In this document: in pieces, positions 1 to 40,282 of the stretch
How the letters are laid out: each line of letters starts with the position of its first letter
Position numbering within the stretch: the first letter of the stretch is position 1
Origin: Escherichia phage P1723
Length of the DNA stretch: 40,282 bases
Strand: one strand, 5' to 3'
Sequence record: MT465573
Made by a program: the position numbers and the translations under genes
The notes under the pieces: generated by a model
Database searches by the model: none
What the model saw: only the letters and a program-made list of their open reading frames with translations
What the model was told of the DNA's origin: nothing

Positions 1-301
1 TCTGTTGGACATCATAAGGTCATCACTCAATGTCACCTCAGGTCATCACCTTTGGTCGGTGCCCGTCCTTTGGTTTACTCTCAGTAGCGCTGTGACGCTT
101 ATCAGAGACCGTCAGTCTCATGGCTTATGGTTTGCTATCAGTTTATCAGAGAGGTGATTAGCTAGGCTCTCAGGGCTTATTGGTCGCATCTTTTGATGTG
201 ATGCTGGTGCTACTGGTCAGATTGTTAAAGAGCGGTCTATCTGTGGTACGCTTATAAGGTAACTTAAAGAGACCTACGAGTCAATAGCTATTATCACGGC
301 C

Positions 302-325
302 TATTAACCCACACTATAAGGAGCC
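302..325 (+). promoter_or_regulatory. Phage RNAP promoter variant (phiOL-like), ATTAACCCACACTATAAGGAG with A at +1
   Basis: Matches the 13-copy phage promoter consensus except TATAAGG instead of TATAGGG; T7 phiOL has the same A-for-G variant at the left end. Confidence 0.5.
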
Positions 326-374
326 AACCTATAAGCCCATACTTAAAGTATTTCATAAAGTTTATCTTTAAGTG

Positions 375-409
375 TTGACATCCTCATCGGTCTATGGCCT
401 AATAGCAAC
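375..409 (+). promoter_or_regulatory. Candidate host sigma70 promoter (TTGACA -35, weak -10)
   Basis: Perfect TTGACA at 375-380; -10 region (CCTAAT/CTAATA) is poor. Confidence 0.3.
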
Positions 410-529
410 CGTCAACACGACGACACGCTGCGATAGCGTCTCTAAGTGGTCTGATAGGTTGACGGGTTCGAGTCCACACGATAGAACGCCTAAGGAACTA
501 CGCAGAGCCACCTAACGAAACAAAATGTG

Positions 530-565
530 TTGACATGCAGAACGACCTGATGTAACTTAGATAGC
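530..565 (+). promoter_or_regulatory. Early host-RNAP promoter (A-type): TTGACA-N17-TAACTT
   Basis: TTGACA 530-535, 17-nt spacer, TAACTT 553-558; one of three near-identical copies. Confidence 0.6.
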
Positions 566-736
566 AAGCAGTAAGGGTCGCTACTGGCTCCCACAGTAGC
601 AGTCAGGAAGGGAACTAAATCCCAACAGCCGACGACTCGGCGGTTAGCATAGCGTACCATCTGAGGGTGGAAACAATATGAGATGCACGAGTCGCTTCCT
701 AAGGAGCTAATCTTACAGGGCAGGTAAACAAGCTGC

Positions 737-772
737 TTGACATACAGAACGAAACGCAGTAACTTAGATAGC
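737..772 (+). promoter_or_regulatory. Early host-RNAP promoter (A-type): TTGACA-N17-TAACTT
   Basis: TTGACA 737-742, 17-nt spacer, TAACTT 760-765; downstream TAACTTAGATAGCAAG identical to the copy at 553. Confidence 0.6.
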
Positions 773-898
773 AAGTAACACAGCAGTACAGCGAGACCGA
801 ACTGATAAACTACATGGTCTATGCGGTGCCTCAGCGCGAATATCTGAGGTGAACGATTAGCACGATACCTAAGGTGCTACGCTAAGTGAACAAATAGC

Positions 899-934
899 TT
901 GACAATGTGTACTTAGCGTAGTAACTTAGAGTCC
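899..934 (+). promoter_or_regulatory. Early host-RNAP promoter (A-type): TTGACA-N17-TAACTT
   Basis: TTGACA 899-904, 17-nt spacer, TAACTT 922-927. Confidence 0.6.
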
Positions 935-1082
935 AACAAGCAACGTGATGACCGACACTGAAAGGGTCTAGGTGATTCCCTCTGGATGAACCGAATGTTC
1001 TTTAACAATTTGGATATCAACACTCATGAGAACGATAGCGACAATAGCGATTAACTCATGGTCACTGATACTACCGCGAGAC

Positions 1083-1123
1083 GGGCTCAAGATGAGCGTA
1101 CAGTGTGCCATTATGATAATCAC
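1083..1123 (+). promoter_or_regulatory. Putative RNase III processing site (R0.3-like) upstream of gene 0.3
   Basis: GGCTCAAGATGAGCG...GTGTGCCATTATGATAATCACT resembles the CTCAAGG...GCCTTTATGAT motif of T7 RNase III sites; TCTTTAACAAT element just upstream as in T7. Confidence 0.4.
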
Positions 1124-1149
1124 TAGCTAACCAACGAATGGAGAACATC

Positions 1150-1602
1150 ATGATTTACACGAACGAACCAGCTAACAAATTCTATGTACTGGTCTCAGCA
1201 GCTCGAGCTAACCTGTCAGACATCGTGAACATGGGTCGTCAGTTAGACCTTAAGGCGCTCTTACAGGCCGAGCCGGAATACTATGGTGTCCTTGAATGTA
1301 CGGGTCTCACTGGCTGTTATCGTGAAGAGGGGCAGGCTGAAGCGTCCACCGAGCGCACTTACCGTGTACTGTGTGACAACAAGGCGCAAGCTATCAACGT
1401 GGCACGTTTGGCCTGTAATGACTTTGAGCAAGACTGTGTGATGGTCTATAAGTCACAGACTCACACCGCTGGTCTACTGTTCTGCAAGGGTCTGGAGGGG
1501 TACAAGGCGACTCGACTGAATGGCTCCTTCCAGCAAGTGGATGCACCTGAGGGTGAGTGCTACACAATGGATGCTGAAGGTCGTATCTGGGAGGTAATCT
1601 AA
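1150..1602 (+). CDS. 0.3: S-adenosylmethionine lyase (T3-type SAMase, anti-restriction), gene 0.3
   Basis: Translation MIYTNEPANKFYVLVSA...CYREE...KAQAINVARLACNDFEQDCVMVYKSQTHTAGL closely resembles T3 gp0.3 SAMase; GGAGAA RBS before the ATG at 1150 (tool ORF starts at 1138). Confidence 0.88.
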   Translation: MIYTNEPANKFYVLVSAARANLSDIVNMGRQLDLKALLQAEPEYYGVLECTGLTGCYREEGQAEASTERTYRVLCDNKAQAINVARLACNDFEQDCVMVYKSQTHTAGLLFCKGLEGYKATRLNGSFQQVDAPEGECYTMDAEGRIWEVI

Positions 1603-1764
1603 ATGAACAAGCCAACCTACGGTATCTCACAAAGTATCATGGTCATGTATCGCCTCTTGTACCAACTGGGCGACCGCTCACATGATGAAACTATGGCTAA
1701 ACTTAAGGCATGGCATGACGCTAACAAGCGCGATTATGATAAACGTGAGGGGCTATTCAAATGA
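1603..1764 (+). CDS. Small early protein, gene 0.4-like (53 aa)
   Basis: ATG immediately after the 0.3 stop (TAAATG); MNKPTYGISQ...MAKLKAWHDANK has the same residue pattern as T7 gp0.4 as recalled. Confidence 0.45.
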   Translation: MNKPTYGISQSIMVMYRLLYQLGDRSHDETMAKLKAWHDANKRDYDKREGLFK

Positions 1765-1897
1765 AACGCTACGGTATCCACGTTCCGGGCTGGTGTTACT
1801 CAATGACACTTACTGTTAAACTCACAGGTGGTTACTGATAGGATAACGAGAGCGTCACAGGTGGGCGCTCAAAGATAACCTAATGGAGACCTAGCGA

Positions 1898-2095
1898 ATG
1901 ACTATAGCTTTCATCATAGCAGTGTACGCAGCCATTGTGGCTCTCTTTGTGCGAGACTTCCGTAAGGGTCTCATTGTACACAGCGCGAACCTAGCGTACT
2001 TCAAATGGTACGTCCTGCCGCGATTCACTGTACGGGAACCGAATGGGCGCTTTAAGGCCAATAAGGTCGGGATGTTTTACGTAGCAACTCACTAA
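1898..2095 (+). CDS. Hypothetical early protein with N-terminal hydrophobic helix (65 aa)
   Basis: ATG start with GGAGA RBS; N-terminus IAFIIAVYAAIVALFV is TM-like; sits in the 0.5/0.6 position. Confidence 0.5.
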   Translation: MTIAFIIAVYAAIVALFVRDFRKGLIVHSANLAYFKWYVLPRFTVREPNGRFKANKVGMFYVATH

Positions 2096-2116
2096 TTAAT
2101 ATTCTGGAGATACCAA

Positions 2117-2473
2117 ATGACTACCATCAATACTCGCATTATGTACACCGTAGGTTTCCGCATTGCAGCCGTACAGCGTTACCTTGCACTACCGGATGGC
2201 CCTCGCGGGAAGACAGGAACTACAGGTTTGGCTGTTGAGCTTGGCGTGTCCGTCCCGAGCCTCAATAAGTGGGTGACGGATTACCGCAACGGAGTGCTTA
2301 GTCTATCTAATGCCGTGAGCGTAGCCCGTAAGCCTGATAACGTGGTTAATGGTGACACCTATCATGTGTCTGGACGGGACTTCCGCACCAAAGAGGAGGC
2401 TATTCGCTACGCTGTAGAGCTTGCCGGTGGCATCACTGTAACCCGCACAATCCACGAATCTGTAACATTCTAA
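2117..2473 (+). CDS. Hypothetical early protein with helix-turn-helix motif (118 aa)
   Basis: ATG with GGAGA RBS; segment FRIAAVQRY...GTTGLAVELGVSVPSLNKWVTDY resembles the HTH of IS3-family OrfA-type DNA-binding domains. Confidence 0.55.
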   Translation: MTTINTRIMYTVGFRIAAVQRYLALPDGPRGKTGTTGLAVELGVSVPSLNKWVTDYRNGVLSLSNAVSVARKPDNVVNGDTYHVSGRDFRTKEEAIRYAVELAGGITVTRTIHESVTF

Positions 2474-2497
2474 TAGTCAACCTCTGGAGTAACTGAA

Positions 2498-3652
2498 ATG
2501 AACCCAATGAACGCAGCACATCACGTAGTCCCTACCGTGTATCAAGCACTTGAGTACCGAATGAAAGCACTGAAAGCGCTACCTATCGACCGACTCGATG
2601 AACGCCAACCGGGTCTCGTGGGTATTCTTGCTGACCTTGTAAACTACGAGACTGATTGCGGCTGTGGCGTGGACGATACCGAGTTCGTTAACTCACAGGA
2701 CTGGTGGGGTTCGCTGGTGGCGATGGCTCGCGAGCTGGGATATACGTTCCTAGGGAATGGATTCTTCAGTGCAGTATTCAGCCACGTAAGTCTGCCGGGT
2801 CGCGTCATTAAGGTGGGCTTTAAGAAAGAAGACTCAGGCGCTGCGTACGCTGCATTCTGCCGAGCTAATCCGGGTCTACAAGGGCTGCCAGTAATCCATG
2901 CGATTGCACGACATGAGGCCTGTTACACGGTCGTTCTGGACCACCTTAAGCCATACAGCGCAAAGTCACCTGAAGTCCTCGACCAGTACAACATCGTGAA
3001 GACTCAGATTCTGAATCGTGATAATGACGCATGGGACTTCTGCGAGGCATACGATGAGGTCACTCAGGGTCTACAGGGGACCGCAGCGCACATCCGCGAG
3101 TTCTTCTATGGGGTGGCTGGCTTCGACATGCATGAAGGTAACGTGATGCTGGACCATAACGACAACATCGTCATCACTGACCCGGTGAGCTACACAAACG
3201 GTCTCGGTGAGCCGGATGACTTCAGGGTAGACTTTGAGGCGCTACTTGAGGAAATCCAAGCGATGAAACTTGAGGAAGCTATTGAGAAGTGGCAACAACG
3301 TCACCTCCGTAAGTTGAACAAGCTGGAGAACCGAAAGGCACATCGCCGCCATAAGATTCAACTGGCTAAGATTAGAGCCGAGCGTGAAGAACGCCAAGCG
3401 AAAGCCAATATGGTTCGCAAGGATGATGACCGAGCGTGGGAACTGGTGGTAGGAATTAAGCCGGACGCTAAGTACATCTGTGGTCGCGGTGTGAAGTGGG
3501 CAATCCCTGAGGGTCTTAAGATTCACCACAGGAACGGCATCCGGGTCATCCATGAGAAGAACGTGGAGCGCCACAACCGAATGGTAGAGCAAATCAATAT
3601 GGGCAGACCGCTTGATATTGATAAGCGTCTTGACGCAATGTTTATGGGCTGA
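2498..3652 (+). CDS. 0.7: Serine/threonine protein kinase / host shutoff, gene 0.7
   Basis: 384 aa; conserved blocks KALPI..L.ERQ, NGFFSAVFSH, VIKVGFKKEDSGAAY, FDMHEGNVM, ITDPVS match T7 gp0.7. Confidence 0.9.
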   Translation: MNPMNAAHHVVPTVYQALEYRMKALKALPIDRLDERQPGLVGILADLVNYETDCGCGVDDTEFVNSQDWWGSLVAMARELGYTFLGNGFFSAVFSHVSLPGRVIKVGFKKEDSGAAYAAFCRANPGLQGLPVIHAIARHEACYTVVLDHLKPYSAKSPEVLDQYNIVKTQILNRDNDAWDFCEAYDEVTQGLQGTAAHIREFFYGVAGFDMHEGNVMLDHNDNIVITDPVSYTNGLGEPDDFRVDFEALLEEIQAMKLEEAIEKWQQRHLRKLNKLENRKAHRRHKIQLAKIRAEREERQAKANMVRKDDDRAWELVVGIKPDAKYICGRGVKWAIPEGLKIHHRNGIRVIHEKNVERHNRMVEQINMGRPLDIDKRLDAMFMG

Positions 3653-3654
3653 TA

Positions 3655-3705
3655 GTCTACACTTCAAGAGGTCGCCAAGTGGTGGCCTCTGAGAGTGAAG
3701 ATTCT
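3655..3705 (+). promoter_or_regulatory. RNase III site R1-like hairpin between 0.7 and gene 1
   Basis: TGATAGTCTACACTTCAAGAGGTCGCCAAGTGGTGGCCTCTGAGAGTGAAG; same TGATAG + CAAG..GGTC...GGTGGCC architecture as T7 R1. Confidence 0.5.
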
Positions 3706-3723
3706 TAAACAAGCGAGGCAATA

Positions 3724-6372
3724 ATGAGCAACGTAATTAATCCGGCAGTGAATGACTTTTCTGATATCAAACACGCTATCGAACCGTTCAACGTATTGGC
3801 AGACCATTACGGCGAACATCTGGCGGCTGTTCAACTTGAGTTAGAGCACGAGGCATACACGGAAGGTGAGAAGCGTTTCCATAAGCAGTTACAGCGTCAG
3901 ATTGAGGCTGGCGAGTTTGCAGATAACGCAGCGGCTAAAGGTGTAGTTCAAACGTTAATCCCTCGGTTGTCTGCTCGTTTCACCGAGTGGCACGAAGAGA
4001 TGCGCGTGAAGAAAGGACGTAAGCACGTAGCGACAAAGACCACAGCGGCAATCAACGCCGACAACTGTGCGGCAATCGTGGTCAAGCAGACACTGGCACA
4101 GGTAGCCAAGCAGGAACTGGCATCAATGCAGAACGTAGCGTTCGCCATAGGTCGTGCAATCGAAGATGAGTTACGCTTCGGTCGTATCCGTGATGAGGAA
4201 GCCAAGTTCTTTAAGAAGTACGTAGAGGACGGGCTCAACAAGCGCAACGGCTTGCTCTACAAAAAGGCTTACATGCAGGTCGTAGAGAAACAGATGATTG
4301 AGCGCAAAGAGCTTAAATCCACGTGGGAGCACTGGACCACCGAGGAGCTGGAGCATACAGGTATCAAGATGCTTGAATTGCTTATTGAGTCTACAGGTCT
4401 CGTTGAGGTCGAGCGCATGAACGCCGGGAACGTTAAGTCAGACGGTCAGTTTGTCTTCTTGGCTGACGAATGGGTCGAGGCTATCAGTAAACGCGCTGGC
4501 GCACTGGCTGCAATCGCACCAATGTATCAACCTTGTGTAGTCCCTCCGAAACCTTGGACGTCCATCGAAGGTGGCGGCTATTGGGCGGCTGGTCGTAAGC
4601 CGATTCAGTTGATTCGTGTAGGCTCTCGTAAGGCTCTCATGCGCTACAACGATGTGTCTATGCCTGAGGTATATGAAGCGGTCAACATCGCTCAGAATAC
4701 AGCGTGGAAGATTAACACGAAGGTTCTGGCGGTCGTCAATCAGGTGGTCAACTGGAAGAACTGTCCGGTGGAGGATATCCCAGCGCTGGAGAGTAAAGAA
4801 CTCCCGGAGAAACCTGAGGATATCGACACGAACGAAGAGGCTCTCAAGAAGTGGAAGAAAGCTGCTGCCGCTGTGTATCGTCAAGACAAGGCACGTGTGT
4901 CTAAGCGCCTGTCCCTTGAGTTCGCTCTCGGTCAGGCCAATAAGTTTGCACAGTTTAAGGCAATCTGGTTCCCGTACAACCTAGACTGGCGAGGTCGAGT
5001 GTATGCTTGCCCGATGTTTAACCCACAGGGTAACGATATGACCAAAGGGCTCCTGACGTTCGCCACGGGTAAACCAATGGGCGACGATGGGATGTACTGG
5101 CTGAAGATTCATGGCGCTAACTGTGCAGGTGTCGATAAGGTTCCATTCCCTGAGCGCATCGACTTCATTGAGAGTCATCACGCAGACATCATGGCTTGCG
5201 CGGATGAACCTTTAGAGAACCTTTGGTGGGCTGAGCAGGATTCACCGTTCTGTTTCCTAGCGTTTTGCTTCGAGTACGCTGGTGCATTTCGTCACGGTAA
5301 GTCCTACGTGTCCTCGCTGCCTCTGGCGTTCGATGGGTCATGCTCTGGTATTCAGCACTTCTCCGCGATGCTTCGTGATGAGGTTGGTGGTCGTGCGGTT
5401 AACTTACTGCCTAGCGAGAAGGTTCAGGATATCTACCGTATCGTCTCCGACAAGGTTAACATCCGTCTTCAGGCTGACGTAATCGGTGGGACTGATAACG
5501 AGATTGAAGTAATCACAAACAAGACCACTGGTGAGATTACCGAGAAGCCTAAGCTGGGTACTCGCGAGCTGGCTGGTCAGTGGCTGGCCTTTGGGGTCAA
5601 CCGTGGGGTCACTAAACGTTCTGTCATGACGCTGGCGTATGGTTCCAAAGAGTATGGATTCCGTGACCAAGTACTGGAGGACACCATCCGCCCAGCTATT
5701 GACAACGGAAAGGGCCTCATGTTTACCCAGCCGAACCAAGCAGCAGGTTACATGGCGAAACTCATCTGGGAAGCTGTAAGTGTCACTGTGGTCGCAGCCG
5801 TAGATGCCATGAAGTGGCTTCAGAGTGCCGCTAAGCTGTTAGCCGCTGAGGTGAAGGATAAGGATGGGACAATCCTGCGAAACCGCTGTGCTGTACATTG
5901 GGTTACTCCTGACGGGTTCCCTGTGTGGCAGGAATACAAGAAGCCAGTCCAGAAGCGTCTCGACCTGATTTTCCTTGGGAAGATTCGCATGGCCCTGACC
6001 ATTAACACAACCAAAGATAGCGGGATTGATGCACACAAACAGGAGTCAGGGATTGCGCCTAACTTCGTGCACAGCATGGATGGTAGCCACCTTCGTCAGA
6101 CGGTCGTCCACGGTCACAATAAGTATGGCATCAAGTCGTTCGCGCTGATTCACGATAGCTTTGGTGCGGTAGCCGCAGACGCTCGCAACCTGTTTAACGC
6201 AGTGCGTGAGACCCTTGTGGAGACCTATGAGCAGCATGACGTAATCCAAGAGTTCTACGACCAGTTTTACGACCAGTTACACGAAAGCCAGCTTGAGAAG
6301 ATGCCAGCGATTCCAGCTAAAGGGTCTCTGAATCTTCAGGAAATCTTAAAGTCTGACTTTGCGTTCGCCTAA
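3724..6372 (+). CDS. 1: Single-subunit DNA-directed RNA polymerase, gene 1
   Basis: 882 aa, near-colinear with T3/T7 RNAP: PMFNPQGNDMTKGLLT, DGSCSGIQHFSAM, HDSFG, C-terminal FAFA; RBS GAGG. Confidence 0.98.
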   Translation: MSNVINPAVNDFSDIKHAIEPFNVLADHYGEHLAAVQLELEHEAYTEGEKRFHKQLQRQIEAGEFADNAAAKGVVQTLIPRLSARFTEWHEEMRVKKGRKHVATKTTAAINADNCAAIVVKQTLAQVAKQELASMQNVAFAIGRAIEDELRFGRIRDEEAKFFKKYVEDGLNKRNGLLYKKAYMQVVEKQMIERKELKSTWEHWTTEELEHTGIKMLELLIESTGLVEVERMNAGNVKSDGQFVFLADEWVEAISKRAGALAAIAPMYQPCVVPPKPWTSIEGGGYWAAGRKPIQLIRVGSRKALMRYNDVSMPEVYEAVNIAQNTAWKINTKVLAVVNQVVNWKNCPVEDIPALESKELPEKPEDIDTNEEALKKWKKAAAAVYRQDKARVSKRLSLEFALGQANKFAQFKAIWFPYNLDWRGRVYACPMFNPQGNDMTKGLLTFATGKPMGDDGMYWLKIHGANCAGVDKVPFPERIDFIESHHADIMACADEPLENLWWAEQDSPFCFLAFCFEYAGAFRHGKSYVSSLPLAFDGSCSGIQHFSAMLRDEVGGRAVNLLPSEKVQDIYRIVSDKVNIRLQADVIGGTDNEIEVITNKTTGEITEKPKLGTRELAGQWLAFGVNRGVTKRSVMTLAYGSKEYGFRDQVLEDTIRPAIDNGKGLMFTQPNQAAGYMAKLIWEAVSVTVVAAVDAMKWLQSAAKLLAAEVKDKDGTILRNRCAVHWVTPDGFPVWQEYKKPVQKRLDLIFLGKIRMALTINTTKDSGIDAHKQESGIAPNFVHSMDGSHLRQTVVHGHNKYGIKSFALIHDSFGAVAADARNLFNAVRETLVETYEQHDVIQEFYDQFYDQLHESQLEKMPAIPAKGSLNLQEILKSDFAFA

Positions 6373-6416
6373 CAGCGTCGGTTAATACCTAAGGCCTTGA
6401 ATCTTCAGGGTCTTAT

Positions 6417-6439
6417 CATTAACCCACACTATAGGGAAC
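6417..6439 (+). promoter_or_regulatory. Phage RNAP promoter (phi1.05-like), ATTAACCCACACTATAGGGAAC
   Basis: Exact match to the -16..+1 core consensus; +1 G at 6434. Confidence 0.7.
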
Positions 6440-6533
6440 CAGATGGCCTCTCGCCTAGATGCGATGCCGGATGGTCCCAATACTTAAAGTTAAACATAAA
6501 GATACTTAAAGTTAACCAACGAGGTTTACAAAC

Positions 6534-6812
6534 ATGATTACTTCAATCTTTTCATACCTAAAGAAACTCTTTAAGATACCTAAAGTTACCCGCGTGCTGT
6601 TCTACGCTGTGAAGCCTGATGGTCGTCTCCACAAGACAGACTTTGTGTTGGGACTTGGGCCTTGCGGTAAGACAGTCAGTAAACTGAAGTTGTCCTCACG
6701 AGGTCCTCTACTGTATGTACTGACACAGACGCACACCGATGGGTCTCGTAAAGAGTTCATCTTTAAGAAGCATGATGTACTCGGTCGCATAGTTATTGAG
6801 ACCACCCGCTAA
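6534..6812 (+). CDS. Hypothetical protein (gene 1.05 position, 92 aa)
   Basis: ATG ORF following the phage promoter at 6417; no recognisable domain. Confidence 0.55.
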   Translation: MITSIFSYLKKLFKIPKVTRVLFYAVKPDGRLHKTDFVLGLGPCGKTVSKLKLSSRGPLLYVLTQTHTDGSRKEFIFKKHDVLGRIVIETTR

Positions 6813-6815
6813 GCA

Positions 6816-6838
6816 TATTAACCCACACTATAGGGAGA
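6816..6838 (+). promoter_or_regulatory. Phage RNAP promoter (phi1.1-like), ATTAACCCACACTATAGGGAGA
   Basis: Consensus match, +1 G at 6833, directly upstream of gene 1.1. Confidence 0.75.
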
Positions 6839-6877
6839 CAATCCGATCTCCCTTTCGAATACTTTAAGGAATACACT

Positions 6878-7066
6878 ATGAATACCAATTTCGAGCGCAT
6901 CACTCGCAAGGCTCCAACTGAAGGTTTCACTGGTCGTAAAGGCGCTAAGTTAAACAAGCGTGACCGTAAAGCTGACCGCTCTGGGAAGCGTGAAGTCTTC
7001 GACCACATTGCCGATAAGATGGAACGCAAGTACACTTCCTGTGGTAAACAATATCGCGAATACTAA
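6878..7066 (+). CDS. 1.1: Gene 1.1-like small basic protein (62 aa)
   Basis: MNTNFERITRK...GRKGAKLNKRDRK resembles T7 gp1.1; RBS AAGGAA. Confidence 0.65.
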   Translation: MNTNFERITRKAPTEGFTGRKGAKLNKRDRKADRSGKREVFDHIADKMERKYTSCGKQYREY

Positions 7067-7076
7067 GAGGTGGCTT

Positions 7077-7301
7077 ATGGTTAGCCTGAAAGATGCACTC
7101 TGGCTCACTGGTCTGGAAATGACCATGTATTATGACGTTTGCCGGATGTTGCACGTTACAGTTATTTGTGATGCGTTCGGCCTTGAGCTTGGACGTCTCG
7201 AACAACCTTATGCGAAAGATAGCGAGACTACCGCTAAGTTCTACGCATGGAAAATCATCGAGCAATACAACCCACAATTCATGAAGGAAATCAAACAATG
7301 A
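7077..7301 (+). CDS. Hypothetical protein in gene 1.2 position (74 aa)
   Basis: ATG at 7077 with AAGAGGTGG RBS (tool ORF extends upstream to a GTG at 6960); stop overlaps ligase start (ATGA). Confidence 0.55.
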   Translation: MVSLKDALWLTGLEMTMYYDVCRMLHVTVICDAFGLELGRLEQPYAKDSETTAKFYAWKIIEQYNPQFMKEIKQ

Positions 7302-8332
7302 CATCTATTAAAACCAACCCATACAAAGCAGTAAGTTTCGTTCAGTCTGCTGTAGAGAAAGCTCTTGAGAAGAACGGTTCACTCATTGCTGACGTTAAGT
7401 ACGATGGCGTTCGTGGTAACATTGTGGTAGCCGATGACGCGCGTGGCCTGTGGTTGTCACGTGTAGCCAAGACCATCCCTGCACTGGAGCACCTGAACGG
7501 TTACGACCGTCGCTGGGAGAAGCTCCTTAAGGATGACCGCTGGATTTACCCGGAAGGGTTCATGCTTGATGGTGAACTGATGGTCAAAGGTGTGTCGTTC
7601 CAGAAGGGCTCTGGATTGCTGCGTACCAAGTGGCTCAAGCTGAACAACTTTGAGTTCACCGAGCACCGTGTGTTCCACGATGTGTGGAAGTCTAAGAACA
7701 AGCAACCATTCAACCTCTCCGTTGAGCACCTGTGCGTTCGCCTCTATGCTATCCTGCCGCTCGACAAAGTTGAGTCTGGTGAAGATATCGACGTGATGAA
7801 CTGCTTAATGCAGGTCCACTGTCAGCAGATGATTATGGTGCTGCGTGACCACTTCCCTGAAGTCTCTTGGGAACTTGCTGAGACCTACGATGTGTATGAC
7901 ATGCAGTCCCTGAACGAACTCTACGCAGAGAAACGTGCAGAGGGCCATGAGGGTCTCATCATTAAGGACCCAACAGGGACTTATCATCGCGGTAAGAAAA
8001 CTGGCTGGTGGAAGATGAAGCCAGAAGACGAAGCCGATGGTGTCGTTGTTGGTCTCAATTGGGGCACTCAGGGTCTCGCTAACGAAGGTAAGGTTATCGG
8101 CTTCCAAGTTCTCCTTGAGAATGGTGTGGTGGTTGACGCTAACAACATCTCTCAGAAGCTGATGGATGAGTTCACCGCTGAGGTGAAACGTCTGGAAGAC
8201 GAGGAGGTCAACCCTTACGAGGGCTGGCAGTGTCAGGTGAAGTTCATGGAGTACACCGAAGATGGCTCGCTCCGTCACCCTAGCTGGGATTGCTGGCGAG
8301 GGACTGAAAGTGACCCAACGGTGAAGATGTAA
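7298..8332 (+). CDS. 1.3: ATP-dependent DNA ligase, gene 1.3
   Basis: MTSIKTNPYKAVSFV...KYDGVRGN...EGLIIKDP...WWKMKP...EGKVIGF...SLRHPS matches T7 ligase including the active-site KYDGVRG; start at 7298 chosen over 7247 by RBS and T7 alignment. Confidence 0.9.
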   Translation: MTSIKTNPYKAVSFVQSAVEKALEKNGSLIADVKYDGVRGNIVVADDARGLWLSRVAKTIPALEHLNGYDRRWEKLLKDDRWIYPEGFMLDGELMVKGVSFQKGSGLLRTKWLKLNNFEFTEHRVFHDVWKSKNKQPFNLSVEHLCVRLYAILPLDKVESGEDIDVMNCLMQVHCQQMIMVLRDHFPEVSWELAETYDVYDMQSLNELYAEKRAEGHEGLIIKDPTGTYHRGKKTGWWKMKPEDEADGVVVGLNWGTQGLANEGKVIGFQVLLENGVVVDANNISQKLMDEFTAEVKRLEDEEVNPYEGWQCQVKFMEYTEDGSLRHPSWDCWRGTESDPTVKM

Positions 8333-8336
8333 GGCG

Positions 8337-8380
8337 CTAAAAGGTCTACCTTAACGGGTGGGCCTTTTGTCGTTTCTACA
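8337..8380 (+). terminator. Putative intrinsic terminator after ligase (TE-like)
   Basis: Imperfect GC-rich hairpin AAAAGGTCTACC..GGGTGGGCCTTTT followed by TTTTGTCGTTTCT; position matches T7 early terminator TE. Confidence 0.4.
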
Positions 8381-8397
8381 ACTTAAGGATTTACATT

Positions 8398-8583
8398 ATG
8401 AAAGTATTACTGTTCATCTTCATGGCCTCTATAGGTCCCGGTAGTTCAAGCCCATCCGTGGAGGCTATCGCTATGCCAAGCATTCAGGCATGTAACTCGG
8501 CAGTGTCACAGCTCAAAGACGCCAAGAAGCCGGGTCGTGGTTATACCGACTACGAGTACGTCTGCGTCGAGACTTCTTATTAA
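8398..8583 (+). CDS. Hypothetical small protein, possible signal peptide (61 aa; 1.4 position)
   Basis: ATG ORF; N-terminus MKVLLFIFMASIGPGSSSP is signal-like; stop overlaps the next phage promoter. Confidence 0.45.
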   Translation: MKVLLFIFMASIGPGSSSPSVEAIAMPSIQACNSAVSQLKDAKKPGRGYTDYEYVCVETSY

Positions 8584-8600
8584 CCCACACTATAGGGAGA
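8578..8600 (+). promoter_or_regulatory. Phage RNAP promoter (phi1.5-like)
   Basis: TTATTAACCCACACTATAGGGAGACC, +1 G at 8595. Confidence 0.75.
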
Positions 8601-8607
8601 CCACGTT

Positions 8608-8694
8608 ATGATAAATTTCGTGTTATCTATTGCATTCTTAATGTTGTTCATTCTGTCACTTACTGACAATGACGATGACTTAACACCACCATAA
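8608..8694 (+). CDS. Tiny hydrophobic peptide ORF (28 aa)
   Basis: ATG 13 nt after promoter +1; MINFVLSIAFLMLFILSLTDNDDDLTPP has one TM-like helix; same size class as T7 gp1.5. Confidence 0.3.
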   Translation: MINFVLSIAFLMLFILSLTDNDDDLTPP

Positions 8695-8704
8695 GGAGAA
8701 CATC

Positions 8705-8971
8705 ATGATTCGTTTACACTTCAATAAGTCCAACGGCATCTTCAGCGCTCGCCGTGTTGACCGCTCAACTGCGTTCGCCTCCGAGAAACACGCTAAGATT
8801 CCTCGCTTCGGTACGTTCCATTCGTTCGCTCCTAGCGTCCACGCAATTATGACCAATGGTCTTCTGGTTAGTGCCTCCAAAGGTGAGCGCCCGGAAGTAC
8901 CAGTTGTTGTCACTAAGTGGCCTCGCGTTCGTCTGTTCATTGCAACCGTAAAGGAGATTATCAATGACTAA
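8705..8971 (+). CDS. Hypothetical protein (88 aa; gene 1.6 position)
   Basis: ATG ORF with AAGGAGAA RBS; same length and position as T7 gp1.6. Confidence 0.55.
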   Translation: MIRLHFNKSNGIFSARRVDRSTAFASEKHAKIPRFGTFHSFAPSVHAIMTNGLLVSASKGERPEVPVVVTKWPRVRLFIATVKEIIND

Positions 8972-9458
8972 GCCGTACACTATCGAGACCCTGCGCAATA
9001 TCGTTTCGCAGAACCAACTGAAAGCTGGTACGACAACCTGTAGCGGAATGTCGTGTCGTGGTGTCGGCTGCTCAACGTGCCCTATGGTCGGAGCTGCTAC
9101 CGGGAACGGTACGTTCAAGACATTGAGTGAGGCTCGCAGAAGTCTTGCCGGGCAAGAGGCAATCCTAAAGGGAAGCATCCCTGTTAAACAGGCTGATGGC
9201 GCGTCACCGGGTGAAGACCCAGCAGTTAAACAGCCAAGTCACTACCAAGTGTTCGACGGTCTGGAGTCCATTGAGGTGATTGCCCGGTCGATGACCGTTG
9301 AGCAGTTCCGTGGGTTCTGTATGGGCAATACCCTTAAGTACCGCCTACGCGCTGGTAAGAAGTCCGACCAAGCTAACATCCATAAAGACCTCGCGAAAGC
9401 TGAGTTCTATAAGGAACTGTTTGAGAAGCACAAGGCAGAGTGTCATGAAGCCAAGTGA
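8964..9458 (+). CDS. 1.7: Nucleotide kinase, gene 1.7
   Basis: C-terminal PSHYQVFDGLESIEVIARSMTVEQFRGFCMGNTLKYRLRAGKKS...KDLAKAEFYKELFEKHK closely matches T7 gp1.7; Cys-rich N-terminal segment. Confidence 0.8.
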   Translation: MTKPYTIETLRNIVSQNQLKAGTTTCSGMSCRGVGCSTCPMVGAATGNGTFKTLSEARRSLAGQEAILKGSIPVKQADGASPGEDPAVKQPSHYQVFDGLESIEVIARSMTVEQFRGFCMGNTLKYRLRAGKKSDQANIHKDLAKAEFYKELFEKHKAECHEAK

Positions 9459-9540
9459 GTGGTGCGAGATGATGTTTGAACGCACTGGTGACGTGAACTA
9501 CCTCGCTATGTACAACCATTGGAAGGAGAAAGGCCAATGA
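9445..9540 (+). CDS. Small ORF in gene 1.8 position (31 aa)
   Basis: ATG inside the 1.7 stop region; stop overlaps gene 2 start (ATGA); below the tool length cutoff. Confidence 0.35.
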   Translation: MKPSEWCEMMFERTGDVNYLAMYNHWKEKGQ

Positions 9541-9719
9541 CCATTGAAAAGGGACGCCTCGTCCCAACCGATAAGAAGTACTTCGTGACGCTAAGTTACG
9601 TTGATGGTGAGCTGGAGGTTCCAGTGTTCGCTGGGTCTCTCGAAGAGGCACACGATTTGGCAACCTTTAAGTATACTCCGGTAGGCTTTGAGGTGCTCCG
9701 AGTTCGTCCAGCAGTCTAA
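9537..9719 (+). CDS. 2: Host RNA polymerase inhibitor, gene 2
   Basis: MTIEKG...YFVTLSYVDGELEVPVFAGSLEEAHDLATFKYTPVGFEVLRVRP matches T7 Gp2; ATG at 9537 with GGAAGGAGAAAGG RBS (tool ORF starts at a TTG at 9519). Confidence 0.85.
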   Translation: MTIEKGRLVPTDKKYFVTLSYVDGELEVPVFAGSLEEAHDLATFKYTPVGFEVLRVRPAV

Positions 9720-9739
9720 TAACCCACACTATAGGGAAC
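9717..9739 (+). promoter_or_regulatory. Phage RNAP promoter (phi2.5-like), variant AATAACCCACACTATAGGGAAC
   Basis: Core CCCACACTATAGGGA conserved; A instead of T at -15; +1 at 9734. Confidence 0.7.
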
Positions 9740-9769
9740 ACTCCCACAACAAACTTAAGGAGATTCATT

Positions 9770-10474
9770 ATGTCATTCAATCGTAAAGCAATCCTGACTA
9801 CCGCTCTGGGTATTTGTGAACCGTATGCGTACCTGACCAAGCCTGACTATGGCAACGAAGAGCGTGGCTTCGGTAACCCTCGTGGTGTCTATAAGGTCAA
9901 CCTGACCATCGACAACAAGAACCCGCGCTGTCAGTCCATGATTGACGAAATCGTTAAGGCGCACGAAGAGCACTTCGCTCAGCGCAAGGCAGAGTACGAA
10001 GAGAACCCACCTCAGGTACAGCGCGGTAAGAAACCACTGCTGCCGTATGAGGGTGACCTACCGTTCATCGACAACGGTGACGGTACGACTACCTTTAAGT
10101 TCTCCTGCTATGCGTCCTATCAAGACAAGAAGACAAAAGAGACCAAGGCCATTAACGTGACCATCGTGGACTCAAAAGGTAAACGCATCGAAGACCTGCC
10201 AGCTTTCATTGGCGGTGGCTCTAAGCTGAAGCTGAAGTACAGCCTGATGCCTTACACTTGGAACCCTACCGTAGGTGCTTCCGTTAAGCTGCAACTGTCT
10301 AGCGTAATGCTGGTCGAGCTGGCTGCTGGTGGCGCTGGTGGTGGTGATGATTGGGGCGACGACACCGAGGAAGGTGGCTACGAAGCTCAGCAGTCGCAGG
10401 GTCAACGTGATGAGCAGTCTTGGCAGCAGGGCGATGAGTCCGATGGCGAAGCTGATTCTGACGACGACTTCTAA
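9770..10474 (+). CDS. 2.5: Single-stranded DNA-binding protein, gene 2.5
   Basis: 234 aa; EPYAY..KPDYGNEERGFGNPRGVYKV...DGTTTFKF..YASYQDKKTKETK...acidic C-terminus ending DDDF, as T7 gp2.5. Confidence 0.95.
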   Translation: MSFNRKAILTTALGICEPYAYLTKPDYGNEERGFGNPRGVYKVNLTIDNKNPRCQSMIDEIVKAHEEHFAQRKAEYEENPPQVQRGKKPLLPYEGDLPFIDNGDGTTTFKFSCYASYQDKKTKETKAINVTIVDSKGKRIEDLPAFIGGGSKLKLKYSLMPYTWNPTVGASVKLQLSSVMLVELAAGGAGGGDDWGDDTEEGGYEAQQSQGQRDEQSWQQGDESDGEADSDDDF

Positions 10475-10948
10475 ATGACACTCAAGGAGAAACTGGAGGC
10501 TTACTCTAAGGTTTCTCCGTCTGGATGCTGGGAGTGGCAACGCGGAAAGGCTGGTAACGGGTATGGGTCAATCTCTATCGGAAACCAAAAGTCTGCGTAT
10601 GCCCACCGAGTGGCGTACCAAGAGTTTATCGGACAGATACCCGATGGCTACGTGGTACGCCACAAATGTGATAATCCTAGCTGCTGCAACCCAGAGCACC
10701 TCGAAGTGGGGACTCAGGTTGATAACATGCAGGATTGTAAAAGGCGGGGCCGATTGGTTCCACCTCCAGTTCAACGCGGAGAAGCCAACAACAAGACTAA
10801 GCTGACCGGAGACCAAGTGTCTTACGTGTTGTCATCAACCAAGTCCAACCGAGAGTTAGCTCAAGAACTGGGCGTTACGCCACAAGCTATAGGCTGGAGG
10901 AGGAAACATGGCAAACCCATATGCAGGGAGTTACATAACGAAGCCTAA
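10475..10948 (+). CDS. HNH-family endonuclease (gene 2.8 position)
   Basis: 157 aa; AHRVAYQEF...GYVVRHKCDNPSCCNPEHLEVGTQVDN carries the His/Asn/His and Cys ligand pattern of HNH nucleases; overlaps gene 3 by 41 nt. Confidence 0.8.
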   Translation: MTLKEKLEAYSKVSPSGCWEWQRGKAGNGYGSISIGNQKSAYAHRVAYQEFIGQIPDGYVVRHKCDNPSCCNPEHLEVGTQVDNMQDCKRRGRLVPPPVQRGEANNKTKLTGDQVSYVLSSTKSNRELAQELGVTPQAIGWRRKHGKPICRELHNEA

Positions 10949-11357
10949 CGGGTTCCGTTCAGGTCTGGAAGATAAGGTGTCCAAGCAACTCGAATCTAAG
11001 AACGTTAAGTTCGAGTACGAGATGTGGAAGATACCTTATGTAATCCCGGCAAGTAATCATTTATACTGCCCCGACTTTTTGTTACCCAATGGTATCTTTG
11101 TTGAGACCAAGGGTTTATGGGAAGCGGCAGATCGTAAGAAACATCTATTGATTCGCGAGCAATACCCTGAACTGGATATTCGCCTCGTGTTCTCAAGTTC
11201 ACGCACCAAGATTTACAAAGGGTCACCGACCAGTTACGCGGAATTTTGCGAGAAGCACAACATTCAGTTCGCTGACAAGTTGATTCCTGTAAGTTGGCTC
11301 AAGGAGCCTAAGCGTGAAGTACCATTCGACAAGCTCAAGGAGGGCAAAAAGAAATGA
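10908..11357 (+). CDS. 3: Endonuclease I (Holliday junction resolvase), gene 3
   Basis: 149 aa, nearly identical blocks to T7 gp3: FRSGLEDKVSKQLESK, PDFLLPNGIFVETKGLWE, HLLIREQ; GGAGG RBS. Confidence 0.95.
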   Translation: MANPYAGSYITKPNGFRSGLEDKVSKQLESKNVKFEYEMWKIPYVIPASNHLYCPDFLLPNGIFVETKGLWEAADRKKHLLIREQYPELDIRLVFSSSRTKIYKGSPTSYAEFCEKHNIQFADKLIPVSWLKEPKREVPFDKLKEGKKK

Positions 11358-11800
11358 GTGTTCAGTTTAAAACCCGTAGTTCCACGAAGACCCTTATTGT
11401 CCACTGTGCGGCAACTAAGCCAACCATGAATATTGGTCTGCGTGAAATCCGTCAGTGGCATAAAGAGCGTGGCTTTCTGGATGTTGGTTATCACTTCATC
11501 ATTCGACGCGATGGTACTATCGAGACTGGTCGTGACGTTAATCAGGTTGGTGCACATACGGTAGGTCAGAACGACTCATCCGTAGGTATCTGCTTGGTTG
11601 GTGGTGTGGATGATAAGATGCAGCCACAGGCAAACTTTACGCCTCAGCAGATGGCTACCCTGCGTAAACTTCTGGACGAACTGAAAGTTAAGTTCCCCGG
11701 TGTAGCCGTTAAGGGCCACCGTGACTTTGCTGCTAAGGCTTGTCCGAGTTTTGACGTGAAGCGTTGGCTTGACACAAACGAGCTGGTGACGGCTAAGTAA
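11354..11800 (+). CDS. 3.5: Lysozyme / N-acetylmuramoyl-L-alanine amidase (RNAP inhibitor), gene 3.5
   Basis: 148 aa; VHCAATKP..REIRQWHKE.G.LDVGYHFII.RDGT..GRD...GAH...N..S.GICLVGG, KACPSFD matches T7 lysozyme. Confidence 0.95.
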   Translation: MSVQFKTRSSTKTLIVHCAATKPTMNIGLREIRQWHKERGFLDVGYHFIIRRDGTIETGRDVNQVGAHTVGQNDSSVGICLVGGVDDKMQPQANFTPQQMATLRKLLDELKVKFPGVAVKGHRDFAAKACPSFDVKRWLDTNELVTAK

Positions 11801-11817
11801 TTCTATAGGAGGACTCT

Positions 11818-13646
<1,829 letters not shown>

Positions 13647-13722
13647 TCAACTAGAACCTGACTGGAAGCTGACCACACAATGCAACTGCCCTTGGGATAG
13701 ACCTTGTGTCTGTCCTTCACGA

Positions 13723-13745
13723 CATTAACCCACACCATAGGGAAC
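13723..13745 (+). promoter_or_regulatory. Phage RNAP promoter (phi4.3-like), variant ATTAACCCACACCATAGGGAAC
   Basis: C instead of T at -4; otherwise consensus; +1 at 13740. Confidence 0.6.
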
Positions 13746-13776
13746 ACTTCCCGTCAACTACTTTAAGGAGTCCATT

Positions 13777-13986
13777 ATGTTTAAATTCATTAAGTCCCTC
13801 GGTAAGTTCGTCATTAAGATGTACAACGTTGAAGCCAAGCGTCTGAACGCAAAGGCGCGTACTGAAGCAGCTCTGGCTCAGAAGCTGGCTCGTCGTGTCC
13901 AAGAGTTAACTCAAGGCTCAATGGACAATACCGCAGAGGCCGCTAAGGTTGCTGCACAAGCTCAGAAACTGAAGGAGTTCTTCTAA
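13777..13986 (+). CDS. 4.3: Gene 4.3-like protein (69 aa)
   Basis: MFKFIKSLGKFVIKMYNVEAKRLN...AAKVAAQAQKLKEFF resembles T7 gp4.3; AAGGAG RBS. Confidence 0.7.
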   Translation: MFKFIKSLGKFVIKMYNVEAKRLNAKARTEAALAQKLARRVQELTQGSMDNTAEAAKVAAQAQKLKEFF

Positions 13987-14064
13987 GATGGACGGTTACT
14001 TTCTGCTGGGCGTAGCTCTCGGTCTCGTATTTATCCTCATCGCAAACTCGTAAGGAGACACATA

Positions 14065-14343
14065 ATGTCTAAATCATCCCAGACCCTGCACCTGTCCGAT
14101 ACGGTTGACCACTTCAATCGTCGCATCCACGTTAACGTCCGTAATGGTAAGGTCACTATGGTCTACCGCTGGAAGGACCGTACGTCACCGAAAATGCACA
14201 CTCAACGTACCACGTTGGATGACACTCAGGCGGCCCGTCTGTTAGGTCTCCTGACCAAGCAGGTACAGAAAGCAATCCCAGAACGTGATGAAGCGCGTAC
14301 CAAAGCGTTTACCGCTGCGTATCTGGACGAGCTGAGAAGCTGA
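14065..14343 (+). CDS. Hypothetical protein (gene 4.5 position, 92 aa)
   Basis: ATG with TAAGGAGA RBS; assignment by position only. Confidence 0.6.
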   Translation: MSKSSQTLHLSDTVDHFNRRIHVNVRNGKVTMVYRWKDRTSPKMHTQRTTLDDTQAARLLGLLTKQVQKAIPERDEARTKAFTAAYLDELRS

Positions 14344-14350
14344 TAGGTAA

Positions 14351-14386
14351 ACTCAAGGTCATCGAAAGGTGGCCTTTATGATTATC
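14351..14386 (+). promoter_or_regulatory. RNase III site R4.7-like hairpin
   Basis: TGATAGGTAAACTCAAGGTCATCGAAAGGTGGCCTTTATGATTATC; near-identical motif recurs at 37283. Confidence 0.5.
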
Positions 14387-14411
14387 TATTAATTACAAAG
14401 GAGTACAAATT

Positions 14412-14789
14412 ATGCGTAACATTCATACTATCCGTGAAGAAATCGTTAAGCTGCAATCCGAACTGAAAGCGGCTGAGGCCGTGGAGTCACGTAAGAATGG
14501 TGCGGTTGCCGTTCTGCACAACCTTGGGTGGTCTTGGGATGGTAAGTCTTGGGTGAAACCTAAGTTCATCGCAGAAGCGTTTGACGCTAAGGTACACAAC
14601 CCGTTCCGTCCGGGTGATTGGGTAGAGGGCCGCACGTCTAAGGTTGCCTATCGTGTGTCTGAAGTTAAAGATGGTCGCATTCTGGTTCAACAGTTTGCCA
14701 TGCGCGTAGGTGCTCGACTGTTAACCCATAAGGCCATGACGTGGGTCAGTGCGGATAACTATCGCTCCATCCCATCGTCCTCACTGTAA
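14412..14789 (+). CDS. Hypothetical protein (gene 4.7 position, 125 aa)
   Basis: ATG with AAAGGAG RBS, immediately upstream of DNA polymerase as in T7. Confidence 0.65.
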   Translation: MRNIHTIREEIVKLQSELKAAEAVESRKNGAVAVLHNLGWSWDGKSWVKPKFIAEAFDAKVHNPFRPGDWVEGRTSKVAYRVSEVKDGRILVQQFAMRVGARLLTHKAMTWVSADNYRSIPSSSL

Positions 14790-14799
14790 GGAGAACACT

Positions 14800-16992
14800 A
14801 TGTTAGTAATGGATATCGAAGCAGACAATCTCCTTGAGAAAGTCTCTAAGTTCCATTGCGGTGTTATCTACGATTACCACACAGACCAGTACGTCCGGTA
14901 TCGTCCGGGCGACTTCTCTGCTTTCCTTGACGCTCTCGAAGCTGAGGTCAATCGTGGTGGTTGCATCGTAATGCACAACGGGACGAAGTACGACATCCCG
15001 GCCCTTGAGAAGCTCGCTAAGTTAATCCTTGACCGCGACTTCCACATTCCGAAAGAAGCCAACATCGACACCTTAGTCATCGGGCGTTTACTTCACGCGA
15101 ACCTGAAGGACACCGATATGGGTCTGCTGCGTTCCGGTAAGTTGCCCGGTAAGCGCTACGGGAGCCAAGCTCTGGAGGCGTGGGGCTATCGTCTGGGTGA
15201 GATGAAGGGTGAGTACAAGGACGACTTCAAGGCTCGTCTGGAGGCTGAGGGTGAAGCCTACGAGCCGGGTATGGAATGGTTGTACTTCAACGAAGACATG
15301 ATGGAGTATAACGTTCAGGACGTTGTGGTCACCAAGAAACTCTTTGAGTACTTCTTGCAGGACAAACACTACTTCCCGACAGCGAGTATCTTTGACATCG
15401 TTCAGTTCTCCAGTGAGGAGTTTTGGAATAAGTCTGGTTGGTCAATCTCTATCGAGCACGATGCAGCGTGGCTGTTAGCGAAGCAGGAGCGTAATGGCTT
15501 CCCGTTTGACGCTAAGTCCATCGAAGAGTGCTACGTTGAGTGGTCAGCCGAACGTGCTCAGCTACGTCAGAAACTCATAGATACCTTTGGTGTCTGGTGG
15601 GAGCCTAAGGGCGGGACTGAACCGTTCAGACATCCGGTCTCCGGTAAGCCTCTACTTGAGTGGCGCAATGGTCCGTGTCAAGGTCAGCCCATCCCTCGCG
15701 TTAAGTATCCGAAAGCTGGTGGTATCTTCAAGAAACCGAAGAACAAAGCTCAACGTGAAGGTCGAGAACCTTGTGAGCTGGACACCCGCGATTACGTTGA
15801 GGGTGCTCCGTATACTCCTGTAGTGTACGTTGAGTTCACCCCAACATCCCGAGACCACATAGCCAAGAAACTTCAGGAAGCTGGATGGGTTCCGACTGAG
15901 TTCACCGAAAAGGGTGCACCAATTGTGGACGATGAGCAGCTCATGAAGGTTCATGTGGATGACCCTGAGAAGCAGAAGGCTATTGAACTTATCCGAGATT
16001 ACTTGACCATTCAGAAACGGATCGGACAGGCAGCGGAAGGCGACAAGGCTTGGCTTCGTTACGTTGCAGAGGACGGTAAAATTCATGGTAGCGTTAACCC
16101 TAATGGTGCTGTTACTGGTCGTGCTACTCACGCTTTTCCTAATCTGGCTCAGGTCCCTTCCGGGCGAGCACCTTACGGTAAGCCTTGTCGTGCAGCCTTT
16201 GGTGCTGAGCATCATCTTGACGGTATCACTGGTTTACCTTGGGTCCAAGCTGGTATTGATGCTAGTGGTCTGGAGCTTCGTTGCCTTGCTCACTTCATGG
16301 CTCCATTTGATGGTGGAGCTTATGGTGACATTATCCTCAATGGTGACATTCATTGGGTAAACGCAGTGGCTGCTGATTTAGCACCTAACGTTGAACGTGA
16401 TAAGCACAATGAGTACCACGAGATGTGCCGTGACAACGCCAAGACGTTCATCTATGGGTTCCTTTACGGAGCTGGTGATGAGAAGACCGGGCAGATTGTA
16501 GGCGGTGATAAGGCCGAAGGTAAGCGCCTTAAGACCAAGTTCCTTGAGAACACTCCAGCAATCGCAGCGCTCCGTGAGTCAATCCAACAGACCCTCGTTG
16601 AGTCGTCTAAGTGGGTCGGCGGTGAGCAACAGGTCAAGTGGAAACGTCGCTGGATTAAGGGCCTTGATGGTCGTAAGGTGCACGTTCGTTATCCACACGC
16701 AGCGTTGAACACACTACTGCAATCCGCAGGTGCGCTTATTTGTAAGCTCTGGATTATCGAGACCGAGCGTCTGATGGTTGAGGCTGGCTATAAGCATGGT
16801 TGGGATGGTGACTTTGCGTACATGGCGTGGGTGCACGATGAGGTGCAGATTGCTTGCCGTACATATGAGATTGCCGAAGATGCGGTGAGAATCGCGCAGA
16901 AAGCAATGCGTATCGTTGGTGAAGCCTTTAAGTTCCGCTGCTTGCTGGACACTGAAGGTAACATCGGTAAAAACTGGCTTGAATGCCACTAA
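14800..16992 (+). CDS. 5: DNA polymerase, gene 5
   Basis: MLVMDIEADNLLEKVSKFHCGVIYDY...; exonuclease and polymerase blocks near-identical to T7 gp5 (KTFIYGFLYGAGDEK, AYMAWVHDE); start at 14800 by RBS TAAGGAGAA (tool ORF extended to 14749). Confidence 0.97.
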   Translation: MLVMDIEADNLLEKVSKFHCGVIYDYHTDQYVRYRPGDFSAFLDALEAEVNRGGCIVMHNGTKYDIPALEKLAKLILDRDFHIPKEANIDTLVIGRLLHANLKDTDMGLLRSGKLPGKRYGSQALEAWGYRLGEMKGEYKDDFKARLEAEGEAYEPGMEWLYFNEDMMEYNVQDVVVTKKLFEYFLQDKHYFPTASIFDIVQFSSEEFWNKSGWSISIEHDAAWLLAKQERNGFPFDAKSIEECYVEWSAERAQLRQKLIDTFGVWWEPKGGTEPFRHPVSGKPLLEWRNGPCQGQPIPRVKYPKAGGIFKKPKNKAQREGREPCELDTRDYVEGAPYTPVVYVEFTPTSRDHIAKKLQEAGWVPTEFTEKGAPIVDDEQLMKVHVDDPEKQKAIELIRDYLTIQKRIGQAAEGDKAWLRYVAEDGKIHGSVNPNGAVTGRATHAFPNLAQVPSGRAPYGKPCRAAFGAEHHLDGITGLPWVQAGIDASGLELRCLAHFMAPFDGGAYGDIILNGDIHWVNAVAADLAPNVERDKHNEYHEMCRDNAKTFIYGFLYGAGDEKTGQIVGGDKAEGKRLKTKFLENTPAIAALRESIQQTLVESSKWVGGEQQVKWKRRWIKGLDGRKVHVRYPHAALNTLLQSAGALICKLWIIETERLMVEAGYKHGWDGDFAYMAWVHDEVQIACRTYEIAEDAVRIAQKAMRIVGEAFKFRCLLDTEGNIGKNWLECH

Positions 16993-17002
16993 GGTAGATA
17001 GC

Positions 17003-17179
17003 ATGAAGCAGAACTTTACGAGACAAGAAGTTATAGACCTGATGAAACAATCGTGGTGGGACGGTCATGGGACCAGTAACTATTGTCCGAACTTATCAGG
17101 CTCCTGTGCGAAAGACGTGCGGGAGAACCTTAAATTACATGAAGAACCGACAGAGGAGAAACAACATGGCTATCACTAA
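17003..17179 (+). CDS. Small hypothetical ORF after DNAP (58 aa)
   Basis: ATG 11 nt after the gene 5 stop with AAGG RBS; overlaps gene 5.5 start by 14 nt. Confidence 0.35.
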   Translation: MKQNFTRQEVIDLMKQSWWDGHGTSNYCPNLSGSCAKDVRENLKLHEEPTEEKQHGYH

Positions 17180-17462
17180 GAAATTCAAAGTATCATTCGA
17201 CGTAACCGTTAAGCTGGGTTCAGTTGAAGAGGAACAACTCAAAGAGACCATTCAGCGCATCGCCAAACAGGTAGCGGCACGAGAGGACGTTGACCACACC
17301 AATAAGGAACTTCTGGTTCAGGCGTTAACTGGTGGCCCGGACGGTGCGGTAGCGTTCATTATCCGTAAGTCCATCCGTGAGGGTGTCAAGGAGATGTTCG
17401 AAGAGATTGGCGATAAGCGTCTCTTCAAAGCATCACCAGCAACTGTACGGGTGGTGAAATAA
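17166..17462 (+). CDS. 5.5: Gene 5.5 protein (H-NS binding in T7)
   Basis: MAITKKFKVSFDVT...SPATVRVV matches T7 gp5.5 at both ends; RBS GAGGAGAAA. Confidence 0.8.
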   Translation: MAITKKFKVSFDVTVKLGSVEEEQLKETIQRIAKQVAAREDVDHTNKELLVQALTGGPDGAVAFIIRKSIREGVKEMFEEIGDKRLFKASPATVRVVK

Positions 17463-17671
17463 TGTCTGACTATCTGAAAGTACTGGCTGCAATCAAGCAG
17501 TGCCCTAAGTCCTTTCAGTCAAACTATGTGCGTAACAACATGGCACTGGTAGCGGAGGCGGCCTCTCGGGGCCACCTTTCGTGTTTGACTGCGAGTGGAC
17601 GTAATGGTGGCGCGTGGGAAATCACTGCGTCTGGTGTTAAGTTCCTGAAAGCTAACGGAGGTTGTGTATGA
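17462..17671 (+). CDS. 5.7: Gene 5.7 protein
   Basis: MSDYLKVLAAIKQCPKSFQSNYVRNN.ALVAEAASRGHLSCLTASGRNGGAWEITASG near-identical to T7 gp5.7; TAATG overlap with 5.5. Confidence 0.85.
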   Translation: MSDYLKVLAAIKQCPKSFQSNYVRNNMALVAEAASRGHLSCLTASGRNGGAWEITASGVKFLKANGGCV

Positions 17672-18060
17672 TTCTCACTAAGAAAGACAACTTGTCCCTG
17701 TGGCACTACATCATGGAGTGTGGTGAGTGCGAGGAAGGTGGTCGCCTGAAGCACGATATGGTGGACGCTACGATGTTCCTTGACGTGACCGCTGAGCGAG
17801 CCGAAGATGAGCTGGACGACGACCGCGAGCTGGCTGTGGTTCTGGCGATGTATGTCGGTAAGCGTCTGACCATTGATGGTTATACTACCGCATACGATGG
17901 GTTCGAGACCTACGGTGAAGAGATTAACGTTCTCGAAGAACGCCGTGAGACTCGCGTTGTGACCACTTGGGTTCACGCTGCTGGCCCAACTCTCGACCCT
18001 GAGCGCAAGCTGCTAGATATCGTTCCGGTTGCCATGAGCACCGCTAAGGAGCTTTCATGA
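17668..18060 (+). CDS. Acidic hypothetical protein in gene 5.9 position (130 aa)
   Basis: ATG at 17668 with GGAGG RBS; ATGA overlaps with both neighbours; highly acidic; no clear similarity to the 52-aa T7 gp5.9. Confidence 0.6.
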   Translation: MILTKKDNLSLWHYIMECGECEEGGRLKHDMVDATMFLDVTAERAEDELDDDRELAVVLAMYVGKRLTIDGYTTAYDGFETYGEEINVLEERRETRVVTTWVHAAGPTLDPERKLLDIVPVAMSTAKELS

Positions 18061-18986
18061 GCTTAATGACACTTAAGGACTTCTACGACTACCGAAATAC
18101 TCAGCCACGAGAGAAGGGACTACTGGTCATGGATGGTGACTGGCTGGTGTTCCAAGCTATGTCTGCGGCTGAGTTCGACGCTTCGTGGGAAGAGGAGATT
18201 TGGCAGCGTTGTTGTGACCACGCCAAGGCTCGTGAGTTCCTGTTCAGCTCTATCGAGACCTATCGTACCCGTAAGAAAGGCTGGGCAACTGCCAAGATTG
18301 TCCTTGCGTTCACTGACTCAATCAACTGGCGTAAGGTCCTCGTTGACGAGAACTACAAGTCCAACCGAAAGGCCACGAAGAAACCTGTAGGTTACTTTGA
18401 GTTCCTCGAAGCGTTATTCAATAACCCTGACTATATATGCATCCGAGAGGACAAACTCGAAGGTGATGACGTTATGGGTATACTTGGTTCAGGTCACTCC
18501 GAGTTTGGCTTCGATAAGGCTGTATTGGTCTCCTGTGACAAGGACTTTAAGACCATACCTAACGTGGACTTCCTGTGGTGTACGACTGGTAACATCCTCG
18601 TGCAGGACCTTAAGTCTGCCGACTTCTGGCACCTCTATCAGACCATCAAGGGCGATATTACTGATGGTTACGGTGGGATTCCGGGATGGGGCGATACGGC
18701 TGAAGAGTTCCTGAATGAACCGTTCTTCACGGAACCCGTAACGTCTATCCTTAAGTCCGGCAAGAACAAAGGACAGGAGGTGACTAAGTGGGTCAAGTCG
18801 GACCCGGATGGTCGGAGTTTGTGGGAGTGCATTGTAAGCATCGCGGCTAAGGCTGGTATGGATGAAGATGGTGTAATCGCTCAGGCGCGTATGGCTCGCA
18901 TCTTGCGATTCGAAGAGTATAACTTTATTGACAAGGAGATTTACTTATGGAACCCACCATCATCCTCAAGTACGTCAGCATTCTGA
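18057..18986 (+). CDS. 6: 5'-3' exonuclease, gene 6
   Basis: GLLVMDGDWLVFQAMSAAEFDASWEEEIW.RCCDHAKAR, LEGDDVMG, CDKDFKTIPN.DFLWCTTGNIL matches T7 gp6. Confidence 0.95.
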   Translation: MSLMTLKDFYDYRNTQPREKGLLVMDGDWLVFQAMSAAEFDASWEEEIWQRCCDHAKAREFLFSSIETYRTRKKGWATAKIVLAFTDSINWRKVLVDENYKSNRKATKKPVGYFEFLEALFNNPDYICIREDKLEGDDVMGILGSGHSEFGFDKAVLVSCDKDFKTIPNVDFLWCTTGNILVQDLKSADFWHLYQTIKGDITDGYGGIPGWGDTAEEFLNEPFFTEPVTSILKSGKNKGQEVTKWVKSDPDGRSLWECIVSIAAKAGMDEDGVIAQARMARILRFEEYNFIDKEIYLWNPPSSSSTSAF

Positions 18987-19063
18987 TTTTCATGGGCGGC
19001 TTAGCTAAGTGCCTGTGGTCTGCAAGCTGGTTAGCGTACAAATGGCTGACCGAGCCTAAGTAA
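18947..19063 (+). CDS. Small hydrophobic ORF (38 aa; gene 6.3 position)
   Basis: ATG overlapping the gene 6 3' end; MEPTIILKYVSILIFMGGLAKCLWSASWLAYKWLTEPK; similar size and position to T7 gp6.3. Confidence 0.35.
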   Translation: MEPTIILKYVSILIFMGGLAKCLWSASWLAYKWLTEPK

Positions 19064-19083
19064 CTGATTATAGGGTCTTTGTG

Positions 19084-19106
19084 TATTAACCCACACTATA
19101 GGGAGA
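19084..19106 (+). promoter_or_regulatory. Phage RNAP promoter (phi6.5-like)
   Basis: TATTAACCCACACTATAGGGAGAG, +1 G at 19101. Confidence 0.8.
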
Positions 19107-19193
19107 GTACACTTAAAGACCCTATTGTAAGCTACTTAAAGTTCTATTTAAGAGTTTATGATTATGTATTACCAATAACTTAAGGAGGACTTT

Positions 19194-19436
19194 ATGTCAC
19201 TCAAGCCTATCCAGCACATCTTAGAGAATCCTAATGATGTACCTGACGTACCACGTTTGGTCAAGGAGTATCTACAAGTTGTGCTTAACTACTCGTATCT
19301 CTCCAAGTCTAACAAGCTGGAGACCTTGAGAGCCTCTGGGTTCTCTGAGGCATACATCGCTGGCTTCATTGCTGGCTGTGAGCATGGGTCTCTGGTAATT
19401 GACATGATGGAGATTCGCAACAACCGGGAGGACTAA
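19194..19436 (+). CDS. 6.5: Gene 6.5 protein (80 aa)
   Basis: ATG with AAGGAGG RBS downstream of the phi6.5 promoter; T7 gp6.5 size class. Confidence 0.7.
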   Translation: MSLKPIQHILENPNDVPDVPRLVKEYLQVVLNYSYLSKSNKLETLRASGFSEAYIAGFIAGCEHGSLVIDMMEIRNNRED

Positions 19437-19438
19437 CT

Positions 19439-19672
19439 ATGTGTTTCTCACCTAAAGTTAAGATGCCTAAACAAGAGGTCACCCAACGTGCAATTGACCC
19501 AGCCCCATTGACCGCTGAGAATACTCAGGGTGTTGAGTTCGGAGGCCAAGCACCGGAGGACGATAAGTCAACCTCTGAGACAGGCGTTAAGTCTGCAACC
19601 ATCAATAAGACCACTAGTGGGTCTGGTGGTATCCGAGCGGCTATCAAGGCCAAAACATCAACTAAGAAATAA
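19439..19672 (+). CDS. 6.7: Gene 6.7 virion protein (77 aa)
   Basis: MCFSPKVKMPK... matches the T7 gp6.7 N-terminus MCFSPKIKTPK; GGGAGG RBS. Confidence 0.75.
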   Translation: MCFSPKVKMPKQEVTQRAIDPAPLTAENTQGVEFGGQAPEDDKSTSETGVKSATINKTTSGSGGIRAAIKAKTSTKK

Positions 19673-19682
19673 GGAGACCATC

Positions 19683-19970
19683 ATGGGATTCGGTTCATCT
19701 TTCAAGAAAGCCTTTAAGAAGGTACGTAAAGCCGTCACACGCCCGGTTAAACAAGTAGCTGGAGCTGTGGGTCTTGGTGCCCAACCTACCGCCCCTGAGA
19801 TTGCTCAACAGGAGGTTATTCCACCTGCGGCTGCGGTAGAGGTAGCAACCCCAACGACCACCGAAACGGAGACCGATGCGAGCACCGAAAGTGACCGTAA
19901 GAAGGCCCGAGCTGGTGGTAAGAAGTCGCTGAGTGTATCCCGCTCTGGTGGCGGTGGCATCAACCTGTAA
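19683..19970 (+). CDS. 7.3: Gene 7.3 tail/virion protein (95 aa)
   Basis: RPVKQVAG...SDRKKARAGGKKSLSVSRSGGGGINL matches T7 gp7.3; ATG at 19683 with AAGGAGA RBS (tool ORF extended to 19530). Confidence 0.75.
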   Translation: MGFGSSFKKAFKKVRKAVTRPVKQVAGAVGLGAQPTAPEIAQQEVIPPAAAVEVATPTTTETETDASTESDRKKARAGGKKSLSVSRSGGGGINL

Positions 19971-19985
19971 ACCGGGAGGTGACCA

Positions 19986-21608
19986 ATGGCTACTCAAAAG
20001 CGTGAAGGGTTTGCAGCTAACGGGGCCAAGACGGTTTATGACCGATTGAGCAACGACCGCGCACCTTATATCACTCGTGCGGAGAACTGTGCGGTAGTAA
20101 CGATTCCCTCGTTGTTCCCTAAGGACTCCGACAACTCGTCTACCGATTATGCTACTCCGTGGCAGTCCGTAGGTGCCCGAGGGTTAAACAACCTAGCGTC
20201 CAAGTTGATGCTGGCCTTGTTCCCGATGCAGACGTGGATGAAGCTGACCATTAGTGAATATGAAGCTAAGCAGCTACTCGAAGACCCAGCGGCACTCGCT
20301 AAGGTTGACGAGGGTCTCTCGATGGTCGAGCGTGTCATCATGAACTACATGGAATCCAATAGTTACCGAGTGACTCTCTTTGAGGCACTAAAGCAACTGG
20401 TGGTATCCGGTAACACACTGCTCTTCCTGCCCGATCCTGAGTCTGGTAAGTATAACCCTATGAAGCTCTACAGGTTGGGTGCTTACGTTGTTCAACGAGA
20501 TGCCTACGGTAACGTATTGCAAATCGTAACACGCGACCAGATTGCGTTTGGTGCCCTTCCTGAGGATGTCCGTAAGACTGTGGTGGCTAACAGCGGTGAC
20601 AAGGAAGGTGAAGAGGTAATCGACGTGTATACTCACATCTACCTTGACGACGAATCTGGTGACTTCTTGAAGTACGAAGAGGTTGATGGAGTCGAACTCG
20701 ATGGGACCGATGCACAATACCCAACGACTGCCTGTCCGTATATTCCGATTCGAATGGTACGCATCGACGGTGAGTCTTATGGTCGATCCTATTGTGAAGA
20801 GTATCTGGGAGACCTCAAGTCCCTAGAGAATATCCAAGAGGCTATCATTAAGTTCGCTATGATTAGCTCCAAGGTAATCGGTCTGGTAAACCCAGCAGGT
20901 ATCACACAGCCTCGTCGTCTCACAAAGGCGGCTACTGGTGACTACGTTCCGGGTATTCGTGCAGACATTGACTTCCTGCAACTTGAGAAGACTGCCGACT
21001 TTACGATTGCCAAGAGTATTGCCGACCAGATTGAAGGTCGCTTGTCGTTTGCCTTTATGCTTAACAGTGCGGTTCAACGTACTGGCGAGCGAGTGACTGC
21101 CGAAGAGATTCGATACGTTGCGTCTGAACTAGAAGATACCTTAGGTGGTGTCTATTCTATTCTGTCTCAGGAACTCCAATTGCCTCTGGTACGAGTCTTA
21201 TTGACTCAACTTCAAGCTACGCAACAGATTCCTGAGTTACCTGCCGAAGCCGTAGAGCCGACCATTAGTACTGGTCTGGAAGCTATTGGTCGCGGTCAGG
21301 ACATGAATAAGATTGAGCAGTTCATCAACGCATGTGCTGGCCTTGGCGCTCTCGCTCAGGACCCGGACCTCAACCTGTACAACCTTAAGCTGCGCATTGC
21401 GAACTCTATTGGTCTGGATACCACAGGTCTCCTTATGTCCGAAGAAGAGAAGCAAGCTGCTATGGCTCAACGTGGTATGGAAACGGCTACTCAAAGTATG
21501 GCTGCTGCTGGTGGCGCTGGTATGGCTCAACAGGCTACCGCAAGTCCAGAGGCGATGGCTAACGCTGCCGACACTGTAGGGATGCAACCGGGAATGCCGG
21601 GAGCGTAA
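19986..21608 (+). CDS. 8: Portal (head-tail connector) protein, gene 8
   Basis: 540 aa; long stretches identical to T7 gp8 (PWQSVGARGLNNLASKLMLALFPMQTWMKLTISEYEAKQLL; VQRTGERVTAEEIRYVASELEDTLGGVYSILSQELQLPLVRVLL). Confidence 0.97.
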   Translation: MATQKREGFAANGAKTVYDRLSNDRAPYITRAENCAVVTIPSLFPKDSDNSSTDYATPWQSVGARGLNNLASKLMLALFPMQTWMKLTISEYEAKQLLEDPAALAKVDEGLSMVERVIMNYMESNSYRVTLFEALKQLVVSGNTLLFLPDPESGKYNPMKLYRLGAYVVQRDAYGNVLQIVTRDQIAFGALPEDVRKTVVANSGDKEGEEVIDVYTHIYLDDESGDFLKYEEVDGVELDGTDAQYPTTACPYIPIRMVRIDGESYGRSYCEEYLGDLKSLENIQEAIIKFAMISSKVIGLVNPAGITQPRRLTKAATGDYVPGIRADIDFLQLEKTADFTIAKSIADQIEGRLSFAFMLNSAVQRTGERVTAEEIRYVASELEDTLGGVYSILSQELQLPLVRVLLTQLQATQQIPELPAEAVEPTISTGLEAIGRGQDMNKIEQFINACAGLGALAQDPDLNLYNLKLRIANSIGLDTTGLLMSEEEKQAAMAQRGMETATQSMAAAGGAGMAQQATASPEAMANAADTVGMQPGMPGA

Positions 21609-21615
21609 CAAATTG

Positions 21616-21638
21616 CATTAACCCACACTATAGGGAGA
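21616..21638 (+). promoter_or_regulatory. Phage RNAP promoter (phi9-like)
   Basis: TGCATTAACCCACACTATAGGGAGACC, +1 at 21633; extended TGCATTAACCC form shared by the late promoters. Confidence 0.8.
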
Positions 21639-21717
21639 CCACTGGTTTGAAATGAGTCCAGTCGAGAGGTTAGAGTCCTCAGTCTTCCCTATCGTTCAAC
21701 TTAAAGGAGTCCACTAA

Positions 21718-22641
21718 ATGGCTGAATCAAATGCTGACGTTTATGCGTCATTGGGTGTTAACAATGCGGTTATGTCAAGTAACAACATTGAGGAGCACCG
21801 ACAGAACATGTTGGAGATGGACGTTGCGGTACGTGATGGCGATGACTCTATTGAGCTTGACCAGAACGAACCAGACCTCTATCAGTCTGGCGATAAGTTT
21901 GCTTCAGAAGCAGATGAGAGCCGGATGCAGGTTCGAGTAAACGCTGAGAATGGTGAGACAACCGTTGACGGTGAAAGCACTGAGCAGACCCCTGAGGGCA
22001 CTGATGGTGAAGACGGTGAGTTTACGCCTCTGGGTGAAGTCCCAAGCGAACTAGTCGAATCATCTGAGCTGCTGGGTCAGCACGAAGAGGGCTTCCAAGA
22101 GATGGTCAATCAGGCTGCTGAGCGTGGTTTGCCTATCGAGTCCATTGCGCGTATTCAAGAAGAATATCAAGGTGATGGTCTCACGGATGCAACCTATGAG
22201 GAACTGGCTGCTGCTGGCTACTCTAAGGCTTTCGTTGACAGTTACATCAAGGGACAGGAAGCTCTCGTTGAGGGCTACGTGTCTCAGATTCGTGACCTCG
22301 CTGGCGGTGCTGAGCAGTTCGACAAGTTGATTACCCACATGGAAACCAACGACCCGGACGGCTTTGAGTCTCTCCAAGAGGCCATTATGCGCCGCGATTT
22401 GGGAACCGTTAAGGCCCTCCTGAATGCTACGGGCCAATCCCGCGCTAAGCGTTTCGGTAAACCTGCCGAACGTTCAGTGACCACTCGTGCCACTCCGAGT
22501 AAGGCCGTTACCGCTAAGGTAGAAGGCTTCGAGACACAGGCAGATATGGTCAAGGCGATGTCAGATAGCCGCTACCGCTCAGACGCAAAGTACCGCAATG
22601 AGGTAGCCGCTAAGGTTGCTGCAAGTAACTTCCATTGGTAA
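21718..22641 (+). CDS. 9: Capsid assembly (scaffolding) protein, gene 9
   Basis: 307 aa, highly acidic, same size and position as T7 gp9; AAAGGAG RBS. Confidence 0.9.
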   Translation: MAESNADVYASLGVNNAVMSSNNIEEHRQNMLEMDVAVRDGDDSIELDQNEPDLYQSGDKFASEADESRMQVRVNAENGETTVDGESTEQTPEGTDGEDGEFTPLGEVPSELVESSELLGQHEEGFQEMVNQAAERGLPIESIARIQEEYQGDGLTDATYEELAAAGYSKAFVDSYIKGQEALVEGYVSQIRDLAGGAEQFDKLITHMETNDPDGFESLQEAIMRRDLGTVKALLNATGQSRAKRFGKPAERSVTTRATPSKAVTAKVEGFETQADMVKAMSDSRYRSDAKYRNEVAAKVAASNFHW

Positions 22642-22645
22642 TTTG

Positions 22646-22668
22646 CATTAACCCACACTATAGGGAGA
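22646..22668 (+). promoter_or_regulatory. Phage RNAP promoter (phi10-like, strong late)
   Basis: TTTGCATTAACCCACACTATAGGGAGACA, +1 at 22663, upstream of the major capsid gene. Confidence 0.85.
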
Positions 22669-22773
22669 CAGAAAGTAAGACCCATAGAGCCGACCATTAG
22701 GTAGCCGACTATGGAACACTGCGAGTAAGCTCCCAACAAACACTTTCGATAAACTTATAGAAGGAGATTCAAC

Positions 22774-23814
22774 ATGGCAAACGCAACTGGTGGACAGCAG
22801 ATTGGTACTAACCAAGGTAAAGGTCAATCCGCAGCAGACAAACTGGCTCTGTTCCTGAAGGTATTCGCAGGTGAAGTACTGACCGCGTTTACTCGTGCAT
22901 CCGTGACCGCTAACCGACATATGGTTCGCTCCATTGCTTCCGGTAAATCCGCGCAGTTCCCTGTGCTGGGTCGTACTCGTGCAGCCTATCTGCAACCGGG
23001 TGAGAACCTAGACGATAAACGTAAAGACATCAAGCACACCGAGAAGGTCATCAACATTGACGGTCTCCTGACTGCTGACGTTCTGATTTACGACATCGAA
23101 GACGCAATGAACCACTATGACGTTTCCGCTGAGTACACCGCACAGCTCGGTGAATCTCTGGCGATGGCTGCTGATGGCTCCGTTCTGGCTGAAGCTGCGG
23201 CTCTGTGTAACCTGCCAGCGGCCTCTGATGAGAACATCGCGGGTCTGGGTAAGCCGTCCGTACTGACTCTGGAAGGTGGCCTGAAAGACGCTCTGGAAGC
23301 TGACTCCGTGGCTCTGGGTAAAGCCCTGATTGCTGGCCTGACTCAGGCTCGCGCTAAGCTGACCTCCAACTACGTACCTGCTGGTGACCGCGTGTTCTAC
23401 ACCAAGCCGGAGTACTACTCTGCGATTCTGGCGGCCCTGATGCCTAACGCTGCTAACTATGCTGCGCTGATTGACCCGGAAACTGGTTCTATCCGTAACG
23501 TAATGGGCTTCGAGGTTGTCGAGGTTCCGCACTTCACCGCAGGTGGTGCAGGTGACGATAAGGACGATGCTCCGACCAACCAGAAACACGCATTCCCGGC
23601 TACCTCTAGCTCTACCGTTAAGGTTGCTGAGGATAACGTGGCTGGCCTGTTCCATCACCGTTCTGCGGTTGGTACTGTGAAGCTGCGTGATTTGGCTCTG
23701 GAACGTGCTCGTCGTGCCGAGTATCAGGCTGACCAGATTATCGCTAAGTACGCGATGGGTCACGGCGGTCTGCGCCCAGAAGCTGCTGGTGCACTGGTTT
23801 TCAAACTGGTGTAA
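22774..23814 (+). CDS. 10: Major capsid protein 10A
   Basis: 346 aa; MANATGGQQIGTNQGKG...KLALFLKVFAGEVLTAF...NHYDV...AKYAMGHGGLRPEAAGALVFKLV near-identical to T7 gp10A; AAGGAGA RBS. Confidence 0.98.
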   Translation: MANATGGQQIGTNQGKGQSAADKLALFLKVFAGEVLTAFTRASVTANRHMVRSIASGKSAQFPVLGRTRAAYLQPGENLDDKRKDIKHTEKVINIDGLLTADVLIYDIEDAMNHYDVSAEYTAQLGESLAMAADGSVLAEAAALCNLPAASDENIAGLGKPSVLTLEGGLKDALEADSVALGKALIAGLTQARAKLTSNYVPAGDRVFYTKPEYYSAILAALMPNAANYAALIDPETGSIRNVMGFEVVEVPHFTAGGAGDDKDDAPTNQKHAFPATSSSTVKVAEDNVAGLFHHRSAVGTVKLRDLALERARRAEYQADQIIAKYAMGHGGLRPEAAGALVFKLV

Positions 23815-23969
23815 CTCCAAGTCCTCCTCCGGTCCAATTCAGTGCTCTAATGGCTGATGCACCGGAGGTTGTCGTTGAGGAGCTTACGCCACAACAGAAA
23901 GCCGCTCGCACTCGTGCTGCAAACAGGGCTGCTAAGGCCGCTCTGGAGGCTGGCGAAACGACTAACTAA
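22774..23969 (+). CDS. 10: Minor capsid protein 10B by programmed -1 frameshift (predicted)
   Basis: Slippery G GTT TTC at 23796-23802, 4 codons before the 10A stop; the -1 frame is open for 55 codons to TAA at 23967-23969, giving a 398-aa product. Confidence 0.55.
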
Positions 23970-23973
23970 CAGA

Positions 23974-24014
23974 AACCCCTTGGGTGTCCTTCGGGATGCT
24001 TGAGGGGTTTTTTG
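23974..24014 (+). terminator. Tphi-like terminator for phage RNAP
   Basis: AACCCCTTGGGTGTCCTTCGGGATGCTTGAGGGGTTTTTTG: GC-rich hairpin plus U-run; same AACCCCTTGGG...CTTGAGGGGTTTTTTG frame as T7 Tphi. Confidence 0.85.
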
Positions 24015-24035
24015 CTTGACAACAGGAGGTGCTTT

Positions 24036-24626
24036 ATGCGCGCTTTTGATATGAACGTTGAGACAGTAGCTGAGCTGTACGCTGTGAATGACATTCTGGC
24101 TGCTATCGGTGAACCTCCAGTCTCTACCCTTGAGGGTGACGCTAACGCTGATGTAGCGAACGCCCGTCGAGTCCTCGATAAGATTAACCGTCAGGTTCAA
24201 TCACGAGGCTGGACATTTAACATTGAGGAAGGTGCTGTACTGATGCCAGATGCTTTCAGTAAACTAATTGTCTACAGCGACGACTTCCTTTCGATATTCC
24301 AAGAGGGGTCTGCGACTCCTTACGTTAACCGTGGTGGTTACGTTTATGACCGTGTGAACAAGACCGACAGGTTCGACAATAGCATCACAGTTACAATGAT
24401 TAAACTTCGTGACTACGATGAGATGCCTGAGTGTTTCCGAACGTACATCGTGACCAAGGCTGCTCGTCGATTCAACAGTTCATTCTTTGGGGCCGCTGAG
24501 GTTGAGGCTATGCTGGCAGATGAGGAGCTGGAGGCCCGTCAGATGTGCATGGAGTACGAAATGGATTACGGTGTCTACAACATGCTGGATGGCGATACGT
24601 TCGTTCAGGGTCAGATTAGCCGATAA
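24036..24626 (+). CDS. 11: Tail tubular protein A, gene 11
   Basis: [39 protein letters not shown]... near-identical to T7 gp11; ATG at 24036 with GGAGG RBS (tool ORF starts at a TTG inside the terminator). Confidence 0.95.
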
Positions 24627-24641
24627 TATAAGGAGGGCGCT

Positions 24642-27056
24642 ATGGCTCGTTTTAGTTCCACATCATTAGTAAGTCAGGCCGTTAAGAACCTCAAGAGCGG
24701 TATCAGTCAACAGCCGGAGATTCTACGATTTGCCGAGCAGGGTAGCGAACAGATTAACGGATGGTCTTCAGAGTCTGAAGGTCTCCAGAAGCGCTCTCCT
24801 ATCGTGTTCACTAAGAACCTTGGGCCTAAGGGACACATCGGGGAATATCCGTATGTCCACCTGATTAACCGAGACGAGTACGAACAGTACTATGCGTGTT
24901 TCTCTGGGAGCGACGTTAAGGTATTCGACCTGTCTGGGAAGGAGTATCTGGTCCGTGGCGACATGTCCTACATCCAGTCACCTAACCCTCGTGATGACCT
25001 GCGCATGATTACCATTGCCGACTACACCTTCATTGCAAACAACAAGAAGACTGTAGGTCGAAACACTACGGATAAGTCCAACGGTGGAACCTTCAAGGAG
25101 AAGGAGAGCGTACTTATTGTGGTACGTGGTGGTCAGTACGGTCGCAGCCTTTACGTTAACCTTAACGGTGGACAGCAAGCCAAAGTGGACCTTCCTGATG
25201 GTTCCCAGGCATCACACTCAAAGCAGACCGATGCTCAGGTGATTGCTGAGAACCTTGCCACACAGTTACGTACTAACCTCGCTAAGTTGAATAACGGCAC
25301 GTGGACGGTGACAGTTGGTCAAGGTTACATTTACATTGAGTCACCTGCTGGAGTTGACATCACGGACTTCTCGACGAAGGATGGTTACGCAGACCAGCTC
25401 ATCTACCCGGTGAGTCACTACGCTCAGACGTTCGCTAAGTTACCTCCGGTTGCCCCTGATGGCTACTTAGTGCACATCGTTGGCGATACCTCAAAGACAG
25501 CCGATGCGTACTACGTTCAGTATGACGCTGACCGTAAGGTCTGGAAGGAAGTCATTGGGTGGAACCAAGACCTAACGTTCGTCAAAGAGACAATGCCACA
25601 TGCACTGATTCGTGCGGCTGATGGTAACTTTGACCTTAAGCCTCTCGATTGGAATGACCGTAAGTCTGGGGATGATGATACCAACCCTTTCCCATCCTTC
25701 GTCGGCTCTACGATTAACGATGTGTTCTTCTATCGTAACCGTTTAGGGTTCCTTTCTGGTGAGAACGTTATTCTGTCCCGCACAGCTCGTTACTTTAACT
25801 TCTTCCCATCCAGTGTGGCTAACCTTAGTGACGATGACCCGATTGATGTGGCAGTATCGCACAACCGAGTGTCCATCCTGAAGTATGCCGTACCATTCAC
25901 TGAGGAGCTGCTCCTGTGGTCTGATGAAGCTCAGTTCACCATGAGTGCCTCTGGGGTCCTGACTAGCAAGACCATTGAATTGAACCTGACGACTCAGTTC
26001 GATGTGTATGACCGGGCGCGTCCTTACGGTATCGGGCGTAACGTCTACTTTGCATCACCACGAGCCACCTTCACGTCAATCTCACGGTATTACGCTGTGC
26101 AGGATGTGAGTGCCGTCAAGAACGCTGAGGACATGACAGCCCACGTTCCGAGCTACATCCCGAACGGTGTGTTCAACATTCATGGGTCCTCTACGGAGAA
26201 CTTCGCGAGTGTCTTAACGTCTGGTGCTGAGTCTCGCATCTACATCTACAAGTTCCTGTACCTCAACGAAGAACTCCGTCAGACCTCTTGGTCACATTGG
26301 GAGTTCGGTAGTAATGTGCGGATTCTTGCTGCAAGCTCCATCAACAGCAACATGTTCGTCATTATGGAGAACGGGGAGAATGTCTTCATGGGATACATCC
26401 CGTTCACTAAGGACACCGTGGACTTCGCTGATGAGCCATATCGAATCTATCTGGACGCTAAGGTGCCGTATACGATTCCAACGGGAACCTACAACGAGGA
26501 CTATAACGAGACCACCATCGACCTCATGACCATCTACGACATGAAGTTCGAAAAGGGAACAATTAGTTCTGTAGCTCCTGACGGTAAAGTGTGGAGATTC
26601 GAGGAGCCAGAGGTAGGTTGGAACAATGCGCCAAAGCTGGTCTACGATGGGAACCTTGAGGGTGTCAAGATGTACATTGGGTTCAACTTCGACTTCCGCT
26701 ATGTATTCAGTAAGTTCCTCATTAAGAAGACCGAAGACGATGGGACAATCTCTACCGAAGACACCGGGCGCTTACAGTTACGCCGAGCGTGGTTGAACTA
26801 TGAGAACACTGGAGCGTTTGACGTTGAGGTTGAGAACCTTAGCCGACTGTGGACCTATACGATGGGTGGGGGCCGATTAGGCTCGGACAACGTAAGGGTC
26901 GGGTGGTTGTCGTTAGGTACTGGTCAGTTCCGATTCCCTGTGGCTGGCAACGCCTTGTACAACACTGTGCGTATTCTCAGTGACCACACAACTCCACTGA
27001 ACGTTATCGGCTGTGGTTGGGAAGGTGCCTACACGTCCCGCACTTCAGGTATCTAA
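24642..27056 (+). CDS. 12: Tail tubular protein B, gene 12
   Basis: 804 aa, size and position of T7 gp12; AAGGAGG RBS. Confidence 0.93.
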   Translation: MARFSSTSLVSQAVKNLKSGISQQPEILRFAEQGSEQINGWSSESEGLQKRSPIVFTKNLGPKGHIGEYPYVHLINRDEYEQYYACFSGSDVKVFDLSGKEYLVRGDMSYIQSPNPRDDLRMITIADYTFIANNKKTVGRNTTDKSNGGTFKEKESVLIVVRGGQYGRSLYVNLNGGQQAKVDLPDGSQASHSKQTDAQVIAENLATQLRTNLAKLNNGTWTVTVGQGYIYIESPAGVDITDFSTKDGYADQLIYPVSHYAQTFAKLPPVAPDGYLVHIVGDTSKTADAYYVQYDADRKVWKEVIGWNQDLTFVKETMPHALIRAADGNFDLKPLDWNDRKSGDDDTNPFPSFVGSTINDVFFYRNRLGFLSGENVILSRTARYFNFFPSSVANLSDDDPIDVAVSHNRVSILKYAVPFTEELLLWSDEAQFTMSASGVLTSKTIELNLTTQFDVYDRARPYGIGRNVYFASPRATFTSISRYYAVQDVSAVKNAEDMTAHVPSYIPNGVFNIHGSSTENFASVLTSGAESRIYIYKFLYLNEELRQTSWSHWEFGSNVRILAASSINSNMFVIMENGENVFMGYIPFTKDTVDFADEPYRIYLDAKVPYTIPTGTYNEDYNETTIDLMTIYDMKFEKGTISSVAPDGKVWRFEEPEVGWNNAPKLVYDGNLEGVKMYIGFNFDFRYVFSKFLIKKTEDDGTISTEDTGRLQLRRAWLNYENTGAFDVEVENLSRLWTYTMGGGRLGSDNVRVGWLSLGTGQFRFPVAGNALYNTVRILSDHTTPLNVIGCGWEGAYTSRTSGI

Positions 27057-27079
27057 CAATAGGATCTCCTTGTGGTGTG

Positions 27080-27102
27080 CATTAACCCACACTATAGGGA
27101 GA
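27080..27102 (+). promoter_or_regulatory. Phage RNAP promoter (phi13-like)
   Basis: GTGCATTAACCCACACTATAGGGAGAGAC, +1 at 27097. Confidence 0.8.
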
Positions 27103-27128
27103 GACCTAATTCATAAGAGGATTACATT

Positions 27129-27536
27129 ATGTTCATTAGGAATACTGTAAGTAATGACTTTGAGTTATTCACTCCGTCACACCATGATATTATGGAAGCT
27201 AAGGCTGCTGGACATGAACCAGCTTTCCCGGATGCTACTGAATGTGTGACCTTAGACCTCTCTGGGTTCCCGCTTGCTATCGGTGGAAACTGTGGAGACC
27301 AAGTGTGGTTCGTTACGTCCGACCAAGTGTGGAGACTTAACAGACAACATAAGGTAGAGTTCTTTAAGTGTATCGTCGAATACCGTGATAGGATGCTTGC
27401 CAGCTATCCAGTTCTCTGGAACTACGTTTGGATAGGCAACAAGTCTCACATCCGGTTCCTTAAGGCTATCGGCGCTGTATTCGAAGACACATTTACAGCC
27501 GATGGTCAATTCCAACTGTTCACCATAAGGAGGTAG
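27129..27536 (+). CDS. 13: Internal virion protein A, gene 13
   Basis: 135 aa in the gp13 position after the phi13 promoter. Confidence 0.8.
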   Translation: MFIRNTVSNDFELFTPSHHDIMEAKAAGHEPAFPDATECVTLDLSGFPLAIGGNCGDQVWFVTSDQVWRLNRQHKVEFFKCIVEYRDRMLASYPVLWNYVWIGNKSHIRFLKAIGAVFEDTFTADGQFQLFTIRR

Positions 27537-27538
27537 CT

Positions 27539-28075
27539 ATGTGCTGGCCTGTGATGATTGGTATGGCGGCTATGAGCGCTGCAAGCTCGATTAAGGGTTC
27601 ATATGACACCGCGAAGATGATTGGTCAACAGACCGATGCGTCTCGTCGTCAGAACGCTGAGCTAATGAAACAGGCTCGCTGGGAGAACGCTTCGAACAAC
27701 CTAGACATCCGCTCTAAGTACGAAGAGGCTTCCAACGAGATTACAAACAACAACCTGCAAGCAATCCAGACCCAAGGTGCCGTAAGAGCCGCTATTGGTG
27801 AAGGACTGCTGGGCGGGAACTCAATGGACAGAATCCAGCGTATTACAGATGCTGAGTCCATCCGAGCTAACGCAATGGTCAACGAGAACTTCAAGCGAGA
27901 CTATCAGTCAATGTTTGCTGGTAACGTTGCCCGTCAAGACTCTGTGAACTCACAGGTTAAACTTAATCAACGCAACGAACAAAAGGGTCAGTCCAAACTG
28001 TCACAAGCACTTGGTGTTGGTCTTGCTGCTGGTTCTGGTGCACTTCAATCGTATGCTTCCAACGGGAAGAAATAA
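27539..28075 (+). CDS. 14: Internal virion protein B, gene 14
   Basis: 178 aa; AAGGAGG RBS; position and size of T7 gp14. Confidence 0.85.
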   Translation: MCWPVMIGMAAMSAASSIKGSYDTAKMIGQQTDASRRQNAELMKQARWENASNNLDIRSKYEEASNEITNNNLQAIQTQGAVRAAIGEGLLGGNSMDRIQRITDAESIRANAMVNENFKRDYQSMFAGNVARQDSVNSQVKLNQRNEQKGQSKLSQALGVGLAAGSGALQSYASNGKK

Positions 28076-28087
28076 GGAGGACTAATT

Positions 28088-30505
28088 ATGGCTAGTCGTA
28101 TTCAAACAGCTCTCCAGAGTAATCCTCAAGCTGCTGCCTCGCGTCTGCGTGGTGGCTCTCTCGCTGGGGCTAACTATCAGGCTGCACAGGTTGGCACACC
28201 GAACAACGTCAAGAGTGGTCTTCTGGATTCCCTTGAGAACTTCGGGAAGTCGGCTGGTGCTGCCTTTGGACGCTACGAGGACGAACAGGAGAAAGCGGGT
28301 AAGCAACAGGCCGAATGGCTGACCAAGTTCGCTCGTGAGAATCCTGATGAATATCGTAAGGCGTTCAACGATGGGACCTTGCGTTACCAAGACAACAAGT
28401 TCGCCATGCAGTTCATGCGTGAGAATATGGGGTCTAACGCTTCGTTCCGGGCAGACGCTGAGATTCAGCAGAGAATCAAAGACGGTAAGTATGGGTCGTT
28501 CAGTAAGGAAGATGAAGTCCAGATGAACAAGGACAAAGCCGAGTTGCGCAAGCTCTTCGCTGAGCAGGATGCCAAGCTGTACGGTATCGACACCAACGAC
28601 GAGCACTTCCAGTTCGGCTTAGCGTCCAACATTCAGCAACGTGAAATCTCAACGAATGACGTGTGGGATTCACATAAGGCTCAGTTCAACGAGAATGCTG
28701 CAATCGTCAACGCTAAGCAGACTTTAAGTGGTTCTCTCCACGGTCTTAATGCGACGAACGGTGAACAATATGCGACCTCGGTGACTGGCTATCTGGAGCA
28801 GACCCGTCAGGGTGCCCTATTGAATGATAAGCAGCGCGAGTCTGTATTACTAGATGCCGTAAAGAACACTTCCAATCATGCGCAAGGTGGTGCCGCTCTG
28901 GTAGCTCTTGGTGAACAGGAAGTTGAACTATACGGTAGACGTGTGAAGATTAAGGACTACGTAGGGAAGGAGTCGTGGGATTCATATCTCGCTAACGCCA
29001 ACCAATCATTAATGACACAGGACCGGGAACGTGCGAGTATCTTTGAGTCAACTATGGGCGGCATTGAGCGCTCTACTGACATCAATCTGGGTCTGGAGGA
29101 GTTACGTAAGCAGCGAGACTTCTACAACAAGATGCAGCCGGGTAGCGCACAAACAGCAGCCCTCGACCGTATCGACCGTGTTGAGCAGTCCCTTAAGGAC
29201 CGTCTTGCGCGTGAGACGGCTAAGAAGACAACTGAGAACGATAAGGCCAACCAGAAGTTCAACCGTGAGACAAACGTGTACGGAAACATTACGCGAGCGA
29301 TGAATGGTGACTTTGCGGTTCCTTTGAGTACCTCAACAATGCCTACCGACGACAACACTGGTGAGTACAAAGAGGAAGACTTCACGAACGCATTCAACAA
29401 GTATCGTAATGATATAATGAATGACCAGAACCTGACTCCTGAGCAAAAGGCTCAACAGTGGATGAAGCTGGCGAGTGTCTCCGGGAAGACCGGGTGGCCT
29501 CAGAAGGTTATGGCTCCAAGCGTTGAGGCTGCAACCAACGATTTGTCTGGTGCTATCCTTCGTGGTGCTGAGCTTAAAGGGACCGAGCTGGACCAACTCA
29601 AGGCGTACTACGAGGCTGACCCTGCGGGGTTCGTTAAGTTATTCCCTGAGCAGGGCGAGCTGATTGCCCAGATGTACACCATGAAGAAGTACGGCCTAAC
29701 TAACGAGCAGTTCGTTAAAGGCGAACGTGAGAGAAACTCTCTGAGTAAGAAGCCAGATAAAGGTGCTGCATCCTATGAGAACTTCCTGACGAACTCAGGT
29801 CAGTATCCACACCTGAACTACATGAGCCACGATGAGGCTGGTGCAGCTTACCAAGTGTACCTCGCTGAGATGCACGACCACGGAGACACACAGAAAGCCC
29901 TTAAAGCCGCCGATAGGATGGCTGAGGGGTTCACTACCACGTTTAGCGCTGGTGGCTCTGGGAACACTGCTGGTCGCCTACAGGGTGCTATCCCTACGTC
30001 ATTCCTTGAGAATGGTAATGGGTTTGATGCAACCAACGGCAAGCGTCACATGGAAGGGTTCATTAACCAAGTGGCTACCGAGGGTAAAATCTCAAGCGCC
30101 TACGTTAATGTGAACTACAACGCTGACCAAGATATCGTGCTTATCACTGGTGCTGCTGGTCAGATGCCTAAGATTATCTCTCGCGCTGATATGATTGAGG
30201 CACAGAAGGCCGAAGATGATGCTAACGCTGAACTGGCTGTCAAACAGCAAGAGAAGCAAAAGGCTGAACTTGAGAAGACCCTAGCGAACGCCAACAAGAA
30301 AGCTCCAATCGTAGCTGCTAAGGCTGCTCGTGAAGCTGGCTCTAAACGTGTACGCGCTAAGAAAGCTCAGGTGCCTAACAGTATCTACGGTGGTGAGATT
30401 CGTAAGGACCTCCAGTCCGGTGAGCCTATCGCACCAAAGCCTAAGCAGAAAACCGCCAAGGCACCTAAGGACACCAAAGCGAAGATTAACCGTCTAATTG
30501 ACTAA
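28088..30505 (+). CDS. 15: Internal virion protein C, gene 15
   Basis: 805 aa; AAGGAGG RBS; position and size of T7 gp15. Confidence 0.9.
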   Translation: MASRIQTALQSNPQAAASRLRGGSLAGANYQAAQVGTPNNVKSGLLDSLENFGKSAGAAFGRYEDEQEKAGKQQAEWLTKFARENPDEYRKAFNDGTLRYQDNKFAMQFMRENMGSNASFRADAEIQQRIKDGKYGSFSKEDEVQMNKDKAELRKLFAEQDAKLYGIDTNDEHFQFGLASNIQQREISTNDVWDSHKAQFNENAAIVNAKQTLSGSLHGLNATNGEQYATSVTGYLEQTRQGALLNDKQRESVLLDAVKNTSNHAQGGAALVALGEQEVELYGRRVKIKDYVGKESWDSYLANANQSLMTQDRERASIFESTMGGIERSTDINLGLEELRKQRDFYNKMQPGSAQTAALDRIDRVEQSLKDRLARETAKKTTENDKANQKFNRETNVYGNITRAMNGDFAVPLSTSTMPTDDNTGEYKEEDFTNAFNKYRNDIMNDQNLTPEQKAQQWMKLASVSGKTGWPQKVMAPSVEAATNDLSGAILRGAELKGTELDQLKAYYEADPAGFVKLFPEQGELIAQMYTMKKYGLTNEQFVKGERERNSLSKKPDKGAASYENFLTNSGQYPHLNYMSHDEAGAAYQVYLAEMHDHGDTQKALKAADRMAEGFTTTFSAGGSGNTAGRLQGAIPTSFLENGNGFDATNGKRHMEGFINQVATEGKISSAYVNVNYNADQDIVLITGAAGQMPKIISRADMIEAQKAEDDANAELAVKQQEKQKAELEKTLANANKKAPIVAAKAAREAGSKRVRAKKAQVPNSIYGGEIRKDLQSGEPIAPKPKQKTAKAPKDTKAKINRLID

Positions 30506-30523
30506 CCATAAGGAGACCCTGAG

Positions 30524-33500
30524 ATGGCTAAATATGACAAAACTATCCCTAACCAATACGATGGACTGATTCGTCAAGCTGCCGATGCCAACGGGGTCTC
30601 TTATGACCTCCTTCGACACTTAACGTTCAATGAGTCCAGCTTTAACGCTAACGCTAAGTCACCTACAGGACCTAAGGGTATCATGCAGATGACTGCTGGT
30701 ACTGGTCGAGCTATGGGACTCAATGTCTTCAAAGAGGACAACCCGGCTGATGACCGTTACAACCCTGAGAAAGCAATCCCGGCTGCTGCTAAGTTGCTTG
30801 CTGGCTTCGTTAAGAAGTCTAATGGCGATGAGCTGCGAGCCGCCCTGATGTATAACGTTGGGGAGGGCCCGACAGGTATGCCACAGATTGAGGCCTACGA
30901 TAAGCAGGACTACGGTAGCATTGGTGATGAGGGTCGCCTGTACATCCGTAAACTGGTAGGTTCCGCTAAGTCCCTGCGCTCAGAAGCCATTGAGAAGTTC
31001 GGTGACTTCGCAAAGGGAATCTTTGAGGTCGAAGCCCCAGCCTCTAAGGTAACTCGTGGGGCTCCCGGTCCAGAGACTGCAAGCGTCAACATGGACACGT
31101 CTAACCTTAAGTATGACCAATTGAACGAACGTACTGCTGCCAATACGTGGGCAGTACAGAACGACCAGCCAGAGGAGAACTATAAGCCTCAGGGAGCTGA
31201 CAAAGGGTTATTCTATAAGACTGGTGACGTGGCTAAGGTTGAGGTACAGAACTCCGCTCTAGCTACGATGGCTGATGCAGCCCTTGGCGACAACGGGTAT
31301 GACGTTTGGTCTGCAACTATTACACCATCCAAGTGGAACAGCTACACGTTCACTCCTGATGATATCCAAAAGATTCGTGAGAGTGGTCTTCGTGCTGAGT
31401 ACGCTCAGTCTGTCCTTGGGTCCAACGCTGAGACTCTCGATGAGATGATTAAGCTGGCTAAGGAACGTCAGGACCGTCAGGACTCTGTAGCCGATGCTGG
31501 TATGGGTGCCCACCTCGTGGGTGCTCTCGCTGGTGCTGCTGTAGACCCTGTGAGCTACATCCCGATTGCTGGTGCTGCTTCCAAGGGTATCTCCCTAGGT
31601 CGTCGTATGGTGACTGTAGGTACTCAAGCTGGTGCTCTGAACGTAGCCTCTGAAGTTTTACGTGTGGGTGTTGGTGGTGGACATGCAGATTACATGATGG
31701 CGGCTGGTGGTGGCTTACTGTTCGGTGCTGGTCTGACTGGTGTGTTACATCGTGCCAACCCTCGTGAAGCTGAGAGCGTCCTTGCGGCAACAGCTCGCGC
31801 TGAGTCTCGTGATGCAGCCATGCGTGGCCTACCGGATAACTCTGCTGTGAGTACCGAGGGTCTGGACTTTAAGACCTCTCCGAATGGCTCTCAATATGCA
31901 ACCCTCGACAGTGGCGAAGTAGTCCTGCCGGATGGTCAAGTGCTGTCAACCAGTAACCCCCTGAACCCCAATAGTGCCTCTCAGTTTGCTTCGGTAGACC
32001 CTGAGGTGACTAAGGGCTCGATGGGTGTACGTATGGGTTCCATGACCGATATCTCCCTGCACCTGTCTCGTTCTGCCGACGATGAAGTCCGTGGTGTTGC
32101 CTATGACCTCCTGCGTTCCACTACAGGTTACGTTAAAGGCGGCTCTGGTAAGTCCGGTACGGTTGCCTCTGACGTGGCTGAGCGTCTGCACTACACCGAT
32201 ACGTCCGACCTAACGGCTATTGAGCAGTTCACACGTGATGCAATCAAAGACCCTGAGTGGACTATGGGTGCTAACCGTGGGGATGCTCTGGCACGTGAGA
32301 CCGTGGTGCGTCGTGCAGTGGAAGCACAGGAAGATGGTATTGGCGTCTCTAAGTTGACCAAGGGTGAATCCAAGCTGCGTGATGAAATCTTCCGGTTCAC
32401 CACCAGCAAGGAAGACGCTATGTCTAACCCTGCGATGTTCGGTAACCCTAAAGCAATCCCTGTGATGAACAAGACGAAACTTAGCGGCAAATACTTCCCG
32501 GTGGCTTATGTACCTGAGAAGGTGGCGGCATTCCGTAATGTCTTTGGGAACTCCGTTGAGGATGCTCAAGGTGCCATGCAGCGCCACTTCTTGGCTGACT
32601 ATGCGTCCAACCCTAACACGAAGTCTGTGGTAGACGAGATGGTAGCCGCTAAGAACGGTCTGGATAGCCCAGCCGCAGTTACACCTGAGATGGTTGAGAA
32701 GTGGGCCAACGACAAGGCTTTCGGTATCGTAAACGGTGAGTTCACTACCAACCTTGCACTGGACGATATCGCCTCTGCGTCCAACTCAATGAACCTCGGG
32801 AAGAATAACTTCCTTGAGAGCCGTCATGGGTTCAGTATGGGATTTAAGTCTCAACTGCCGGATGGTCAGATGTTCTCCCTGAACGACCTGCGTAGCTTTG
32901 ACGCTAACAAGCTGCTGCGTAACTATGCCCGTAGAACCAATGGTGACATTGCGATTCACTCAACGGGTCAGACTACTCAGGACTTACTGGATAAGATTAC
33001 CGCTATCCGTGAGCGAGCCAAGAGTGACCCTTCCGGTAAGCTGAAGCAGGACGCTAACGCCCTCGAAGATACCGTGAAGTTACTCACTGGTCGTGCTCGT
33101 CGTGACCCTAACGGCGCTGTGGACATGGCTATGGGTGTTCTTAAAGACCTGAGCTTTGTCGCTAAGAACGCCTACATGGGTCTTCTGAACCTGACGGAGA
33201 TTGGTGGTATGATTGCCAAGGGTAACGTTCGTGCTCTGTTCCACGGTATTCCTGTTGTTCGTGACATGATGCGTTCCACCAAGGCTGTCTCCGGGACTGA
33301 CCTTCAGAAGCTGGAGTATGGCCTGATGGGTCGTGAAGTGGACAATATGATTCGCCCTCAACGGGCAGACCTCATTCAGTCTCTTCGTGACAACTCTGGT
33401 ATGGGTTCATTCGGTGCAAACGCTCTGGGTTCCCTTAAGTTCGGGACTCAGGAGATTGCCGCTGCGTGGCCTATGAGTAAGCTGCTACAAGGCACCACGA

Positions 33501-34486
33501 ACTACCTGCTTAGCGCTGCACGTCAGGGTCTCATTGGGAACCTTATTGAACACGCTGCGACGGGTAAGTCCTCCAAGTGGCTCAATGAGAACTTCCTGAA
33601 GTCTGCCAGCATCACGCCTGAGCAGTCCAAGGGTATCATTCAGTTCCTCAAAGACCACGCCAAGGTGGACGCTAACGGTAAGTGGACCTTCCCAGACCAA
33701 CACGCGATGAGCCTTGACCCTCGGGCTATGGACTTGTGGCGGATGGCTGATAAGGTTGCAGATGAGACCATGCTCCGACCATCCAAGATTAATGCACAGA
33801 ACGTTAAACAGTTAGGCCCGATTGTTGGCGCTGCGTTGCAGTTCAAAACGTTCGTCATTAAGTCCCTCAATGGTAAGACACTACGTACTTACTATCAGGC
33901 CACTCGCGATGGTCGTGCGATGGACGCTGCATTGTCCACAGGTATCTCCGGGATGCTTGCTGGTTCGTTCTACGTGATGCAGTCCCACATGAAAGCTGCT
34001 GGTCTCCCTGAGAACCAACGTGAGGCTTATCTCTTCAAGGCCTTAACGCCTGAGATGGTTGCCTACGCTGCGGCCTCCCGAAGCTCTATCACTGGTGCGC
34101 CGTTAGGTGTTGCAGATATGCTTCTGGGGCCAATTGGACTGACTCCAAGCCAGTACATGCGTACCACTATCAGTCCTAAGGATGCACCACAGCGAGACCC
34201 TAACAAGGCTTCCTCTGGTCGTTCCGGTACGGCTGAGCTGATGGGTGCTATTGGTCAACAGTTCCCTGTGGCTAACTACGTTGGCTCTACGGTGTCTCTC
34301 GGTCAGAACCTCTGGAACCTCGGAGGTGCCAATGGCCCTCGCGACTCCACGGAGTTCACTACAGGTGTCTATCAGAATATGAAGGAAGTTCTCCCGAACG
34401 ACCCGATTACTCAGAGACTACTTCTGGGTGCTTTCGAAGAGCACATCTACACAACCGAGCGACCTAAGCGTTCAGAGCGCTGGTAA
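30524..34486 (+). CDS. 16: Internal virion protein D with N-terminal lytic transglycosylase domain, gene 16
   Basis: 1320 aa; N-terminus GVSYDLLR...ES.FN..AKS.TGP.G.MQ.T is the transglycosylase motif region of T7 gp16; later segments (FGNPKAI, ILTGRARR, MDLWR.ADKVADE.MLRP) align with T7 gp16. Confidence 0.95.
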   Translation: MAKYDKTIPNQYDGLIRQAADANGVSYDLLRHLTFNESSFNANAKSPTGPKGIMQMTAGTGRAMGLNVFKEDNPADDRYNPEKAIPAAAKLLAGFVKKSNGDELRAALMYNVGEGPTGMPQIEAYDKQDYGSIGDEGRLYIRKLVGSAKSLRSEAIEKFGDFAKGIFEVEAPASKVTRGAPGPETASVNMDTSNLKYDQLNERTAANTWAVQNDQPEENYKPQGADKGLFYKTGDVAKVEVQNSALATMADAALGDNGYDVWSATITPSKWNSYTFTPDDIQKIRESGLRAEYAQSVLGSNAETLDEMIKLAKERQDRQDSVADAGMGAHLVGALAGAAVDPVSYIPIAGAASKGISLGRRMVTVGTQAGALNVASEVLRVGVGGGHADYMMAAGGGLLFGAGLTGVLHRANPREAESVLAATARAESRDAAMRGLPDNSAVSTEGLDFKTSPNGSQYATLDSGEVVLPDGQVLSTSNPLNPNSASQFASVDPEVTKGSMGVRMGSMTDISLHLSRSADDEVRGVAYDLLRSTTGYVKGGSGKSGTVASDVAERLHYTDTSDLTAIEQFTRDAIKDPEWTMGANRGDALARETVVRRAVEAQEDGIGVSKLTKGESKLRDEIFRFTTSKEDAMSNPAMFGNPKAIPVMNKTKLSGKYFPVAYVPEKVAAFRNVFGNSVEDAQGAMQRHFLADYASNPNTKSVVDEMVAAKNGLDSPAAVTPEMVEKWANDKAFGIVNGEFTTNLALDDIASASNSMNLGKNNFLESRHGFSMGFKSQLPDGQMFSLNDLRSFDANKLLRNYARRTNGDIAIHSTGQTTQDLLDKITAIRERAKSDPSGKLKQDANALEDTVKLLTGRARRDPNGAVDMAMGVLKDLSFVAKNAYMGLLNLTEIGGMIAKGNVRALFHGIPVVRDMMRSTKAVSGTDLQKLEYGLMGREVDNMIRPQRADLIQSLRDNSGMGSFGANALGSLKFGTQEIAAAWPMSKLLQGTTNYLLSAARQGLIGNLIEHAATGKSSKWLNENFLKSASITPEQSKGIIQFLKDHAKVDANGKWTFPDQHAMSLDPRAMDLWRMADKVADETMLRPSKINAQNVKQLGPIVGAALQFKTFVIKSLNGKTLRTYYQATRDGRAMDAALSTGISGMLAGSFYVMQSHMKAAGLPENQREAYLFKALTPEMVAYAAASRSSITGAPLGVADMLLGPIGLTPSQYMRTTISPKDAPQRDPNKASSGRSGTAELMGAIGQQFPVANYVGSTVSLGQNLWNLGGANGPRDSTEFTTGVYQNMKEVLPNDPITQRLLLGAFEEHIYTTERPKRSERW

Positions 34487-34487
34487 T

Positions 34488-34510
34488 CATTAACCCACAC
34501 TATAGGGAGA
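34488..34510 (+). promoter_or_regulatory. Phage RNAP promoter (phi17-like), copy 1
   Basis: TCATTAACCCACACTATAGGGAGAGG, +1 at 34505. Confidence 0.8.
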
Positions 34511-34550
34511 GGCAATCACGTCCTCCCTCTAGTTTTCATAAGGAGGCCAC

Positions 34551-34793
34551 ATGGCAAACGTCATTAAGACAGTTTATACGTACCCATTAGATGGCACCAC
34601 GACTGACTTTGCGATTCCCTTTGAGTACCTGTCACGTAAGTTCGTGGTGGTAACGCTCATTGGTCAAGACCGTAAAGAGCTGGTTGTTGTGACCGATTAT
34701 CGCTTCGCTACCCGCAACCTTATCTCTACGACTAAGGCATGGGGACCAGCCGATAACTATCAACAGATTGAGCTACACAACCGAGCGACCTAA
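34551..34793 (+). CDS. Truncated duplicate of the tail fiber N-terminus (gp17 residues 1-74 plus 6 aa), created by the tandem duplication
   Basis: Identical to the first 74 codons of gene 17, then runs through the duplication junction into LHNRAT and a TAA; has its own promoter and AAGGAGG RBS. Confidence 0.6.
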   Translation: MANVIKTVYTYPLDGTTTDFAIPFEYLSRKFVVVTLIGQDRKELVVVTDYRFATRNLISTTKAWGPADNYQQIELHNRAT

Positions 34794-34813
34794 GCGTTCA
34801 GAGCGCTGGTAAT

Positions 34814-34836
34814 CATTAACCCACACTATAGGGAGA
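34814..34836 (+). promoter_or_regulatory. Phage RNAP promoter (phi17-like), copy 2
   Basis: Identical to copy 1; +1 at 34831. Confidence 0.8.
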
Positions 34837-34876
34837 GGCAATCACGTCCTCCCTCTAGTTTTCATAAGGAGGCCAC

Positions 34877-36754
34877 ATGGCAAACGTCATTAAGACAGTT
34901 TATACGTACCCATTAGATGGCACCACGACTGACTTTGCGATTCCCTTTGAGTACCTGTCACGTAAGTTCGTGGTGGTAACGCTCATTGGTCAAGACCGTA
35001 AAGAGCTGGTTGTTGTGACCGATTATCGCTTCGCTACCCGCAACCTTATCTCTACGACTAAGGCATGGGGACCAGCCGATAACTATCAACAGATTGAGAT
35101 TCGTCGATACACTTCTGCAAGTGAACGTCTGGTTGACTTCAGTGATGGTTCCATCCTGCGAGCTACCGACCTTAACGTATCTCAGATTCAGACCCTGCAC
35201 GTTGCTGAAGAAGCGCGAGACCTGACCGCTGATACCATTGGCGTTAACAACGATGGCAACCTTGATGGTCGTGGTCGTCGTATCGTTAACGTGGCAGATG
35301 GTGTGGACGCTGGTGACGTTGTTACCGTAGGCCAGATGAACCGTTGGTCTGGTAGTGCTGCCGACAGCGCCAATAAAGCCAAGGTGTCCGAGACCAACGC
35401 CAAGACCTCTGAGACAAACTCAAAGGCTTCCGAGCTGTTAGCCCAGAAGTGGGCTGAGAACCCTAAAGGAACACCTGTGGTCTCCAGTCAGTATTCCGCT
35501 AAGCATTGGGCGTTGACCTCTGAGGATAGCGCTAATGCGTCTGCAACCTCTGCGGGTAACTCTCAGGCACAAGTAGCGAACGCTAAGACACAGGCTGACC
35601 GTGCTGGTGGTTACGCCAATGACGCTATGGGTTACCGCGATGCAGCCAACACGTCTGCTCAACAGGCCGCTGTATCTGAGGGCAACGCTGCGACATCTGC
35701 AAGTAACGCAAAGACTGAATCCGATAAGCTAATTCAGTTTAACACTCTGGTTGACCGGATTAACGGAGTGGCTGTACGTCAGGTTGGTGAGTTTGAGGTC
35801 CACAACTCTCGTACTTACGCTAAGCCGGGTACAGTGTATGGGGATGGTCAACTGCTGAACCGCAACCAGTTCCCTGCACTAGTAGCTGAGTTACTGGCAG
35901 GACACCTCCCGGTTGTCTCTGACTCCGAATGGCTGGCTGACCCCGGTAAACGTGGTTGCTATACCCTAGGTAACGGTACGACCACTTTCCGTGTACCAGA
36001 CCTCAACGGTGTCTATGCGGGTTCCATTAAGGCTCCTGTGTTCCGTGGTGACGCTGGGTTTACTGTAGGTGATGTTCAGAAGTCAGCTCTACCAAACATT
36101 GAGGGTCTGATTGCACTTGCCGATAATGAGCTGGCCTCCAGTGCCTCTGGTGCATTCTACAACGCTGGGCGCTCCAACAAAGGTGCAACTAACGATACCG
36201 GCGGTGCTCAGTTAGGTTTCGACGCGTCACTGTGGAACGAAATCTACAAGAAGGACACCAACGAAGCCCGAATGAACTCCGTGGTAATCGTATGGGTCAT
36301 CCGTACTCACGGGGTGGTGAACAATCCGGGTTCTGTAGATGCCGCTGTGTTGTCTTCTCGTGTCGAGCAGGTTTATACCGAACTGCTTACACGTATGGTT
36401 GCTAATGAGAACCTCCAGAAGTCTGGACAGAAGTTCCTTCGCCGAGTGTTTAGCGACCGCACGTCTCAGGGGCAACTTTCGACTGGAAGAACAGTGACTT
36501 GCTCTGAGGATATTCTCAACAAGATGCTAGTAATTGGCGCACACACCGATAGCCAAAACCCAAACTCTCAGATATATCGTTGTAGCCCGTTCCTCCAGCC
36601 GAACACTGCTGACCGAATGCACCTCACTCTATCTAACTGGTCGTACACCTTAGAGTTCCCTGCGGCGAATCAAGTTAAACTAGTAGCGGCTACAGGTTCT
36701 GGAGTACAGGCAATCAACTATATTGACGTAGTGTGCGACTACCCACAAACGTAA
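34877..36754 (+). CDS. 17: Tail fiber protein, gene 17 (T7-like N-terminal domain, divergent distal region)
   Basis: 625 aa; residues 1-150 (MANVIKTV..FEYL.RKFVVVTLIG.DRK...DYRFATR...KAWGPAD, GSILRA.DLNV.QIQT.HVAEEARDLT.DTIGVNNDG.LD.RGRRIVN) match T7 gp17; distal part differs and contains a tail-collar-like motif. Confidence 0.95.
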   Translation: MANVIKTVYTYPLDGTTTDFAIPFEYLSRKFVVVTLIGQDRKELVVVTDYRFATRNLISTTKAWGPADNYQQIEIRRYTSASERLVDFSDGSILRATDLNVSQIQTLHVAEEARDLTADTIGVNNDGNLDGRGRRIVNVADGVDAGDVVTVGQMNRWSGSAADSANKAKVSETNAKTSETNSKASELLAQKWAENPKGTPVVSSQYSAKHWALTSEDSANASATSAGNSQAQVANAKTQADRAGGYANDAMGYRDAANTSAQQAAVSEGNAATSASNAKTESDKLIQFNTLVDRINGVAVRQVGEFEVHNSRTYAKPGTVYGDGQLLNRNQFPALVAELLAGHLPVVSDSEWLADPGKRGCYTLGNGTTTFRVPDLNGVYAGSIKAPVFRGDAGFTVGDVQKSALPNIEGLIALADNELASSASGAFYNAGRSNKGATNDTGGAQLGFDASLWNEIYKKDTNEARMNSVVIVWVIRTHGVVNNPGSVDAAVLSSRVEQVYTELLTRMVANENLQKSGQKFLRRVFSDRTSQGQLSTGRTVTCSEDILNKMLVIGAHTDSQNPNSQIYRCSPFLQPNTADRMHLTLSNWSYTLEFPAANQVKLVAATGSGVQAINYIDVVCDYPQT

Positions 36755-36803
36755 GGAACACGAGCAGGGACACGGATAGTCCCACACAATAAGGAGGTGA
36801 CAC

Positions 36804-37010
36804 ATGATGTCATTGGATTTTAACAATGGTACGATTACCATTCCTGCGGCTGCTGCTGGAGATGTCGCCTTGCGTACCTTTTGGGGCCTATCGTTGAACG
36901 AATGGTTCTACGTGGCGGCTATCGTCTACACCCTCGTGCAGATTGGCTCCAAGATGTTCGACAAGTGGCTTGAGTACAAGAAGATGGAATTAGGAGGTCG
37001 CAATGAGTAA
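36804..37010 (+). CDS. 17.5: Class II holin, gene 17.5
   Basis: MMSLDFNN...LSLNEWFYVAAIVYTLVQIG.K matches T7 gp17.5; AAGGAGGTG RBS. Confidence 0.85.
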   Translation: MMSLDFNNGTITIPAAAAGDVALRTFWGLSLNEWFYVAAIVYTLVQIGSKMFDKWLEYKKMELGGRNE

Positions 37011-37275
37011 ACCTGATGCAACCCTTATGTCTCTCCTTGAGATGCTGGACACCAACATGGCACAGCAGATGCTGATGGACCTACAGAACCCTGAGCGTAG
37101 AACCCCTCAGCTCTATAACGCCATAGGTAAACTGCTGGAGCGCCATAAGTTCCAGATTGCTAAGCTGAAACCTGATGCAAACATCCTTGGTGGACTGGCT
37201 GGAGCACTTGGCGACTATAACGCTCAGGTAGGCTCCGATGGTCTAACCGAAGACGAGCGACCAACGCTCAACTGA
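37003..37275 (+). CDS. 18: Terminase small subunit, gene 18
   Basis: 90 aa, position and size of T7 gp18; ATGA-type overlap with the holin gene. Confidence 0.85.
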   Translation: MSKPDATLMSLLEMLDTNMAQQMLMDLQNPERRTPQLYNAIGKLLERHKFQIAKLKPDANILGGLAGALGDYNAQVGSDGLTEDERPTLN

Positions 37276-37282
37276 TAGGCAT

Positions 37283-37316
37283 ACTCAAGGTCACTACATG
37301 TGGTGGCCTTTATGAA
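37283..37316 (+). promoter_or_regulatory. RNase III site R18.5-like hairpin
   Basis: TGATAGGCATACTCAAGGTCACTACATGTGGTGGCCTTTATGAA; shares TGATAGG..ACTCAAGGTC...GGTGGCCTTTATGA with 14351. Confidence 0.5.
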
Positions 37317-37373
37317 TGCTTAACACAACTGTAGGCGTTCCTACGTGAAATCTGATAAAAGACGGGAGGCATT

Positions 37374-37838
37374 ATGCTGGAGATTTTAAAGAAGGCTCTC
37401 CCAATCCTAGTGTTAATCGGCGTGTTTGCCTTAGGGTATAACGTTGGTAGCACCAAGGTGGAGACCAAATGGAAGGAGGAGATACACAATGAGTACGTTA
37501 CGAAGACAGAAGCTAAACAAGCTACTCAGGCTGCGGTCAACAAGATTAGCGCTAAGTACCAAGAAGACTACTCCGCGCTGGAAGGCAGCACTGATAGGGT
37601 TATTGCTGACCTTAAGTCTGATAACAGGCGGCTGTACGCCAAAGTATGCGCCCCCGGCTCAGCCAGAAGCAGTGACGGTCGATGCGAGTCTGTTATCCCC
37701 GTCGAACTACACGAGTCAACTGTTAGAAGCCTTGTCAAAATAACAGAGGCTGCTGACCTGAAGGAGAAAGCCCTTCAAGACACTATTCGTAAACTGATAG
37801 CTAACCATAAGGAGAACAACAGTGAGCGACTACGATAA
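37374..37838 (+). CDS. 18.5: i-spanin (Rz-like), gene 18.5
   Basis: N-terminal TM helix [14 protein letters not shown], then KWKEE.HNEYV...[24 protein letters not shown] matching T7 gp18.5. Confidence 0.85.
37489..37743 (+). CDS. 18.7: o-spanin (Rz1-like lipoprotein), gene 18.7, nested in the +1 frame of 18.5
   Basis: MSTLR...[25 protein letters not shown]: lipobox Cys after a hydrophobic stretch; N-terminus matches T7 gp18.7 (MSTLREL...KKTLPRWKGALIGLFL). Confidence 0.8.
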   Translation: MSTLRRQKLNKLLRLRSTRLALSTKKTTPRWKAALIGLLLTLSLITGGCTPKYAPPAQPEAVTVDASLLSPSNYTSQLLEALSK

Positions 37839-39573
37839 CGATAAGATTATCCAACAGCTCAAATCAGACTTCGTTGCCTTCCTGTTTGTATTATGGAGGG
37901 CACTGAATCTACCCAAGCCAACCAAGTGTCAGATTGACATGGCGAAGGTAGTAGCTGACGAGCGTAACAAGAAGTTCATCCTTCAGGCATTCCGAGGTAT
38001 CGGGAAGTCGTTCATCTTGTGTGCCTTTGTGGTCTGGACGCTATGGCGTAACCCGCAACTAAAGGTCCTCATTGTGTCGGCCTCCAAGGAACGTGCGGAT
38101 GCTAACAGTATCTTCATTAAGAACATCATCGACTTGTTGCCTTTCCTTCATGAGCTTAAGCCTCGTCCGGGACAGCGTGACAGTGTGATTAGCTTTGACG
38201 TTGGACCAGCCATGCCTGACCATAGTCCGAGCGTGAAGTCAGTGGGTATTACTGGTCAGTTGACTGGTAGTCGTGCTGATATCATCCTAGCAGATGACGT
38301 AGAGGTTCCCGGCAACAGTGCTACCGCTGGTGCTCGTGAGAAGCTATGGACTCTGGTACAGGAGTTTGCGGCCTTGCTGAAGCCTTTGGATAGCTCTCGG
38401 GTTATCTACTTGGGTACACCACAGACCGAAATGACTCTCTATAAGGAACTGGAAGATAACCGTGGTTACACGACCACAATCTGGCCAGCTCAATACCCAC
38501 GCAACAAGGAAGAGGACTTGTATTACTCTCAGCGACTGGCCCCGATGCTACGTGAGGAGTACGACGAGTACCCTGAGATGCTTGCTGGTCAACCTACCGA
38601 CCCTGTGCGATTCGACCACGATGACCTTCGTGAGCGTGAGCTTGAATACGGGAAGGCTGGTTACACGTTGCAGTTCATGCTTAACCCTAACCTCAGTGAT
38701 GCCGAGAAGTACCCATTACGTATGCGTGATTGCATCGTAGCGGCCTTGGACATCGAGAAGGCACCAATGCATTACCAATGGCTACCAAACCGTCAGAACG
38801 TGAATGACGAGCTTCCTAACGTGGGACTTAAGGGCGATTCCCTGCACAGTTACCATGAGTGCTCTAACCGTTCCTCTGAGTATACCCAGAAGATTCTTGT
38901 GATTGACCCTAGTGGTCGAGGCAAGGATGAGACGGGTTATTGCGTCCTGTATGCGCTGAATGGCTACATCTACCTGATGGAAGCTGGCGGCAAGGACGGG
39001 TACGAAGAGAAGACGTTGATTGAGTTAGCCAAGATTGCCAAGAAGTGGAAAGTACAGACAGTGGTCTTTGAGTCCAACTTCGGTGACGGTATGTTTGGTA
39101 AGGTCTTCCAGCCAATCCTGCTACAGTATCATCCTGCTACACTTGAGGAGATTCGTGCACGAGGCATGAAGGAGTTACGTATCTGCGATACCTTAGAGCC
39201 AGTCTTAACGACTCACCGTCTTGTCGTTCGTGATGAGGTCATCCGTGAGGACTATCAGACAGCTCGTGACAAGGATGGGAAACCCGATGTGTCCTACAGT
39301 CTCTTCCACCAGTTCACACGCATCACGCGCGTTAAGGGAGCCTTGAAGCACGACGATAGGCTGGATGCCTTAGCGTTAGGCGTAGAGTTCCTTCGTGAGT
39401 CCATGAAGTTGGACAGCGTTAAGGTTGAAGAAGAGAAGGTGCTGGAGTTCCTTGAGCACCACATGGAGTCGCCCTTAGTGAGCAACAAGCACATCCACCA
39501 GATGACCTTTGGTGCACTTGATGTCTACTATGAGGATGACGACTTGTCTAGCGGTAACATCATGGGATGGTAA
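37822..39573 (+). CDS. 19: Terminase large subunit, gene 19 (GTG start)
   Basis: 583 aa; [59 protein letters not shown] near-identical to T7 gp19; no in-frame ATG near the N-terminus; GTG at 37822 follows a TAAGGAGAA RBS. Confidence 0.93.
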
Positions 39574-39676
39574 TACCTTAAGTCACATTGAGTGCTTATG
39601 CACTAATAGTGAATACTTATGGAGGTACACATGGAAGTGGCCTCTATAAGAAATTCCTTATGAATCAATAGGTTTG

Positions 39677-39699
39677 CATTAACCCACACTATAGGGAGA
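39677..39699 (+). promoter_or_regulatory. Phage RNAP promoter (phiOR-like) near the right end
   Basis: TTTGCATTAACCCACACTATAGGGAGAGGG, +1 at 39694; no substantial ORF downstream. Confidence 0.8.
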
Positions 39700-40092
39700 G
39701 GGTACTCAAAGACTACCTTAAGTTATCATTATAGTTATTCACCATAAGTATTCATTCAAGACCATTATGACCATTAACAGATTACTTAGAGTGTCCTTAT
39801 GAGAGGGTGGATATTATTATTATAATCACCCTATCCTAAAGATACTTAGAGGCACCTAGCTATCCTATAGTTATATCCTAAAGAGGTAAACGCTACGGTG
39901 TACTCAAATGGGTCTATAGGTGTTCCTGATATGATGATACACACTATCACATCACTCACACCTGACCACCTAAACGTTAACCACCCAAGGGTCTCTCATG
40001 GTCTCTTGTGGTCTACCTTTGGTTAGGCCGTACCCTTTGGTGATACCTTTGGAGGTCCCTTTAAGAATCCTACAGAAAAATCTGAGTGACTA

Positions 40093-40282
40093 TCTCAAAG
40101 ATACAACTCCCAAAGTTCCCCCATAGCCCTCTTTAAGTTCACCTTCGGTGGCCCTTCCCCTTTGGTTACTCTTTAAGTGACACCTTTGGTGGTTCGTTTG
40201 GTTCTCCTGAGGCGGTGTTGAGACCCTTTGGTGAGACATTAGGGAGACCATTTGGTGACATTTGGTTATGCCTCAGTCCCTA
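40093..40282. repeat. Putative terminal-repeat / genome-end region with CCTTTGGT-type short repeats
   Basis: TCTCAAAGATACAACTCCCAAAGTTCCCCCATAGCCCTCTTTAAG resembles the T3/T7 left-end sequence; CCTTTGGT/CCCTTTAAG repeats continue across the window end into positions 1-80. Confidence 0.35.

What the first reader, a model, noticed from the sequence alone, without database searches (positions are those of the whole stretch)
14351..14386. Recurrent TGATAG-ACTCAAGGTC...GGTGGCCTTTATGA hairpin motif (RNase III sites)
Near-identical elements follow the stop codons at 14341-14386 and 37272-37316, with a related element at 3651-3705 and a weaker one at 1083-1123. Position and sequence parallel the T7 R4.7, R18.5, R1 and R0.3 RNase III processing sites. 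The stop TGATAG forms part of the conserved 5' arm.
Basis: partly seen in the sequence, partly recalled or inferred. Interest (0 to 1): 0.4.

Follow-up and report, generated by a model that had tools for sequence, protein, structure and literature searches.

The report
T7-type RNase III processing hairpins
These repeated hairpins between genes are this T7-like phage's copies of the well-known sites where the host enzyme RNase III cuts long phage transcripts into stable messages; the finding is correct but ordinary.

Summary
The window is a complete T7-like genome (closest relative Escherichia phage SRT7, genus Foetvirus). Near-identical elements sit at 14342-14390 and 37273-37325, and a related one at 3650-3707. 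Each folds into a lower stem, internal loop and upper stem, and each starts at the upstream gene's TGATAG stop. They are positional and sequence orthologs of T7/T3 sites R4.7, R18.5 and R1. A covariance model trained only on T7 and window copies recovers 9 of T3's 10 curated RNase III stem-loops. It also finds a copy right after gene 18 in 74 of 80 related phages. Both stems covary (96.8% of cells paired against 74.7% in shuffles; 14 of 18 pairs change on both sides). The loop sequences ACUC and UUAU|GA hardly vary. The true R0.3-like element is 1045-1125, with a 33-nt apical insert, and a compensatory change against SRT7 supports that pairing. The family is larger than reported: there are probable R0.5-like (1830-1891), R6.5-like and R13-like hairpins, and one specific to this lineage after gene 1 (6380-6424). 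Cleavage itself is inferred, not shown. Verdict: new members of a known kind, low interest.

The parts
14342..14390 (+). R4.7-type RNase III processing hairpin (the element in the finding). Lower stem GAUAGGUAA/UUAUCUAUU, internal loop ACUC / UAUGA, 9-bp upper stem AAGGUCAUC/GGUGGCCUU, GAAA tetraloop. The gp4.5-like stop TGA (14341-14343) plus TAG lie in the 5' arm. Predicted scissile bond after U14379 (UUUAU|GA).
   Evidence: dG -22.7, z -5.3; 68.5 bits. Identical in SRT7.
37273..37325 (+). R18.5-type RNase III processing hairpin between gene 18 (small terminase, stop 37273-37275) and gene 18.5. 10-bp upper stem, CAUG loop. Predicted scissile bond after U37313.
   Evidence: z -2.8; 67.9 bits; same position in 74 of 80 gp18-anchored loci.
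3650..3707 (+). R1-type hairpin between the 0.7 kinase stop (3650-3652, TGATAG) and RNA polymerase gene 1 (start 3724). 10-bp upper stem AGAGGUCGCC/GGUGGCCUCU, 2x2 internal loop, two-part lower stem. Cleavage expected near 3691-3693, by analogy with T7 R1.
   Evidence: dG -30.1, z -4.4; 13.9 bits, local; hairpin at this position in most of the distinct RNAP-anchored upstream sequences, with different stem sequences; the only difference from SRT7 is in the loop.
1045..1125 (+). R0.3-type hairpin upstream of gene 0.3 (SAM hydrolase, start 1150). Lower stem GAUUA/UAAUC, internal loop ACUC / UUAUGA, 10-bp upper stem with one bulge (1058-1067 with 1101-1111), and a 33-nt branched apical insert (1068-1100). 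Predicted scissile bond after U1114.
   Evidence: dG -25.9, z -2.9; 40 bits, E 2e-8, full-length; U1062.G1107 here is G-C in SRT7.
1830..1891 (+). Probable R0.5-type hairpin. It starts at CTGATAGG, the stop of a 25-codon ORF (1761-1838). 7-bp upper stem GAGCGUC/GGCGCUC and an interrupted lower stem. The sequence has diverged from the core motif.
   Evidence: (dG -20.1, z -2.5). Not detected by the family model at E<=10, so support is weaker. The only difference from SRT7 falls on an unpaired base.
6380..6424 (+). Candidate processing hairpin specific to this lineage, directly after the RNA polymerase stop (6372). Lower stem GGUUAAU/AUUAACC, 11-bp upper stem UAAGGCCUUGA/UCAGGGUCUUA. The 3' lower arm is the upstream half of the first class II phage promoter (6418), so the hairpin exists only in read-through early transcripts.
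   Evidence: dG -23.2, z -5.8; present only in the window and SRT7; identical in SRT7. Not detected by the family model.
19070..19126 (+). R6.5-like hairpin that encloses the phage promoter ahead of gene 6.5, an arrangement analogous to T7/T3 R6.5.
   Evidence: T3 R6.5 encloses phi6.5; T7 R6.5 carries the promoter in its apical loop. Not detected by the model in the window.
27060..27108 (+). R13-like hairpin in which sequence upstream pairs with the phi13 promoter, the same design as T7 27235-27279 and T3 R13.
   Evidence: (dG -27.3, z -5.8; the T7 equivalent folds alike).
2498..3652 (+). Gene 0.7 protein kinase homolog. In T7 this kinase phosphorylates host RNase III and stimulates it. It is an accessory to the system.
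   Evidence: 37% identity to T7 gp0.7, E 2e-70. Function taken from PMC4858673.

Best explanation
These are RNase III processing signals of the T7/T3 type. They are transcribed as part of long polycistronic plus-strand RNAs, made by host RNA polymerase for the sites left of about 8 kb and by the phage polymerase for the rest. Each element folds into a hairpin of about 20 bp in which an upper and a lower stem are separated by a conserved internal loop (5' ACUC, 3' UUAUGA). Host RNase III binds the helix. Because of the internal loop it cuts only one strand, at UUUAU|GA on the 3' side, which is predicted to fall after window positions 14379, 37313 and 1114, and near 3692. The upstream message (gp4.5, gp18, 0.7, or the leader) keeps the hairpin at its 3' end, which protects it from 3'-to-5' exonucleases. 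The downstream message (4.7/DNA polymerase, 18.5/19, RNA polymerase, 0.3) gets a new, short 5' leader. The upstream gene's stop codon lies in the 5' lower arm, so no spacer is needed between genes. The phage's 0.7 kinase probably stimulates RNase III as it does in T7. Shown here: the sequence family, the fold, covariation, strand specificity, and conservation of position. Inferred: the cleavage itself, the exact bond, and the effects on stability and translation.
For: (1) Motif recurrence is far beyond chance.
(2) The T7-type fold of lower stem, internal loop and upper stem appears at each site, with z -2.8 to -5.3. T7's own sites fold the same way.
(3) The sites are positional orthologs of T7/T3 sites.
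(4) A covariance model built only from T7 and window copies recovers 9 of the 10 curated T3 'RNase III recognition site' stem-loops. It also recovers T7 R6.5, R1.3, R1 and R3.8, which were not in the training set.
(5) A full-length hit starts at the end of gene 18 in 74 of 80 protein-anchored loci, and one lies upstream of the DNA polymerase gene in 5 of 5.
(6) Covariation: 96.8% of cells are paired against 74.7% in shuffles, 14 of 18 pairs change on both sides, and slid controls give 38-50%. The loop sequences are nearly invariant.
(7) The structure needs G.U pairs. The reverse complement folds at -7.3 against -22.7 kcal/mol at 14.35 kb, -11.7 against -19.7 at 37.3 kb, and -16.7 against -30.1 at R1. 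Minus-strand model hits are near noise.
(8) The proximal and middle boxes (C.U, A-U, A-U, G-C, G-C, U.G, C-G, A-U) are identical to those of T7 R1.1, the standard substrate (box definitions from PMC1540722).
(9) The window and SRT7 differ by a compensatory U.G to G-C change in the R0.3-like stem.
(10) Literature: T7 has ten RNase III sites, five of them in the early transcript. An internal loop restricts cleavage to one phosphodiester and leaves a protective 3' hairpin. The 0.7 kinase stimulates RNase III.
Against: There is no experimental evidence for this phage or its genus: no RNA ends have been mapped. The 14.35 kb upper stem is 9 bp plus the C.U pair, one pair shorter than R1.1. Its distal box is U.G/C-G rather than the optimal UA/UG. 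In the minimal uR1.1 substrate, removing one base pair lowers reactivity 50-fold. However, T7 R0.3 has the same stem length and the same apical pairs. The R0.5-like, post-gene-1, R6.5-like and R13-like hairpins are not detected by the family model. They rest on shape and position only, and shape alone is not specific: about 70 hairpins of this shape occur per genome. The exact T7 cleavage coordinates (890, 1468, 3138, 5887, 13892, 36856) come from my memory of the Dunn & Studier 1983 annotation, not from a tool output. They do all fall on the same U of the aligned UAU|GA motif.
Confidence: 0.9

Rival explanations
1. The hairpins are transcription terminators or pause sites, for host or phage RNA polymerase, that end the upstream transcription unit.
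For: They are stable GC-containing hairpins just after stop codons, followed by UUUAU. The genuine early terminator TE at 8333-8385 shares the AAGGUC..GGCCUUU core and scores weakly with the model (11.4 bits).
Against: The terminator scan flags neither hairpin, because neither has a run of T. Essential downstream genes (DNA polymerase, terminase large subunit) have no promoter of their own between the hairpin and their start. The nearest phage promoters are at 13724 and 34815, so transcription must read through. The conserved lower stem and internal loop play no part in intrinsic termination. The T7 homologs are not terminators (annotation).
Confidence: 0.03
2. The repeats act at the DNA level, for example as cruciforms, recombination hot spots at module boundaries, or remnants of a small mobile repeat. 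The RNA fold would then be incidental.
For: The same roughly 50-bp sequence recurs at several gene boundaries within one genome and across 279 phage records. The best matches are often to paralogous positions, which suggests duplication or spread of a cassette.
Against: A DNA palindrome would fold equally well on both strands. Here the sense strand folds 8-15 kcal/mol better, because many pairs are G.U. The stems covary while keeping their pairing, and the unpaired loop bases are the most conserved part. That pattern points to selection on an RNA that a protein recognises, not on a DNA repeat. All copies lie on the transcribed strand.
Confidence: 0.03
3. The hairpins are mainly stabilisers or translational regulators that work without RNase III. 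They would be 3'-protective stem-loops at ends made by other nucleases, or structures that tune initiation of the downstream gene.
For: T7 grows without RNase III, so the hairpins could have functions that do not depend on cleavage. The hairpins end 10-50 nt ahead of the next Shine-Dalgarno sequence.
Against: The Shine-Dalgarno sequences are not inside the stems. The near-invariant ACUC/UUAUGA loop and the R1.1-identical proximal box are the features known to direct RNase III. A generic stabiliser would not need to conserve them. This rival is largely compatible with the main explanation, since the protective hairpin is the product of the cut.
Confidence: 0.04

Closest known systems
Bacteriophage T7 RNase III sites R0.3, R0.5, R1, R1.1, R4.7, R18.5 (Dunn & Studier 1983; R1.1 is the standard E. 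coli RNase III substrate)
   Same: Same core sequence (ACUCAAGGYC...GRCCUUUAUGA). Same architecture of lower stem, asymmetric internal loop and upper stem. Same proximal and middle box as R1.1. Same intercistronic positions (4.5/4.7, 18/18.5, 0.7/1, upstream of 0.3). A stop codon lies in the 5' arm (T7 R0.5 gTGATAG, R1 cTGATAG, R18.5 gTGATAT). The 0.7 kinase is present.
   Different: No phi4.7 promoter follows the R4.7-type site. The R0.3-type site carries a 33-nt branched apical insert. There are no R1.3 or R3.8 equivalents, and no canonical R1.1 after the phi1.1-like promoter. An extra hairpin sits between gene 1 and the first class II promoter. Cleavage has not been tested here.
Bacteriophage T3 'RNase III recognition site' stem-loops (AJ318471 annotation)
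   Same: Ten annotated stem-loops. R4.7 and R18.5 overlap the last codons of genes 4.5 and 18, as here. R6.5 and R13 enclose promoters, like the window's 19070-19126 and 27060-27108. The window also shares T3's SAM hydrolase gene 0.3 and a gene 1.05-type layout.
   Different: T3 lacks gene 4.7, so its R4.7 directly precedes gene 5. T3's R0.3 has no apical insert. T3 has canonical R1.1, R1.3 and R3.8 sites that the window lacks.
Other bacterial and phage RNase III substrates (rRNA 30S precursor stems, lambda N leader and sib)
   Same: About two turns of dsRNA recognised by the same host enzyme. Proximal and distal box rules apply.
   Different: Many of those are fully paired helices cut on both strands. 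The T7-type sites have an internal loop that gives a single cut and leaves a 3' hairpin. There is no sequence homology.

Membership tests
T7-group (Studiervirinae) RNase III processing signals | Irregular hairpin of about two helical turns: an upper and a lower stem separated by an internal loop | tested here: met
   At 14342-14390 there are 9+1+9 bp with a 4/5-nt loop; at 37273-37325, 9+1+10 bp; at 3650-3707, 13+10 bp with a 2x2 loop; 1045-1125 has the same design with an apical insert. The T7 controls fold identically.
T7-group (Studiervirinae) RNase III processing signals | Sequence homology to mapped T7 sites, including the loop that holds the scissile bond (CCUUUAU|GA) | tested here: met
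   Alignments A1 and A2. Model scores are 68.5 and 67.9 bits (these two are training members), 40 bits for 1043-1128 and 13.9 bits for the R1 core. The R0.5-like and post-gene-1 hairpins do NOT reach E<=10.
T7-group (Studiervirinae) RNase III processing signals | Intercistronic position on the transcribed strand, orthologous to known R sites | tested here: met
   Flanking genes match T7 4.5/4.7, 18/18.5, 0.7/1 and T3 0.3. The position is conserved in 74 of 80 and 5 of 5 protein-anchored loci. There are no convincing minus-strand hits.
T7-group (Studiervirinae) RNase III processing signals | Structure maintained by selection (compensatory changes in the stems) | tested here: met
   96.8% paired, 14 of 18 pairs changed on both sides, 0 of 500 shuffles reach the observed values, and slid controls give 38-50%. 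Caveat: the alignment is fitted to the model and mixes paralogs with orthologs. Independent support comes from the U.G to G-C change against SRT7 and from individually folded R1 orthologs.
T7-group (Studiervirinae) RNase III processing signals | Proximal, middle and distal box base pairs compatible with E. coli RNase III binding and catalysis | tested here: inconclusive
   The proximal and middle boxes are identical to R1.1 at 14.35 and 37.3 kb (rules from PMC1540722). The distal box is not the optimal UA/UG: it is U.G/C-G at 14.35 kb and C-G/U.G at 37.3 kb. T7 R0.3 and R18.5 show the same kind of deviation. I recall both as mapped, cleaved T7 sites (Dunn & Studier 1983); the paper behind one search also lists R18.5 among the strong cleavage sites.
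T7-group (Studiervirinae) RNase III processing signals | Site-specific cleavage by host RNase III in vivo or in vitro | not testable with these tools
   No transcript-end data exist for this phage. No paper in the searched library describes these sites for SRT7 or Foetvirus.
Intrinsic (rho-independent) terminators | GC-rich hairpin immediately followed by a run of U | tested here: not met
   The terminator scan flags neither hairpin. The tail is UUUAUGA.
Any curated Rfam family | Score at or above a family's gathering threshold | tested here: not met
   No hit in the whole window. None of the 4227 families in the library matched these sites.

The most novel reading that the evidence does not exclude
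Two features of this lineage might be more than ordinary variants. First, the hairpin at 6380-6424 uses the upstream half of the first class II phage promoter as its 3' arm. RNase III processing of the early (host-polymerase) transcript would then define the 3' end of the RNA polymerase mRNA inside a promoter. This would replace the canonical R1.1 site, which this phage lacks. Second, the R0.3-type site has a branched 33-nt insert at its apex, which would make it a three-way-junction RNase III substrate. If both are really cleaved, the Foetvirus lineage has rewired where its early transcript is cut.
Probability: 0.3. Interest if true: 0.3.

Novelty: new member of a known kind. Interest (0 to 1): 0.15.

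Why it matters
The main value is for annotation. The SRT7/Foetvirus record lists only CDSs, and in most of the listed hits among the 279 phage records that carry the element nothing is annotated under the match. Marking these sites gives the transcript map of the phage: where messages end, and which genes share an mRNA. That is useful for engineering T7-like phages and for modelling their gene expression. The covariance model built here recovers the family well, and no Rfam family matches these sites at gathering threshold. Biologically, the result adds no new principle.

Tried and rejected
(1) A shape-only scan (lower stem >=5 bp, internal loop, upper stem >=8 bp) gave about 70 hits per genome in both T7 and the window, mostly inside genes. 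It is not specific and I dropped it as evidence.
(2) An Rfam search at gathering thresholds found nothing.
This led to the corrected arms.
(4) The RefSeq and EMBL T7 records in the collection do not show RNase III features, so the curated T3 record served as the annotated standard instead.
(5) A MAFFT plus RNAalifold run on R1 orthologs recovered only 6 pairs, because the alignment misplaces one subgroup. The individually folded sequences are clearer.
(6) The DNA-polymerase-anchored search returned only 5 loci, so ortholog statistics for R4.7 are thin.
(7) The terminator reading and the DNA-palindrome reading were both rejected.
(8) A literature search for SRT7 found no description of these sites. 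I could not find the exact T7 cleavage coordinates in any accessible paper.

Full report
WHAT THE WINDOW IS. The 40,282-base window is a complete or nearly complete genome of a T7-like podophage. Its closest relative in the phage collection is Escherichia phage SRT7 (genus Foetvirus, Studiervirinae), at 97.8% identity over a 3-kb test stretch. All long ORFs lie on the plus strand in T7 gene order. Thirteen copies of a phage promoter, ATTAACCCACACTATAGGGAGA, are spread along it. Three sigma-70-type early promoters lie at the left end.

CHECKING THE OBSERVATION. The 20-mer TGATAGNNNNACTCAAGGTC occurs exactly at 14341 and 37273 and nowhere else. Even with three mismatches allowed, chance expects 0.29 matches. 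GGTGGCCTTTATGA is exact at 14368 and 37302, and has a three-mismatch copy at 3681. ORFs end at 14343, 37275 and 3652, so in all three cases TGA is the stop codon and TAG follows it in frame. As RNA, the three elements fold into the same shape: a lower stem of 9-13 bp, an internal loop, an upper stem of 9-10 bp, and a tetraloop. Their energies lie well below those of shuffled sequence (z -5.3, -2.8 and -4.4). The G of the TGA is the first paired base of the lower stem at 14342.

THE FOURTH SITE IS MISPLACED. The true 5' arm lies further left. GATTAACTCATGGTCACTG (1049-1067) pairs with CAGTGTGCCATTATGATAATC (1101-1121). This gives the family's lower stem, the ACUC/UUAUGA internal loop and a 10-bp upper stem, with a 33-nt branched insert at the apex (dG -25.9, z -2.9). 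The family model scores 1043-1128 at 40 bits (E 2e-8) once the insert is allowed. The window and SRT7 differ at only a few bases here. Two of those differences turn the U1062.G1107 pair into G-C, which is a compensatory change in exactly the proposed pairing. T7 and T3 R6.5, which carry a whole promoter in the apical loop, show that apical inserts are tolerated in this family.

WHAT THE ELEMENTS ARE. The T7 sequences between genes 4.5/4.7, 18/18.5 and 0.7/1 and upstream of 0.3 carry the same core and fold in the same way. T7 R0.5 and R1.1 are also close matches. T7 R0.5 reads gTGATAGACTCAAGGTCGC...GTGGCCTTTATGATTATCAc, so the TGATAG 5' arm is an old feature of the family and not a peculiarity of this phage. 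The window's flanking genes are orthologs of T7 gp4.5 (62% identity), gp4.7 (37%) and gp0.7 (37%, E 2e-70), and of T3 gp0.3 (60%). The curated T3 record annotates ten 'RNase III recognition site' stem-loops. Its R4.7 and R18.5 overlap the last codons of genes 4.5 and 18, as in the window.

THE COVARIANCE MODEL. I built a model from seven copies (window R4.7 and R18.5; T7 R0.3, R0.5, R1.1, R4.7 and R18.5) with an 18-bp structure. On T3, which it had never seen, nine of the ten curated sites appear among its plus-strand hits: eight as the top eight, at 64.8 down to 16.5 bits, and R3.8 at 11.2 bits. Only R13 is missed. On T7 it finds the untrained sites R6.5 (34.6-48.9 bits), R1.3, R1 and R3.8. 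Minus-strand hits are at noise level.

CONSERVATION AND COVARIATION. I collected loci by protein similarity to gp18, not by the RNA motif. In 74 of 80 such loci a full-length hit starts at the end of the gp18 match. All five loci anchored on the DNA polymerase have a hit at the R4.7 position. Across 37 distinct sequences, 96.8% of cells form standard pairs, against 74.7% after shuffling. Fourteen of the 18 pairs show changes on both sides. Sliding the partners by 1-3 columns drops pairing to 38-50%. That alignment is fitted to the model and mixes paralogs with orthologs, so the numbers lean towards the structure, but the margin is large. The unpaired loop sequences ACUCAAGG and CCUUUAUGR are almost invariant while the stems change. 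A stop codon lies in the 5' arm in nearly every lineage. At the R1 position, most of the distinct upstream sequences from the RNA-polymerase-anchored loci fold into a two-stem hairpin at the same place, with different stem sequences. A plain MAFFT plus RNAalifold run recovers only the core of the upper stem there.

RNA OR DNA, AND WHICH STRAND. Many of the pairs are G.U. Accordingly, the reverse complement folds poorly: -7.3 against -22.7 kcal/mol at 14.35 kb, -11.7 against -19.7 at 37.3 kb, and -16.7 against -30.1 at R1. This argues for a structure in the sense transcript, and against a DNA cruciform or an antisense RNA. Neither hairpin has the U-run of an intrinsic terminator. The DNA polymerase and large terminase genes downstream have no promoter of their own after the hairpins, so transcription must pass through.

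MECHANISM. From the literature, T7's early precursor of about 7,000 nt is cut co-transcriptionally by host RNase III at five sites, and the later transcripts at more sites, ten in all. RNase III is not essential but improves translation of several messages. The 0.7 kinase phosphorylates RNase III and raises its turnover. R1.1 RNA is cut at a single phosphodiester (PMC4858673; PMC6938266). Internal loops limit cleavage to one bond and leave a 3' hairpin that protects against 3'-to-5' exonucleases (PMC1540722). That paper defines a 4-bp proximal box, a 2-bp middle box and a 2-bp distal box within an 11-bp helix. Both near-identical window elements have exactly R1.1's pairs from the cleavage site inward (C.U, A-U, A-U, G-C, G-C, U.G, C-G, A-U). 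They differ only near the apex. The 14.35 kb stem has the same length and apical pairs as T7 R0.3. By alignment with T7, the scissile bonds should follow U14379, U37313 and U1114, and lie near 3692. The T7 cleavage coordinates behind this (890, 1468, 3138, 5887, 13892, 36856) come from my memory of the Dunn & Studier annotation. I could not find them in an accessible record or paper, but five of the six (all but R1 at 3138) fall on the same U of the aligned UAU|GA. The cleavage itself, and its consequences, are inferred by homology.

THE FAMILY IS LARGER THAN REPORTED. Four more hairpins have this design. The hairpin at 1830-1891 begins at CTGATAGG, the stop of a 25-codon ORF, and occupies the R0.5 position. 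The hairpin at 6380-6424 follows the RNA polymerase stop and uses the upstream half of the first class II promoter as its 3' arm. Among the RNAP-anchored loci it is present only in the window and SRT7. The hairpins at 19070-19126 and 27060-27108 enclose the promoters ahead of genes 6.5 and 13, as T7/T3 R6.5 and R13 do. None of these four is detected by the sequence-based model, and shape alone is not specific (about 70 such hairpins per genome), so they are candidates only. Four of the eight plus-strand TGATAG hexamers in the window are stops that lead into such hairpins. Compared with T7 and T3, the window lacks R1.3 and R3.8 equivalents, a canonical R1.1, and a phi4.7 promoter.

VERDICT. The elements are orthologs of some of the best-studied RNA processing signals in molecular biology, in a phage whose record annotates only CDSs. 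No paper in the searched library describes them for SRT7. This is a new member of a known kind. Its value is mainly for annotation, and the interest is low.

Noticed in passing
window 34447-35098: A perfect 326-bp tandem duplication (34447-34772 = 34773-35098). It covers the phi17 promoter, the 5' leader and about the first 74 codons of tail-fibre gene 17, and creates a truncated 80-codon ORF (34551-34793) ahead of the full gene (34877-36754). SRT7 has a single copy. It could be a real duplication or an assembly artefact.
   Followed up: partly
window 6380-6424: A strong hairpin (z -5.8) between the RNA polymerase stop and the first class II promoter. Its 3' arm is the promoter's upstream half. 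Among the RNAP-anchored relatives it occurs only in this phage and SRT7, and T7 and T3 have no counterpart.
   Followed up: partly
window 14391-14411: No phage promoter follows the R4.7-type hairpin, whereas T7 has phi4.7 immediately after R4.7. The nearest upstream phage promoter is at 13724.
   Followed up: yes
window 6836-6877, 7247, 11801-11876: There are no equivalents of T7/T3 R1.3 and R3.8. After the phi1.1-like promoter (6817) there is only a short GGGAGAC...UCUCCC 5' hairpin instead of a canonical R1.1 site.
   Followed up: partly
window 39615-39651: A stable hairpin (z -4.3) after terminase gene 19 that contains GTGGCCTCTATAAG, a 3-mismatch relative of the family's 3' arm. The region shares no 14-mer seed with SRT7.
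   Followed up: no
window 1150-1602 and promoters: Gene 0.3 is a T3-type SAM hydrolase (60% identity to T3), not a T7 Ocr. The promoter consensus ATTAACCCACACTATAGGGAGA is intermediate between those of T3 and T7.
   Followed up: partly
window 1-300 and 39980-40282: The two ends of the window share no exact terminal direct repeat of more than 50 bp, although T7-like genomes normally have one. The record is probably trimmed or starts elsewhere.
   Followed up: partly
window 8333-8385: The early terminator TE homolog shares the AAGGUC...GGCCUUU core with the RNase III family and scores weakly with the family model (11.4 bits). This may reflect common ancestry.
   Followed up: no
L097 (IMGVR_UViG_3300009034_000458), around 60-170 and 2810-2900: The sequence flanking a T7 gene 1 copy has GGATCC sites and non-phage DNA on both sides. 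It looks like a DE3-type T7 RNA polymerase expression cassette that has been catalogued as a viral contig.
   Followed up: no

What the first reader, a model, noticed from the sequence alone, without database searches (positions are those of the whole stretch)
17668..18060. Acidic 130-aa protein at the gp5.9 (RecBCD inhibitor) position
T7 gp5.9 is a 52-aa acidic DNA mimic that inhibits RecBCD. The ORF here is 2.5 times longer, strongly acidic (Asp/Glu runs such as AERAEDELDDDRELA) and carries a CGECEEGG segment. It is translationally coupled to genes 5.7 and 6 through ATGA overlaps. It may be a larger DNA-mimic anti-nuclease or anti-defence protein.
Basis: inference. Interest (0 to 1): 0.45.

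Follow-up and report, generated by a model that had tools for sequence, protein, structure and literature searches.

The report
Acidic orphan protein replacing T7 gp5.9
A T7-like coliphage carries, where T7 keeps its RecBCD inhibitor gp5.9, a real and conserved 130-residue acidic protein with no relative of known function, which is probably another host-protein inhibitor, though nothing here shows what it binds.

Summary
ORF 17668-18060 encodes a 130-aa protein (pI 4.5, net charge -14) with ATGA overlaps to genes 5.7 and 6. It has a GGAGG ribosome-binding site, and dN/dS is 0.14-0.30. The window is a near-copy (98.9%) of Escherichia phage SRT7.

The slot between genes 5.7 and 6 is an accessory-gene hotspot, empty in some loci and holding eight or more unrelated small genes in others. 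gp5.9 and this family never co-occur.

One result was unexpected. The C-terminal tail motif (P..VAM[AS]..AK) also ends unrelated slot proteins.

Function remains inferred. The leading idea is an acidic decoy or inhibitor of a host DNA enzyme, with RecBCD the prime candidate. This is a moderately interesting candidate and is unproven.

The parts
13723..13749 (+). Phage-RNA-polymerase promoter (consensus ATTAACCCACACTATAGGGAGA) that heads the class II transcription unit containing genes 5, 5.5, 5.7, X and 6
   Evidence: Member of a 13-copy direct-repeat family. No other copy occurs before 19084.
17166..17462 (+). Gene 5.5 (H-NS inhibitor family)
   Evidence: Pfam PF11247 Phage_T7_55 at E 6.5e-24 and phrog_1452.
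17462..17671 (+). Gene 5.7 (69 aa). Its stop overlaps the start of X in ATGA.
   Evidence: phrog_1334 at E 4.7e-38; sequence.
17657..17661 (+). Shine-Dalgarno GGAGG, 6 nt upstream of the ATG of X
   Evidence: Read directly from the sequence.
17668..18060 (+). ORF X: 130-aa acidic protein (pI 4.48, net -14). It is identical in protein to the SRT7 product annotated 'gp21' (locus_tag HOT56_gp21, YP_009804615.1).
   Evidence: dN/dS is 0.14-0.30.
17668..17943 (+). N-terminal alpha/beta domain (residues 1-92). Secondary structure is b2-4, a9-18, b20-28, b31-39, a42-51, a53-61, b65-74, b78-81, b85-90. It carries the superfamily motifs EGGR[IL]KHD (residues 23-30) and GYTTxYDGFE (residues 71-80).
   Evidence: AlphaFold2 pLDDT is 88-97 over this span. 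PHROG 19215 matches residues 8-91 at E 1.5e-12. Alignments A2 and A4.
17791..17850 (+). Acidic helix pair a2-a3 (residues 42-61, AERAEDELDDDRELAVVLAM). D47, E48, D52 and E54 are invariant in the close family. The region varies in length and sequence, but stays acidic, across the superfamily.
18001..18057 (+). Disordered C-terminal tail ERKLLDIVPVAMSTAKELS (residues 112-130), carrying the portable motif P-x-[VLI]-A-M-[AS]-x-A-K
   Evidence: pLDDT is 44-55. It is the best-conserved stretch of the close family. The same motif ends unrelated slot proteins. The chance expectation is about 0.001 per C-terminus. Its DNA forms a separate conserved island.
18046..18051 (+). Shine-Dalgarno AAGGAG of gene 6, embedded in codons K127-E128 of X
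   Evidence: Read directly from the sequence.
18057..18986 (+). Gene 6, the 5'-3' exonuclease. Its start overlaps the stop of X in ATGA.
   Evidence: phrog_107 at E 5.7e-77, with a weak PF02739 match.
19084..19110 (+). Next phage promoter (the phi6.5 equivalent). It closes the unit that contains X.

Best explanation
ORF X is a genuine middle (class II) accessory gene of an SRT7-like Foetvirus. It encodes a compact, strongly acidic alpha/beta domain of a fold not seen in solved structures, followed by a disordered tail that carries a conserved short peptide motif. It occupies a hypervariable slot next to the phage recombination exonuclease, and T7 fills that slot with the RecBCD and MukBEF inhibitor gp5.9.

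The most likely mode of action is stoichiometric binding and inhibition of a host DNA-processing protein, with the acidic surface acting as a nucleic-acid decoy. RecBCD is the prime candidate. On this reading X is a non-homologous functional analogue of gp5.9, not a member of its family.

Shown here: the gene is real, is under purifying selection, is co-transcribed and translationally coupled with genes 5.7 and 6, is acidic across its whole family, has an unmatched fold, and is mutually exclusive with gp5.9. Inferred: that it inhibits a host protein, that it does so by charge mimicry, and that the target is RecBCD.
For: The gene is real and selected. It lies in a class II unit with no internal promoter or terminator. 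It has net charge -14, and all 69 superfamily proteins carry net -10 to -20 despite 15-35% identity, so the charge itself is conserved. The phage has no gp5.9 homologue. X is one of only two small strongly acidic + strand ORFs in the window. The slot is an accessory hotspot with eight or more unrelated occupants, four of them acidic. gp5.9 (16 loci) and the X superfamily (5 loci) never co-occur. In annotated phages, gp5.9 is found in 187 records (none listed under Klebsiella), and the Mysterion-type relative is found in 132 records, which are mostly Klebsiella, Escherichia and Salmonella phages. RecBCD modulators of other phages also lie beside the phage recombination genes: lambda gam next to exo and bet, and P22 abc next to erf (bioRxiv 10.64898/2026.07.10.737580). 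gp5.9 itself is a small acidic DNA mimic (PMC9836394) that also inhibits MukBEF (PMC7617805). All relatives are small standalone phage proteins with no enzymatic domain and no fusions, as expected for binders.
Against: There is no direct evidence for any target. The fold matches no known DNA mimic or inhibitor. The slot gives little functional information: it is empty in 18 of 72 loci and holds basic proteins in 22. The acidic helix region is the least conserved part of the superfamily alignment. Relatives occur in T4-like phages. T4 protects its DNA ends with gp2 (bioRxiv 10.64898/2026.07.10.737580); that these particular phages encode gp2 was not checked. gp5.9 is annotated 'not essential' in the T7 record, so a phage does not strictly need a replacement. 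The surface charge geometry could not be examined because no model coordinates were available.
Confidence: 0.35

Rival explanations
1. X inhibits or modulates a different host target through an ordinary protein-protein interface rather than DNA mimicry. The target could be a defence system, or a host factor of the kind hit by its neighbours (gp5.5 and H-NS, gp5.7 and the stationary-phase sigma factor). On this reading acidity is incidental or serves solubility.
For: The slot holds unrelated acidic and basic proteins, which implies diverse targets. The neighbours 5.5 and 5.7 are host-takeover proteins (annotations). The conserved motifs (K28-H29-D30, G71, G78, E80) lie on strands and loops of the domain, not in the acidic helices. 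The superfamily also occurs in T4-like phages in unrelated contexts, between a nudix hydrolase and the endolysin.
Against: Strong net negative charge persists family-wide despite very low identity, which argues that the charge is functional. No target can be named. PADLOC, Pfam and NCBIfam give no hint.
Confidence: 0.3
2. X is an accessory factor of the phage's own replication or recombination machinery. The conserved C-terminal tail docks it onto the gene 6 exonuclease (or the polymerase or helicase), and translational coupling ensures co-production. The variable N-domains are alternative cargo or regulators.
For: X is translationally coupled to gene 6 through an ATGA overlap. The tail motif is found only in T7-like members lying directly upstream of gene 6 and never in T4-like relatives. 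The same tail ends three unrelated N-domains, against a chance expectation of about 0.001. The tail DNA is a conserved island separate from gene 6 homology. It is not explained by a conserved RNA structure. The tail is predicted disordered, as short linear motifs are. Kayfunavirus relatives end in GGLDDDF(E) or GGLDDGF; this resembles, from my memory only, the acidic aromatic C-termini of T7 gp2.5 and gp4 and of E. coli SSB.
Against: Part of the tail (codons A-K-E/G) is simply the gene 6 Shine-Dalgarno. dS is lower in the tail than in the domain, 0.33-0.64 against 0.86-2.7. Together these allow a nucleotide-level constraint on gene 6 translation initiation. Many family members (Mysterion, Przondovirus and PSTCR2 types) and many phages lack the tail or the whole gene, so it cannot be a core replisome part. 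No interaction was tested.
Confidence: 0.15
3. X is a small enzyme that uses the conserved K-H-D and D-G-x-E residues. One possibility is a nucleic-acid- or nucleotide-modifying activity.
For: K28, H29, D30, G71, G78 and I86 are invariant in the N-domain alignment of the X, Mysterion and T4-like types.
Against: H29 and D30 are replaced (Y and A/S/G) in the Kayfunavirus and Przondovirus members. Only M1, K28, G71 and G78 are invariant, with G64 and E80 nearly so, across the full superfamily. There is no match to any catalytic fold or family. The domain is only about 90 residues.
Confidence: 0.05
4. The ORF is a non-functional remnant or a mis-called reading frame.
For: No function is known. It is annotated only as 'hypothetical protein'.
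Against: dN/dS is 0.14-0.30. The ORF has a strong SD and is conserved at the same slot in 10 clusters down to 58% identity. AlphaFold2 predicts a confident fold. It has remote homologues in several phage families.
Confidence: 0.02

Closest known systems
T7 gp5.9 (RecBCD inhibitor; also inhibits MukBEF)
   Same: Both sit in the same genomic slot between genes 5.7 and 6 and overlap gene 6. Both are expressed in the middle (class II) period. Both are small and strongly acidic (gp5.9 has pI 4.08 and net -8). The two are mutually exclusive in the slot.
   Different: No sequence similarity: the best BLASTP hit is E 1.2 over 16 residues. X has 130 aa against 52. X is predicted as an alpha/beta domain plus a disordered tail, whereas gp5.9 is a parallel coiled-coil dimer (PMC9836394). 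The target of X is unknown.
Uncharacterized phage superfamily PHROG 19215 / 4382 (for example Dickeya phage Mysterion gp31, Pectobacterium phage Jarilo gp26, the Kayfunavirus 149-150-aa proteins, Proteus phage Pm5461 gp105, Morganella phage MP1 gp103)
   Same: X is a member. The HMM match has E 1.5e-12 over residues 8-91. The motifs EGGR[IL]KHD and GYTTYxDGFE are shared. BFVD models of relatives have similar predicted folds (TM 0.45-0.54). All members are acidic. The T7-like members sit in the same slot.
   Different: The X subfamily is rare: 3 of 50,697 phage records and 10 clusters among 5.8 billion proteins. In place of the family's most conserved helix (LMSHLNSEDNDMAxEF), X has only a degenerate, proline-containing stretch. 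It has a longer acidic helix pair. No member has a known function.
Known DNA-mimic inhibitors (Ocr, ArdA, Arn, lambda Gam, UGI)
   Same: They are small, highly acidic phage proteins. Accessory and anti-host roles are plausible for X as well.
Lambda gam next to exo/bet, and P22 abc1/abc2 next to erf: recombination-locus hotspots
   Same: In these phages an inhibitor gene lies beside the phage's own recombination nuclease, in a modular and variable locus (bioRxiv 10.64898/2026.07.10.737580).
   Different: There is no homology. The analogy is positional only.

Membership tests
T7 gp5.9 family (PHROG/NCBI name 'Gp5.9-like inhibitor of recBCD nuclease') | Detectable sequence homology to T7 gp5.9 | tested here: not met
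   BLASTP of T7 gp5.9 against X gives E 1.2 over 16 aa. The PHROG scan of X returns only families of unknown function. tblastn of gp5.9 against the whole window gives a best E of 2.1.
T7 gp5.9 family (PHROG/NCBI name 'Gp5.9-like inhibitor of recBCD nuclease') | Helical protein of about 50-60 aa that forms a parallel coiled-coil dimer | tested here: not met
   The AlphaFold2 model (pLDDT 85.8) is a beta-alpha-beta-beta-alpha-alpha-beta-beta-beta domain plus a disordered tail. The gp5.9 architecture is taken from PMC9836394.
T7 gp5.9 family (PHROG/NCBI name 'Gp5.9-like inhibitor of recBCD nuclease') | Location between genes 5.7 and 6, overlapping gene 6 | tested here: met
T7 gp5.9 family (PHROG/NCBI name 'Gp5.9-like inhibitor of recBCD nuclease') | Binds RecBCD and blocks its DNA-binding site | not testable with these tools
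   This needs biochemistry or complex prediction.
DNA-mimic proteins (functional class) | High net negative charge in a small protein | tested here: met
   pI 4.48, net -14 over 130 aa. The trait is family-wide, net -10 to -20.
DNA-mimic proteins (functional class) | Surface carboxylates arranged like a DNA phosphate backbone | not testable with these tools
   The model coordinates are not exposed. Only the secondary structure and pLDDT were returned.
DNA-mimic proteins (functional class) | Structural similarity to a known mimic (Ocr, ArdA, Arn, Gam, UGI and others) | tested here: not met
PHROG 19215 / 4382 superfamily (uncharacterized) | Significant match to the family HMM over the N-terminal domain | tested here: met
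   phrog_19215 at E 1.5e-12 over residues 8-91, and phrog_4382 at E 0.0013. Eight of 13 seed relatives match each family.
Zinc-knuckle / CxxC metal-binding proteins (suggested by 'CGECEEGG') | Conserved Cys/His ligand set | tested here: not met
   There are only two Cys. C21 is replaced in P0006 and P0008 (CGKV). Neither Cys is kept in the remote relatives.

The most novel reading that the evidence does not exclude
The X-type domain is a new fold of acidic anti-nuclease decoy. The shared C-terminal tail (P-x-x-[VLI]-A-M-[AS]-x-[AG]-[KG]) is a portable docking peptide that tethers interchangeable effector domains, encoded in the 5.7|6 slot, to a common partner such as the gene 6 exonuclease or recombination machinery. 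That would be a modular 'tail-addressed' accessory-protein system in T7-like phages.
Probability: 0.12. Interest if true: 0.7.

Novelty: new variant of a known kind. Interest (0 to 1): 0.45.

Why it matters
RecBCD is a hub of phage-host conflict, and several abortive-infection systems (retron Ec48, P2 OLD and others) fire when it is inhibited. Only a handful of structurally unrelated inhibitors are known (Gam, gp5.9, Abc2, T4 gp2).

A widespread, uncharacterized acidic family sits in the gp5.9 slot of Klebsiella, Salmonella and E. coli T7-like phages, many of them therapy candidates. If it is a new inhibitor fold, it would extend the catalogue of anti-defence proteins and of potential triggers for guard systems.

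The finding that the 5.7|6 junction is an accessory-gene hotspot gives a defined place to mine further candidates. The shared tail on unrelated domains is a concrete, cheap-to-test hypothesis about modular targeting. If instead the protein has another target, it is still a compact domain with no match in the PDB and worth solving.

Tried and rejected
1. Homology to gp5.9. BLASTP, tblastn over the whole window, and PHROG all found none.
2. Zinc or CxxC motif. Rejected because C21 is not conserved.
3. Annotation by profile libraries. Pfam, NCBIfam and PADLOC gave no hits, and the PHROG hits are all of 'unknown function'.
4. PDB by sequence. No hits at E up to 10.
6. Exhaustive single-sequence phmmer against 1.84 billion representatives found only its own cluster.
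7. Search for fusions to known domains with an N-domain profile. All 33 hits are standalone proteins of 104-149 aa without Pfam domains.
8. Bacterial-genome scan with the superfamily alignment.
9. RNA-structure explanation of the conserved tail island. RNAalifold predicted 0 pairs, and single-sequence z-scores ranged from -1.8 to +0.8. Rejected.
10. 'The tail is only the edge of the gene 6 homology block.' Rejected, because blastn shows a separate island with non-alignable sequence on both sides.
11. Literature. No paper in the held library reports a function for SRT7 gp21 or for its Kayfunavirus or Przondovirus relatives. The accessory-gene screen of Silas et al. does not mention this slot.
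12. Surface-charge analysis of the model was not possible because no coordinates were available.

Full report
OBSERVATION. The window is a T7-like phage genome, 98.9% identical over the 8-kb region tested to Escherichia phage SRT7 (Studiervirinae, genus Foetvirus). The ATG is at 17668 and the stop at 18058-18060, giving 130 codons. ATGA overlaps join it to the 69-aa gene 5.7 (17462-17671) and to the gene 6 exonuclease (18057-18986). A GGAGG lies 6 nt upstream of the start. The protein has pI 4.48, with 28 Asp/Glu against 14 Lys/Arg. The neighbours are confirmed by profiles: Pfam Phage_T7_55 for gp5.5, phrog_1334 for gp5.7 and phrog_107 for the exonuclease. In T7 the same slot holds the 52-aa gp5.9.

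IS IT A REAL GENE? Yes.
- It is annotated as a CDS in SRT7 (product note 'gp21', locus_tag HOT56_gp21, 'hypothetical protein').
- A search of 5.8 billion proteins found 10 clusters at 58-98% identity. Wherever context could be read, they lie in the order 5.5, 5.7, X, 6.
- Pairwise dN/dS is 0.14-0.30.
- AlphaFold2 with a 36-sequence alignment gives mean pLDDT 85.8, with values of 88-97 for residues 1-100.
- Phage promoters (consensus ATTAACCCACACTATAGGGAGA) lie at 13723 and 19084 with none between, and no convincing terminator intervenes. X is therefore co-transcribed with the class II DNA-metabolism genes.

WHAT IT BELONGS TO. X matches PHROG 19215 (E 1.5e-12, residues 8-91) and, weakly, PHROG 4382. 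Both are of unknown function. Two motifs, EGGR[IL]KHD and GYTTYxDGFE, tie it to two groups of relatives.
- Proteins of 124-151 aa at the same 5.7|6 slot in other Studiervirinae. These include Dickeya phage Mysterion gp31, Pectobacterium phage Jarilo gp26, Kayfunavirus phages of E. coli and Salmonella, Przondovirus phages of Klebsiella, and Providencia phage PSTCR2. The Mysterion-type query alone finds 132 phage records.
- Proteins of 135-149 aa in T4-like phages of Proteus, Morganella and Providencia, located between a nudix hydrolase and the endolysin.

BFVD fold matches (TM 0.45-0.54) are likewise all uncharacterized phage proteins. Profile searches recovered 69 proteins. Most are 104-151 aa (two are shorter, 84 and 91 aa). 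None is fused to another domain, none has a Pfam match, and every one carries net charge -10 to -20. The SRT7-type subfamily itself is rare, found in 3 of 50,697 phage records. In place of the most conserved helix of the other T7-like members (LMSHLNSEDNDMAxEF), it has only a degenerate, proline-containing stretch. It lies, however, in the most variable linker of the superfamily, where only the acidity is kept, not the sequence.

THE SLOT. I anchored 74 IMG/VR loci on gp5.7 and classified what lies before the exonuclease in the 72 complete ones. The junction is an accessory-gene hotspot:

| Occupant | Loci |
|---|---|
| Empty | 18 |
| gp5.9 | 16 |
| Basic 58-60-aa protein | 12 |
| Basic 68-90-aa protein | 10 |
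| Acidic 96-117-aa protein | 6 |
| Very acidic 53-56-aa protein ending EEEDDE | 5 |
| X superfamily | 5 |
| Singletons | 2 |

gp5.9 and the X superfamily never co-occur. This cuts both ways. The slot behaves like other anti-host hotspots next to phage recombination genes (lambda gam/exo/bet, P22 abc/erf; bioRxiv 10.64898/2026.07.10.737580). But position alone does not say which function a given occupant has.

AN UNEXPECTED FEATURE: THE TAIL. The last 19 residues of X (ERKLLDIVPVAMSTAKELS) are predicted disordered, yet they are the best-conserved stretch of the subfamily. The same motif ends proteins with unrelated N-terminal domains in the same slot.
- L015, an acidic cluster-3 protein, ends ...KLLDVVVPAMSVAKAASHE. 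Its sisters end ...YREVSDE.
- L016 and L017, basic cluster-2 proteins in contigs like Pektosvirus PP81, end ...PLPATLAMAKVGQHDER. Their sisters end ...KIQEVTSE.
- The Kayfunavirus X-like proteins end ...LMPATVAMATGGLDDDFE.
- Jarilo gp26 ends ...ILPTIVAMAKAGSYE.

The motif has a background frequency of about 4e-5 per residue, or roughly 0.001 per 25-residue C-terminus. It is absent from all T4-like relatives.

Part of it is explained trivially, because the codons A-K-E/G spell the Shine-Dalgarno sequence of gene 6. The rest is not. At the DNA level the tail is a separate island (33 nt at 82% for L016 against L008, and 19 nt at 95% for L016 against L007). It is flanked by non-alignable sequence, including the first ~60 nt of gene 6. 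No conserved RNA structure is predicted. Tail-bearing loci are scattered over the exonuclease tree. dS is lower in the tail than in the domain, so some nucleotide-level constraint on gene 6 translation initiation remains possible.

The simplest history is that an X-type protein with a tail is ancestral in this slot, and that N-domains were later replaced in frame while the tail was kept. Whether the tail is a docking peptide (for gp6 or another partner) or a by-product of translational coupling is open.

MECHANISM. Nothing here measures function. My best-supported reading (confidence about 0.35) is that X is a stoichiometric binder and inhibitor of a host DNA-processing enzyme. On this reading its acidic surface acts as a decoy, and RecBCD is the prime candidate because of the slot, the absence of gp5.9 and the mutual exclusivity. 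It would then be a non-homologous analogue of gp5.9.

The main rivals are:
- an inhibitor of some other host or defence protein through an ordinary interface (0.3);
- a phage replication or recombination accessory factor addressed by its tail (0.15);
- a small enzyme (0.05);
- a non-functional ORF (0.02, effectively refuted).

COMPARISON AND NOVELTY. X works, at most, like gp5.9, but it is not a member of that family: the sequence and fold tests both failed. It is a member of an uncharacterized phage superfamily (PHROG 19215/4382). I rate it a new variant of a known kind, a candidate anti-host accessory protein with an unmatched fold. Interest is moderate (0.45). A specialist would not be surprised to find an unknown acidic gene in this slot. 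The breadth of the family in Klebsiella, Salmonella and E. coli phages, the unmatched fold and the portable tail nevertheless make it a worthwhile and easily testable candidate.

Noticed in passing
window 18001-18057; L015 2989-3054; L016 2908-2973; L008 1855-1920; L007 1861-1926: A C-terminal tail motif (P-x-x-[VLI]-A-M-[AS]-x-[AG]-[KG]) is shared by slot proteins with unrelated N-terminal domains, and sister proteins of each family lack it. Its DNA is a conserved island separate from gene 6 homology. No conserved RNA structure is predicted.
   Followed up: partly
L013-L086 (IMG/VR loci anchored on gp5.7), slot at about 2700-3260 of each locus: The gene 5.7|6 junction of T7-like phages is an accessory-gene hotspot. 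It is empty in 18 of 72 loci and otherwise holds at least eight unrelated small genes. These include an uncharacterized very acidic 53-56-aa protein ending ...EEEDDE and an acidic 96-117-aa 'PWSDELP...GDWTD' protein, both of which are further gp5.9-analogue candidates.
   Followed up: partly
L008 1468-1920, L012 1465-1914; proteins P0011-P0037: The Kayfunavirus relatives of X end in ...GGLDDDF(E) or ...GGLDDGF. From memory, this acidic aromatic C-terminus resembles those of T7 gp2.5 and gp4 and of E. coli SSB, which dock onto polymerase or repair proteins. X itself lacks this ending.
   Followed up: no
window 34447-34746 and 34773-35072: A perfect 300-nt direct duplication (spacing 326 nt), with a phage promoter in each copy (34488, 34814). 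It could be a real tandem duplication or an assembly artefact. The window is about 400 nt longer than SRT7.
   Followed up: no
window 1138-1602 (+): Apart from X, this 154-aa ORF at the gene 0.3 position is the only small (35-160 aa) + strand ORF with net charge <= -6 (here -8). It matches phrog_2226 (E 4.6e-46, labelled 'SAM-dependent methyltransferase'). From memory, it looks like the T3-type SAM-degrading anti-restriction protein rather than T7 Ocr.
   Followed up: partly
L003 (contig SRR27430142_288) against window and L002: An X-family member (P0008, 72% identical) is linked to an exonuclease from a different clade (near the Jarilo and Przondovirus exonucleases) than the window's. This indicates recombination around the slot.
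   Followed up: no
L009 1877-2053 (Klebsiella phage SH-Kp 152234): Przondovirus phages carry an X-like gene followed by a basic 58-aa ORF before the exonuclease, so the slot can hold two accessory genes at once. The 58-aa protein is not similar to gp5.9.
   Followed up: partly
window 17067-17462: The start of gene 5.5 is ambiguous. The longest ORF starts at 17067, the SRT7 annotation corresponds to 17139, and the Pfam Phage_T7_55 match begins at the Met at 17166.
   Followed up: no

What the first reader, a model, noticed from the sequence alone, without database searches (positions are those of the whole stretch)
23796..23969. Conserved -1 programmed frameshift site giving capsid 10B
G GTT TTC lies four codons before the 10A stop, and the -1 frame stays open for 55 further codons to a TAA at 23967, just before the Tphi hairpin. 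The predicted 398-aa product has the same length as T7 gp10B. The tool ORF track does not show the extension because it has no start codon of its own.
Basis: partly seen in the sequence, partly recalled or inferred. Interest (0 to 1): 0.45.

Follow-up and report, generated by a model that had tools for sequence, protein, structure and literature searches.

The report
T7-type capsid gene 10 frameshift site
This is the well-known T7-type ribosomal slip near the end of the major capsid gene, which makes a minority of longer capsid subunits (10B); it is real and conserved here, but ordinary, and the closest database record mislabels it as a separate small gene.

Summary
The window is a complete T7-like phage genome (genus Foetvirus, about 97% identical to Escherichia phage SRT7). 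The capsid gene 10A is at 22774..23814. It carries G GTT TTC at 23796-23802 in the X XXY YYZ register. The -1 frame is open from there to a TAA at 23967-23969, 6 nt before the CCCC of the Tphi terminator. The fusion product is 398 aa, the same length as T7 gp10B.

All 85 related gene-10 loci have an in-register slippery heptamer near the 10A stop: 73 GGTTTTC, 6 one-base variants and 6 CCCAAAG (T3-like). All but one have a long -1 frame behind it. The distal block of the extension, LTPxQKAARTRAANKAxK, is shared with T7. It varies almost only at third positions of the -1 frame, so it is a translated protein. It has no conserved start codon, and the ATG at 23850 has no Shine-Dalgarno sequence.

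One addition is inferred, not shown: a very stable stem-loop (23807-23891, extendable to 23795-23904) starts 5 nt after the heptamer and could stimulate the slip.

This is a new member of a known kind and of low interest. SRT7 records and two PHROG families treat the extension as a stand-alone 39-aa "head protein", which is probably an annotation artefact.

The parts
22774..23814 (+). Gene 10A, major capsid protein (346 aa), zero frame
   Evidence: ORF. Pfam Gp10A-like 2e-104 over residues 61-342. PDB T7 gp10A 2xvr 1.8e-164.
23796..23802 (+). Slippery heptamer G GTT TTC (Val342-Phe343), site of the -1 shift
   Evidence: Only + strand copy in the window. An in-register heptamer is present in all 85 related loci; 73 are GGTTTTC. 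It is identical to the T7 site (PMC5009743).
23799..23969 (+). -1 frame extension of 10B (56 codons plus TAA). 10B = join(22774..23799, 23799..23969), 398 aa
   Evidence: The -1 frame is open 37-92 codons past the 10A stop in 84 of 85 relatives, against 2-17 codons for the +1 frame.
23883..23936 (+). Conserved block of the extension, LTPQQKAARTRAANRAAK, predicted helix
   Evidence: Alignment of 34 unique extensions with third-position-only variation. phrog_12582 at 6e-11. Single-sequence AF2 predicts a helix at extension residues 32-54 with block-mean pLDDT 91-93 over residues 31-50.
23807..23891 (+). Predicted stem-loop starting 5 nt after the heptamer. Lower stem 23807-23818 pairs with 23879-23882 and 23884-23891; it includes the 10A stop and the L-T-P codons. 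Upper stem 23826-23833 pairs with 23861-23868. Candidate frameshift stimulator (inferred).
   Evidence: The 90 nt after the heptamer (23803-23892) fold at -37.5 kcal/mol, against 52 same-length windows inside 10A with mean -23.4, sd 5.0 and best -33.9. Arm duplex -16.2 kcal/mol, matched by 0 of 200 shuffles (value from the SRT7 row, whose two arm segments are identical to the window's). Pair probabilities 0.93-1.0.
23795..23904 (+). Outer extension of the same hairpin: UGGUUUUC (23795-23802) pairs with GAAAGCCG (23897-23904, in the Q-K-A-A codons)
   Evidence: Pair probabilities 0.80-1.0. The same pairing is predicted in 18 of 37 unique relatives, including T7. Function unknown.
23971..24013 (+). 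Tphi-type terminator hairpin and U run. CCCC at 23976-23979 pairs with GGGG at 24004-24007
   Evidence: MFE -27.2 kcal/mol, z = -5.6. AACCCCTTGGG...TGAGGGGTTTTT is invariant in the window, T7, PPWS4, CR44b and T3. The CCCC of the T7 terminator is implicated in gene 10 frameshifting (PMC5009743).
23850..23969 (+). 39-aa ORF in the -1 frame, annotated as a separate 'head protein' (gp12) in SRT7. It is most likely just the distal part of 10B.
   Evidence: There is no Shine-Dalgarno sequence upstream, whereas gene 10 has GAAGGAG and gene 11 has AGGAGGT, and the ATG is not conserved in relatives.

Best explanation
Most ribosomes translating the late gene 10 mRNA read GTT TTC AAA CTG GTG TAA and release the 346-aa major capsid protein 10A. 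A minority slip back one base on G GUU UUC (23796-23802). The A-site tRNA-Phe re-pairs perfectly from UUC to UUU, and the P-site tRNA-Val re-pairs partly from GUU to GGU. These ribosomes then read 55 more codons in the -1 frame to the TAA at 23967. The product is a 398-aa minor capsid protein 10B: the complete 10A fold up to Val342, then a proline-rich linker, then a conserved basic helix (LTPQQKAARTRAANRAAK).

Shown here: the anatomy of the site, its orthology to T7 gene 10, and purifying selection on the -1 frame.

Inferred: (i) that the shift happens in this phage, and at a T7-like level (about 10% in T7); (ii) that the 85-nt stem-loop starting 5 nt after the heptamer, and/or the conserved Tphi element, stimulates the shift; (iii) that the extension sits on the capsid exterior, as the C terminus of T7 gp10 does. 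Point (iii) rests on established knowledge of T7 display systems and was not tested here.
For: The heptamer is in register and identical to T7's. An in-register slippery heptamer lies near the 10A stop in all 85 related loci. The -1 frame is long and the +1 frame short in relatives. The extension is homologous to that of T7 10B, and its conserved block varies essentially only at third positions; mean entropy by codon position is 0.67, 0.74 and 1.25. All 8 differences from SRT7 across 10A and the extension are synonymous in the proposed frames. No start codon is conserved, and the ATG at 23850 has no Shine-Dalgarno sequence. The Pfam capsid domain ends at the slip codon. The 10B stop lies 5-16 nt before Tphi in nearly all heptamer-type relatives, whatever the extension length. 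The T7, T3 and CR44b records annotate the same -1 shift. Literature: the T7 site and terminator effect (PMC5009743), about 10% efficiency in T7 (PMC1635266), and MS proof in Kvp1 at TTTTCA (PMC2579914). For a local stimulator.
Against: There are no protein or ribosome data for this phage. The open frame alone is not improbable, since 10.5% of shuffles stay open. Synonymous-site fixation of GTT and TTC is only modest evidence: 3 of 17 conserved Val columns and 6 of 9 Phe columns are equally fixed in this highly expressed gene.

The proposed lower stem is absent or weak in T7 itself and in CR44b. Swapping arms between lineages barely changes the duplex energy (-9.5 kcal/mol native against -8.8 swapped). 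So it is not a family-wide, demonstrably co-evolving element. The closest records annotate a separate 39-aa gene instead.
Confidence: 0.9

Rival explanations
1. The distal part of the -1 frame (ATG 23850 to TAA 23969) is an independent gene for a 39-aa 'head protein', as annotated in the SRT7 records, and no frameshift is involved.
For: the ORF listing shows the ORF. GenBank and RefSeq SRT7 annotate it as gp12, and PPWS4 annotates an equivalent ORF38. The only hit in the large protein collection is this 39-aa protein. PHROG families phrog_12582 and phrog_20538 are named 'head protein'.
Against: No Shine-Dalgarno-like sequence precedes the ATG at 23850, while genes 10 and 11 have strong ones. 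Of 34 unique homologous extensions, 16 have no ATG before the conserved block, and where an ATG exists its position differs. The frame is kept open all the way back to the heptamer in 84 of 85 relatives. T7 and Kvp1 are shown experimentally to make the fused product.
Confidence: 0.04
2. The site and extension are an inherited relic. The frame is open but frameshifting is negligible in this phage, so 10B is not a functional product here.
For: 10B is dispensable in T7 (established knowledge, not tested here). One relative (L013) has a truncated extension of 15 codons. The open frame alone is not statistically unusual.
Against: The heptamer, the register, the open frame and the protein-level constraint on the extension persist across relatives whose 10A proteins are only ~76-83% identical to the window's (about 79% nucleotide identity). 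The only window-versus-SRT7 change in the extension is synonymous in the -1 frame.
Confidence: 0.04
3. 10B arises from transcriptional slippage of the phage RNA polymerase on the T run, which would produce a fraction of -1 mRNAs, rather than from ribosomal slippage.
For: The site contains a T4 run, and transcriptional slippage is a known alternative route to transframe products (PMC5009743).
Against: Four T residues are far shorter than the runs known to support polymerase slippage (established knowledge). What is conserved is a heptamer in a fixed codon register in all 85 loci, which matters to ribosomes and not to polymerases. The T3-like alternative, C CCA AAG, is a classical tRNA-Lys shift site.
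Confidence: 0.02

Closest known systems
Bacteriophage T7 gene 10 -1 programmed ribosomal frameshift (10A/10B; Condron, Atkins and Gesteland 1991, cited through PMC5009743 and PMC1635266)
   Same: The gene is orthologous. The heptamer G GUU UUC is identical, in the same register, and followed by three sense codons before the 10A stop in both. Both give a 398-aa product. Both extensions carry the LTPxQxAARTRAAN(K/R)A block. Both have a Tphi terminator with the CCCC motif a few nt after the 10B stop.
   Different: The first ~30 residues of the extension are unrelated: a Pro-rich TPSPPPVQFSALMADAPEVVV here against MLGVASTVAASPEEASVTSTEE in T7. The window has a strong predicted stem-loop whose base starts 5 nt after the heptamer and pairs the 10A stop with the L-T-P codons. 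T7 lacks that lower stem (duplex -4.4 kcal/mol, no better than shuffles). Efficiency here is unknown.
Kluyvera phage Kvp1 and Yersinia phage phiA1122 capsid frameshift at poly-U (PMC2579914)
   Same: The slip is of the same Phe/poly-U class (TTTTCA), and in Kvp1 it is confirmed by mass spectrometry of a 10B band.
   Different: They belong to different genera, and their extensions were not compared directly here.
T3 / phiYeO3-12 gene 10 frameshift at C CCA AAG with an Ig-like extension
   Same: It occupies the same position at the end of 10A, shifts in the same -1 direction, and yields the same kind of product: a capsid subunit with a C-terminal add-on.
   Different: The heptamer differs (a Lys site), and the extension is a different, longer module of 85-92 codons. 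The T3 extension matches Pfam Big_2 at 4.5e-10.
E. coli dnaX and IS911-type bacterial -1 frameshift signals (heptamer plus 3' stem-loop)
   Same: Both have a heptamer followed after a short spacer by a stable stem-loop. Here the spacer is 4 nt and the predicted hairpin is 85 nt.
   Different: No upstream Shine-Dalgarno-like stimulator at the dnaX spacing was found by eye. The role of the stem-loop here is untested and is not conserved in all relatives.

Membership tests
T7-type gene 10 -1 PRF (10A/10B) | The host gene is the T7-like major capsid gene 10 | tested here: met
   Pfam Gp10A-like 2e-104. PDB T7 gp10A 1.8e-164. T7 gene order across the window.
T7-type gene 10 -1 PRF (10A/10B) | Slippery heptamer G GUU UUC in X XXY YYZ register a few codons before the 10A stop | tested here: met
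   23796-23802 is in register, with TTC the fourth sense codon before the TAA. It is identical to T7. A heptamer is in register in all 85 relatives.
T7-type gene 10 -1 PRF (10A/10B) | The -1 frame is open from the slip site and ends just before Tphi | tested here: met
   Open 23748-23966 with TAA at 23967, and CCCC of Tphi 6 nt later.
T7-type gene 10 -1 PRF (10A/10B) | The extension is homologous to known 10B extensions and under protein-level selection in the -1 frame | tested here: met
   Shared LTPxQKAARTRAANKA block, with entropy concentrated at third codon positions. phrog_12582 at 6e-11.
T7-type gene 10 -1 PRF (10A/10B) | The extension has no independent translation start | tested here: met
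   No Shine-Dalgarno sequence before the ATG at 23850. The ATG is absent in 16 of 34 homologues and variable in position in the rest. This is sequence evidence only.
T7-type gene 10 -1 PRF (10A/10B) | 3' stimulatory element in the terminator region (CCCC of Tphi in T7) | tested here: inconclusive
   The sequence is present and invariant. Its distance from the heptamer varies from 140 to 432 nt among relatives. Its function cannot be tested in silico.
T7-type gene 10 -1 PRF (10A/10B) | A 10B protein is actually made (about 10% of gene 10 product in T7) and incorporated into capsids | not testable with these tools
   Needs SDS-PAGE and MS of virions or a reporter assay. It has been shown for T7 and Kvp1 only.
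Canonical heptamer plus 3' stem-loop bacterial PRF signal | A stable structure starts about 4-9 nt after the heptamer and is supported by covariation | tested here: inconclusive
   In the window it starts at +5 and is very stable. The only close relative differs by one loop base. Across lineages the region is more structured than the rest of gene 10 (median rank 0.038 in 66 loci), but T7 and CR44b lack the lower stem and arm swapping shows no clear co-evolution. A different hairpin in KP32-like relatives has 2 compensatory pairs.

The most novel reading that the evidence does not exclude
In this lineage, and in about half of the short-extension relatives, the slip site, the 10A stop codon and the codons of the conserved LTPxQKAA block belong to one long hairpin (23795-23904). 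If that hairpin is the local cis-stimulator or tuner of gene 10 frameshifting, part of the conservation of the 10B 'protein' block would be RNA-level. It would also offer a concrete, testable handle on the long-unexplained dependence of T7 gene 10 frameshifting on distant 3' sequence.
Probability: 0.2. Interest if true: 0.45.

Novelty: new member of a known kind. Interest (0 to 1): 0.17.

Why it matters
The main value is correct annotation. This phage and its closest relative SRT7 should carry a joined 10B CDS, join(22774..23799, 23799..23969) in window coordinates. The 39-aa "head protein" genes and the PHROG families built from such fragments are probably artefacts.

There is also a minor mechanistic point. 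The window has an unusually strong stem-loop at canonical spacing from the heptamer. That makes it a cleaner system than T7 for asking which 3' RNA elements drive gene 10 frameshifting. The comparison also shows that one conserved slip site serves as a docking point for at least three unrelated C-terminal capsid add-ons.

Tried and rejected
1. tblastn of the 57-aa extension against the phage collection, and the search of the large protein collection, found only SRT7. A short, low-complexity query is too weak for this, so I switched to locus-based comparison.

2. Rfam has no family covering 23600-24150.

3. No PDB chain includes a 10B extension.

4. The original Condron 1991 papers are not held in the library. 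They are cited only through reviews.

5. Synonymous-site fixation of GTT and TTC as proof of an RNA-level constraint was rejected as weak, because other Val and Phe codons in this gene are equally fixed.

6. A family-wide co-evolving lower stem was rejected. T7 and CR44b lack it, and the arm-swap control is nearly as good as the native pairing.

Only the -1 frame peptide was folded, from a single sequence, which carries little information.

8. The count of GGGG runs near the slip site had an indexing error and is not used.

9. I looked by eye for other slippery motifs between 23748 and 23811 and saw none.

Full report
**What the window is.** The 40,282-base window is a complete T7-like genome. 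All large ORFs lie on the + strand in T7 order: an 882-aa ORF in the T7 RNA-polymerase position, then a 540-aa ORF (19986..21608), a 307-aa ORF (21718..22641) and the 346-aa capsid gene, then the tail-tube genes. In the matching SRT7 record the 540- and 307-aa genes are annotated as head-tail adaptor (portal) and head-assembly (scaffold) protein. Its closest record is Escherichia phage SRT7 (genus Foetvirus, subfamily Studiervirinae). Identity is 99.4% over the gene 10 region and 97.4% over the first 25 kb.

**Checking the observation.**
- Gene 10A is 22774..23814, 346 aa.
- GGTTTTC lies at 23796-23802 and reads G|GTT|TTC in the zero frame. It is followed by AAA CTG GTG TAA.
- It is the only + strand copy in the window.
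- The -1 frame is open from 23748 to 23966 and stops at the TAA at 23967-69.
- Translating from 23796 gives GFQTGVTPSPPPVQFSALMADAPEVVVEELTPQQKAARTRAANRAAKAALEAGETTN*.
- Joining 22774..23799 with 23799..23969 gives 398 aa. T7 10B (341 + 57) is also 398 aa.
- A strong hairpin with a U run follows at 23971-24013, with MFE -27.2 kcal/mol and z = -5.6.

One detail needs correcting. The ORF list does show the last 39 codons of the extension, as an ORF starting at the ATG at 23850.

**Is it more than chance?** The open frame alone is weak evidence, because 10.5% of shuffles of those 168 nt stay open. The -1 frame inside 10A, however, is broken by 36 stops. Its longest open run is 19 codons, and none of 268 windows of 56 codons is open. 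The decisive evidence is comparative.

**Comparative evidence.** I collected 80 related gene-10 loci from IMG/VR and added T7, T3, PPWS4, CR44b and SRT7.
- All 85 loci in which 10A could be delimited have a slippery heptamer in X XXY YYZ register within the last 2-8 codons of 10A. The counts are GGTTTTC 73, AGTTTTC 3, CGTTTTC 2, GGTTTTA 1 and CCCAAAG 6, the last in T3-like phages.
- In 84 of 85, the -1 frame runs 37-92 codons past the 10A stop. The +1 frame runs only 2-17 codons.
- The extensions fall into three kinds:
  - a short type, in 42 loci including T7 and the window, ending in LTPxQKAARTRAANKAxK;
  - a T3-like type of 85-92 codons, whose T3 representative matches Pfam Big_2 at 4.5e-10;
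  - a type of about 90 aa in 37 loci, matching phrog_7473.
- Among 34 unique short-type sequences, codon positions 1 and 2 of the -1 frame in the conserved block are almost invariant. Position 3 has about 1.0-1.9 bits of entropy. Over all well-aligned columns the means are 0.67, 0.74 and 1.25. This is the signature of a translated, selected protein in the -1 frame.
- All eight differences between the window and SRT7 in 10A plus the extension are synonymous in the proposed frames.

**The stand-alone ORF alternative.** The SRT7 and PPWS4 records annotate a separate small "head protein". Two PHROG families, phrog_12582 and phrog_20538, are evidently built from such calls. One published genome, AP5, lists 10B as a 4.3 kDa ORF (PMC4283147).

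The sequence does not support independent initiation. The ATG at 23850 is preceded by CGGTCCAATTCAGTGCTCTA, which has no Shine-Dalgarno match, whereas gene 10 has GAAGGAG and gene 11 has AGGAGGT. Of the 34 homologous extensions, 16 have no ATG before the conserved block, and where an ATG is present its position differs. The T7, T3 and CR44b records annotate the joined -1 product.

**Literature.**
- T7 uses G_GU U_UUC, and a CCCC in the transcription terminator more than 200 nt downstream affects the shift. The review calls this effect unexplained (PMC5009743).
- The shift occurs in about 10% of translations in T7 (PMC1635266).
- In Kvp1, mass spectrometry identified 10B made by a -1 shift at TTTTCA. 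That paper contrasts Phe-type sites with the Lys-type sites of T3 and phiYeO3-12 (PMC2579914).

**Mechanism.** Shown here: the anatomy, the orthology and the selection on the -1 frame. Inferred: tandem or A-site slippage on G GUU UUC. tRNA-Phe re-pairs fully from UUC to UUU. tRNA-Val re-pairs at two of three positions from GUU to GGU. The first base of the heptamer is A or C in five relatives, which suggests that P-site re-pairing is not critical.

**Possible stimulators.** The Tphi element AACCCCTTGGG...TGAGGGGTTTTT is invariant in the window, T7, PPWS4, CR44b and T3. It follows the 10B stop by 5-16 nt in nearly all heptamer-type relatives, regardless of extension length. Its distance from the heptamer therefore ranges from 140 to more than 300 nt.

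The window also has a strong local structure.
- The lower stem pairs 23807-23818 with 23879-23882 and 23884-23891. It contains the 10A stop and the L-T-P codons.
- The upper stem pairs 23826-23833 with 23861-23868.
- The first pair is 5 nt after the heptamer.
- Pair probabilities are 0.93-1.0.
- The 90 nt after the heptamer fold at -37.5 kcal/mol. The 52 same-length windows inside 10A have mean -23.4, sd 5.0 and best -33.9.
- The two arms alone give -16.2 kcal/mol, matched by none of 200 shuffles; this figure is from the SRT7 row, whose two arm segments are identical to the window's.

Across 66 unique relatives, the region after the slip site is generally more structured than the rest of gene 10, with a median rank of 0.038. 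A different hairpin in the ~90-aa-extension group is 98.9% paired and has two compensatory pairs.

The specific lower stem, however, is absent in T7 and CR44b, and swapping arms between lineages costs little energy. I therefore treat the stem-loop as a plausible stimulator for this lineage, not as an established feature of the family.

The hairpin can extend outward. The heptamer itself (23795-23802) pairs with GAAAGCCG in the Q-K-A-A codons (23897-23904). The same pairing is predicted in 18 of 37 relatives, including T7. Its meaning is unknown.

**The product.** The Pfam capsid domain ends at residue 342, the slip codon. No solved structure contains a 10B extension. A single-sequence AF2 model of the extension gives an unstructured first 31 residues and one helix at residues 32-54 (block-mean pLDDT 91-93 over residues 31-50). 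This carries little information but agrees with the sequence, which is a Pro-rich linker followed by a basic, Ala-rich segment. What the conserved helix does is not known.

**Verdict.** This is an orthologous new member of the textbook T7 gene 10 frameshift. Interest is low, apart from the annotation correction and the testable stem-loop.

Noticed in passing
window 23795-23904: The slippery heptamer is predicted to pair with GAAAGCCG in the Q-K-A-A codons about 95 nt downstream. This forms the base of a ~110-nt hairpin with pair probabilities of 0.8-1.0. The same heptamer-to-QKAA pairing is predicted in 18 of 37 unique relatives, including T7.
   Followed up: partly
window 23850-23969; L001 2577-2696; L002 2556-2708: The distal part of the 10B extension is annotated as a separate small 'head protein' in SRT7 and PPWS4. 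PHROG families phrog_12582 and phrog_20538 appear to be built from such fragments. A published genome (AP5) lists 10B as a 4.3 kDa ORF.
   Followed up: yes
L005, L007-L011 (T3-like); L020, L030 and 35 others (KP32-like): The same slip position carries three unrelated C-terminal modules in different relatives. They are the short basic helix, a T3-like extension behind C CCA AAG (the T3 one matches Pfam Big_2), and a ~90-aa module matching phrog_7473 with no Pfam match.
   Followed up: partly
A1 columns 27-69 (e.g. L030 2240-2282): The KP32-like relatives have a conserved 18-pair hairpin about 20 nt after the heptamer. It is 98.9% paired and has two compensatory pairs (AU/GC and CG/UA) that coincide with amino-acid changes in the extension.
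   Followed up: partly
L013 (about 2226-2290): One relative has a premature stop that truncates the extension 15 codons after the 10A stop, before the conserved LTP block. It is a natural 10B truncation.
   Followed up: no
81 loci, 10B stop to Tphi: The 10B stop lies 5-16 nt upstream of the CCCCTTGGG of Tphi in nearly all heptamer-type relatives, whether the extension is 138 or 294 nt long. T3-like loci have 41-163 nt.
   Followed up: partly
L004 1198-1208 and T7-like loci L024-L029, L041, L055, L081: In the T7 group an ATG overlaps the 10A stop (GGAGTAATG) in the -1 frame, with a GGAG just upstream. This arrangement could in principle allow termination-reinitiation. The window lacks it.
   Followed up: no
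window 23008-23820 (- strand): A 270-aa antisense ORF lies inside gene 10A. It was not examined further and is probably a by-product of the codon bias of the capsid gene.
   Followed up: no

What the first reader, a model, noticed from the sequence alone, without database searches (positions are those of the whole stretch)
34447..35098. Perfect 326-bp tandem duplication spanning the gene 16 end, phi17 promoter and 5' of the tail fiber gene
Positions 34447-34772 and 34773-35098 are identical base for base. The unit carries the last 40 nt of gene 16, a complete phage promoter, the RBS and the first 222 nt of gene 17. The result is two tandem phi17 promoters and an 80-codon ORF encoding the tail-fiber N-terminus ahead of the intact gene. 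A zero-divergence duplication is either very recent (a known route of adaptation in T7-like phages) or an assembly artefact.
Basis: seen in the sequence. Interest (0 to 1): 0.8.

Follow-up and report, generated by a model that had tools for sequence, protein, structure and literature searches.

The report
Perfect 326-bp duplication, probably assembly artefact
The deposited genome of the T7-like Escherichia phage P1723 contains an exact 326-base head-to-tail duplication carrying a phage promoter and the start of the tail-fibre gene; it is more likely a genome-finishing error than biology, and if real it would be one more case of a promoter duplication already seen in evolved T7.

Summary
Window 34447-34772 and 34773-35098 are identical base for base, exactly two copies, and form the only repeat of 40 nt or more in the 40,282-nt window. 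The unit holds the last 40 nt of the gene-16 homologue, a full T3/T7-type promoter, the RBS and the first 222 nt (74 codons) of the tail-fibre gene. This gives two promoters and an 80-codon ORF ahead of the intact 625-codon gene.

The window is the GenBank genome of Escherichia phage P1723 (Foetvirus). Its closest relatives, SRT7 and a Logan contig from SRR27322254, are single-copy. None of 36 other T7-like loci is duplicated here.

Sequence alone cannot decide whether the duplication exists in the virion. I lean towards an assembly or finishing artefact (about 0.6):
- The junction has zero microhomology.
- The record has a collapsed terminal repeat, so it is an unfinished short-read-style assembly.
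- The only multi-copy k-mers in the unit are in the promoter, where small-k assemblers break. A mis-closed gap there would duplicate the promoter and spare both genes.
- Internal repeat artefacts are documented for T7-like assemblies.

The rival (about 0.33) is a real, very recent promoter-bearing duplication like the 154-bp phi13 duplication in evolved T7. Either way novelty is low. Reads or PCR would decide.

The parts
34447..34772 (+). Copy 1 of the 326-bp unit. It is continuous with the upstream gene-16 homologue and so completes that gene.
   Evidence: identical to copy 2
34773..35098 (+). Copy 2 of the 326-bp unit. It is continuous with the rest of the tail-fibre gene and so begins the intact gene.
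34765..34780 (+). Novel junction ...CAGATTGAG|CTACACAACC... at 34772|34773. It has no microhomology, and the sequence is absent from SRT7, from the Logan relative, from IMG/VR and from the JGI metagenome collection.
30524..34486 (+). Gene-16 homologue: internal virion protein with an SLT transglycosylase domain, 1320 aa (QKM75970.1). Its last 40 nt lie in the unit.
34488..34510 (+). Phage-RNAP promoter, copy 1 (-17 to +6; +1 = G34505). It matches the genome's consensus late promoter.
   Evidence: 11 matches in the window, 10 in the single-copy genome
34814..34836 (+). Phage-RNAP promoter, copy 2 (+1 = G34831).
34551..34793 (+). 80-codon ORF: fibre residues 1-74 plus LHNRAT and a stop. It has its own RBS at 34540-34546. 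GenBank annotates it as 'non-contractile tail fiber protein' (QKM75971.1). It covers only positions 1-69 of the 157-position PF03906 profile.
34877..36754 (+). Intact tail-fibre gene, 625 aa (QKM75972.1). Its N-terminal 154 residues align to T7 gp17 residues 1-154.
40093..40281 (+). The single copy of the direct terminal repeat kept in the record (context). The window starts 1 nt after the position where the left repeat would end, so the terminal repeat is collapsed.

Best explanation
The duplication is most likely an assembly or finishing artefact of the deposited P1723 genome. Two sequence ends that overlapped by 326 bp were joined end to end instead of being merged. These could have been the ends of a circularly assembled contig, or the two sides of a gap at the phi17 promoter closed by gap-filling or manual concatenation. 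That produces two base-identical copies, an arbitrary junction, an apparent second promoter and a spurious 80-codon 'tail fiber' ORF. Shown: the perfect identity, the absence of junction microhomology, the collapsed terminal repeat, single copy in the relatives, and the promoter being the only multi-copy k-mer stretch in the unit. Inferred: the actual assembly history.
For: (1) The two copies are 326/326 identical and the junction has 0 nt of microhomology. No repeat of 12 nt or more touches either breakpoint, and there is no hairpin or composition anomaly. This is what concatenation gives. T7 deletions are classically tied to short direct repeats (Studier 1979 and Kong & Masker 1994, as cited in PMC5630979). 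(2) The record is not a finished genome. It has one terminal-repeat copy where SRT7 has 175 bp at both ends, and in a relative's contig window base 40282 is followed directly by base 1, so the window is a collapsed circle that was opened. (3) For T7-like phages, PMC10438801 documents that short-read assemblies delete the terminal repeat, are opened mid-genome and need re-orientation. It also reports that 7 of 10 phages carried internal ~79-bp repeats, most of which Sanger sequencing refuted. (4) In the single-copy genome, the only multi-copy exact k-mers inside the unit are in the promoter (34486-34512, up to 25 nt), and all exact repeats of 23 nt or more genome-wide are the ten phage promoters. 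Assemblers with k of 25 or less branch exactly here. A badly closed gap here would yield a duplication that contains the promoter and leaves both genes intact. (5) The 80-aa ORF was deposited as a 'tail fiber protein', which suggests automatic annotation without curation of this locus. (6) The duplication is absent from SRT7, from the Logan relative and from 36 other T7-like loci. At most 3 of 519 phage records show a second copy of this region. (7) An independent assembly of a relative breaks 51 nt from the left breakpoint, a weak hint that this spot is assembly-sensitive.
Against: The length, 326 bp, is not a usual k-mer overlap (55/77/79/99/127), so the most common form of the artefact does not fit and a gap-closing or overlap-assembler history has to be assumed. 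The duplication is of the viable kind: 42% of random 326-bp duplications would spare all genes and only 7.7% would include a whole promoter. A real promoter-bearing duplication has been seen in T7. The rest of the local consensus is clean, with no indels against SRT7 over 7.6 kb. No reads are available, so nothing here proves an artefact.
Confidence: 0.6

Rival explanations
1. The duplication is real and very recent in the P1723 isolate. An illegitimate (non-homologous) recombination or template-switch event duplicated 326 bp spanning the gene 16/17 boundary. Both genes stay intact. A second late promoter sits 326 bp upstream of the normal one, adding transcripts of the fibre gene and the genes downstream of it. 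The RBS and first 74 codons are also repeated, so an 80-aa N-terminal fibre fragment is made as a by-product. To persist against homologous loss, the duplication would need positive selection (for example for more fibre) or a very recent founder effect at plaque purification.
For: Both breakpoints lie in different genes, so nothing is disrupted. A complete consensus promoter and RBS lie inside the unit. There is a T7 precedent: a 154-bp tandem duplication including promoter phi13 reached consensus in an evolved T7 line (PMC3737178). There are natural precedents in T7-group isolates, namely 1-5 copies of an 80-bp repeat downstream of a phage promoter in the fPS Yersinia phages (PMC5923468), and selected tail-fibre tandem duplications in phage EfV12-phi1 (PMC6365445). 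The same genome holds an older, diverged duplication or insertion bearing a sigma70 early promoter, so promoter-region rearrangements do occur in this lineage. The length of 326 bp is not a k-mer size. P1723's fibre tip differs from SRT7's, so fibre-related adaptation is plausible.
Against: The junction has zero microhomology. A 326-bp perfect direct repeat should be lost readily by T7-type recombination (inference from the direct-repeat deletion literature cited). The 80-aa fragment carries half of the tail-docking domain (docking between gp11 and gp12, PMC6702177) and is at best useless. The duplication is not seen in any relative or in any of 36 + 519 comparison genomes. The record shows other signs of unfinished assembly.
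Confidence: 0.33
2. The duplication exists only in a sub-population of the sequenced lysate. The assembler traversed the resulting graph loop and wrote the two-copy form into the consensus.
For: Tandem duplications in phage lysates are often heterogeneous in copy number (PMC6365445; fPS phages). Such a repeat is expected to be unstable.
Against: There is no direct evidence, and the window alone cannot separate this from the other two explanations.
Confidence: 0.07

Closest known systems
Internal repeat artefacts in short-read assemblies of T7-like phages (przondovirus HYPPA study, PMC10438801)
   Same: The study concerns the same phage subfamily. Its assemblies also lose the terminal repeat, and they contain perfect internal repeats that relatives lack. 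Sanger sequencing showed most of those repeats to be artefacts.
   Different: Those repeats were about 79 bp, a k-mer-like size, and lay near or within the terminal-repeat region. This one is 326 bp and lies 5 kb from the terminal repeat, so a different route (gap closing or contig concatenation) has to be assumed.
154-bp tandem duplication containing promoter phi13 in the evolved T7:LME_2000 line (Cecchini et al. 2013, PMC3737178)
   Same: It is a tandem duplication in a T7-group genome that includes a complete late phage promoter just upstream of a structural gene. The authors thought it likely to have important regulatory effects.
   Different: That duplication was intergenic, arose in a rearranged genome under long laboratory selection, and was called from population sequencing. 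Here the unit also repeats coding sequence (the gene-16 tail and 74 fibre codons), the phage is an environmental isolate, and no read support is available.
Copy-number-variable 80-bp repeat downstream of a phage promoter in the fPS Yersinia podoviruses (PMC5923468)
   Same: It is a natural tandem repeat variation next to a phage promoter in T7-group isolates.
   Different: It is shorter, non-coding, present in 1-5 copies across several isolates, and located elsewhere in the genome.
1.8-kb in-frame tandem duplications in the tail-fibre gene of Enterococcus phage EfV12-phi1 (PMC6365445)
   Same: It is a recent, perfect tandem duplication involving a tail-fibre gene. It was detected as a coverage spike and confirmed by PCR and MinION reads, which are the tests needed here.
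   Different: It lies in frame inside the gene and lengthens the fibre, in a myovirus under coevolution. Here the fibre protein is unchanged and the duplicated part is the promoter and 5' end.

Membership tests
Recent tandem segmental duplication (real genomic event) | Two head-to-tail copies with one novel junction, and a single copy in close relatives | tested here: met
   (2.0 copies, 100% identical); SRT7 and Logan SRR27322254 are single-copy through both breakpoints
Recent tandem segmental duplication (real genomic event) | Physical presence in virion DNA: reads or amplicons spanning both copies, and doubled depth | not testable with these tools
   No reads are available. P1723's unique proteins occur only in NCBI-derived sources, not in Logan or ENA. 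The junction is absent from IMG/VR and the JGI metagenome collection, but the parental sequence is nearly absent there too.
Recent tandem segmental duplication (real genomic event) | Short homology at the breakpoints (typical of slippage or direct-repeat-mediated events in T7, not strictly defining) | tested here: not met
   There is 0 nt of microhomology, and no repeat in register within +-40 nt
Assembly/finishing artefact (overlapping ends concatenated) | Copies are 100% identical, with arbitrary breakpoints that lack homology | tested here: met
Assembly/finishing artefact (overlapping ends concatenated) | The record shows a collapsed, circularised assembly that was opened or joined afterwards | tested here: met
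   Only one terminal-repeat copy is present, and window end and start are contiguous in a relative's contig
Assembly/finishing artefact (overlapping ends concatenated) | Repeat length equals an assembler k-mer or overlap length | tested here: inconclusive
   326 bp is not a standard SPAdes or MEGAHIT k. It is compatible with overlap assemblers or gap-closers, but the pipeline used is unknown.
Assembly/finishing artefact (overlapping ends concatenated) | A graph-breaking repeat lies inside the duplicated segment | tested here: met
   The promoter at 34486-34512 is the only multi-copy k-mer stretch in the unit, shared up to 25 nt with other promoters
Assembly/finishing artefact (overlapping ends concatenated) | Single-copy read depth and no junction-spanning reads | not testable with these tools
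   no reads are available
T7/T3-type phage RNA-polymerase promoter | 23-bp conserved sequence (-17 to +6) recurring upstream of late genes in the same genome | tested here: met
   The pattern matches 10 sites in the single-copy genome, and the phi17 copy is consensus through GGGAGA. Activity was not tested.
PF03906 T7 tail-fibre N-terminal (tail-docking) domain, for the 80-aa ORF | Complete domain (about 150 residues) able to dock on the tail | tested here: not met
   The ORF matches profile positions 1-69 of 157 only, while the full gene matches 1-149. T7 gp17 residues 1-154 align to the full domain.

The most novel reading that the evidence does not exclude
The duplication is real and maintained by selection in an environmental isolate. 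The extra late promoter raises fibre (and downstream) expression after P1723 acquired a new receptor-binding tip. This would be a natural counterpart of the promoter duplications seen only in laboratory-evolved T7. The co-expressed 74-residue fibre fragment could possibly modulate fibre loading on the tail.
Probability: 0.15. Interest if true: 0.45.

Novelty: not a real feature. Interest (0 to 1): 0.2.

Why it matters
P1723 is the exemplar genome of the ICTV species Foetvirus P1723. If the duplication is an artefact, the reference sequence is 326 bp too long and lacks one terminal repeat. It also carries a spurious 'tail fiber protein' entry (QKM75971.1) that is already propagated to UniRef. 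If the duplication is real, it would be a natural example of gene-expression tuning by promoter duplication in a T7-like phage. That would be modestly interesting for phage evolution and engineering, but it is a known mechanism.

Tried and rejected
(1) Independent occurrences of the junction. An exact 30-mer search in IMG/VR and the JGI metagenome collection found nothing. The parental 30-mer is found only in SRT7, so the absence is uninformative. (2) Exact-protein look-ups of the 80-aa ORF and the 625-aa fibre in the gene-position collection found nothing on record. P1723's reads do not seem to be in Logan or ENA. (3) E. coli genomes have no match to the unit, so it is not prophage-derived. 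(4) I searched for microhomology, nearby repeats, hairpins and composition anomalies at the breakpoints and found none. (5) I looked for terminators or sigma70 promoters in the unit and found none. The leader fold is not significant, z = -0.77. (6) I looked for recurrent stand-alone truncated fibre ORFs. The protein search gave only the query and two contig-end fragments. (7) I looked for tandem duplication at the 16/17 junction in other T7-like contigs and found 0 of 36. (8) Rfam over the whole window gave no hit. (9) I tried to retrieve the far end of the Logan relative's contig, and the 41,191-bp relative, via gp13, gp14, gp11, the holin and cluster members. (10) Literature on P1723 or SRT7 sequencing methods: none held. 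(11) An adaptor-protein reading of the 80-aa ORF (SP6/K1-5-type stand-alone N-terminal-domain proteins, recalled from memory) was rejected, because the ORF has only half of the domain and is 100% identical to the gene's own 5' end.
Full report
OBSERVATION. Positions 34447-34772 and 34773-35098 are identical base for base. This is seen by direct reading, by the repeat finder, by Tandem Repeats Finder (period 326, 2.0 copies, 100% matches, no indels, score 1304) and by string comparison. The repeat cannot be extended by one base on either side. It is the only direct repeat of 40 nt or more in the whole 40,282-nt window. Chance is not an issue.

ANATOMY. The upstream gene, 30524..34486 (1320 aa), has an SLT transglycosylase domain and is the homologue of T7 gp16. 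The unit starts 40 nt before its stop codon. Next comes a 23-bp phage-polymerase promoter, CATTAACCCACACTATAGGGAGA (34488-34510, +1 at G34505). It matches the pattern found at ten sites in the single-copy genome. From my own knowledge of the T3 and T7 consensus sequences, it is T3-like upstream and T7-like at position -2. A 46-nt leader follows, then AAGGAGG (34540-34546) and the fibre ATG at 34551. The unit ends after fibre codon 74.

There are two identical promoters 326 bp apart. There is an 80-codon ORF (34551..34793), made of fibre residues 1-74 plus LHNRAT read out of frame from the gene-16 tail. The intact 625-codon fibre gene follows at 34877..36754. The 80-aa product matches only positions 1-69 of the 157-position Pfam profile for the T7 fibre N-terminal domain, whereas the full protein matches 1-149. 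The full N-terminus aligns to T7 gp17 residues 1-154, which are resolved on the tail in several PDB entries. T7 fibres dock between the gp11 and gp12 'fiber dock' domains (PMC6702177). The fragment therefore carries about half of the docking domain. No terminator, sigma70 promoter or significant leader structure lies in the unit.

WHAT THE WINDOW IS. Exact protein look-up identifies the window as the GenBank genome of Escherichia phage P1723 (40,282 bp). The 80-aa ORF is deposited as QKM75971.1 and the fibre as QKM75972.1, both named 'non-contractile tail fiber protein'. P1723 is the isolate of the species Foetvirus P1723 in Studiervirinae. Its only close deposited relative is phage SRT7, at about 97-98% identity.

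COMPARISON WITH RELATIVES. SRT7 is colinear and single-copy. The match spans 1675 nt of SRT7 against 2001 nt of the window. The alignment runs straight through both parental breakpoints. SRT7 differs from the unit at two positions, and both P1723 copies share the same base at each. A second relative, a 39,501-bp Logan contig from run SRR27322254, is also single-copy. Apart from the duplication and a replaced fibre C-terminal tip, there is not one indel between P1723 and SRT7 over 7.6 kb. Among 519 phage records matching the unit, at most three have a second place. None of 36 T7-like fibre loci fetched from IMG/VR has a tandem duplication across the gene 16/17 boundary. The novel junction is absent from IMG/VR and from the JGI metagenome collection. 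The parental sequence is found only in SRT7 there, so that absence says little.

REAL OR ARTEFACT: THE EVIDENCE. Four observations bear on this.

First, the junction has no microhomology. The flanking bases differ on both sides. No k-mer of 12 nt or more at either breakpoint recurs elsewhere. The two breakpoint neighbourhoods share nothing in register. There are no inverted repeats or composition shifts. Concatenation artefacts give arbitrary junctions. In T7, deletion mutants have classically been linked to short direct repeats (Studier 1979 and Kong & Masker 1994, as cited in PMC5630979).

Second, the record is not a finished T7-type genome. SRT7 carries a 175-bp terminal repeat at both ends, while the window has one copy (40093-40281) and begins one base after the point where the left copy would end. 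In the Logan relative, window base 40282 is followed directly by base 1. The window is therefore a collapsed circle that was opened. For T7-like phages this is the documented behaviour of short-read assemblies, which also need re-orientation. Seven of ten phages in that study carried internal ~79-bp repeats, most of which Sanger sequencing showed to be artefacts (PMC10438801).

Third, I quantified the features that look biological. In the de-duplicated genome, 42% of random 326-bp tandem duplications leave every gene intact, and 7.7% contain a whole phage promoter. On its face this favours a real, selected event. However, the promoter is also the only stretch of the unit whose k-mers are multi-copy in the genome (34486-34512, up to 25 nt shared with another promoter), and all exact repeats of 23 nt or more genome-wide are the ten phage promoters. 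An assembler working at k of 25 or less branches exactly there. A gap at the promoter that is then closed or joined with overlapping ends yields a perfect duplication that contains the promoter. Because the promoter is intergenic, such a duplication also spares both genes. Both 'biological-looking' features are thus expected under the artefact too. This step is inference, because the pipeline used is unknown.

Fourth, if the duplication is real, a 326-bp perfect direct repeat should be lost easily by the efficient recombination of T7-type phages (inference). It would also express half of a docking domain from a strong promoter and RBS. It would therefore need selection, or a very recent founder event, to be the consensus.

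THE CASE FOR A REAL DUPLICATION. The length of 326 bp is not a usual k-mer overlap. The local consensus is otherwise clean. There is a direct precedent: a 154-bp tandem duplication including promoter phi13 became the consensus in an evolved T7 line (PMC3737178). Natural T7-group isolates vary in copy number of an 80-bp repeat next to a promoter (PMC5923468). Tail-fibre tandem duplications were selected in another phage and confirmed by coverage, PCR and long reads (PMC6365445). P1723 itself holds an older, diverged duplication or insertion bearing a sigma70 promoter in its early region.

VERDICT. The sequence alone cannot decide whether the duplication exists in the virion. Weighing the points above, I put an assembly or finishing artefact at about 0.6, a real very recent promoter-bearing duplication at about 0.33, and a sub-population variant written into the consensus at about 0.07.

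If real, the likely mechanism is as follows. An illegitimate, homology-independent recombination or template switch duplicated the 16/17 boundary. The extra consensus late promoter adds transcripts of the fibre gene and the genes downstream of it. The 80-aa fragment is a by-product. Only the sequence architecture of this mechanism is shown here; promoter activity, dosage effect and selection are all inferred.

In either case novelty is low. It is either not a real feature or a new instance of a known kind of event. The practical value is curation of a species-exemplar genome and of a spurious protein entry.

UNEXPLAINED. The Logan relative's contig ends 51 nt upstream of P1723's left breakpoint. 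A random break would fall that close about 0.3% of the time. I could not retrieve the other end of that contig. I therefore cannot tell whether this is an arbitrary cut of a circular unitig or a sign of local heterogeneity or assembly difficulty.

Noticed in passing
window 517-781 (repeats at 530-568 and 737-775; insert 569-736): Two 39-nt direct repeats, 85% identical and 207 nt apart, each hold a sigma70-type TTGACAT early-promoter segment. They flank a segment of about 168 nt that is absent from both SRT7 and the Logan relative, each of which has one copy. The first P1723 copy carries the Logan allele and the second carries the SRT7 allele. This looks like unequal recombination between two parental variants that added an extra early promoter. 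A third, more diverged copy lies at 886-930.
   Followed up: partly
window 1 and 40093-40282: The record holds only one copy of the ~189-nt direct terminal repeat, at the right end. It is opened 1 nt past the repeat end as defined in SRT7 (and, from memory, in T7): ...CCCT|A then TCTGTTGG. The deposited genome is therefore about 189 nt short of the physical genome at the left end. The 1-nt offset would fit an assembler break at the physical terminus caused by an adapter's leading A, but that is speculation.
   Followed up: partly
L005:1 (Logan SRR27322254_28075, 39,501 bp) = window 34396: An independent assembly of a close relative has its contig end 51 nt upstream of P1723's left duplication breakpoint, although the relative is single-copy there. 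It may be coincidence (about 0.3%) or a locally assembly-sensitive spot. The other contig end could not be fetched.
   Followed up: partly
window ~36386-36745 (fibre C-terminus): The last ~120 codons of the tail-fibre gene have no nucleotide similarity to SRT7's (625 vs 611 aa). The shaft is only 88% identical to the Logan relative's 633-aa fibre, and a 422-aa fibre variant exists on a 41,191-bp ENA/Logan contig. This points to receptor-binding tip swapping within a 97-99% identical backbone.
   Followed up: no
window 33750-34250 (gene-16 homologue, C-terminal part): There is a local SNP hot spot against SRT7: 34 and 18 differences in two adjacent 250-nt bins, against 1-8 in most of the other bins. 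It lies just upstream of the duplication and may be a small recombinant patch.
   Followed up: no
L006, L008 (Logan SRR8381869 contigs): A fragmented assembly from run SRR8381869 holds a phage 99.2-99.6% identical to P1723 in gp14/gp15 and in the holin-terminase region, but with a different fibre tip. P1723-like phages are therefore present in other public runs.
   Followed up: partly
whole window: P1723 is absent from the INPHARED-derived 'phages' collection used here (the best hit is SRT7 at 97-98%), although it is a GenBank record and an ICTV species exemplar. It may have been filtered out by its record title or completeness label.
   Followed up: no

What the first reader, a model, noticed from the sequence alone, without database searches (positions are those of the whole stretch)
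34551..34793. Independently expressed tail-fiber N-terminal fragment ORF created by the duplication
The upstream copy yields an 80-aa ORF: gp17 residues 1-74 followed by LHNRAT and a stop, with its own promoter and strong RBS. In T7 the gp17 N-terminal domain docks the fiber to the tail (gp11/gp12), so a free fragment could compete with full-length fibers or modulate fiber occupancy. The doubled promoter could alternatively just raise gene 17 transcription.
Basis: partly seen in the sequence, partly recalled or inferred. Interest (0 to 1): 0.6.

Follow-up and report, generated by a model that had tools for sequence, protein, structure and literature searches.

The report
Duplicated tail-fibre gene start, probably artefact
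The deposited genome of the T7-like coliphage P1723 carries a perfect 326-base head-to-tail repeat that creates a second promoter and an 80-residue stub of the tail-fibre protein, but the repeat is unique to this one record and is more likely an assembly error or a very recent accident than an evolved gene.

Summary
Positions 34447-34772 and 34773-35098 are a 100% identical 326-bp tandem repeat. Each copy holds the last 40 nt of gene 16, a perfect phage-RNAP promoter, an AAGGAGG ribosome-binding site and the first 222 nt of gene 17. The upstream copy gives an 80-aa ORF: gp17 residues 1-74 plus LHNRAT.

The window is Escherichia phage P1723, and GenBank already annotates the ORF (QKM75971.1). 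The two closest relatives, SRT7 and a Logan contig (97-99% identity), have one copy. The junction occurs in no other public collection searched.

The copies have not diverged and there is no junction microhomology. The repeat brackets a promoter, the only kind of dispersed exact repeat in this genome. The record looks like a collapsed short-read assembly, with one terminal repeat and an opening 1 nt past it. Spurious repeats are documented in short-read assemblies of T7-like phages.

I put an assembly or finishing artefact at about 0.55 and a real, recent duplication at about 0.38. A real duplication would mainly double the gene 17 promoter, which has a T7 precedent.

The stub lacks 17 of 22 invariant adapter-domain positions and the whole trimerising shaft, so a competing or decoy role is unsupported. 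Read mapping or PCR across the junction would settle it. Interest is low.

The parts
30524..34486 (+). Gene 16 (internal virion protein with transglycosylase domain, 1320 aa). It is intact; its last 40 nt, stop codon included, form the start of repeat copy 1.
   Evidence: ORF list; SRT7 annotation and Pfam SLT on the 1320-aa homologue.
34447..34772 (+). Repeat copy 1 (326 bp): gene 16 tail, phi17 promoter, leader with ribosome-binding site, and gene 17 codons 1-74.
   Evidence: Exact period-326 match run; alignment with copy 2 and SRT7.
34773..35098 (+). Repeat copy 2 (326 bp), 100% identical to copy 1. Its first 40 nt are an orphan, non-coding copy of the gene 16 3' end. Its gene 17 start continues into the full-length gene.
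34489..34510 (+). Phage RNA polymerase promoter, upstream copy (phi17a); +1 at 34505.
   Evidence: Exact match to the window's own 22-nt promoter consensus: 13 sites, all on the + strand, 0 expected.
34815..34836 (+). Phage RNA polymerase promoter, downstream copy (phi17b); +1 at 34831.
34540..34546 (+). Ribosome-binding site AAGGAGG of the 80-aa ORF. The identical site for gene 17 lies at 34866-34872.
   Evidence: Sequence read directly.
34551..34793 (+). 80-aa ORF: gp17 residues 1-74 plus LHNRAT and a stop. GenBank annotates it as QKM75971.1, 'non-contractile tail fiber protein'.
34772..34773 (.). Novel junction ...CAGATTGAG|CTACACAACC..., with zero microhomology.
   Evidence: The 30-mer spanning it is absent from IMG/VR, JGI metagenomes and GTDB genomes.
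34877..36754 (+). Full-length gene 17 (tail fibre, 625 aa). PF03906 adapter domain covers residues 1-155.

Best explanation
The 80-aa ORF is an incidental by-product of a 326-bp exact repeat that most likely was introduced when the P1723 genome was assembled or finished. Two routes would do this. Two overlapping contig ends may have been joined end-to-end without merging the overlap. Or a gap-closing or re-orientation step may have failed at the spot where contigs break on the phi17 promoter, which is a dispersed repeat. On this reading the physical phage has one phi17 promoter and one gene 17 start, like its relatives, and no fragment is made.

Shown: the repeat is exact, private to this record, lacks microhomology, brackets a dispersed repeat, and sits in a record that is a collapsed circular-type assembly.

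Inferred: that the join was made in silico rather than in the phage.
For: 1. The copies are 100% identical over 326 bp, and the matching run equals the period, so there is no junction microhomology.
2. Both copies share the same two differences from SRT7, so the event postdates all divergence.
3. SRT7 (97-98% identity genome-wide) and an independent Logan contig (98-99%) have a single copy.
4. The junction 30-mer is absent from IMG/VR, JGI metagenomes and GTDB genomes. No other assembly encodes the 80-aa product.
5. Only 3 of 1075 phage records with a gp17 N-terminus have a second hit of any kind.
6. The record is not a physical genome. SRT7 has a perfect 175-bp terminal repeat at both ends, whereas the window has one copy and is opened 1 nt past it. 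The Logan contig runs straight from window 40282 to window 1.
7. With the repeat collapsed, the only exact repeats of 21 nt or more in the genome are the phage promoters, and the duplicated unit brackets one. That is where small-k contigs break.
8. In short-read-only assemblies of T7-like przondoviruses, spurious repeats were found in 7 of 10 phages and confirmed by Sanger sequencing as artefacts in most. Terminal repeats were deleted and contigs needed re-orienting (PMC10438801; see also PMC8785237).
9. An independent assembly of the relative ends its contig 51 nt from the repeat's left edge.
Against: - 326 bp is not a standard k-mer overlap; documented artefacts were about 79 bp and lay near the terminal repeat.
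- The repeat leaves genes 16 and 17 intact and contains a promoter. That is what a viable, possibly selected, real duplication would look like.
- A 154-bp promoter-containing tandem duplication did reach consensus in an evolved T7 line.
- The record opening exactly 1 nt after the terminal repeat could be the assembler's own break at a physical end. If so, no manual rotation took place, which removes one route to the artefact.
- No reads or assembly metadata could be examined.
Confidence: 0.55

Rival explanations
1. The repeat is a real, very recent tandem duplication in the P1723 stock, possibly only in part of the population. Its main effect would be a second class-III-type phi17 promoter in tandem, raising transcription of gene 17 and the downstream lysis and packaging genes. 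The 80-aa ORF would be transcribed and probably translated, but as an unselected truncated by-product. Such a repeat should be lost readily by homologous recombination unless selected (own knowledge of T7 recombination; not tested here).
For: - Both breakpoints lie in different genes, so intact copies of genes 16 and 17 remain.
- The unit carries an exact-consensus promoter and ribosome-binding site.
- Direct precedent: a 154-bp tandem duplication including promoter phi13 reached 50% or more in evolved T7:LME_2000 and was judged regulatory (PMC3737178).
- 326 bp does not correspond to a usual assembler k-mer.
- T7-type packaging cuts at defined sites, so 326 extra bp are tolerable (own knowledge).
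Against: - There is no microhomology at the junction.
- The repeat is absent from both close relatives and from every other public assembly searched.
- Zero divergence between copies means there is no evidence of persistence.
- Spurious repeats are frequent in short-read assemblies of this phage group.
Confidence: 0.38
2. One reading: the duplication is real and is maintained because the free 80-aa gp17 N-terminal fragment docks at the gp11/gp12 fibre socket, or co-assembles with full-length gp17, and so tunes fibre occupancy or acts as a decoy.
For: - The ORF has the same promoter, leader and ribosome-binding site as gene 17, so it would be made in fibre-like amounts.
- The AlphaFold model of gp17 1-160 shows a confident beta-sandwich spanning residues 5-78 (pLDDT about 90). 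The fragment therefore retains most of one subdomain.
- That sandwich alone superposes on another tailspike N-terminus, 7rfv (rmsd 2.7 Å over 73 columns; a weak hit, E = 0.054).
Against: - The fragment is cut inside the last strand (70-78) of the sandwich.
- It covers only PF03906 positions 1-69 of 157.
- It lacks 17 of 22 invariant positions, including R76, R77, T79 and S80, and the conserved 84-131 segment.
- It lacks the shaft that makes the fibre a trimer.
- Natural stand-alone adapter-type proteins found here (257-270 aa) all carry the whole domain.
- There is no conservation in any relative and no divergence between copies, so no sign of selection.
- A dominant-negative fibre fragment would be expected to be deleterious.
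Confidence: 0.04

Closest known systems
T7 gp17 N-terminal tail-attachment (adapter) domain, Pfam PF03906; solved in 7BOZ, 7EY7, 7EY9, 8DSP and 8E4G
   Same: The first 74 residues of the ORF are the start of this domain, about 76% identical to T7 gp17.
   Different: The domain is about 149 residues. The ORF stops halfway and lacks the most conserved segment and the trimeric shaft.
154-bp tandem duplication containing promoter phi13 in experimentally evolved T7:LME_2000 (Cecchi et al. 2013, PMC3737178)
   Same: A head-to-tail duplication of an intergenic region that doubles a phage-RNAP late promoter in a T7-type genome.
   Different: That one was seen in population sequencing under defined selection and lay in an intergenic region. 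This one extends 222 nt into gene 17, so it makes a truncated ORF, and it is known only from one deposited consensus sequence.
Spurious repeats in short-read-only assemblies of T7-like phages (Elek et al. 2023, PMC10438801) and internalised redundancies after re-orientation (Turner et al. 2021, PMC8785237)
   Same: An exact repeat in a Studiervirinae record that has lost one terminal repeat and is a linearised circular-type assembly.
   Different: Documented cases were about 79 bp and close to or within the terminal-repeat region. This one is 326 bp and 5.3 kb from the terminal repeat.
Stand-alone short adapter or anchor fibre proteins of T7-like podophages (257-270 aa PF03906 proteins such as P0010, P0012, P0018 and P0020)
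   Same: A separate small protein carrying gp17-like N-terminal sequence.
   Different: Those proteins contain the complete adapter domain plus a stalk and are stable genes. The 80-aa ORF is a half-domain and is identical to the neighbouring gene.

Membership tests
PF03906 T7 gp17-like adapter domain | Significant match to the family profile | tested here: met
   68.9 bits against a cut-off of 25.2, E = 5e-19.
PF03906 T7 gp17-like adapter domain | Complete domain (about 149 aa, 157 profile positions) | tested here: not met
   Only profile positions 1-69 are matched. The AlphaFold model shows the cut inside strand 70-78.
PF03906 T7 gp17-like adapter domain | Conserved core residues of the domain present | tested here: not met
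   17 of 22 invariant columns in a 17-sequence alignment lie beyond residue 74.
Stand-alone adapter fibre proteins | Conserved as a separate gene in related genomes | tested here: not met
   SRT7 and Logan contig L005 have no such ORF. The exact product is found in no other assembly.
Real promoter-doubling tandem duplication (T7:LME_2000 type) | Head-to-tail copies that each contain a consensus phage promoter | tested here: met
Real promoter-doubling tandem duplication (T7:LME_2000 type) | Junction supported by sequencing reads or PCR from the phage population | not testable with these tools
   No reads were accessible. No Logan assembly encodes the exact 625-aa fibre or the 80-aa ORF, so raw data are probably not public.
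Assembly or finishing artefact (unmerged contig overlap, or a join at a repeat) | Copies identical, no microhomology, private to one record | tested here: met
Assembly or finishing artefact (unmerged contig overlap, or a join at a repeat) | Record shows independent signs of a collapsed or re-opened short-read assembly | tested here: met
   The record has one terminal-repeat copy only and is opened 1 nt after its end. The relative SRT7 has a 175-bp repeat at both ends.
Assembly or finishing artefact (unmerged contig overlap, or a join at a repeat) | Repeat brackets a sequence that breaks contigs | tested here: met
   Promoters are the only exact repeats of 21 nt or more in the collapsed genome, and the unit contains one. 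An independent assembly ends 51 nt away.
Assembly or finishing artefact (unmerged contig overlap, or a join at a repeat) | 1x read depth over the unit and no junction-spanning reads | not testable with these tools
   No read data available.

The most novel reading that the evidence does not exclude
The duplication is physically real and is held in the P1723 population by selection. The reason would be that the free beta-sandwich subdomain (gp17 residues 1-74) binds the gp11/gp12 socket or nascent fibres and modulates how many fibres a virion carries. That would make it a newly born regulatory or decoy micro-protein caught at its moment of origin.
Probability: 0.04. Interest if true: 0.5.

Novelty: not a real feature. 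Interest (0 to 1): 0.15.

Why it matters
If the repeat is an artefact, the practical point is curation. P1723 is the exemplar of the ICTV species Foetvirus P1723. Its record would then carry a spurious 326 bp, a spurious 80-aa 'tail fiber protein' (QKM75971.1) that has reached UniRef, and only one terminal repeat.

If the repeat is real, it would be a natural-isolate counterpart of the promoter duplications seen in evolved T7. It would also be a clean example of how a tandem duplication makes a promoter-equipped truncated ORF. That would be a modest curiosity, but it would not change the understanding of fibre assembly unless the fragment proved active.

Tried and rejected
- **Junction in other public data.** I searched the junction 30-mer in IMG/VR, JGI metagenomes and GTDB genomes and found nothing. 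A second scan with the single-copy promoter-to-ATG sequence found only SRT7 in IMG/VR and nothing in the other two.
- **Exact-product look-ups.** Look-ups of the 80-aa ORF, the fibre, the holin, gp13, gp14, gp11 and the large terminase found nothing on record. Look-ups of gp18, the capsid protein and gp18.5 gave SRT7, one Logan relative and short fragments.
- **Contigs I could not reach.** I could not fetch the other end of Logan contig L005.
- **Structure of the fragment.** A single-sequence AlphaFold run on the 80-aa ORF was uninformative (pLDDT 52).
- **RNA structure in the leader.** The leader fold is not unusual (z = -1.8), so I dropped the idea of a special RNA element.
- **Second terminal repeat or packaging site.** I rejected the idea that the repeat is one of these. 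It does not resemble the terminal repeat, which lies at about 40093-40281.
- **Ancient paralogy.** Rejected because the copies are identical and share derived differences from SRT7.
- **Literature.** I found no paper describing P1723.
- **Records with two hits.** I did not identify the 3 phage records with two gp17-N hits.

Full report
**What is in the sequence.** Reading 34200-35400 and scanning for repeats shows an exact head-to-tail repeat of period 326. Copy 1 is 34447-34772 and copy 2 is 34773-35098. The run of positions where base i equals base i+326 is exactly 326 long. The copies are therefore 100% identical, and not one extra base is shared at either edge, so there is no junction microhomology.

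Each unit contains four elements:
- the last 40 nt of gene 16, stop codon included (gene 16 is 30524-34486, 1320 aa);
- a 22-nt phage-RNA-polymerase promoter;
- a 46-nt leader with AAGGAGG 4 nt before the ATG;
- the first 222 nt of gene 17.

The upstream copy yields the ORF 34551-34793. This is gp17 residues 1-74, then LHNRAT and a stop, read out of frame from the duplicated gene 16 tail. Full-length gene 17 is 34877-36754 (625 aa).

The promoter sequence ATTAACCCACACTATAGGGAGA occurs 13 times with three or fewer mismatches, always on the + strand, against 0 expected. Both copies in the repeat are exact matches. It is the only long repeat in the window.

**What the window is.** The 80-aa product is in NCBI as QKM75971.1 and the 625-aa fibre as QKM75972.1. 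Both are named 'non-contractile tail fiber protein [Escherichia phage P1723]' and sit on a 40,282-bp contig. The window is therefore the deposited genome of P1723, exemplar of the species Foetvirus P1723 in Studiervirinae. Its own record is not in the searchable phage collection. I found no paper describing it.

**Relatives have one copy.**
- The closest record, Escherichia phage SRT7 (39,883 bp), matches at 96-98% across the genome. It aligns to both copies with the same 326 bases, so 1601 query bases map to 1275 bases of SRT7.
- Both P1723 copies share the same two differences from SRT7. The event is therefore younger than all divergence seen.
- A look-up of the identical gp18 protein recovered an independent Logan assembly, SRR27322254 (39,501-bp contig, locus L005), at 98-99% identity. 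It also has one copy.
- The 30-mer across the junction is absent from IMG/VR, JGI metagenome contigs and GTDB genomes.
- No other assembly in the gene-position index encodes the 80-aa product.
- Among 1075 phage records with a gp17-like N-terminus there are 1078 hits, so a second copy of any kind is very rare.

**Real or artefact?** The sequence alone cannot decide this, but several features bear on it.

Evidence for an artefact:
- The copies are perfectly identical, the junction has no microhomology, and the repeat is private to this record.
- The record is not a physical T7-type genome. SRT7 has a perfect 175-bp direct terminal repeat at both ends. The window has one copy, at its right end, and is opened one base after it (...CAGTCCCT|A, then TCTGTTGG...). 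The Logan contig reads straight through from window 40282 to window 1. This is the signature of a collapsed, circular-type short-read assembly.
- When the repeat is collapsed (39,956 bp), the only exact repeats of 21 nt or more anywhere in the genome are the phage promoters, at most 27 nt long. The duplicated unit brackets one of them. Promoters are where small-k contigs break and where unmerged joins or gap-closing errors arise.
- Elek et al. 2023 reported erroneous repeats in short-read-only assemblies of 7 of 10 T7-like przondoviruses. They confirmed most of these by Sanger sequencing. They also reported deleted terminal repeats and contigs linearised mid-genome that needed re-orienting (PMC10438801). 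The Phage Annotation Guide lists related problems (PMC8785237).
- The independent Logan contig ends at window 34396, only 51 nt from the repeat's left edge. This is either a coincidence of roughly 1-2% probability or a hint that assemblies tend to break here.

Evidence for a real duplication:
- The breakpoints lie in two different genes, so genes 16 and 17 stay intact.
- The unit carries a promoter.
- 326 bp is not a usual k-mer overlap.
- A 154-bp tandem duplication containing promoter phi13 rose to consensus in an evolved T7 line and was considered regulatory (PMC3737178).
- The opening 1 nt after the terminal repeat could be the assembler's own break at a physical end (my inference). That would remove the 'rotation of an overlapping contig' route, though not the 'unmerged join' route.

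Weighing these, I put an artefact at about 0.55 and a real recent duplication at about 0.38. From general knowledge of T7 recombination, not tested here, a 326-bp tandem repeat should be lost frequently unless selected.

**Could the fragment do anything?** The fibre N-terminus is a clear T7 gp17 adapter domain:
- PF03906 covers residues 1-155 of the full protein.
- The sequence is about 76% identical to T7 gp17, solved in 7BOZ, 7EY7, 7EY9, 8DSP and 8E4G.
- The model matches those chains by Foldseek.
- The literature places this domain, the first roughly 149 residues, between the gp11 (gatekeeper) and gp12 (nozzle) rings.

The 80-aa ORF matches only profile positions 1-69 of 157. An AlphaFold model of residues 1-160 built on a 17-sequence alignment shows a confident beta-sandwich over residues 5-78, whose last strand is 70-78. 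A poorly defined segment and a helix at 96-118 follow. The fragment is cut at residue 74, inside that last strand. It keeps most of one subdomain but replaces IRRYTS with LHNRAT.

In the alignment, 17 of the 22 invariant positions lie beyond residue 74. These include R76, R77, T79, S80, R84 and the AEEAR motif. Mean column conservation is 0.62 for residues 1-74 and 0.78 for residues 75-135. The trimerising shaft is absent.

Short natural proteins with this domain do exist in T7-like contigs, at 257-270 aa, but they carry the whole domain. Competition with full-length fibres is therefore not excluded but has nothing in its favour. A dominant-negative fibre stub would be expected to be selected against. 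A single-sequence model of the fragment was uninformative.

**Verdict.** The functional interpretation is not supported. The best reading is that the ORF is an incidental product of a private, undiverged 326-bp repeat, probably introduced in silico. If the repeat is real, it is a very recent promoter-doubling duplication of a kind already seen in T7. Either way it is not an evolved, independently maintained gene.

The deciding experiments are simple: read depth and junction reads, a PCR across 34350-35200, or one long read. Interest is low, at 0.15. The residual novel reading, a newborn fibre-modulating micro-protein, has about 4% probability.

Noticed in passing
window 1-20 and 40093-40282: The record carries only one copy of the direct terminal repeat, at the right end, and is opened exactly 1 nt after it (...CAGTCCCT|A / TCTGTTGG...). 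SRT7 has a perfect 175-bp repeat at both ends. The P1723 record is therefore a unit-length, circular-type assembly and lacks its left terminal repeat.
   Followed up: yes
L005 position 1 (= window 34396): The independent Logan contig SRR27322254_28075 of a 98-99% identical phage ends 51 nt upstream of the repeat's left edge and 93 nt upstream of the phi17 promoter. This is either coincidence (about 1-2%) or a sign that the locus is prone to contig breaks or heterogeneity. The other end of the contig could not be fetched.
   Followed up: partly
window 34877-36754 compared with L004:7903-9738, L005:156-2057 and P0004: The tail fibre is mosaic among close relatives. The N-terminal part is identical or nearly so in P1723, SRT7 (to about residue 500) and the Logan phage (to about residue 280). 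The C-terminal receptor-binding parts diverge sharply. A 422-aa fibre (P0004) shares its first roughly 105 residues with P1723's. This is classic host-range module swapping downstream of the adapter domain.
   Followed up: partly
window 10474-11387, and 8401-8578 and 570-737: Islands that are unaligned or only 82% identical to SRT7, in an otherwise 96-98% identical genome. They lie in the region of the endonuclease and amidase genes and in the early region, and suggest local recombinational replacement.
   Followed up: no
window 530-568 and 737-775: Two 39-nt copies, 85% identical and 207 nt apart, both starting TTGACAT. They probably belong to the tandem early host-RNAP promoters, as with T7 A1-A3.
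   Followed up: no
L002 (SRT7 NC_048002) 33349-35997: The SRT7 RefSeq record is deposited in reverse-complement orientation relative to T7 convention. It annotates its T7-type single-subunit RNA polymerase twice, as overlapping CDSs, one of them labelled 'N4-like RNA polymerase'. This looks like an annotation problem.
   Followed up: no
proteins P0010, P0012, P0018 and P0020: Short 257-270-aa proteins that consist of a complete gp17-like adapter domain plus a short stalk occur on roughly 38-39-kb T7-like contigs. They are probably separate anchor proteins for exchangeable tailspikes.
   Followed up: no

What the first reader, a model, noticed from the sequence alone, without database searches (positions are those of the whole stretch)
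35327..36754. Mosaic tail fiber: T7-like anchor domain fused to a longer, divergent distal region with a tail-collar-like motif
The first ~150 residues of gp17 are near-identical to T7, but the remaining ~475 residues do not resemble the T7 or T3 distal fiber as I recall them, and the protein is 625 aa versus about 553-558. The segment LLNRNQFPALVAELLAGHLPVVSDSEWLADPGKRGCYTLGNGTTTFRVPDLNGVYAGS resembles the phage tail-collar fold found in receptor-binding fibers of unrelated phages. This suggests horizontal replacement of the receptor-binding module and a host range different from T7/T3.
Basis: partly seen in the sequence, partly recalled or inferred. Interest (0 to 1): 0.55.

Follow-up and report, generated by a model that had tools for sequence, protein, structure and literature searches.

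The report
Modular T7-type tail fibre, swapped tip
This is the tail-fibre gene of a T7-like coliphage (Escherichia phage P1723), built from a T7-type virion anchor, a shaft, a "collar" module shared with T5-like phage fibres and a small tip that was exchanged relative to its closest relative. It is a clean but ordinary example of how these phages shuffle receptor-binding parts.

Summary
The observation largely holds. The ORF at 34877-36754 encodes a 625-aa gp17. Residues 1-150 are a T7-type anchor, 76% identical to T7 and T3, so homologous but not "near-identical". Residues 151-625 have no meaningful sequence similarity to the T7 or T3 distal fibre. The quoted motif (aa 326-383) is a real tail-collar domain, though borderline by Pfam score.

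The fibre is not unique. The window is Escherichia phage P1723, and this protein is already deposited as a tail fibre. The same architecture occurs in phages SRT7, KKE5P and vB_YenP_WX1/WX2.

A host range different from T7 is untested. KKE5P, which carries nearly the same tip, grows on E. coli K-12.

I rate this a new member of a known kind, of low to moderate interest. A perfect 326-bp tandem duplication at the gp16/gp17 junction is a separate oddity and may be an assembly artefact.

The parts
34877..36754 (+). gp17 tail-fibre gene, 625 aa plus stop; identical to QKM75972.1 of Escherichia phage P1723
   Evidence: ORF list. 100% identity over 625/625 aa to P0071, named 'non-contractile tail fiber protein [Escherichia phage P1723]', on a contig of 40282 nt.
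34877..35326 (+). aa 1-150: T7-type N-terminal anchor domain, which docks the fibre on the tail
   Evidence: Pfam PF03906, E=5.5e-57. 75.8% identity to T7 and T3, 100% to SRT7. Matches PDB 7boz_a and 8e4g_O.
35327..35776 (+). aa 151-300: Ala/Ser/Asn-rich shaft with 7-residue 'SETNAKT'-type repeats and a 'YSAKHWA' interruption; presumed trimeric coiled coil
   Evidence: Composition A 21%, S 13%, N 9%. 21/27-nt direct repeats at 35383-35430. Sub-threshold YadA_stalk hit at aa 135-174. Only weak hits to T7/T3 shafts. Matches shaft parts of several PHROG tail-fibre families. This part was not modelled.
35777..36316 (+). aa 301-480: collar module. It consists of a helix, the GNGTTTFRVPDLNG strands, an insert of about 85 aa and a third strand (ARMNSVVIVWVIRTHG, aa 464-479). 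It is homologous to the central module of T5-like L-shaped fibres.
   Evidence: Exact string located. Pfam Collar aligns only aa 362-378 to profile positions 39-54. Columns G365, G367, T369-P374 are invariant or nearly invariant across 42 homologues.
36323..36421 (+). aa 483-515: connector helix. VNNPGSVDAAVLSSRVEQVYTEL is conserved, and the tips diverge immediately after it.
   Evidence: AF2 helix at model residues 194-226 and 9-36. Alignment A2 shows the connector conserved in SRT7, KKE5P, WX1, P0072, P0002 and P0073, with divergence after '...VYTEL'.
36428..36751 (+). aa 518-625: C-terminal tip, predicted eight-stranded beta-sandwich; probable receptor-binding domain
36241..36752 (+). Exchanged tip cassette relative to SRT7. 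nt 36241-36320 differ from both SRT7 and KKE5P. From nt ~36330 to the last codon the sequence is KKE5P-like. Identity to SRT7 resumes at the stop codon.
   Evidence: Sliding identity, three-way nucleotide alignment, whole-genome BLASTN gap at 36385-36746. aa 481-625 are 95% identical to KKE5P, 66% to WX1 and 33% to SRT7.
34447..35098 (+). Two perfect tandem copies of a 326-bp unit. Each contains the gp16 3' end, a phage promoter, the RBS and the first 74 codons of gp17. The first copy yields an 80-aa truncated ORF at 34551-34793.
   Evidence: the repeat finder, exact extent and junctions, promoter consensus at 34490-34510 and 34816-34836. The duplication is absent from SRT7.

Best explanation
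The gene encodes a T7-type tail fibre assembled from exchangeable modules.

- aa 1-150 are the conserved anchor that docks the fibre to the tail at the gp11/gp12 junction, as in T7.
- aa 151-300 form a repetitive, probably coiled-coil shaft.
- aa 301-480 form a tail-collar-type module. It takes the place of the T7 'pyramid' region and is homologous to a module in the L-shaped fibres of T5-like phages.
- A conserved helix (aa 483-515) leads into a small beta-sandwich tip (aa 518-625). The tip is predicted to have the T7 gp17 tip fold and most likely makes the first, reversible contact with the cell surface through its distal loops, probably LPS as for T7.

Specificity is changed by homologous recombination that swaps the tip. 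One crossover falls in or just before the conserved collar-strand/connector-helix sequence. The other falls at the stop codon and the short conserved spacer after it. This phage (P1723) has an SRT7-type genome and fibre trunk carrying a KKE5P-type tip.

Shown here: the domain boundaries, the homologies, the recombination breakpoints and the predicted folds. Inferred: trimer formation, the docking site, that the tip rather than the collar insert binds the receptor, and the receptor's identity.
For: - Anchor: PF03906 E=5.5e-57; 76% identity to T7/T3; the gene lies between gp16 and the holin, as in T7 and T3.
- Tip swap: window vs SRT7 is 99-100% nt identical on both flanks but 19-38% across most of the tip (36419-36713). 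Window vs KKE5P is 92-99% there but 50-70% on the flanks. Breakpoints are resolved.
- Among P1723, SRT7 and KKE5P the collar insert (aa 408-447) has only 1-2 substitutions, so the differences concentrate in the tip.
- Alternative tips follow the same connector in SRT7 and P0073. A collar+tip unit also exists as a free-standing second fibre gene in another autographivirus-like contig.
- No Peptidase_S74 chaperone or hydrolase domain is present.
- Established knowledge: the T7 gp17 C-terminal tip is the receptor-binding domain (Garcia-Doval & van Raaij 2012, cited as ref 67 in PMC7693777).
Against: - The tip fold rests on monomer AF2 models with shallow alignments (5-42 sequences, few covering the tip) and moderate confidence: whole-model mean pLDDT 76.5 and 69.7, with tip blocks ranging from about 50 to 87.
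- There is no sequence-level support for homology with the T7 tip: hhalign probability 0.6% and no PDB profile hits.
- No receptor or host-range data exist for P1723. The LPS assignment for KKE5P in its preprint is itself only an inference from similarity to T7.
- In T4 gp12 the segment inserted in the collar carries receptor binding. The equivalent insert here is hypervariable among distant homologues, so a role for the collar module in binding is not excluded.
Confidence: 0.7

Rival explanations
1. The collar module is the main receptor-binding element, through its ~85-aa insert, as in the T4 short fibre gp12. On this view the C-terminal sandwich is mainly a trimerisation/folding cap or an accessory carbohydrate-binding domain.
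For: In Pfam's description of the Collar family, much of the function of T4 gp12 is placed in the region inserted between the collar strands. The insert is the most length- and sequence-variable part among distant homologues (alignment A2 columns 401-460). The profile hit to a solved short tail fibre spans this insert.
Against: Between the closely related fibres of P1723, SRT7 and KKE5P the insert is almost invariant, while the tip is replaced. The tip's best structural matches are known receptor-binding distal domains. In T5-like homologues the collar module lies mid-fibre, with further receptor-binding and chaperone domains downstream (PMC4728585).
Confidence: 0.12
2. This is the first reader's reading taken literally: the whole distal 475 aa is a foreign receptor-binding module from unrelated phages, giving a receptor and host range unlike T7/T3.
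For: No sequence similarity to the T7/T3 distal fibre beyond the shaft. The collar module is shared with T5-like siphophages and ~60-kb siphophages.
Against: Only aa ~235-480 have relatives outside T7-like phages. The tip is found almost only on T7-anchored fibres and is predicted to have the T7 tip fold. KKE5P, with a 95%-identical tip, grows on E. coli K-12, which is also a T7 host.
Confidence: 0.1
3. The protein is an enzymatic tailspike (depolymerase or esterase) rather than a simple fibre.
Confidence: 0.03

Closest known systems
Tail fibres of Escherichia phages SRT7 (AXC34569.1, Foetvirus) and KKE5P (XLQ29406.1), and of Yersinia phages vB_YenP_WX1/WX2
   Same: They share the four-part architecture of T7 anchor, shaft, collar module and helix+tip. 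SRT7 is 100%, 99% and 94% identical over aa 1-150, 151-300 and 301-480. KKE5P is 95% identical over aa 301-625. WX1 is 51% identical over aa 152-625.
   Different: The SRT7 tip is only 33% identical, so it is a different allele. The KKE5P anchor is only 78% identical and its genome flanks are 50-70% identical, which places it in a different genus. WX1 is diverged throughout and comes from a Yersinia host.
Bacteriophage T7/T3 gp17 (PDB 7boz N-terminal part; 4a0t/4a0u C-terminal 371-553)
   Different: It is 67-72 aa longer. The T7 pyramid region is replaced by a collar module. There is no detectable sequence similarity in the distal ~325 aa.
L-shaped (lateral) tail fibre LtfA of T5-like phage DT57C (PDB 8hqz chain d) and related T5-like and ~60-kb siphophage fibres
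   Same: The central collar module is homologous: aa 234-479 align to LtfA 535-787 at E=9e-31, with 36-40% identity to many such fibres.
   Different: LtfA attaches through an N-terminal lasso to LtfC and ends in O-antigen-binding regions plus a Peptidase_S74 autocleaving chaperone (PMC10713586, PMC4728585). None of these is present here.
T4 short tail fibre gp12 collar domain (Pfam PF07484; PDB 1ocy, 5lye)
   Different: An extra ~22-aa insertion splits the motif. The HxH metal-site motif of many collar proteins is replaced (…LPNIEG…). Here a further helix and tip follow the collar, whereas in gp12 the head domain forms the distal end.

Membership tests
T7-type tail fibre gp17 (Autographiviridae) | N-terminal ~150-aa anchor domain (Pfam PF03906) above the curated threshold | tested here: met
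   192.3 bits against a cutoff of 25.2, aa 1-155. 75.8% identity to T7 and T3.
T7-type tail fibre gp17 (Autographiviridae) | Gene located between internal virion protein gp16 and the holin/small terminase genes, behind a phage RNA-polymerase promoter | tested here: met
   gp16 at 30524-34486, fibre at 34877-36754, then 68-aa and 90-aa ORFs, as in T7, T3, SRT7 and KKE5P. Promoter consensus at 34816-34836.
T7-type tail fibre gp17 (Autographiviridae) | T7-like distal region (pyramid plus tip, residues 371-553) recognisable by sequence | tested here: not met
   BLASTP finds nothing for aa 315-625. hhalign of the tip profile against T7/T3 371-end gives probability 0.6%. The tip profile has 0 hits against PDB sequences.
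T7-type tail fibre gp17 (Autographiviridae) | Tip domain with the T7 gp17 eight-stranded beta-sandwich fold | tested here: met
T7-type tail fibre gp17 (Autographiviridae) | Homotrimer, six copies docked at the gp11/gp12 interface | not testable with these tools
   Inferred from anchor homology to the solved T7 complexes 7boz, 8e4g and 8dsp.
Phage tail collar domain (Pfam PF07484) | Score at or above Pfam's gathering threshold of 24 bits | tested here: inconclusive
   22.5 bits on the whole protein. 24.4 bits, E=2.9e-5, on aa 290-625, but no single stretch passes on its own. 15 of 42 homologues match at E<=0.01.
Phage tail collar domain (Pfam PF07484) | Helix, loop and two strands, with a third strand about 100 residues downstream; fold similar to T4 gp12 | tested here: met
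T5-like L-shaped tail fibre (LtfA / pb1) | N-terminal LtfC-binding region and trimeric helix of T5-type fibres | tested here: not met
   The N-terminus is T7-type. The match to 8hqz_d is confined to LtfA residues 535-793.
T5-like L-shaped tail fibre (LtfA / pb1) | C-terminal Peptidase_S74 intramolecular chaperone | tested here: not met
   No PF13884 hit in the window protein, whereas 14 of 42 collar-module homologues carry it.

The most novel reading that the evidence does not exclude
The fibre may be bivalent. On this reading the collar module's variable insert acts as a second, side-on binding site (as in T4 gp12) in addition to the T7-like tip, so two receptor specificities evolve on different time scales within one 625-aa fibre. 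Separately, if the 326-bp duplication is real, the phage expresses an 80-aa anchor fragment from its own promoter that could compete for fibre-docking sites and modulate fibre occupancy.
Probability: 0.1. Interest if true: 0.5.

Novelty: new member of a known kind. Interest (0 to 1): 0.25.

Why it matters
Fibres of T7-like phages are the main handle for host-range engineering. This locus is a naturally validated graft point: the conserved collar strand and connector helix (…VWVIRTHGVVNNPGSVDAAVLxSRVEQVYTEL) on one side and the stop codon on the other. At this point a ~110-140-aa tip has been exchanged between phages of different genera while the trunk was kept. The locus also suggests that the T7 tip fold persists in fibres where sequence similarity is gone. 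That helps in annotating 'orphan' fibre tips. The tip has no PHROG family and only 3-4 sequence relatives among 1.84 billion representative proteins. Beyond that, this is an expected kind of mosaicism and not a new mechanism.

Tried and rejected
- Sequence-profile tests for homology between this tip and the T7/T3 tip gave no signal: hhalign A3 vs A4 and the tip profile against all PDB sequences. The T7-tip link therefore rests on predicted fold only.
- PHROGs has no family for aa 471-625. NCBIfam has nothing meaningful for the protein or for the 80-aa fragment.
- An exhaustive phmmer search of the tip against 1.84 billion representatives found only self, a WX1-like protein, a protein sharing just the connector, and one 30%-identical protein. 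tblastn of the tip against 50,697 phage records found only KKE5P, WX1 and WX2. SRT7's tip is too diverged for that query but is 33% identical by pairwise BLASTP.
- An exact-protein contig look-up found nothing. The cluster look-up identified the source as phage P1723.
- The literature search for P1723 found nothing substantive; the one phage-related paper it returned (an ICTV taxonomy summary) had no mention of P1723 in its readable main text. The KKE5P preprint gives no experimental receptor. A Foetvirus 'Lyn' infecting Kluyvera has a 39,408-bp genome, so it is not this 40,282-bp window.
- I considered and rejected a depolymerase/tailspike and a C-terminal autocleaving chaperone, because no such domains are found.
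- Simple sigma-70 promoter and terminator scans around the gene found no more sites than in shuffled sequence.

Full report
**What is at the coordinates.** The finding (35327-36754) is codons 151-625 plus the stop of a 625-aa ORF at 34877-36754 on the + strand. The ORF lies between the 1320-aa gp16 homologue (30524-34486) and small holin-like and terminase-small-subunit-like ORFs. T7, T3, SRT7 and KKE5P have the same arrangement. The protein is 100% identical to QKM75972.1, 'non-contractile tail fiber protein [Escherichia phage P1723]', from a contig of exactly the window's length. The window is therefore that phage's genome. Its closest relative in the phage collection is Escherichia phage SRT7 (genus Foetvirus, Studiervirinae), collinear at 94-98% nucleotide identity.

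**Check of the observation.** The anchor is real: Pfam Phage_T7_tail, aa 1-155, E=5.5e-57. It is 75.8% identical to T7 and T3, which is not 'near-identical'. BLASTP of aa 151-625 against T7 and T3 gives only weak hits within aa 151-314, mostly the Ala/Ser/Asn-rich shaft. The best is T3 at 32% identity over 117 aa, E=1.7e-5. Nothing aligns for aa 315-625.

The quoted segment is aa 326-383. Pfam Collar aligns only aa 362-378, at 22.5 bits on the full protein (cutoff 24) and 24.4 bits on the aa 290-625 fragment. The partial alignment is explained by a ~22-aa insertion (HLPVVSDSEWLADPGKRGCYTL) between the collar helix and the GNGTTTFRVPDLNG strands.

Independent support for the collar assignment:
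- 15 of 42 homologues hit Collar.
- The motif columns are invariant or nearly so across homologues.
- A profile of the domain hits a solved short tail fibre (9cuy_c, E=2.4e-7).

**Anatomy.**
1. aa 1-150: anchor.
2. aa 151-300: shaft. It is 21% Ala and 13% Ser, with heptad-like 'SETNAKT' repeats visible as 21/27-nt DNA repeats, interrupted by a '...QKWAENP...YSAKHWA...' element.
3. aa 301-480: collar module, with an ~85-aa insert. Its third strand is ARMNSVVIVWVIRTHG (aa 464-479).
4. aa 483-515: a long helix. Its first part, VNNPGSVDAAVLSSRVEQVYTEL, is conserved among all relatives.
5. aa 518-625: an eight-stranded beta domain.

No Peptidase_S74 chaperone, hydrolase or beta-helix domain is detected.

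**Relatives of each module.** The collar module (roughly aa 235-480) matches residues 535-787 of DT57C LtfA, the L-shaped fibre of a T5-like phage (PDB 8hqz_d, E=9e-31). A profile of the module matches LtfA 592-793 at E=3.4e-63, and a second partial copy at 341-427. It is 36-40% identical to fibres of many T5-like and ~60-kb siphophages, most of which end in a Peptidase_S74 chaperone. So the part shared with 'unrelated phages' is this central module.

The tip has almost no sequence relatives:
- No PHROG family.
- Only KKE5P, WX1 and WX2 by tblastn in 50,697 phage records.
- Four hits in an exhaustive phmmer search of 1.84 billion representatives: self, a 69%-identical WX1-like protein, a protein sharing only the connector, and a 30%-identical protein.

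That last protein (P0074, 388 aa) is a free-standing collar+tip fibre encoded after the terminase gene in a 45-kb autographivirus-like contig. The canonical fibre slot of that contig holds a short 319-aa T7-anchor protein. The collar+helix+tip unit therefore behaves as a portable module.

Sequence methods do not see this relationship: hhalign probability is 0.6% and the PDB profile search gives 0 hits. I therefore treat 'T7-tip-like fold' as a moderately supported prediction and not as demonstrated homology.

**Mosaicism within the distal fibre.** I made a three-way nucleotide comparison of the window, SRT7 and KKE5P.
- The window is 99-100% identical to SRT7 from gp16 through nt ~36240 and again from the stop codon (36752) onward. 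It is only 19-38% identical across most of the tip (36419-36713).
- KKE5P is classified in Teseptimavirus. It is only 50-70% identical on the flanks and 78% identical in the anchor at the protein level, but 90-99% identical from nt ~35430 to 36750.
- Within 36241-36320 the window differs at about 20 positions from both other phages, and those two agree with each other. This indicates a third parental contribution.

In protein terms, aa 481-625 are 95% identical to KKE5P, 66% to WX1 and 33% to SRT7. Among the three E. coli phages the collar insert (aa 408-447) differs at only 1-2 positions. SRT7 and the metagenomic protein P0073 carry other tips directly after the same '...VEQVYTEL' connector.

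The simplest reading is homologous recombination. One crossover lies in or just upstream of the conserved collar-strand/connector sequence. The other lies at the stop codon and the short conserved spacer (TAAGGAACACGAGCAGGG) shared by all three phages.

**Mechanism (best explanation, confidence about 0.7).** This is a conventional T7-type fibre. The anchor docks to the tail. The shaft and collar module give a rigid trimeric trunk. The C-terminal sandwich makes the initial reversible contact with the cell surface, and its exchange retargets the phage.

The docking, the trimer and the receptor are inferred from T7 structures (7boz, 8e4g) and from the established role of the T7 gp17 tip (Garcia-Doval & van Raaij 2012, cited in PMC7693777). 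The receptor is unknown. The KKE5P preprint only infers LPS from similarity to T7. KKE5P's growth on E. coli K-12 W3350 argues that the KKE5P/P1723-type tip recognises something present on rough K-12 cells. There is therefore no evidence for a host range unlike that of T7.

The main rival is that the collar insert is the binding site, as in T4 gp12. It is disfavoured by the pattern of variation among close relatives, but it is not excluded for a second, more slowly evolving specificity.

**Comparison with known systems and novelty.** A conserved N-terminal anchor with horizontally exchanged C-terminal receptor-binding parts is the textbook picture for T7-like fibres and spikes (for example PMC7693777 and its ref 68). 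The protein is already deposited and annotated, and the same architecture is present in at least four other deposited phages.

The less obvious points are:
- a T5-LTF-type collar module sits in place of the T7 pyramid region;
- the tip is predicted to retain the T7 tip fold;
- there is a finely resolved natural tip swap between genera.

I rate this a new member of a known kind, interest 0.25.

**Other observations.** The gp16/gp17 junction carries a perfect 326-bp tandem duplication (34447-34772 and 34773-35098) with no junction microhomology. It duplicates the last 40 nt of gp16, a perfect copy of the phage promoter consensus (34490 and 34816; 13 genome-wide matches against 0 expected), the RBS and the first 74 codons of gp17. 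The result is an 80-aa ORF at 34551-34793. SRT7 lacks the duplication.

A perfect repeat without microhomology, in a phage with efficient recombination, is what a contig-end overlap left in after re-linearising an assembly would look like. I consider an artefact somewhat more likely than a real, recent duplication. Only reads or PCR can decide.

The window also has a 157-aa HNH-endonuclease-like ORF (10475-10948) between the SSB and endonuclease I genes that SRT7 lacks. The adjacent gene next to it is only 82% identical to SRT7. A patch of gp16 (about 33700-34150) is only 86-93% identical to SRT7.

Noticed in passing
window 34447-35098: Perfect tandem duplication of a 326-bp unit with no junction microhomology. 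It duplicates the gp16 3' end, the promoter before gene 17, the RBS and gp17 codons 1-74, giving a truncated 80-aa anchor-fragment ORF (34551-34793) with its own promoter. SRT7 lacks it. It is either a recent real duplication or an assembly (contig-end overlap) artefact.
   Followed up: partly
window 10475-10948: 157-aa ORF with an HNH-endonuclease-like motif (…HRVAYQ…CDNPSCCNPEHLE…), inserted between the SSB gene (9770-10474) and the endonuclease I gene (10908-11357). SRT7 has no counterpart (alignment gap), and the adjacent 10955-11357 is only 82% identical. This pattern is typical of a homing-endonuclease insertion.
   Followed up: partly
window ~33700-34150 (C-terminal third of gp16): A patch only 86-93% identical to SRT7, within otherwise 97-100% identical sequence. 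This suggests another small recombination tract in the internal virion protein gene.
   Followed up: no
window 36241-36320: Inside the fibre gene, an ~80-nt stretch (aa ~455-482) differs at about 20 positions from both SRT7 and KKE5P, which are identical to each other there. A third parental sequence therefore contributed at the left edge of the tip cassette.
   Followed up: partly
L007 6001-7167 (ENA ERZ27235502 contig k119_236561, 45 kb): A 388-aa protein (P0074) with the collar module and a 30%-identical tip, but no T7 anchor, is encoded downstream of the terminase gene. The canonical fibre slot in that contig holds a short 319-aa T7-anchor protein. This points to a two-protein (adapter plus fibre) version of the same modules.
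   Followed up: partly
PDB 8hqz chain d (DT57C LtfA) residues 341-427 and 592-793: The collar-module profile matches LtfA twice, so this T5-like lateral fibre contains two collar-type modules. Neither is in the resolved part of the published structure.
   Followed up: no
OP219460.1 (Yersinia phage vB_YenP_WX2) 25464-26816: The homologous fibre ORF lies under a feature annotated 'type II holin' in that record. This is probably a mis-annotation or an unannotated fibre gene.
   Followed up: no
window 35383-35430 and homologue P0073: The number of 7-residue 'SETNAKT'-type shaft repeats differs between homologues: 2-3 here and about 5 in P0073. This implies shaft-length variation by repeat gain and loss.
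   Followed up: no

Follow-up and report, generated by a model that had tools for sequence, protein, structure and literature searches.

Does the terminase large subunit gene of Escherichia phage P1723 begin at a GTG codon, and, if it does, is the weak start codon an adaptation that tunes expression of the protein? A preliminary description of this DNA had proposed both, and we examined the two questions over the whole 40,282-nt stretch that was analysed (record MT465573; hereafter the window) and in its relatives. By megablast of the 2.3-kb region of genes 18.5 and 19 (37300-39600), the window belongs to the genus Foetvirus: its best match is Escherichia phage SRT7 (Autographiviridae, Studiervirinae, Foetvirus), at 99.0%, and in the same search all phage records besides SRT7 reach at most about 76% identity. 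The genes at issue lie near the right genome end, in the order holin 17.5, small terminase 18, spanins 18.5/18.7 and 19, which is the same in T7, T3 and SRT7:

36804-37010, plus strand: holin, gene 17.5 equivalent (Pfam Phage_holin_2_2)
37003-37275, plus strand: small terminase (TerS), gene 18 equivalent (Pfam DNA_Packaging_2)
37374-37838, plus strand: gene 18.5, Rz-like i-spanin of 154 aa (Pfam Phage_lysis/Rz), with its TAA at 37836-37838
37822-39573, plus strand: predicted terminase large subunit CDS, gene 19 homologue, 583 aa, stop TAA (Pfam and PDB matches)

The 583-aa ORF carries the Pfam domain PF22530 (Terminase-T7 RNaseH-like nuclease domain; E=1.2e-38, 132 bits against a cutoff of 27), with Terminase_6N at 21.3 bits, slightly below its cutoff of 22. 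It matches PDB 4bij_A (T7 gp19, DNA maturase B) over residues 6-473 with E=3.6e-275 and 8dgc_E (a 586-aa T7-like TerL) over residues 5-578 with E=0, and the alignment with 8dgc_E shows that a Walker-A-like GIGKS is kept. Domain content, homology and synteny all identify the predicted product of 37822-39573 as a T7-type terminase large subunit, and the PF22530 and 4bij matches bear out the identity that the preliminary description had given to the gene. The region also holds ORFs nested within these genes. A putative Rz1-like o-spanin gene (T7 18.7 equivalent; MSTLRRQKL...LITGGC...) lies inside gene 18.5 in the +1 frame (37489-37743, plus strand), with a GGAGGAG Shine-Dalgarno (SD) sequence upstream and without annotation in both SRT7 records. 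Within the terminase gene, a 92-aa GTG-start ORF (38462-38740, plus strand) begins 640 nt from the gene start, near the 646-nt offset of the overlapping T7 gene 19.2, which also has a GTG start.

Upstream of the conserved part of the terminase, the reading frame leaves little room for a start. From 37798 the in-frame codons read TAG CTA ACC ATA AGG AGA ACA ACA GTG, and the relevant features are as follows:

37798-37800, plus strand: in-frame TAG, the upstream limit of the gene 19 frame, making 37801 the earliest possible start
37809-37814, plus strand: predicted SD sequence of gene 19, AAGGAG, separated from the GTG by 7 nt; within gene 18.5, the same letters encode Lys-Glu
37822-37824, plus strand: GTG at which the terminase large subunit gene very probably starts, the sole canonical start in the permitted interval and the start in the SRT7, T7 and T3 annotation

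Between 37801 and the conserved motif (codons 16-25), the only in-frame ATG, GTG or TTG is GTG 37822, and the next in-frame ATG is codon 40 (37939), past the conserved N-terminus. Thus two statements made from the sequence at the outset, that no in-frame ATG lies near the conserved N-terminus and that the GTG follows an SD at good spacing, hold. The string that was then quoted as preceding the GTG, TAAGGAGAACAAC, is correct as sequence (37808-37820, unique in the window) but is not exactly adjacent to it, as a single extra A at 37821 intervenes, a trivial difference. The duplex of the SD with the 3' end of 16S rRNA has a predicted energy of -9.3 kcal/mol, which falls in the upper third among 37 mapped window genes. 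Because the arrangement AAGGAG-N5-9-GTG is rare, with only 3 occurrences on the plus strand of the window, and because this copy corresponds by homology to the start annotated in T7 and in T3, the gene 19 start site is beyond chance. The site has the make-up of canonical SD-led GUG initiation, namely an SD 5–9 nt upstream, no alternative AUG and a position kept in homologues. We regard it as highly probable that translation of the terminase large subunit truly begins at GTG 37822, and that this start is an inherited trait of the family. The predicted mature N-terminus is (M)SDYDNDK...; in the searchable literature, we found neither N-terminal nor start-site-mapping data on gp19 of T7 or T3.

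Translation could in principle begin elsewhere, at ATT 37846, ATC 37849 or ATG 37939, and yield a terminase with a shorter N-terminus. All three codons are in frame, and AUU and AUC are able to initiate at 1-2% of the AUG level (bioRxiv 10.1101/063800), but none of the three has an SD upstream, and in every relative compared an SD and a start codon are kept at the position equivalent to 37822. A start at ATG 37939 would moreover remove the conserved N-terminus, including the block from the motif to PTKCQID that is conserved from T7 to Pseudomonas phages. We hold such a start to be extremely improbable, and we rejected ATG 37939 as well as the in-frame near-cognate codons ATA 37807, ATT 37846 and ATC 37849, the last three for want of an SD.

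A GTG start would be less telling if such starts were frequent in this genome, and the automated annotation of SRT7 does imply three further ones in the window, at 1922, 12087 and 27551 (gp44, gp28 and gp8 equivalents). Their SDs are poor or absent, and the same ORFs offer better SD-backed ATGs at 1898, at 12129 (or one further upstream) and at 27539, the last with TAAGGAGG and an SD energy of -13.5 kcal/mol; judged by these features, the three GTGs are probably mis-called starts. We rejected the idea that GTG starts are common here because each of the SRT7-derived GTGs has a better ATG, and for the same reason gene 19 alone among the mapped genes is forced to use an SD-backed non-ATG start. 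The SRT7 record also annotates RNA polymerase twice.

The annotated starts of related phages, with which the preliminary description had suggested a comparison, agree with this assignment. In both the GenBank and RefSeq records of SRT7 (NC_048002 / MH370477 gp1), the terminase starts at the equivalent GTG with the same annotated 17-nt overlap with gene 18.5; the start context is identical to that of the window, with essentially no difference at the gene 19 start, the records being 39,883 and 40,282 nt long, respectively, and several early and middle gene starts of SRT7 lacking an exact mapping to the window. The reference annotations of gene 19 likewise begin with GTG at a homologous position in T7 (NC_001604, 37370-39130) and T3 (35591-37351), in both cases preceded by the strong SD sequence TAAGGAGG, and the distance from the GTG to the conserved motif is 18 codons in T7 and T3 versus 16 in the window. 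T7 shares with the window the gene order 17.5-18-18.5/18.7-19 and a gp19 protein that is about 81% identical, but differs in a gp19 N-terminus that is 2 residues longer (STQSNRNALVVAQLKGDF) and in a 21-nt gap between genes 18.5 and 19 in place of the 17-nt overlap. GTG begins 6 of the 57 CDSs in the T7 annotation (2.8, 6.3, 7.7, 17.5, 19 and 19.2). In T7, the GTG is also overlapped by an ATG in another frame (AATGTG; survey locus L085 1869-1873, which is T7 37368-37372), and the same context is present in loci L008, L009, L011-L013, L016 and L019. With the same strong SD upstream, this ATG begins an ORF of 11 codons, and in the T7-group phages it could compete with the gene 19 GTG for initiating ribosomes; it is absent from T3 (AACGTG) and from the window (ACAGTG).

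In Przondovirus and Kayfunavirus (Klebsiella phage Pharr, pK3-24 and Escherichia phage Ro103C3lw), the terminase gene resembles that of the window in having a non-ATG start behind a strong SD, but the codon is TTG rather than GTG and the gene typically shares 4 or 8 nt with gene 18.5. The curated Pharr record gives the TTG start together with an annotated RBS, and in the przondovirus pK3-24 the large terminase gene is the sole TTG-start ORF among 45 (PMC11533715). In Yersinia phage fPS-21 (H56, LT961844 35096-37608), the terminase gene seems to be divided between two CDSs labelled 'DNA packaging', and the same match also covers annotations for a homing endonuclease and a hypothetical protein, which suggests that its gene 19 holds an intron or an intein-like insertion.

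As the preliminary description had stated, the gene 19 start in the window overlaps the end of gene 18.5:

37822-37838, plus strand: dual-coding overlap of genes 18.5 and 19, 17 nt, in different frames

In gene 18.5, G37822 falls at the second position of the Ser150 codon AGT, and G37822A would give S150N and G37822T would give S150I. An ATG here would thus force S150N on the spanin, and we considered this dual-coding constraint as the cause of the GTG trait; it is real locally, but cannot account for the trait, as GTG is also used in T7 and T3, whose two genes do not overlap. Among relatives, spacing at the 18.5/19 junction varies from -26 to +778 nt, with no relation to start-codon type. Nor do the two genes of the window form a translationally coupled stop/start pair, the stop of gene 18.5 lying 16 nt downstream of the GTG and the junction being variable in relatives. 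Because junction geometry varies and is unrelated to the start codon, the trait does not stem from coupling to gene 18.5.

The overlap, and the location of the gene 19 SD within gene 18.5, could also be taken to mean that gene 19 is expressed mainly via gene 18.5, either by termination-reinitiation coupling or as a frameshift fusion, with the GTG serving only as a restart codon. We consider this very improbable. The overlap is not conserved (T7 has its 21-nt gap and T3 one of 9 nt), and a stop 16 nt past the GTG is a poor geometry for reinitiation. Neither a slippery site nor a stimulatory structure was found: the 100-nt initiation region has no significant RNA fold (MFE -12.3 kcal/mol, z=-0.98, with 35 of 200 shuffled sequences folding as well), and 36500-40282 gave no match to Rfam families at E<=1. 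Spanins of the Rz type are membrane-anchored and periplasmic, and on such general knowledge a gp18.5 of this kind is incompatible with fusion to a cytoplasmic motor.

By shuffle folding and Rfam, there is likewise no structured or riboswitch-like control element at the gene 19 start, and no terminator or notable promoter was seen near it. The infC gene, with its AUU start, has an autoregulatory circuit, of which there is no sign at gene 19 of the window. The curated Pharr record annotates a 'terminator' 51-70 nt inside the large terminase coding sequence (L004 1064-1083); at the equivalent place in the window, no comparable hairpin with a T-run was detected.

To place the GTG in a wider context, we surveyed annotated records and 80 IMG/VR loci whose encoded relatives share 74-81% protein identity, which gave 85 loci for gene 19. 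One uniform SD-based start rule was applied to four neighbouring genes per locus, and the comparison was anchored on the motif F[VIL].FLF.LW. All 85 loci have an SD and an ATG, GTG or TTG 16-22 codons before this motif, but the codon itself varies: TTG in 48 loci, ATG in 21 and GTG in 16. The neighbouring genes behave differently, with ATG in all 82 loci for gene 18, in 82 of 83 for gene 18.5, and in 71 of 74 for gene 17.5, where GTG takes its place in 3 loci, two of T7 and another from the T7 group. Among 66 distinct gene 19 proteins, the starts are TTG in 30, ATG in 21 and GTG in 15, and counted as distinct start contexts they are ATG 12, TTG 11 and GTG 8. Fitch parsimony on a simple neighbour-joining tree of the 66 proteins, from a sample dominated by few genera, requires at least 11 changes of start codon. 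Where very close relatives differ, the change is an A-to-G transition beside an unaltered SD (L015 versus L016, L071 versus L073 and L003 versus L025), and TTG, reachable only by a transversion, characterises deeper clades (Przondovirus, Kayfunavirus Ro103C3lw and L083).

Non-ATG starts of gene 19 occur in at least five genera (Teseptimavirus, Teetrevirus, Przondovirus, Kayfunavirus and Foetvirus). Outside the enterobacterial Studiervirinae, the large terminase gene is annotated with ATG in all those sampled, namely Ghunavirus, Pifdecavirus, Ningirsuvirus, Percyvirus, Vectrevirus, Drulisvirus, Friunavirus, Phikmvvirus and a Roseobacter phage; the Pseudomonas-infecting Studiervirinae also use ATG. 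Because genes 18 and 18.5 nearly all begin with ATG and gene 19 mostly does not, the non-ATG start is gene-specific and widespread in enterobacterial T7-like phages. As far as aligned start sites can tell, the non-AUG start is an inherited, gene-specific trait of the enterobacterial T7-like phages (Studiervirinae), in which some lineages have ATG. In some lineages, genes 18.5 and 19 are separated by an additional ORF of about 600 nt, for example Erwinia phage pEp_SNUABM_12 (L089 41-658, hypothetical), and three other ATG-start loci have 18.5-19 gaps of 574-778 nt; all lineages with the extra ORF start the terminase gene with ATG.

How such a start would work follows from standard bacterial initiation. 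The AAGGAG located 7 nt upstream would position the 30S subunit at the gene 19 start, and the initiator fMet-tRNA would read GUG 37822 as Met. Generic SD-led GUG starts of E. coli share this mechanism with the window, having an SD at 5–9 nt and a near-cognate codon read by the initiator tRNA, and GUG begins about 14% of E. coli genes. The large terminase of tailed phages is a transient catalytic packaging motor that is absent from the virion. A lower output of gp19 would be tolerable, and possibly useful, because the terminase is catalytic and transient and is not a stoichiometric component of the virion, and a GTG start suits a catalytic protein for which demand is low. Reporters in E. coli that start with GUG or UUG reach 10-100% of the AUG level (bioRxiv 10.1101/063800), and the expected consequence of GUG would be a modest cut in gp19 synthesis, of up to about 10-fold relative to AUG on the same strong SD. 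The position of the start and its conservation can be read directly from the sequences, and from them we infer reduced expression of gp19 and, possibly, a benefit to fitness. The expression level that a GTG would set is not strictly required, because close relatives with the same SD carry ATG.

The suggestion in the preliminary description that a non-ATG start may tune expression stands as plausible, given that GUG and UUG are weaker and that the trait is specific to gene 19, but falls short of being demonstrated, as relaxed selection fits at least equally well. Under relaxed constraint, the start is real but the identity of its codon is nearly neutral, its first base drifting among A, G and T; AUG would not be kept by selection because gp19 is needed only in small catalytic amounts and the SD is strong. 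This account competes with adaptive tuning only and leaves the start call untouched. Several results of the survey point to it, namely the division of the distinct start contexts into approximate thirds, the restriction of flips at the tips of the tree to A-to-G transitions between near-identical phages with the SD unchanged while TTG lies deeper, and the absence of any compensating weakening of the SD in ATG lineages. Against these stand the roughly two thirds of distinct sequences that are in the weaker states, which drift does not explain if AUG is costless, and the mostly ATG starts of gene 17.5, a non-essential neighbour (71/74); the dominance of few genera and the simplicity of the tree also count against it. 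We place relaxed constraint close to, but somewhat short of, an even proposition.

Active tuning of dosage would mean that a weak start has been selected to hold the large terminase below a harmful level while a strong SD secures ribosome recruitment; the possible harms are premature or off-target nuclease or ATPase activity and imbalance with gp18. The specificity of the non-ATG start to gene 19, as opposed to genes 17.5, 18 and 18.5 of the same loci, its persistence in at least five genera and the reduced initiation at GUG and UUG (bioRxiv 10.1101/063800) all speak for tuning. On the other hand, viable lineages with ATG are scattered across the gene 19 tree, the Pseudomonas-infecting Studiervirinae and other subfamilies use ATG, and no measurement of gp19 abundance was found in the searchable literature. 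We treat active tuning as a serious but tentative possibility that falls well below an even one. The survey data fit both accounts, and we lean slightly towards relaxed constraint.

A more specific form of selection, in which weak GTG or TTG starts keep the large terminase scarce or late, for example to avoid premature cutting of concatemers or to lessen or delay detection by Avs-type STAND proteins, seems to us improbable. Avs1-4 recognise terminase and portal (PMC12803255), and Avs STAND sensors bind the large terminase directly; the PDB entry 8dgc noted above is the SeAvs3 entry, containing the 586-aa T7-like terminase. By analogy, a link between Avs and weak terminase starts could be drawn as a matter of compatibility only.

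The GTG start of gene 19 is already known, being annotated in SRT7 and, for a long time, in T7 and T3, a point absent from the preliminary description, and is ordinary for this phage group; the finding in the window adds nothing beyond those annotations. We found no explicit statements on the T7 gene 19 GTG, and no experimental-evolution changes at the start codon, in the searchable literature, and one candidate source, PMC8365609, proved irrelevant to the gene 19 start, as it concerns gene 19.5. The gene-specific polymorphism of ATG, GTG and TTG across genera is an incremental observation, explicit discussion of which we did not find in the literature searched. For annotation, it means that gene callers should keep GTG or TTG for T7-like gene 19 and should not trim the gene to a downstream ATG. 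More broadly, where late genes share transcripts, the choice of start codon is one of the few translational knobs, and the polymorphic start of the large terminase gene is a simple case, supplied by nature, in which to ask if the amount of terminase affects packaging or the evasion of terminase-sensing defences.
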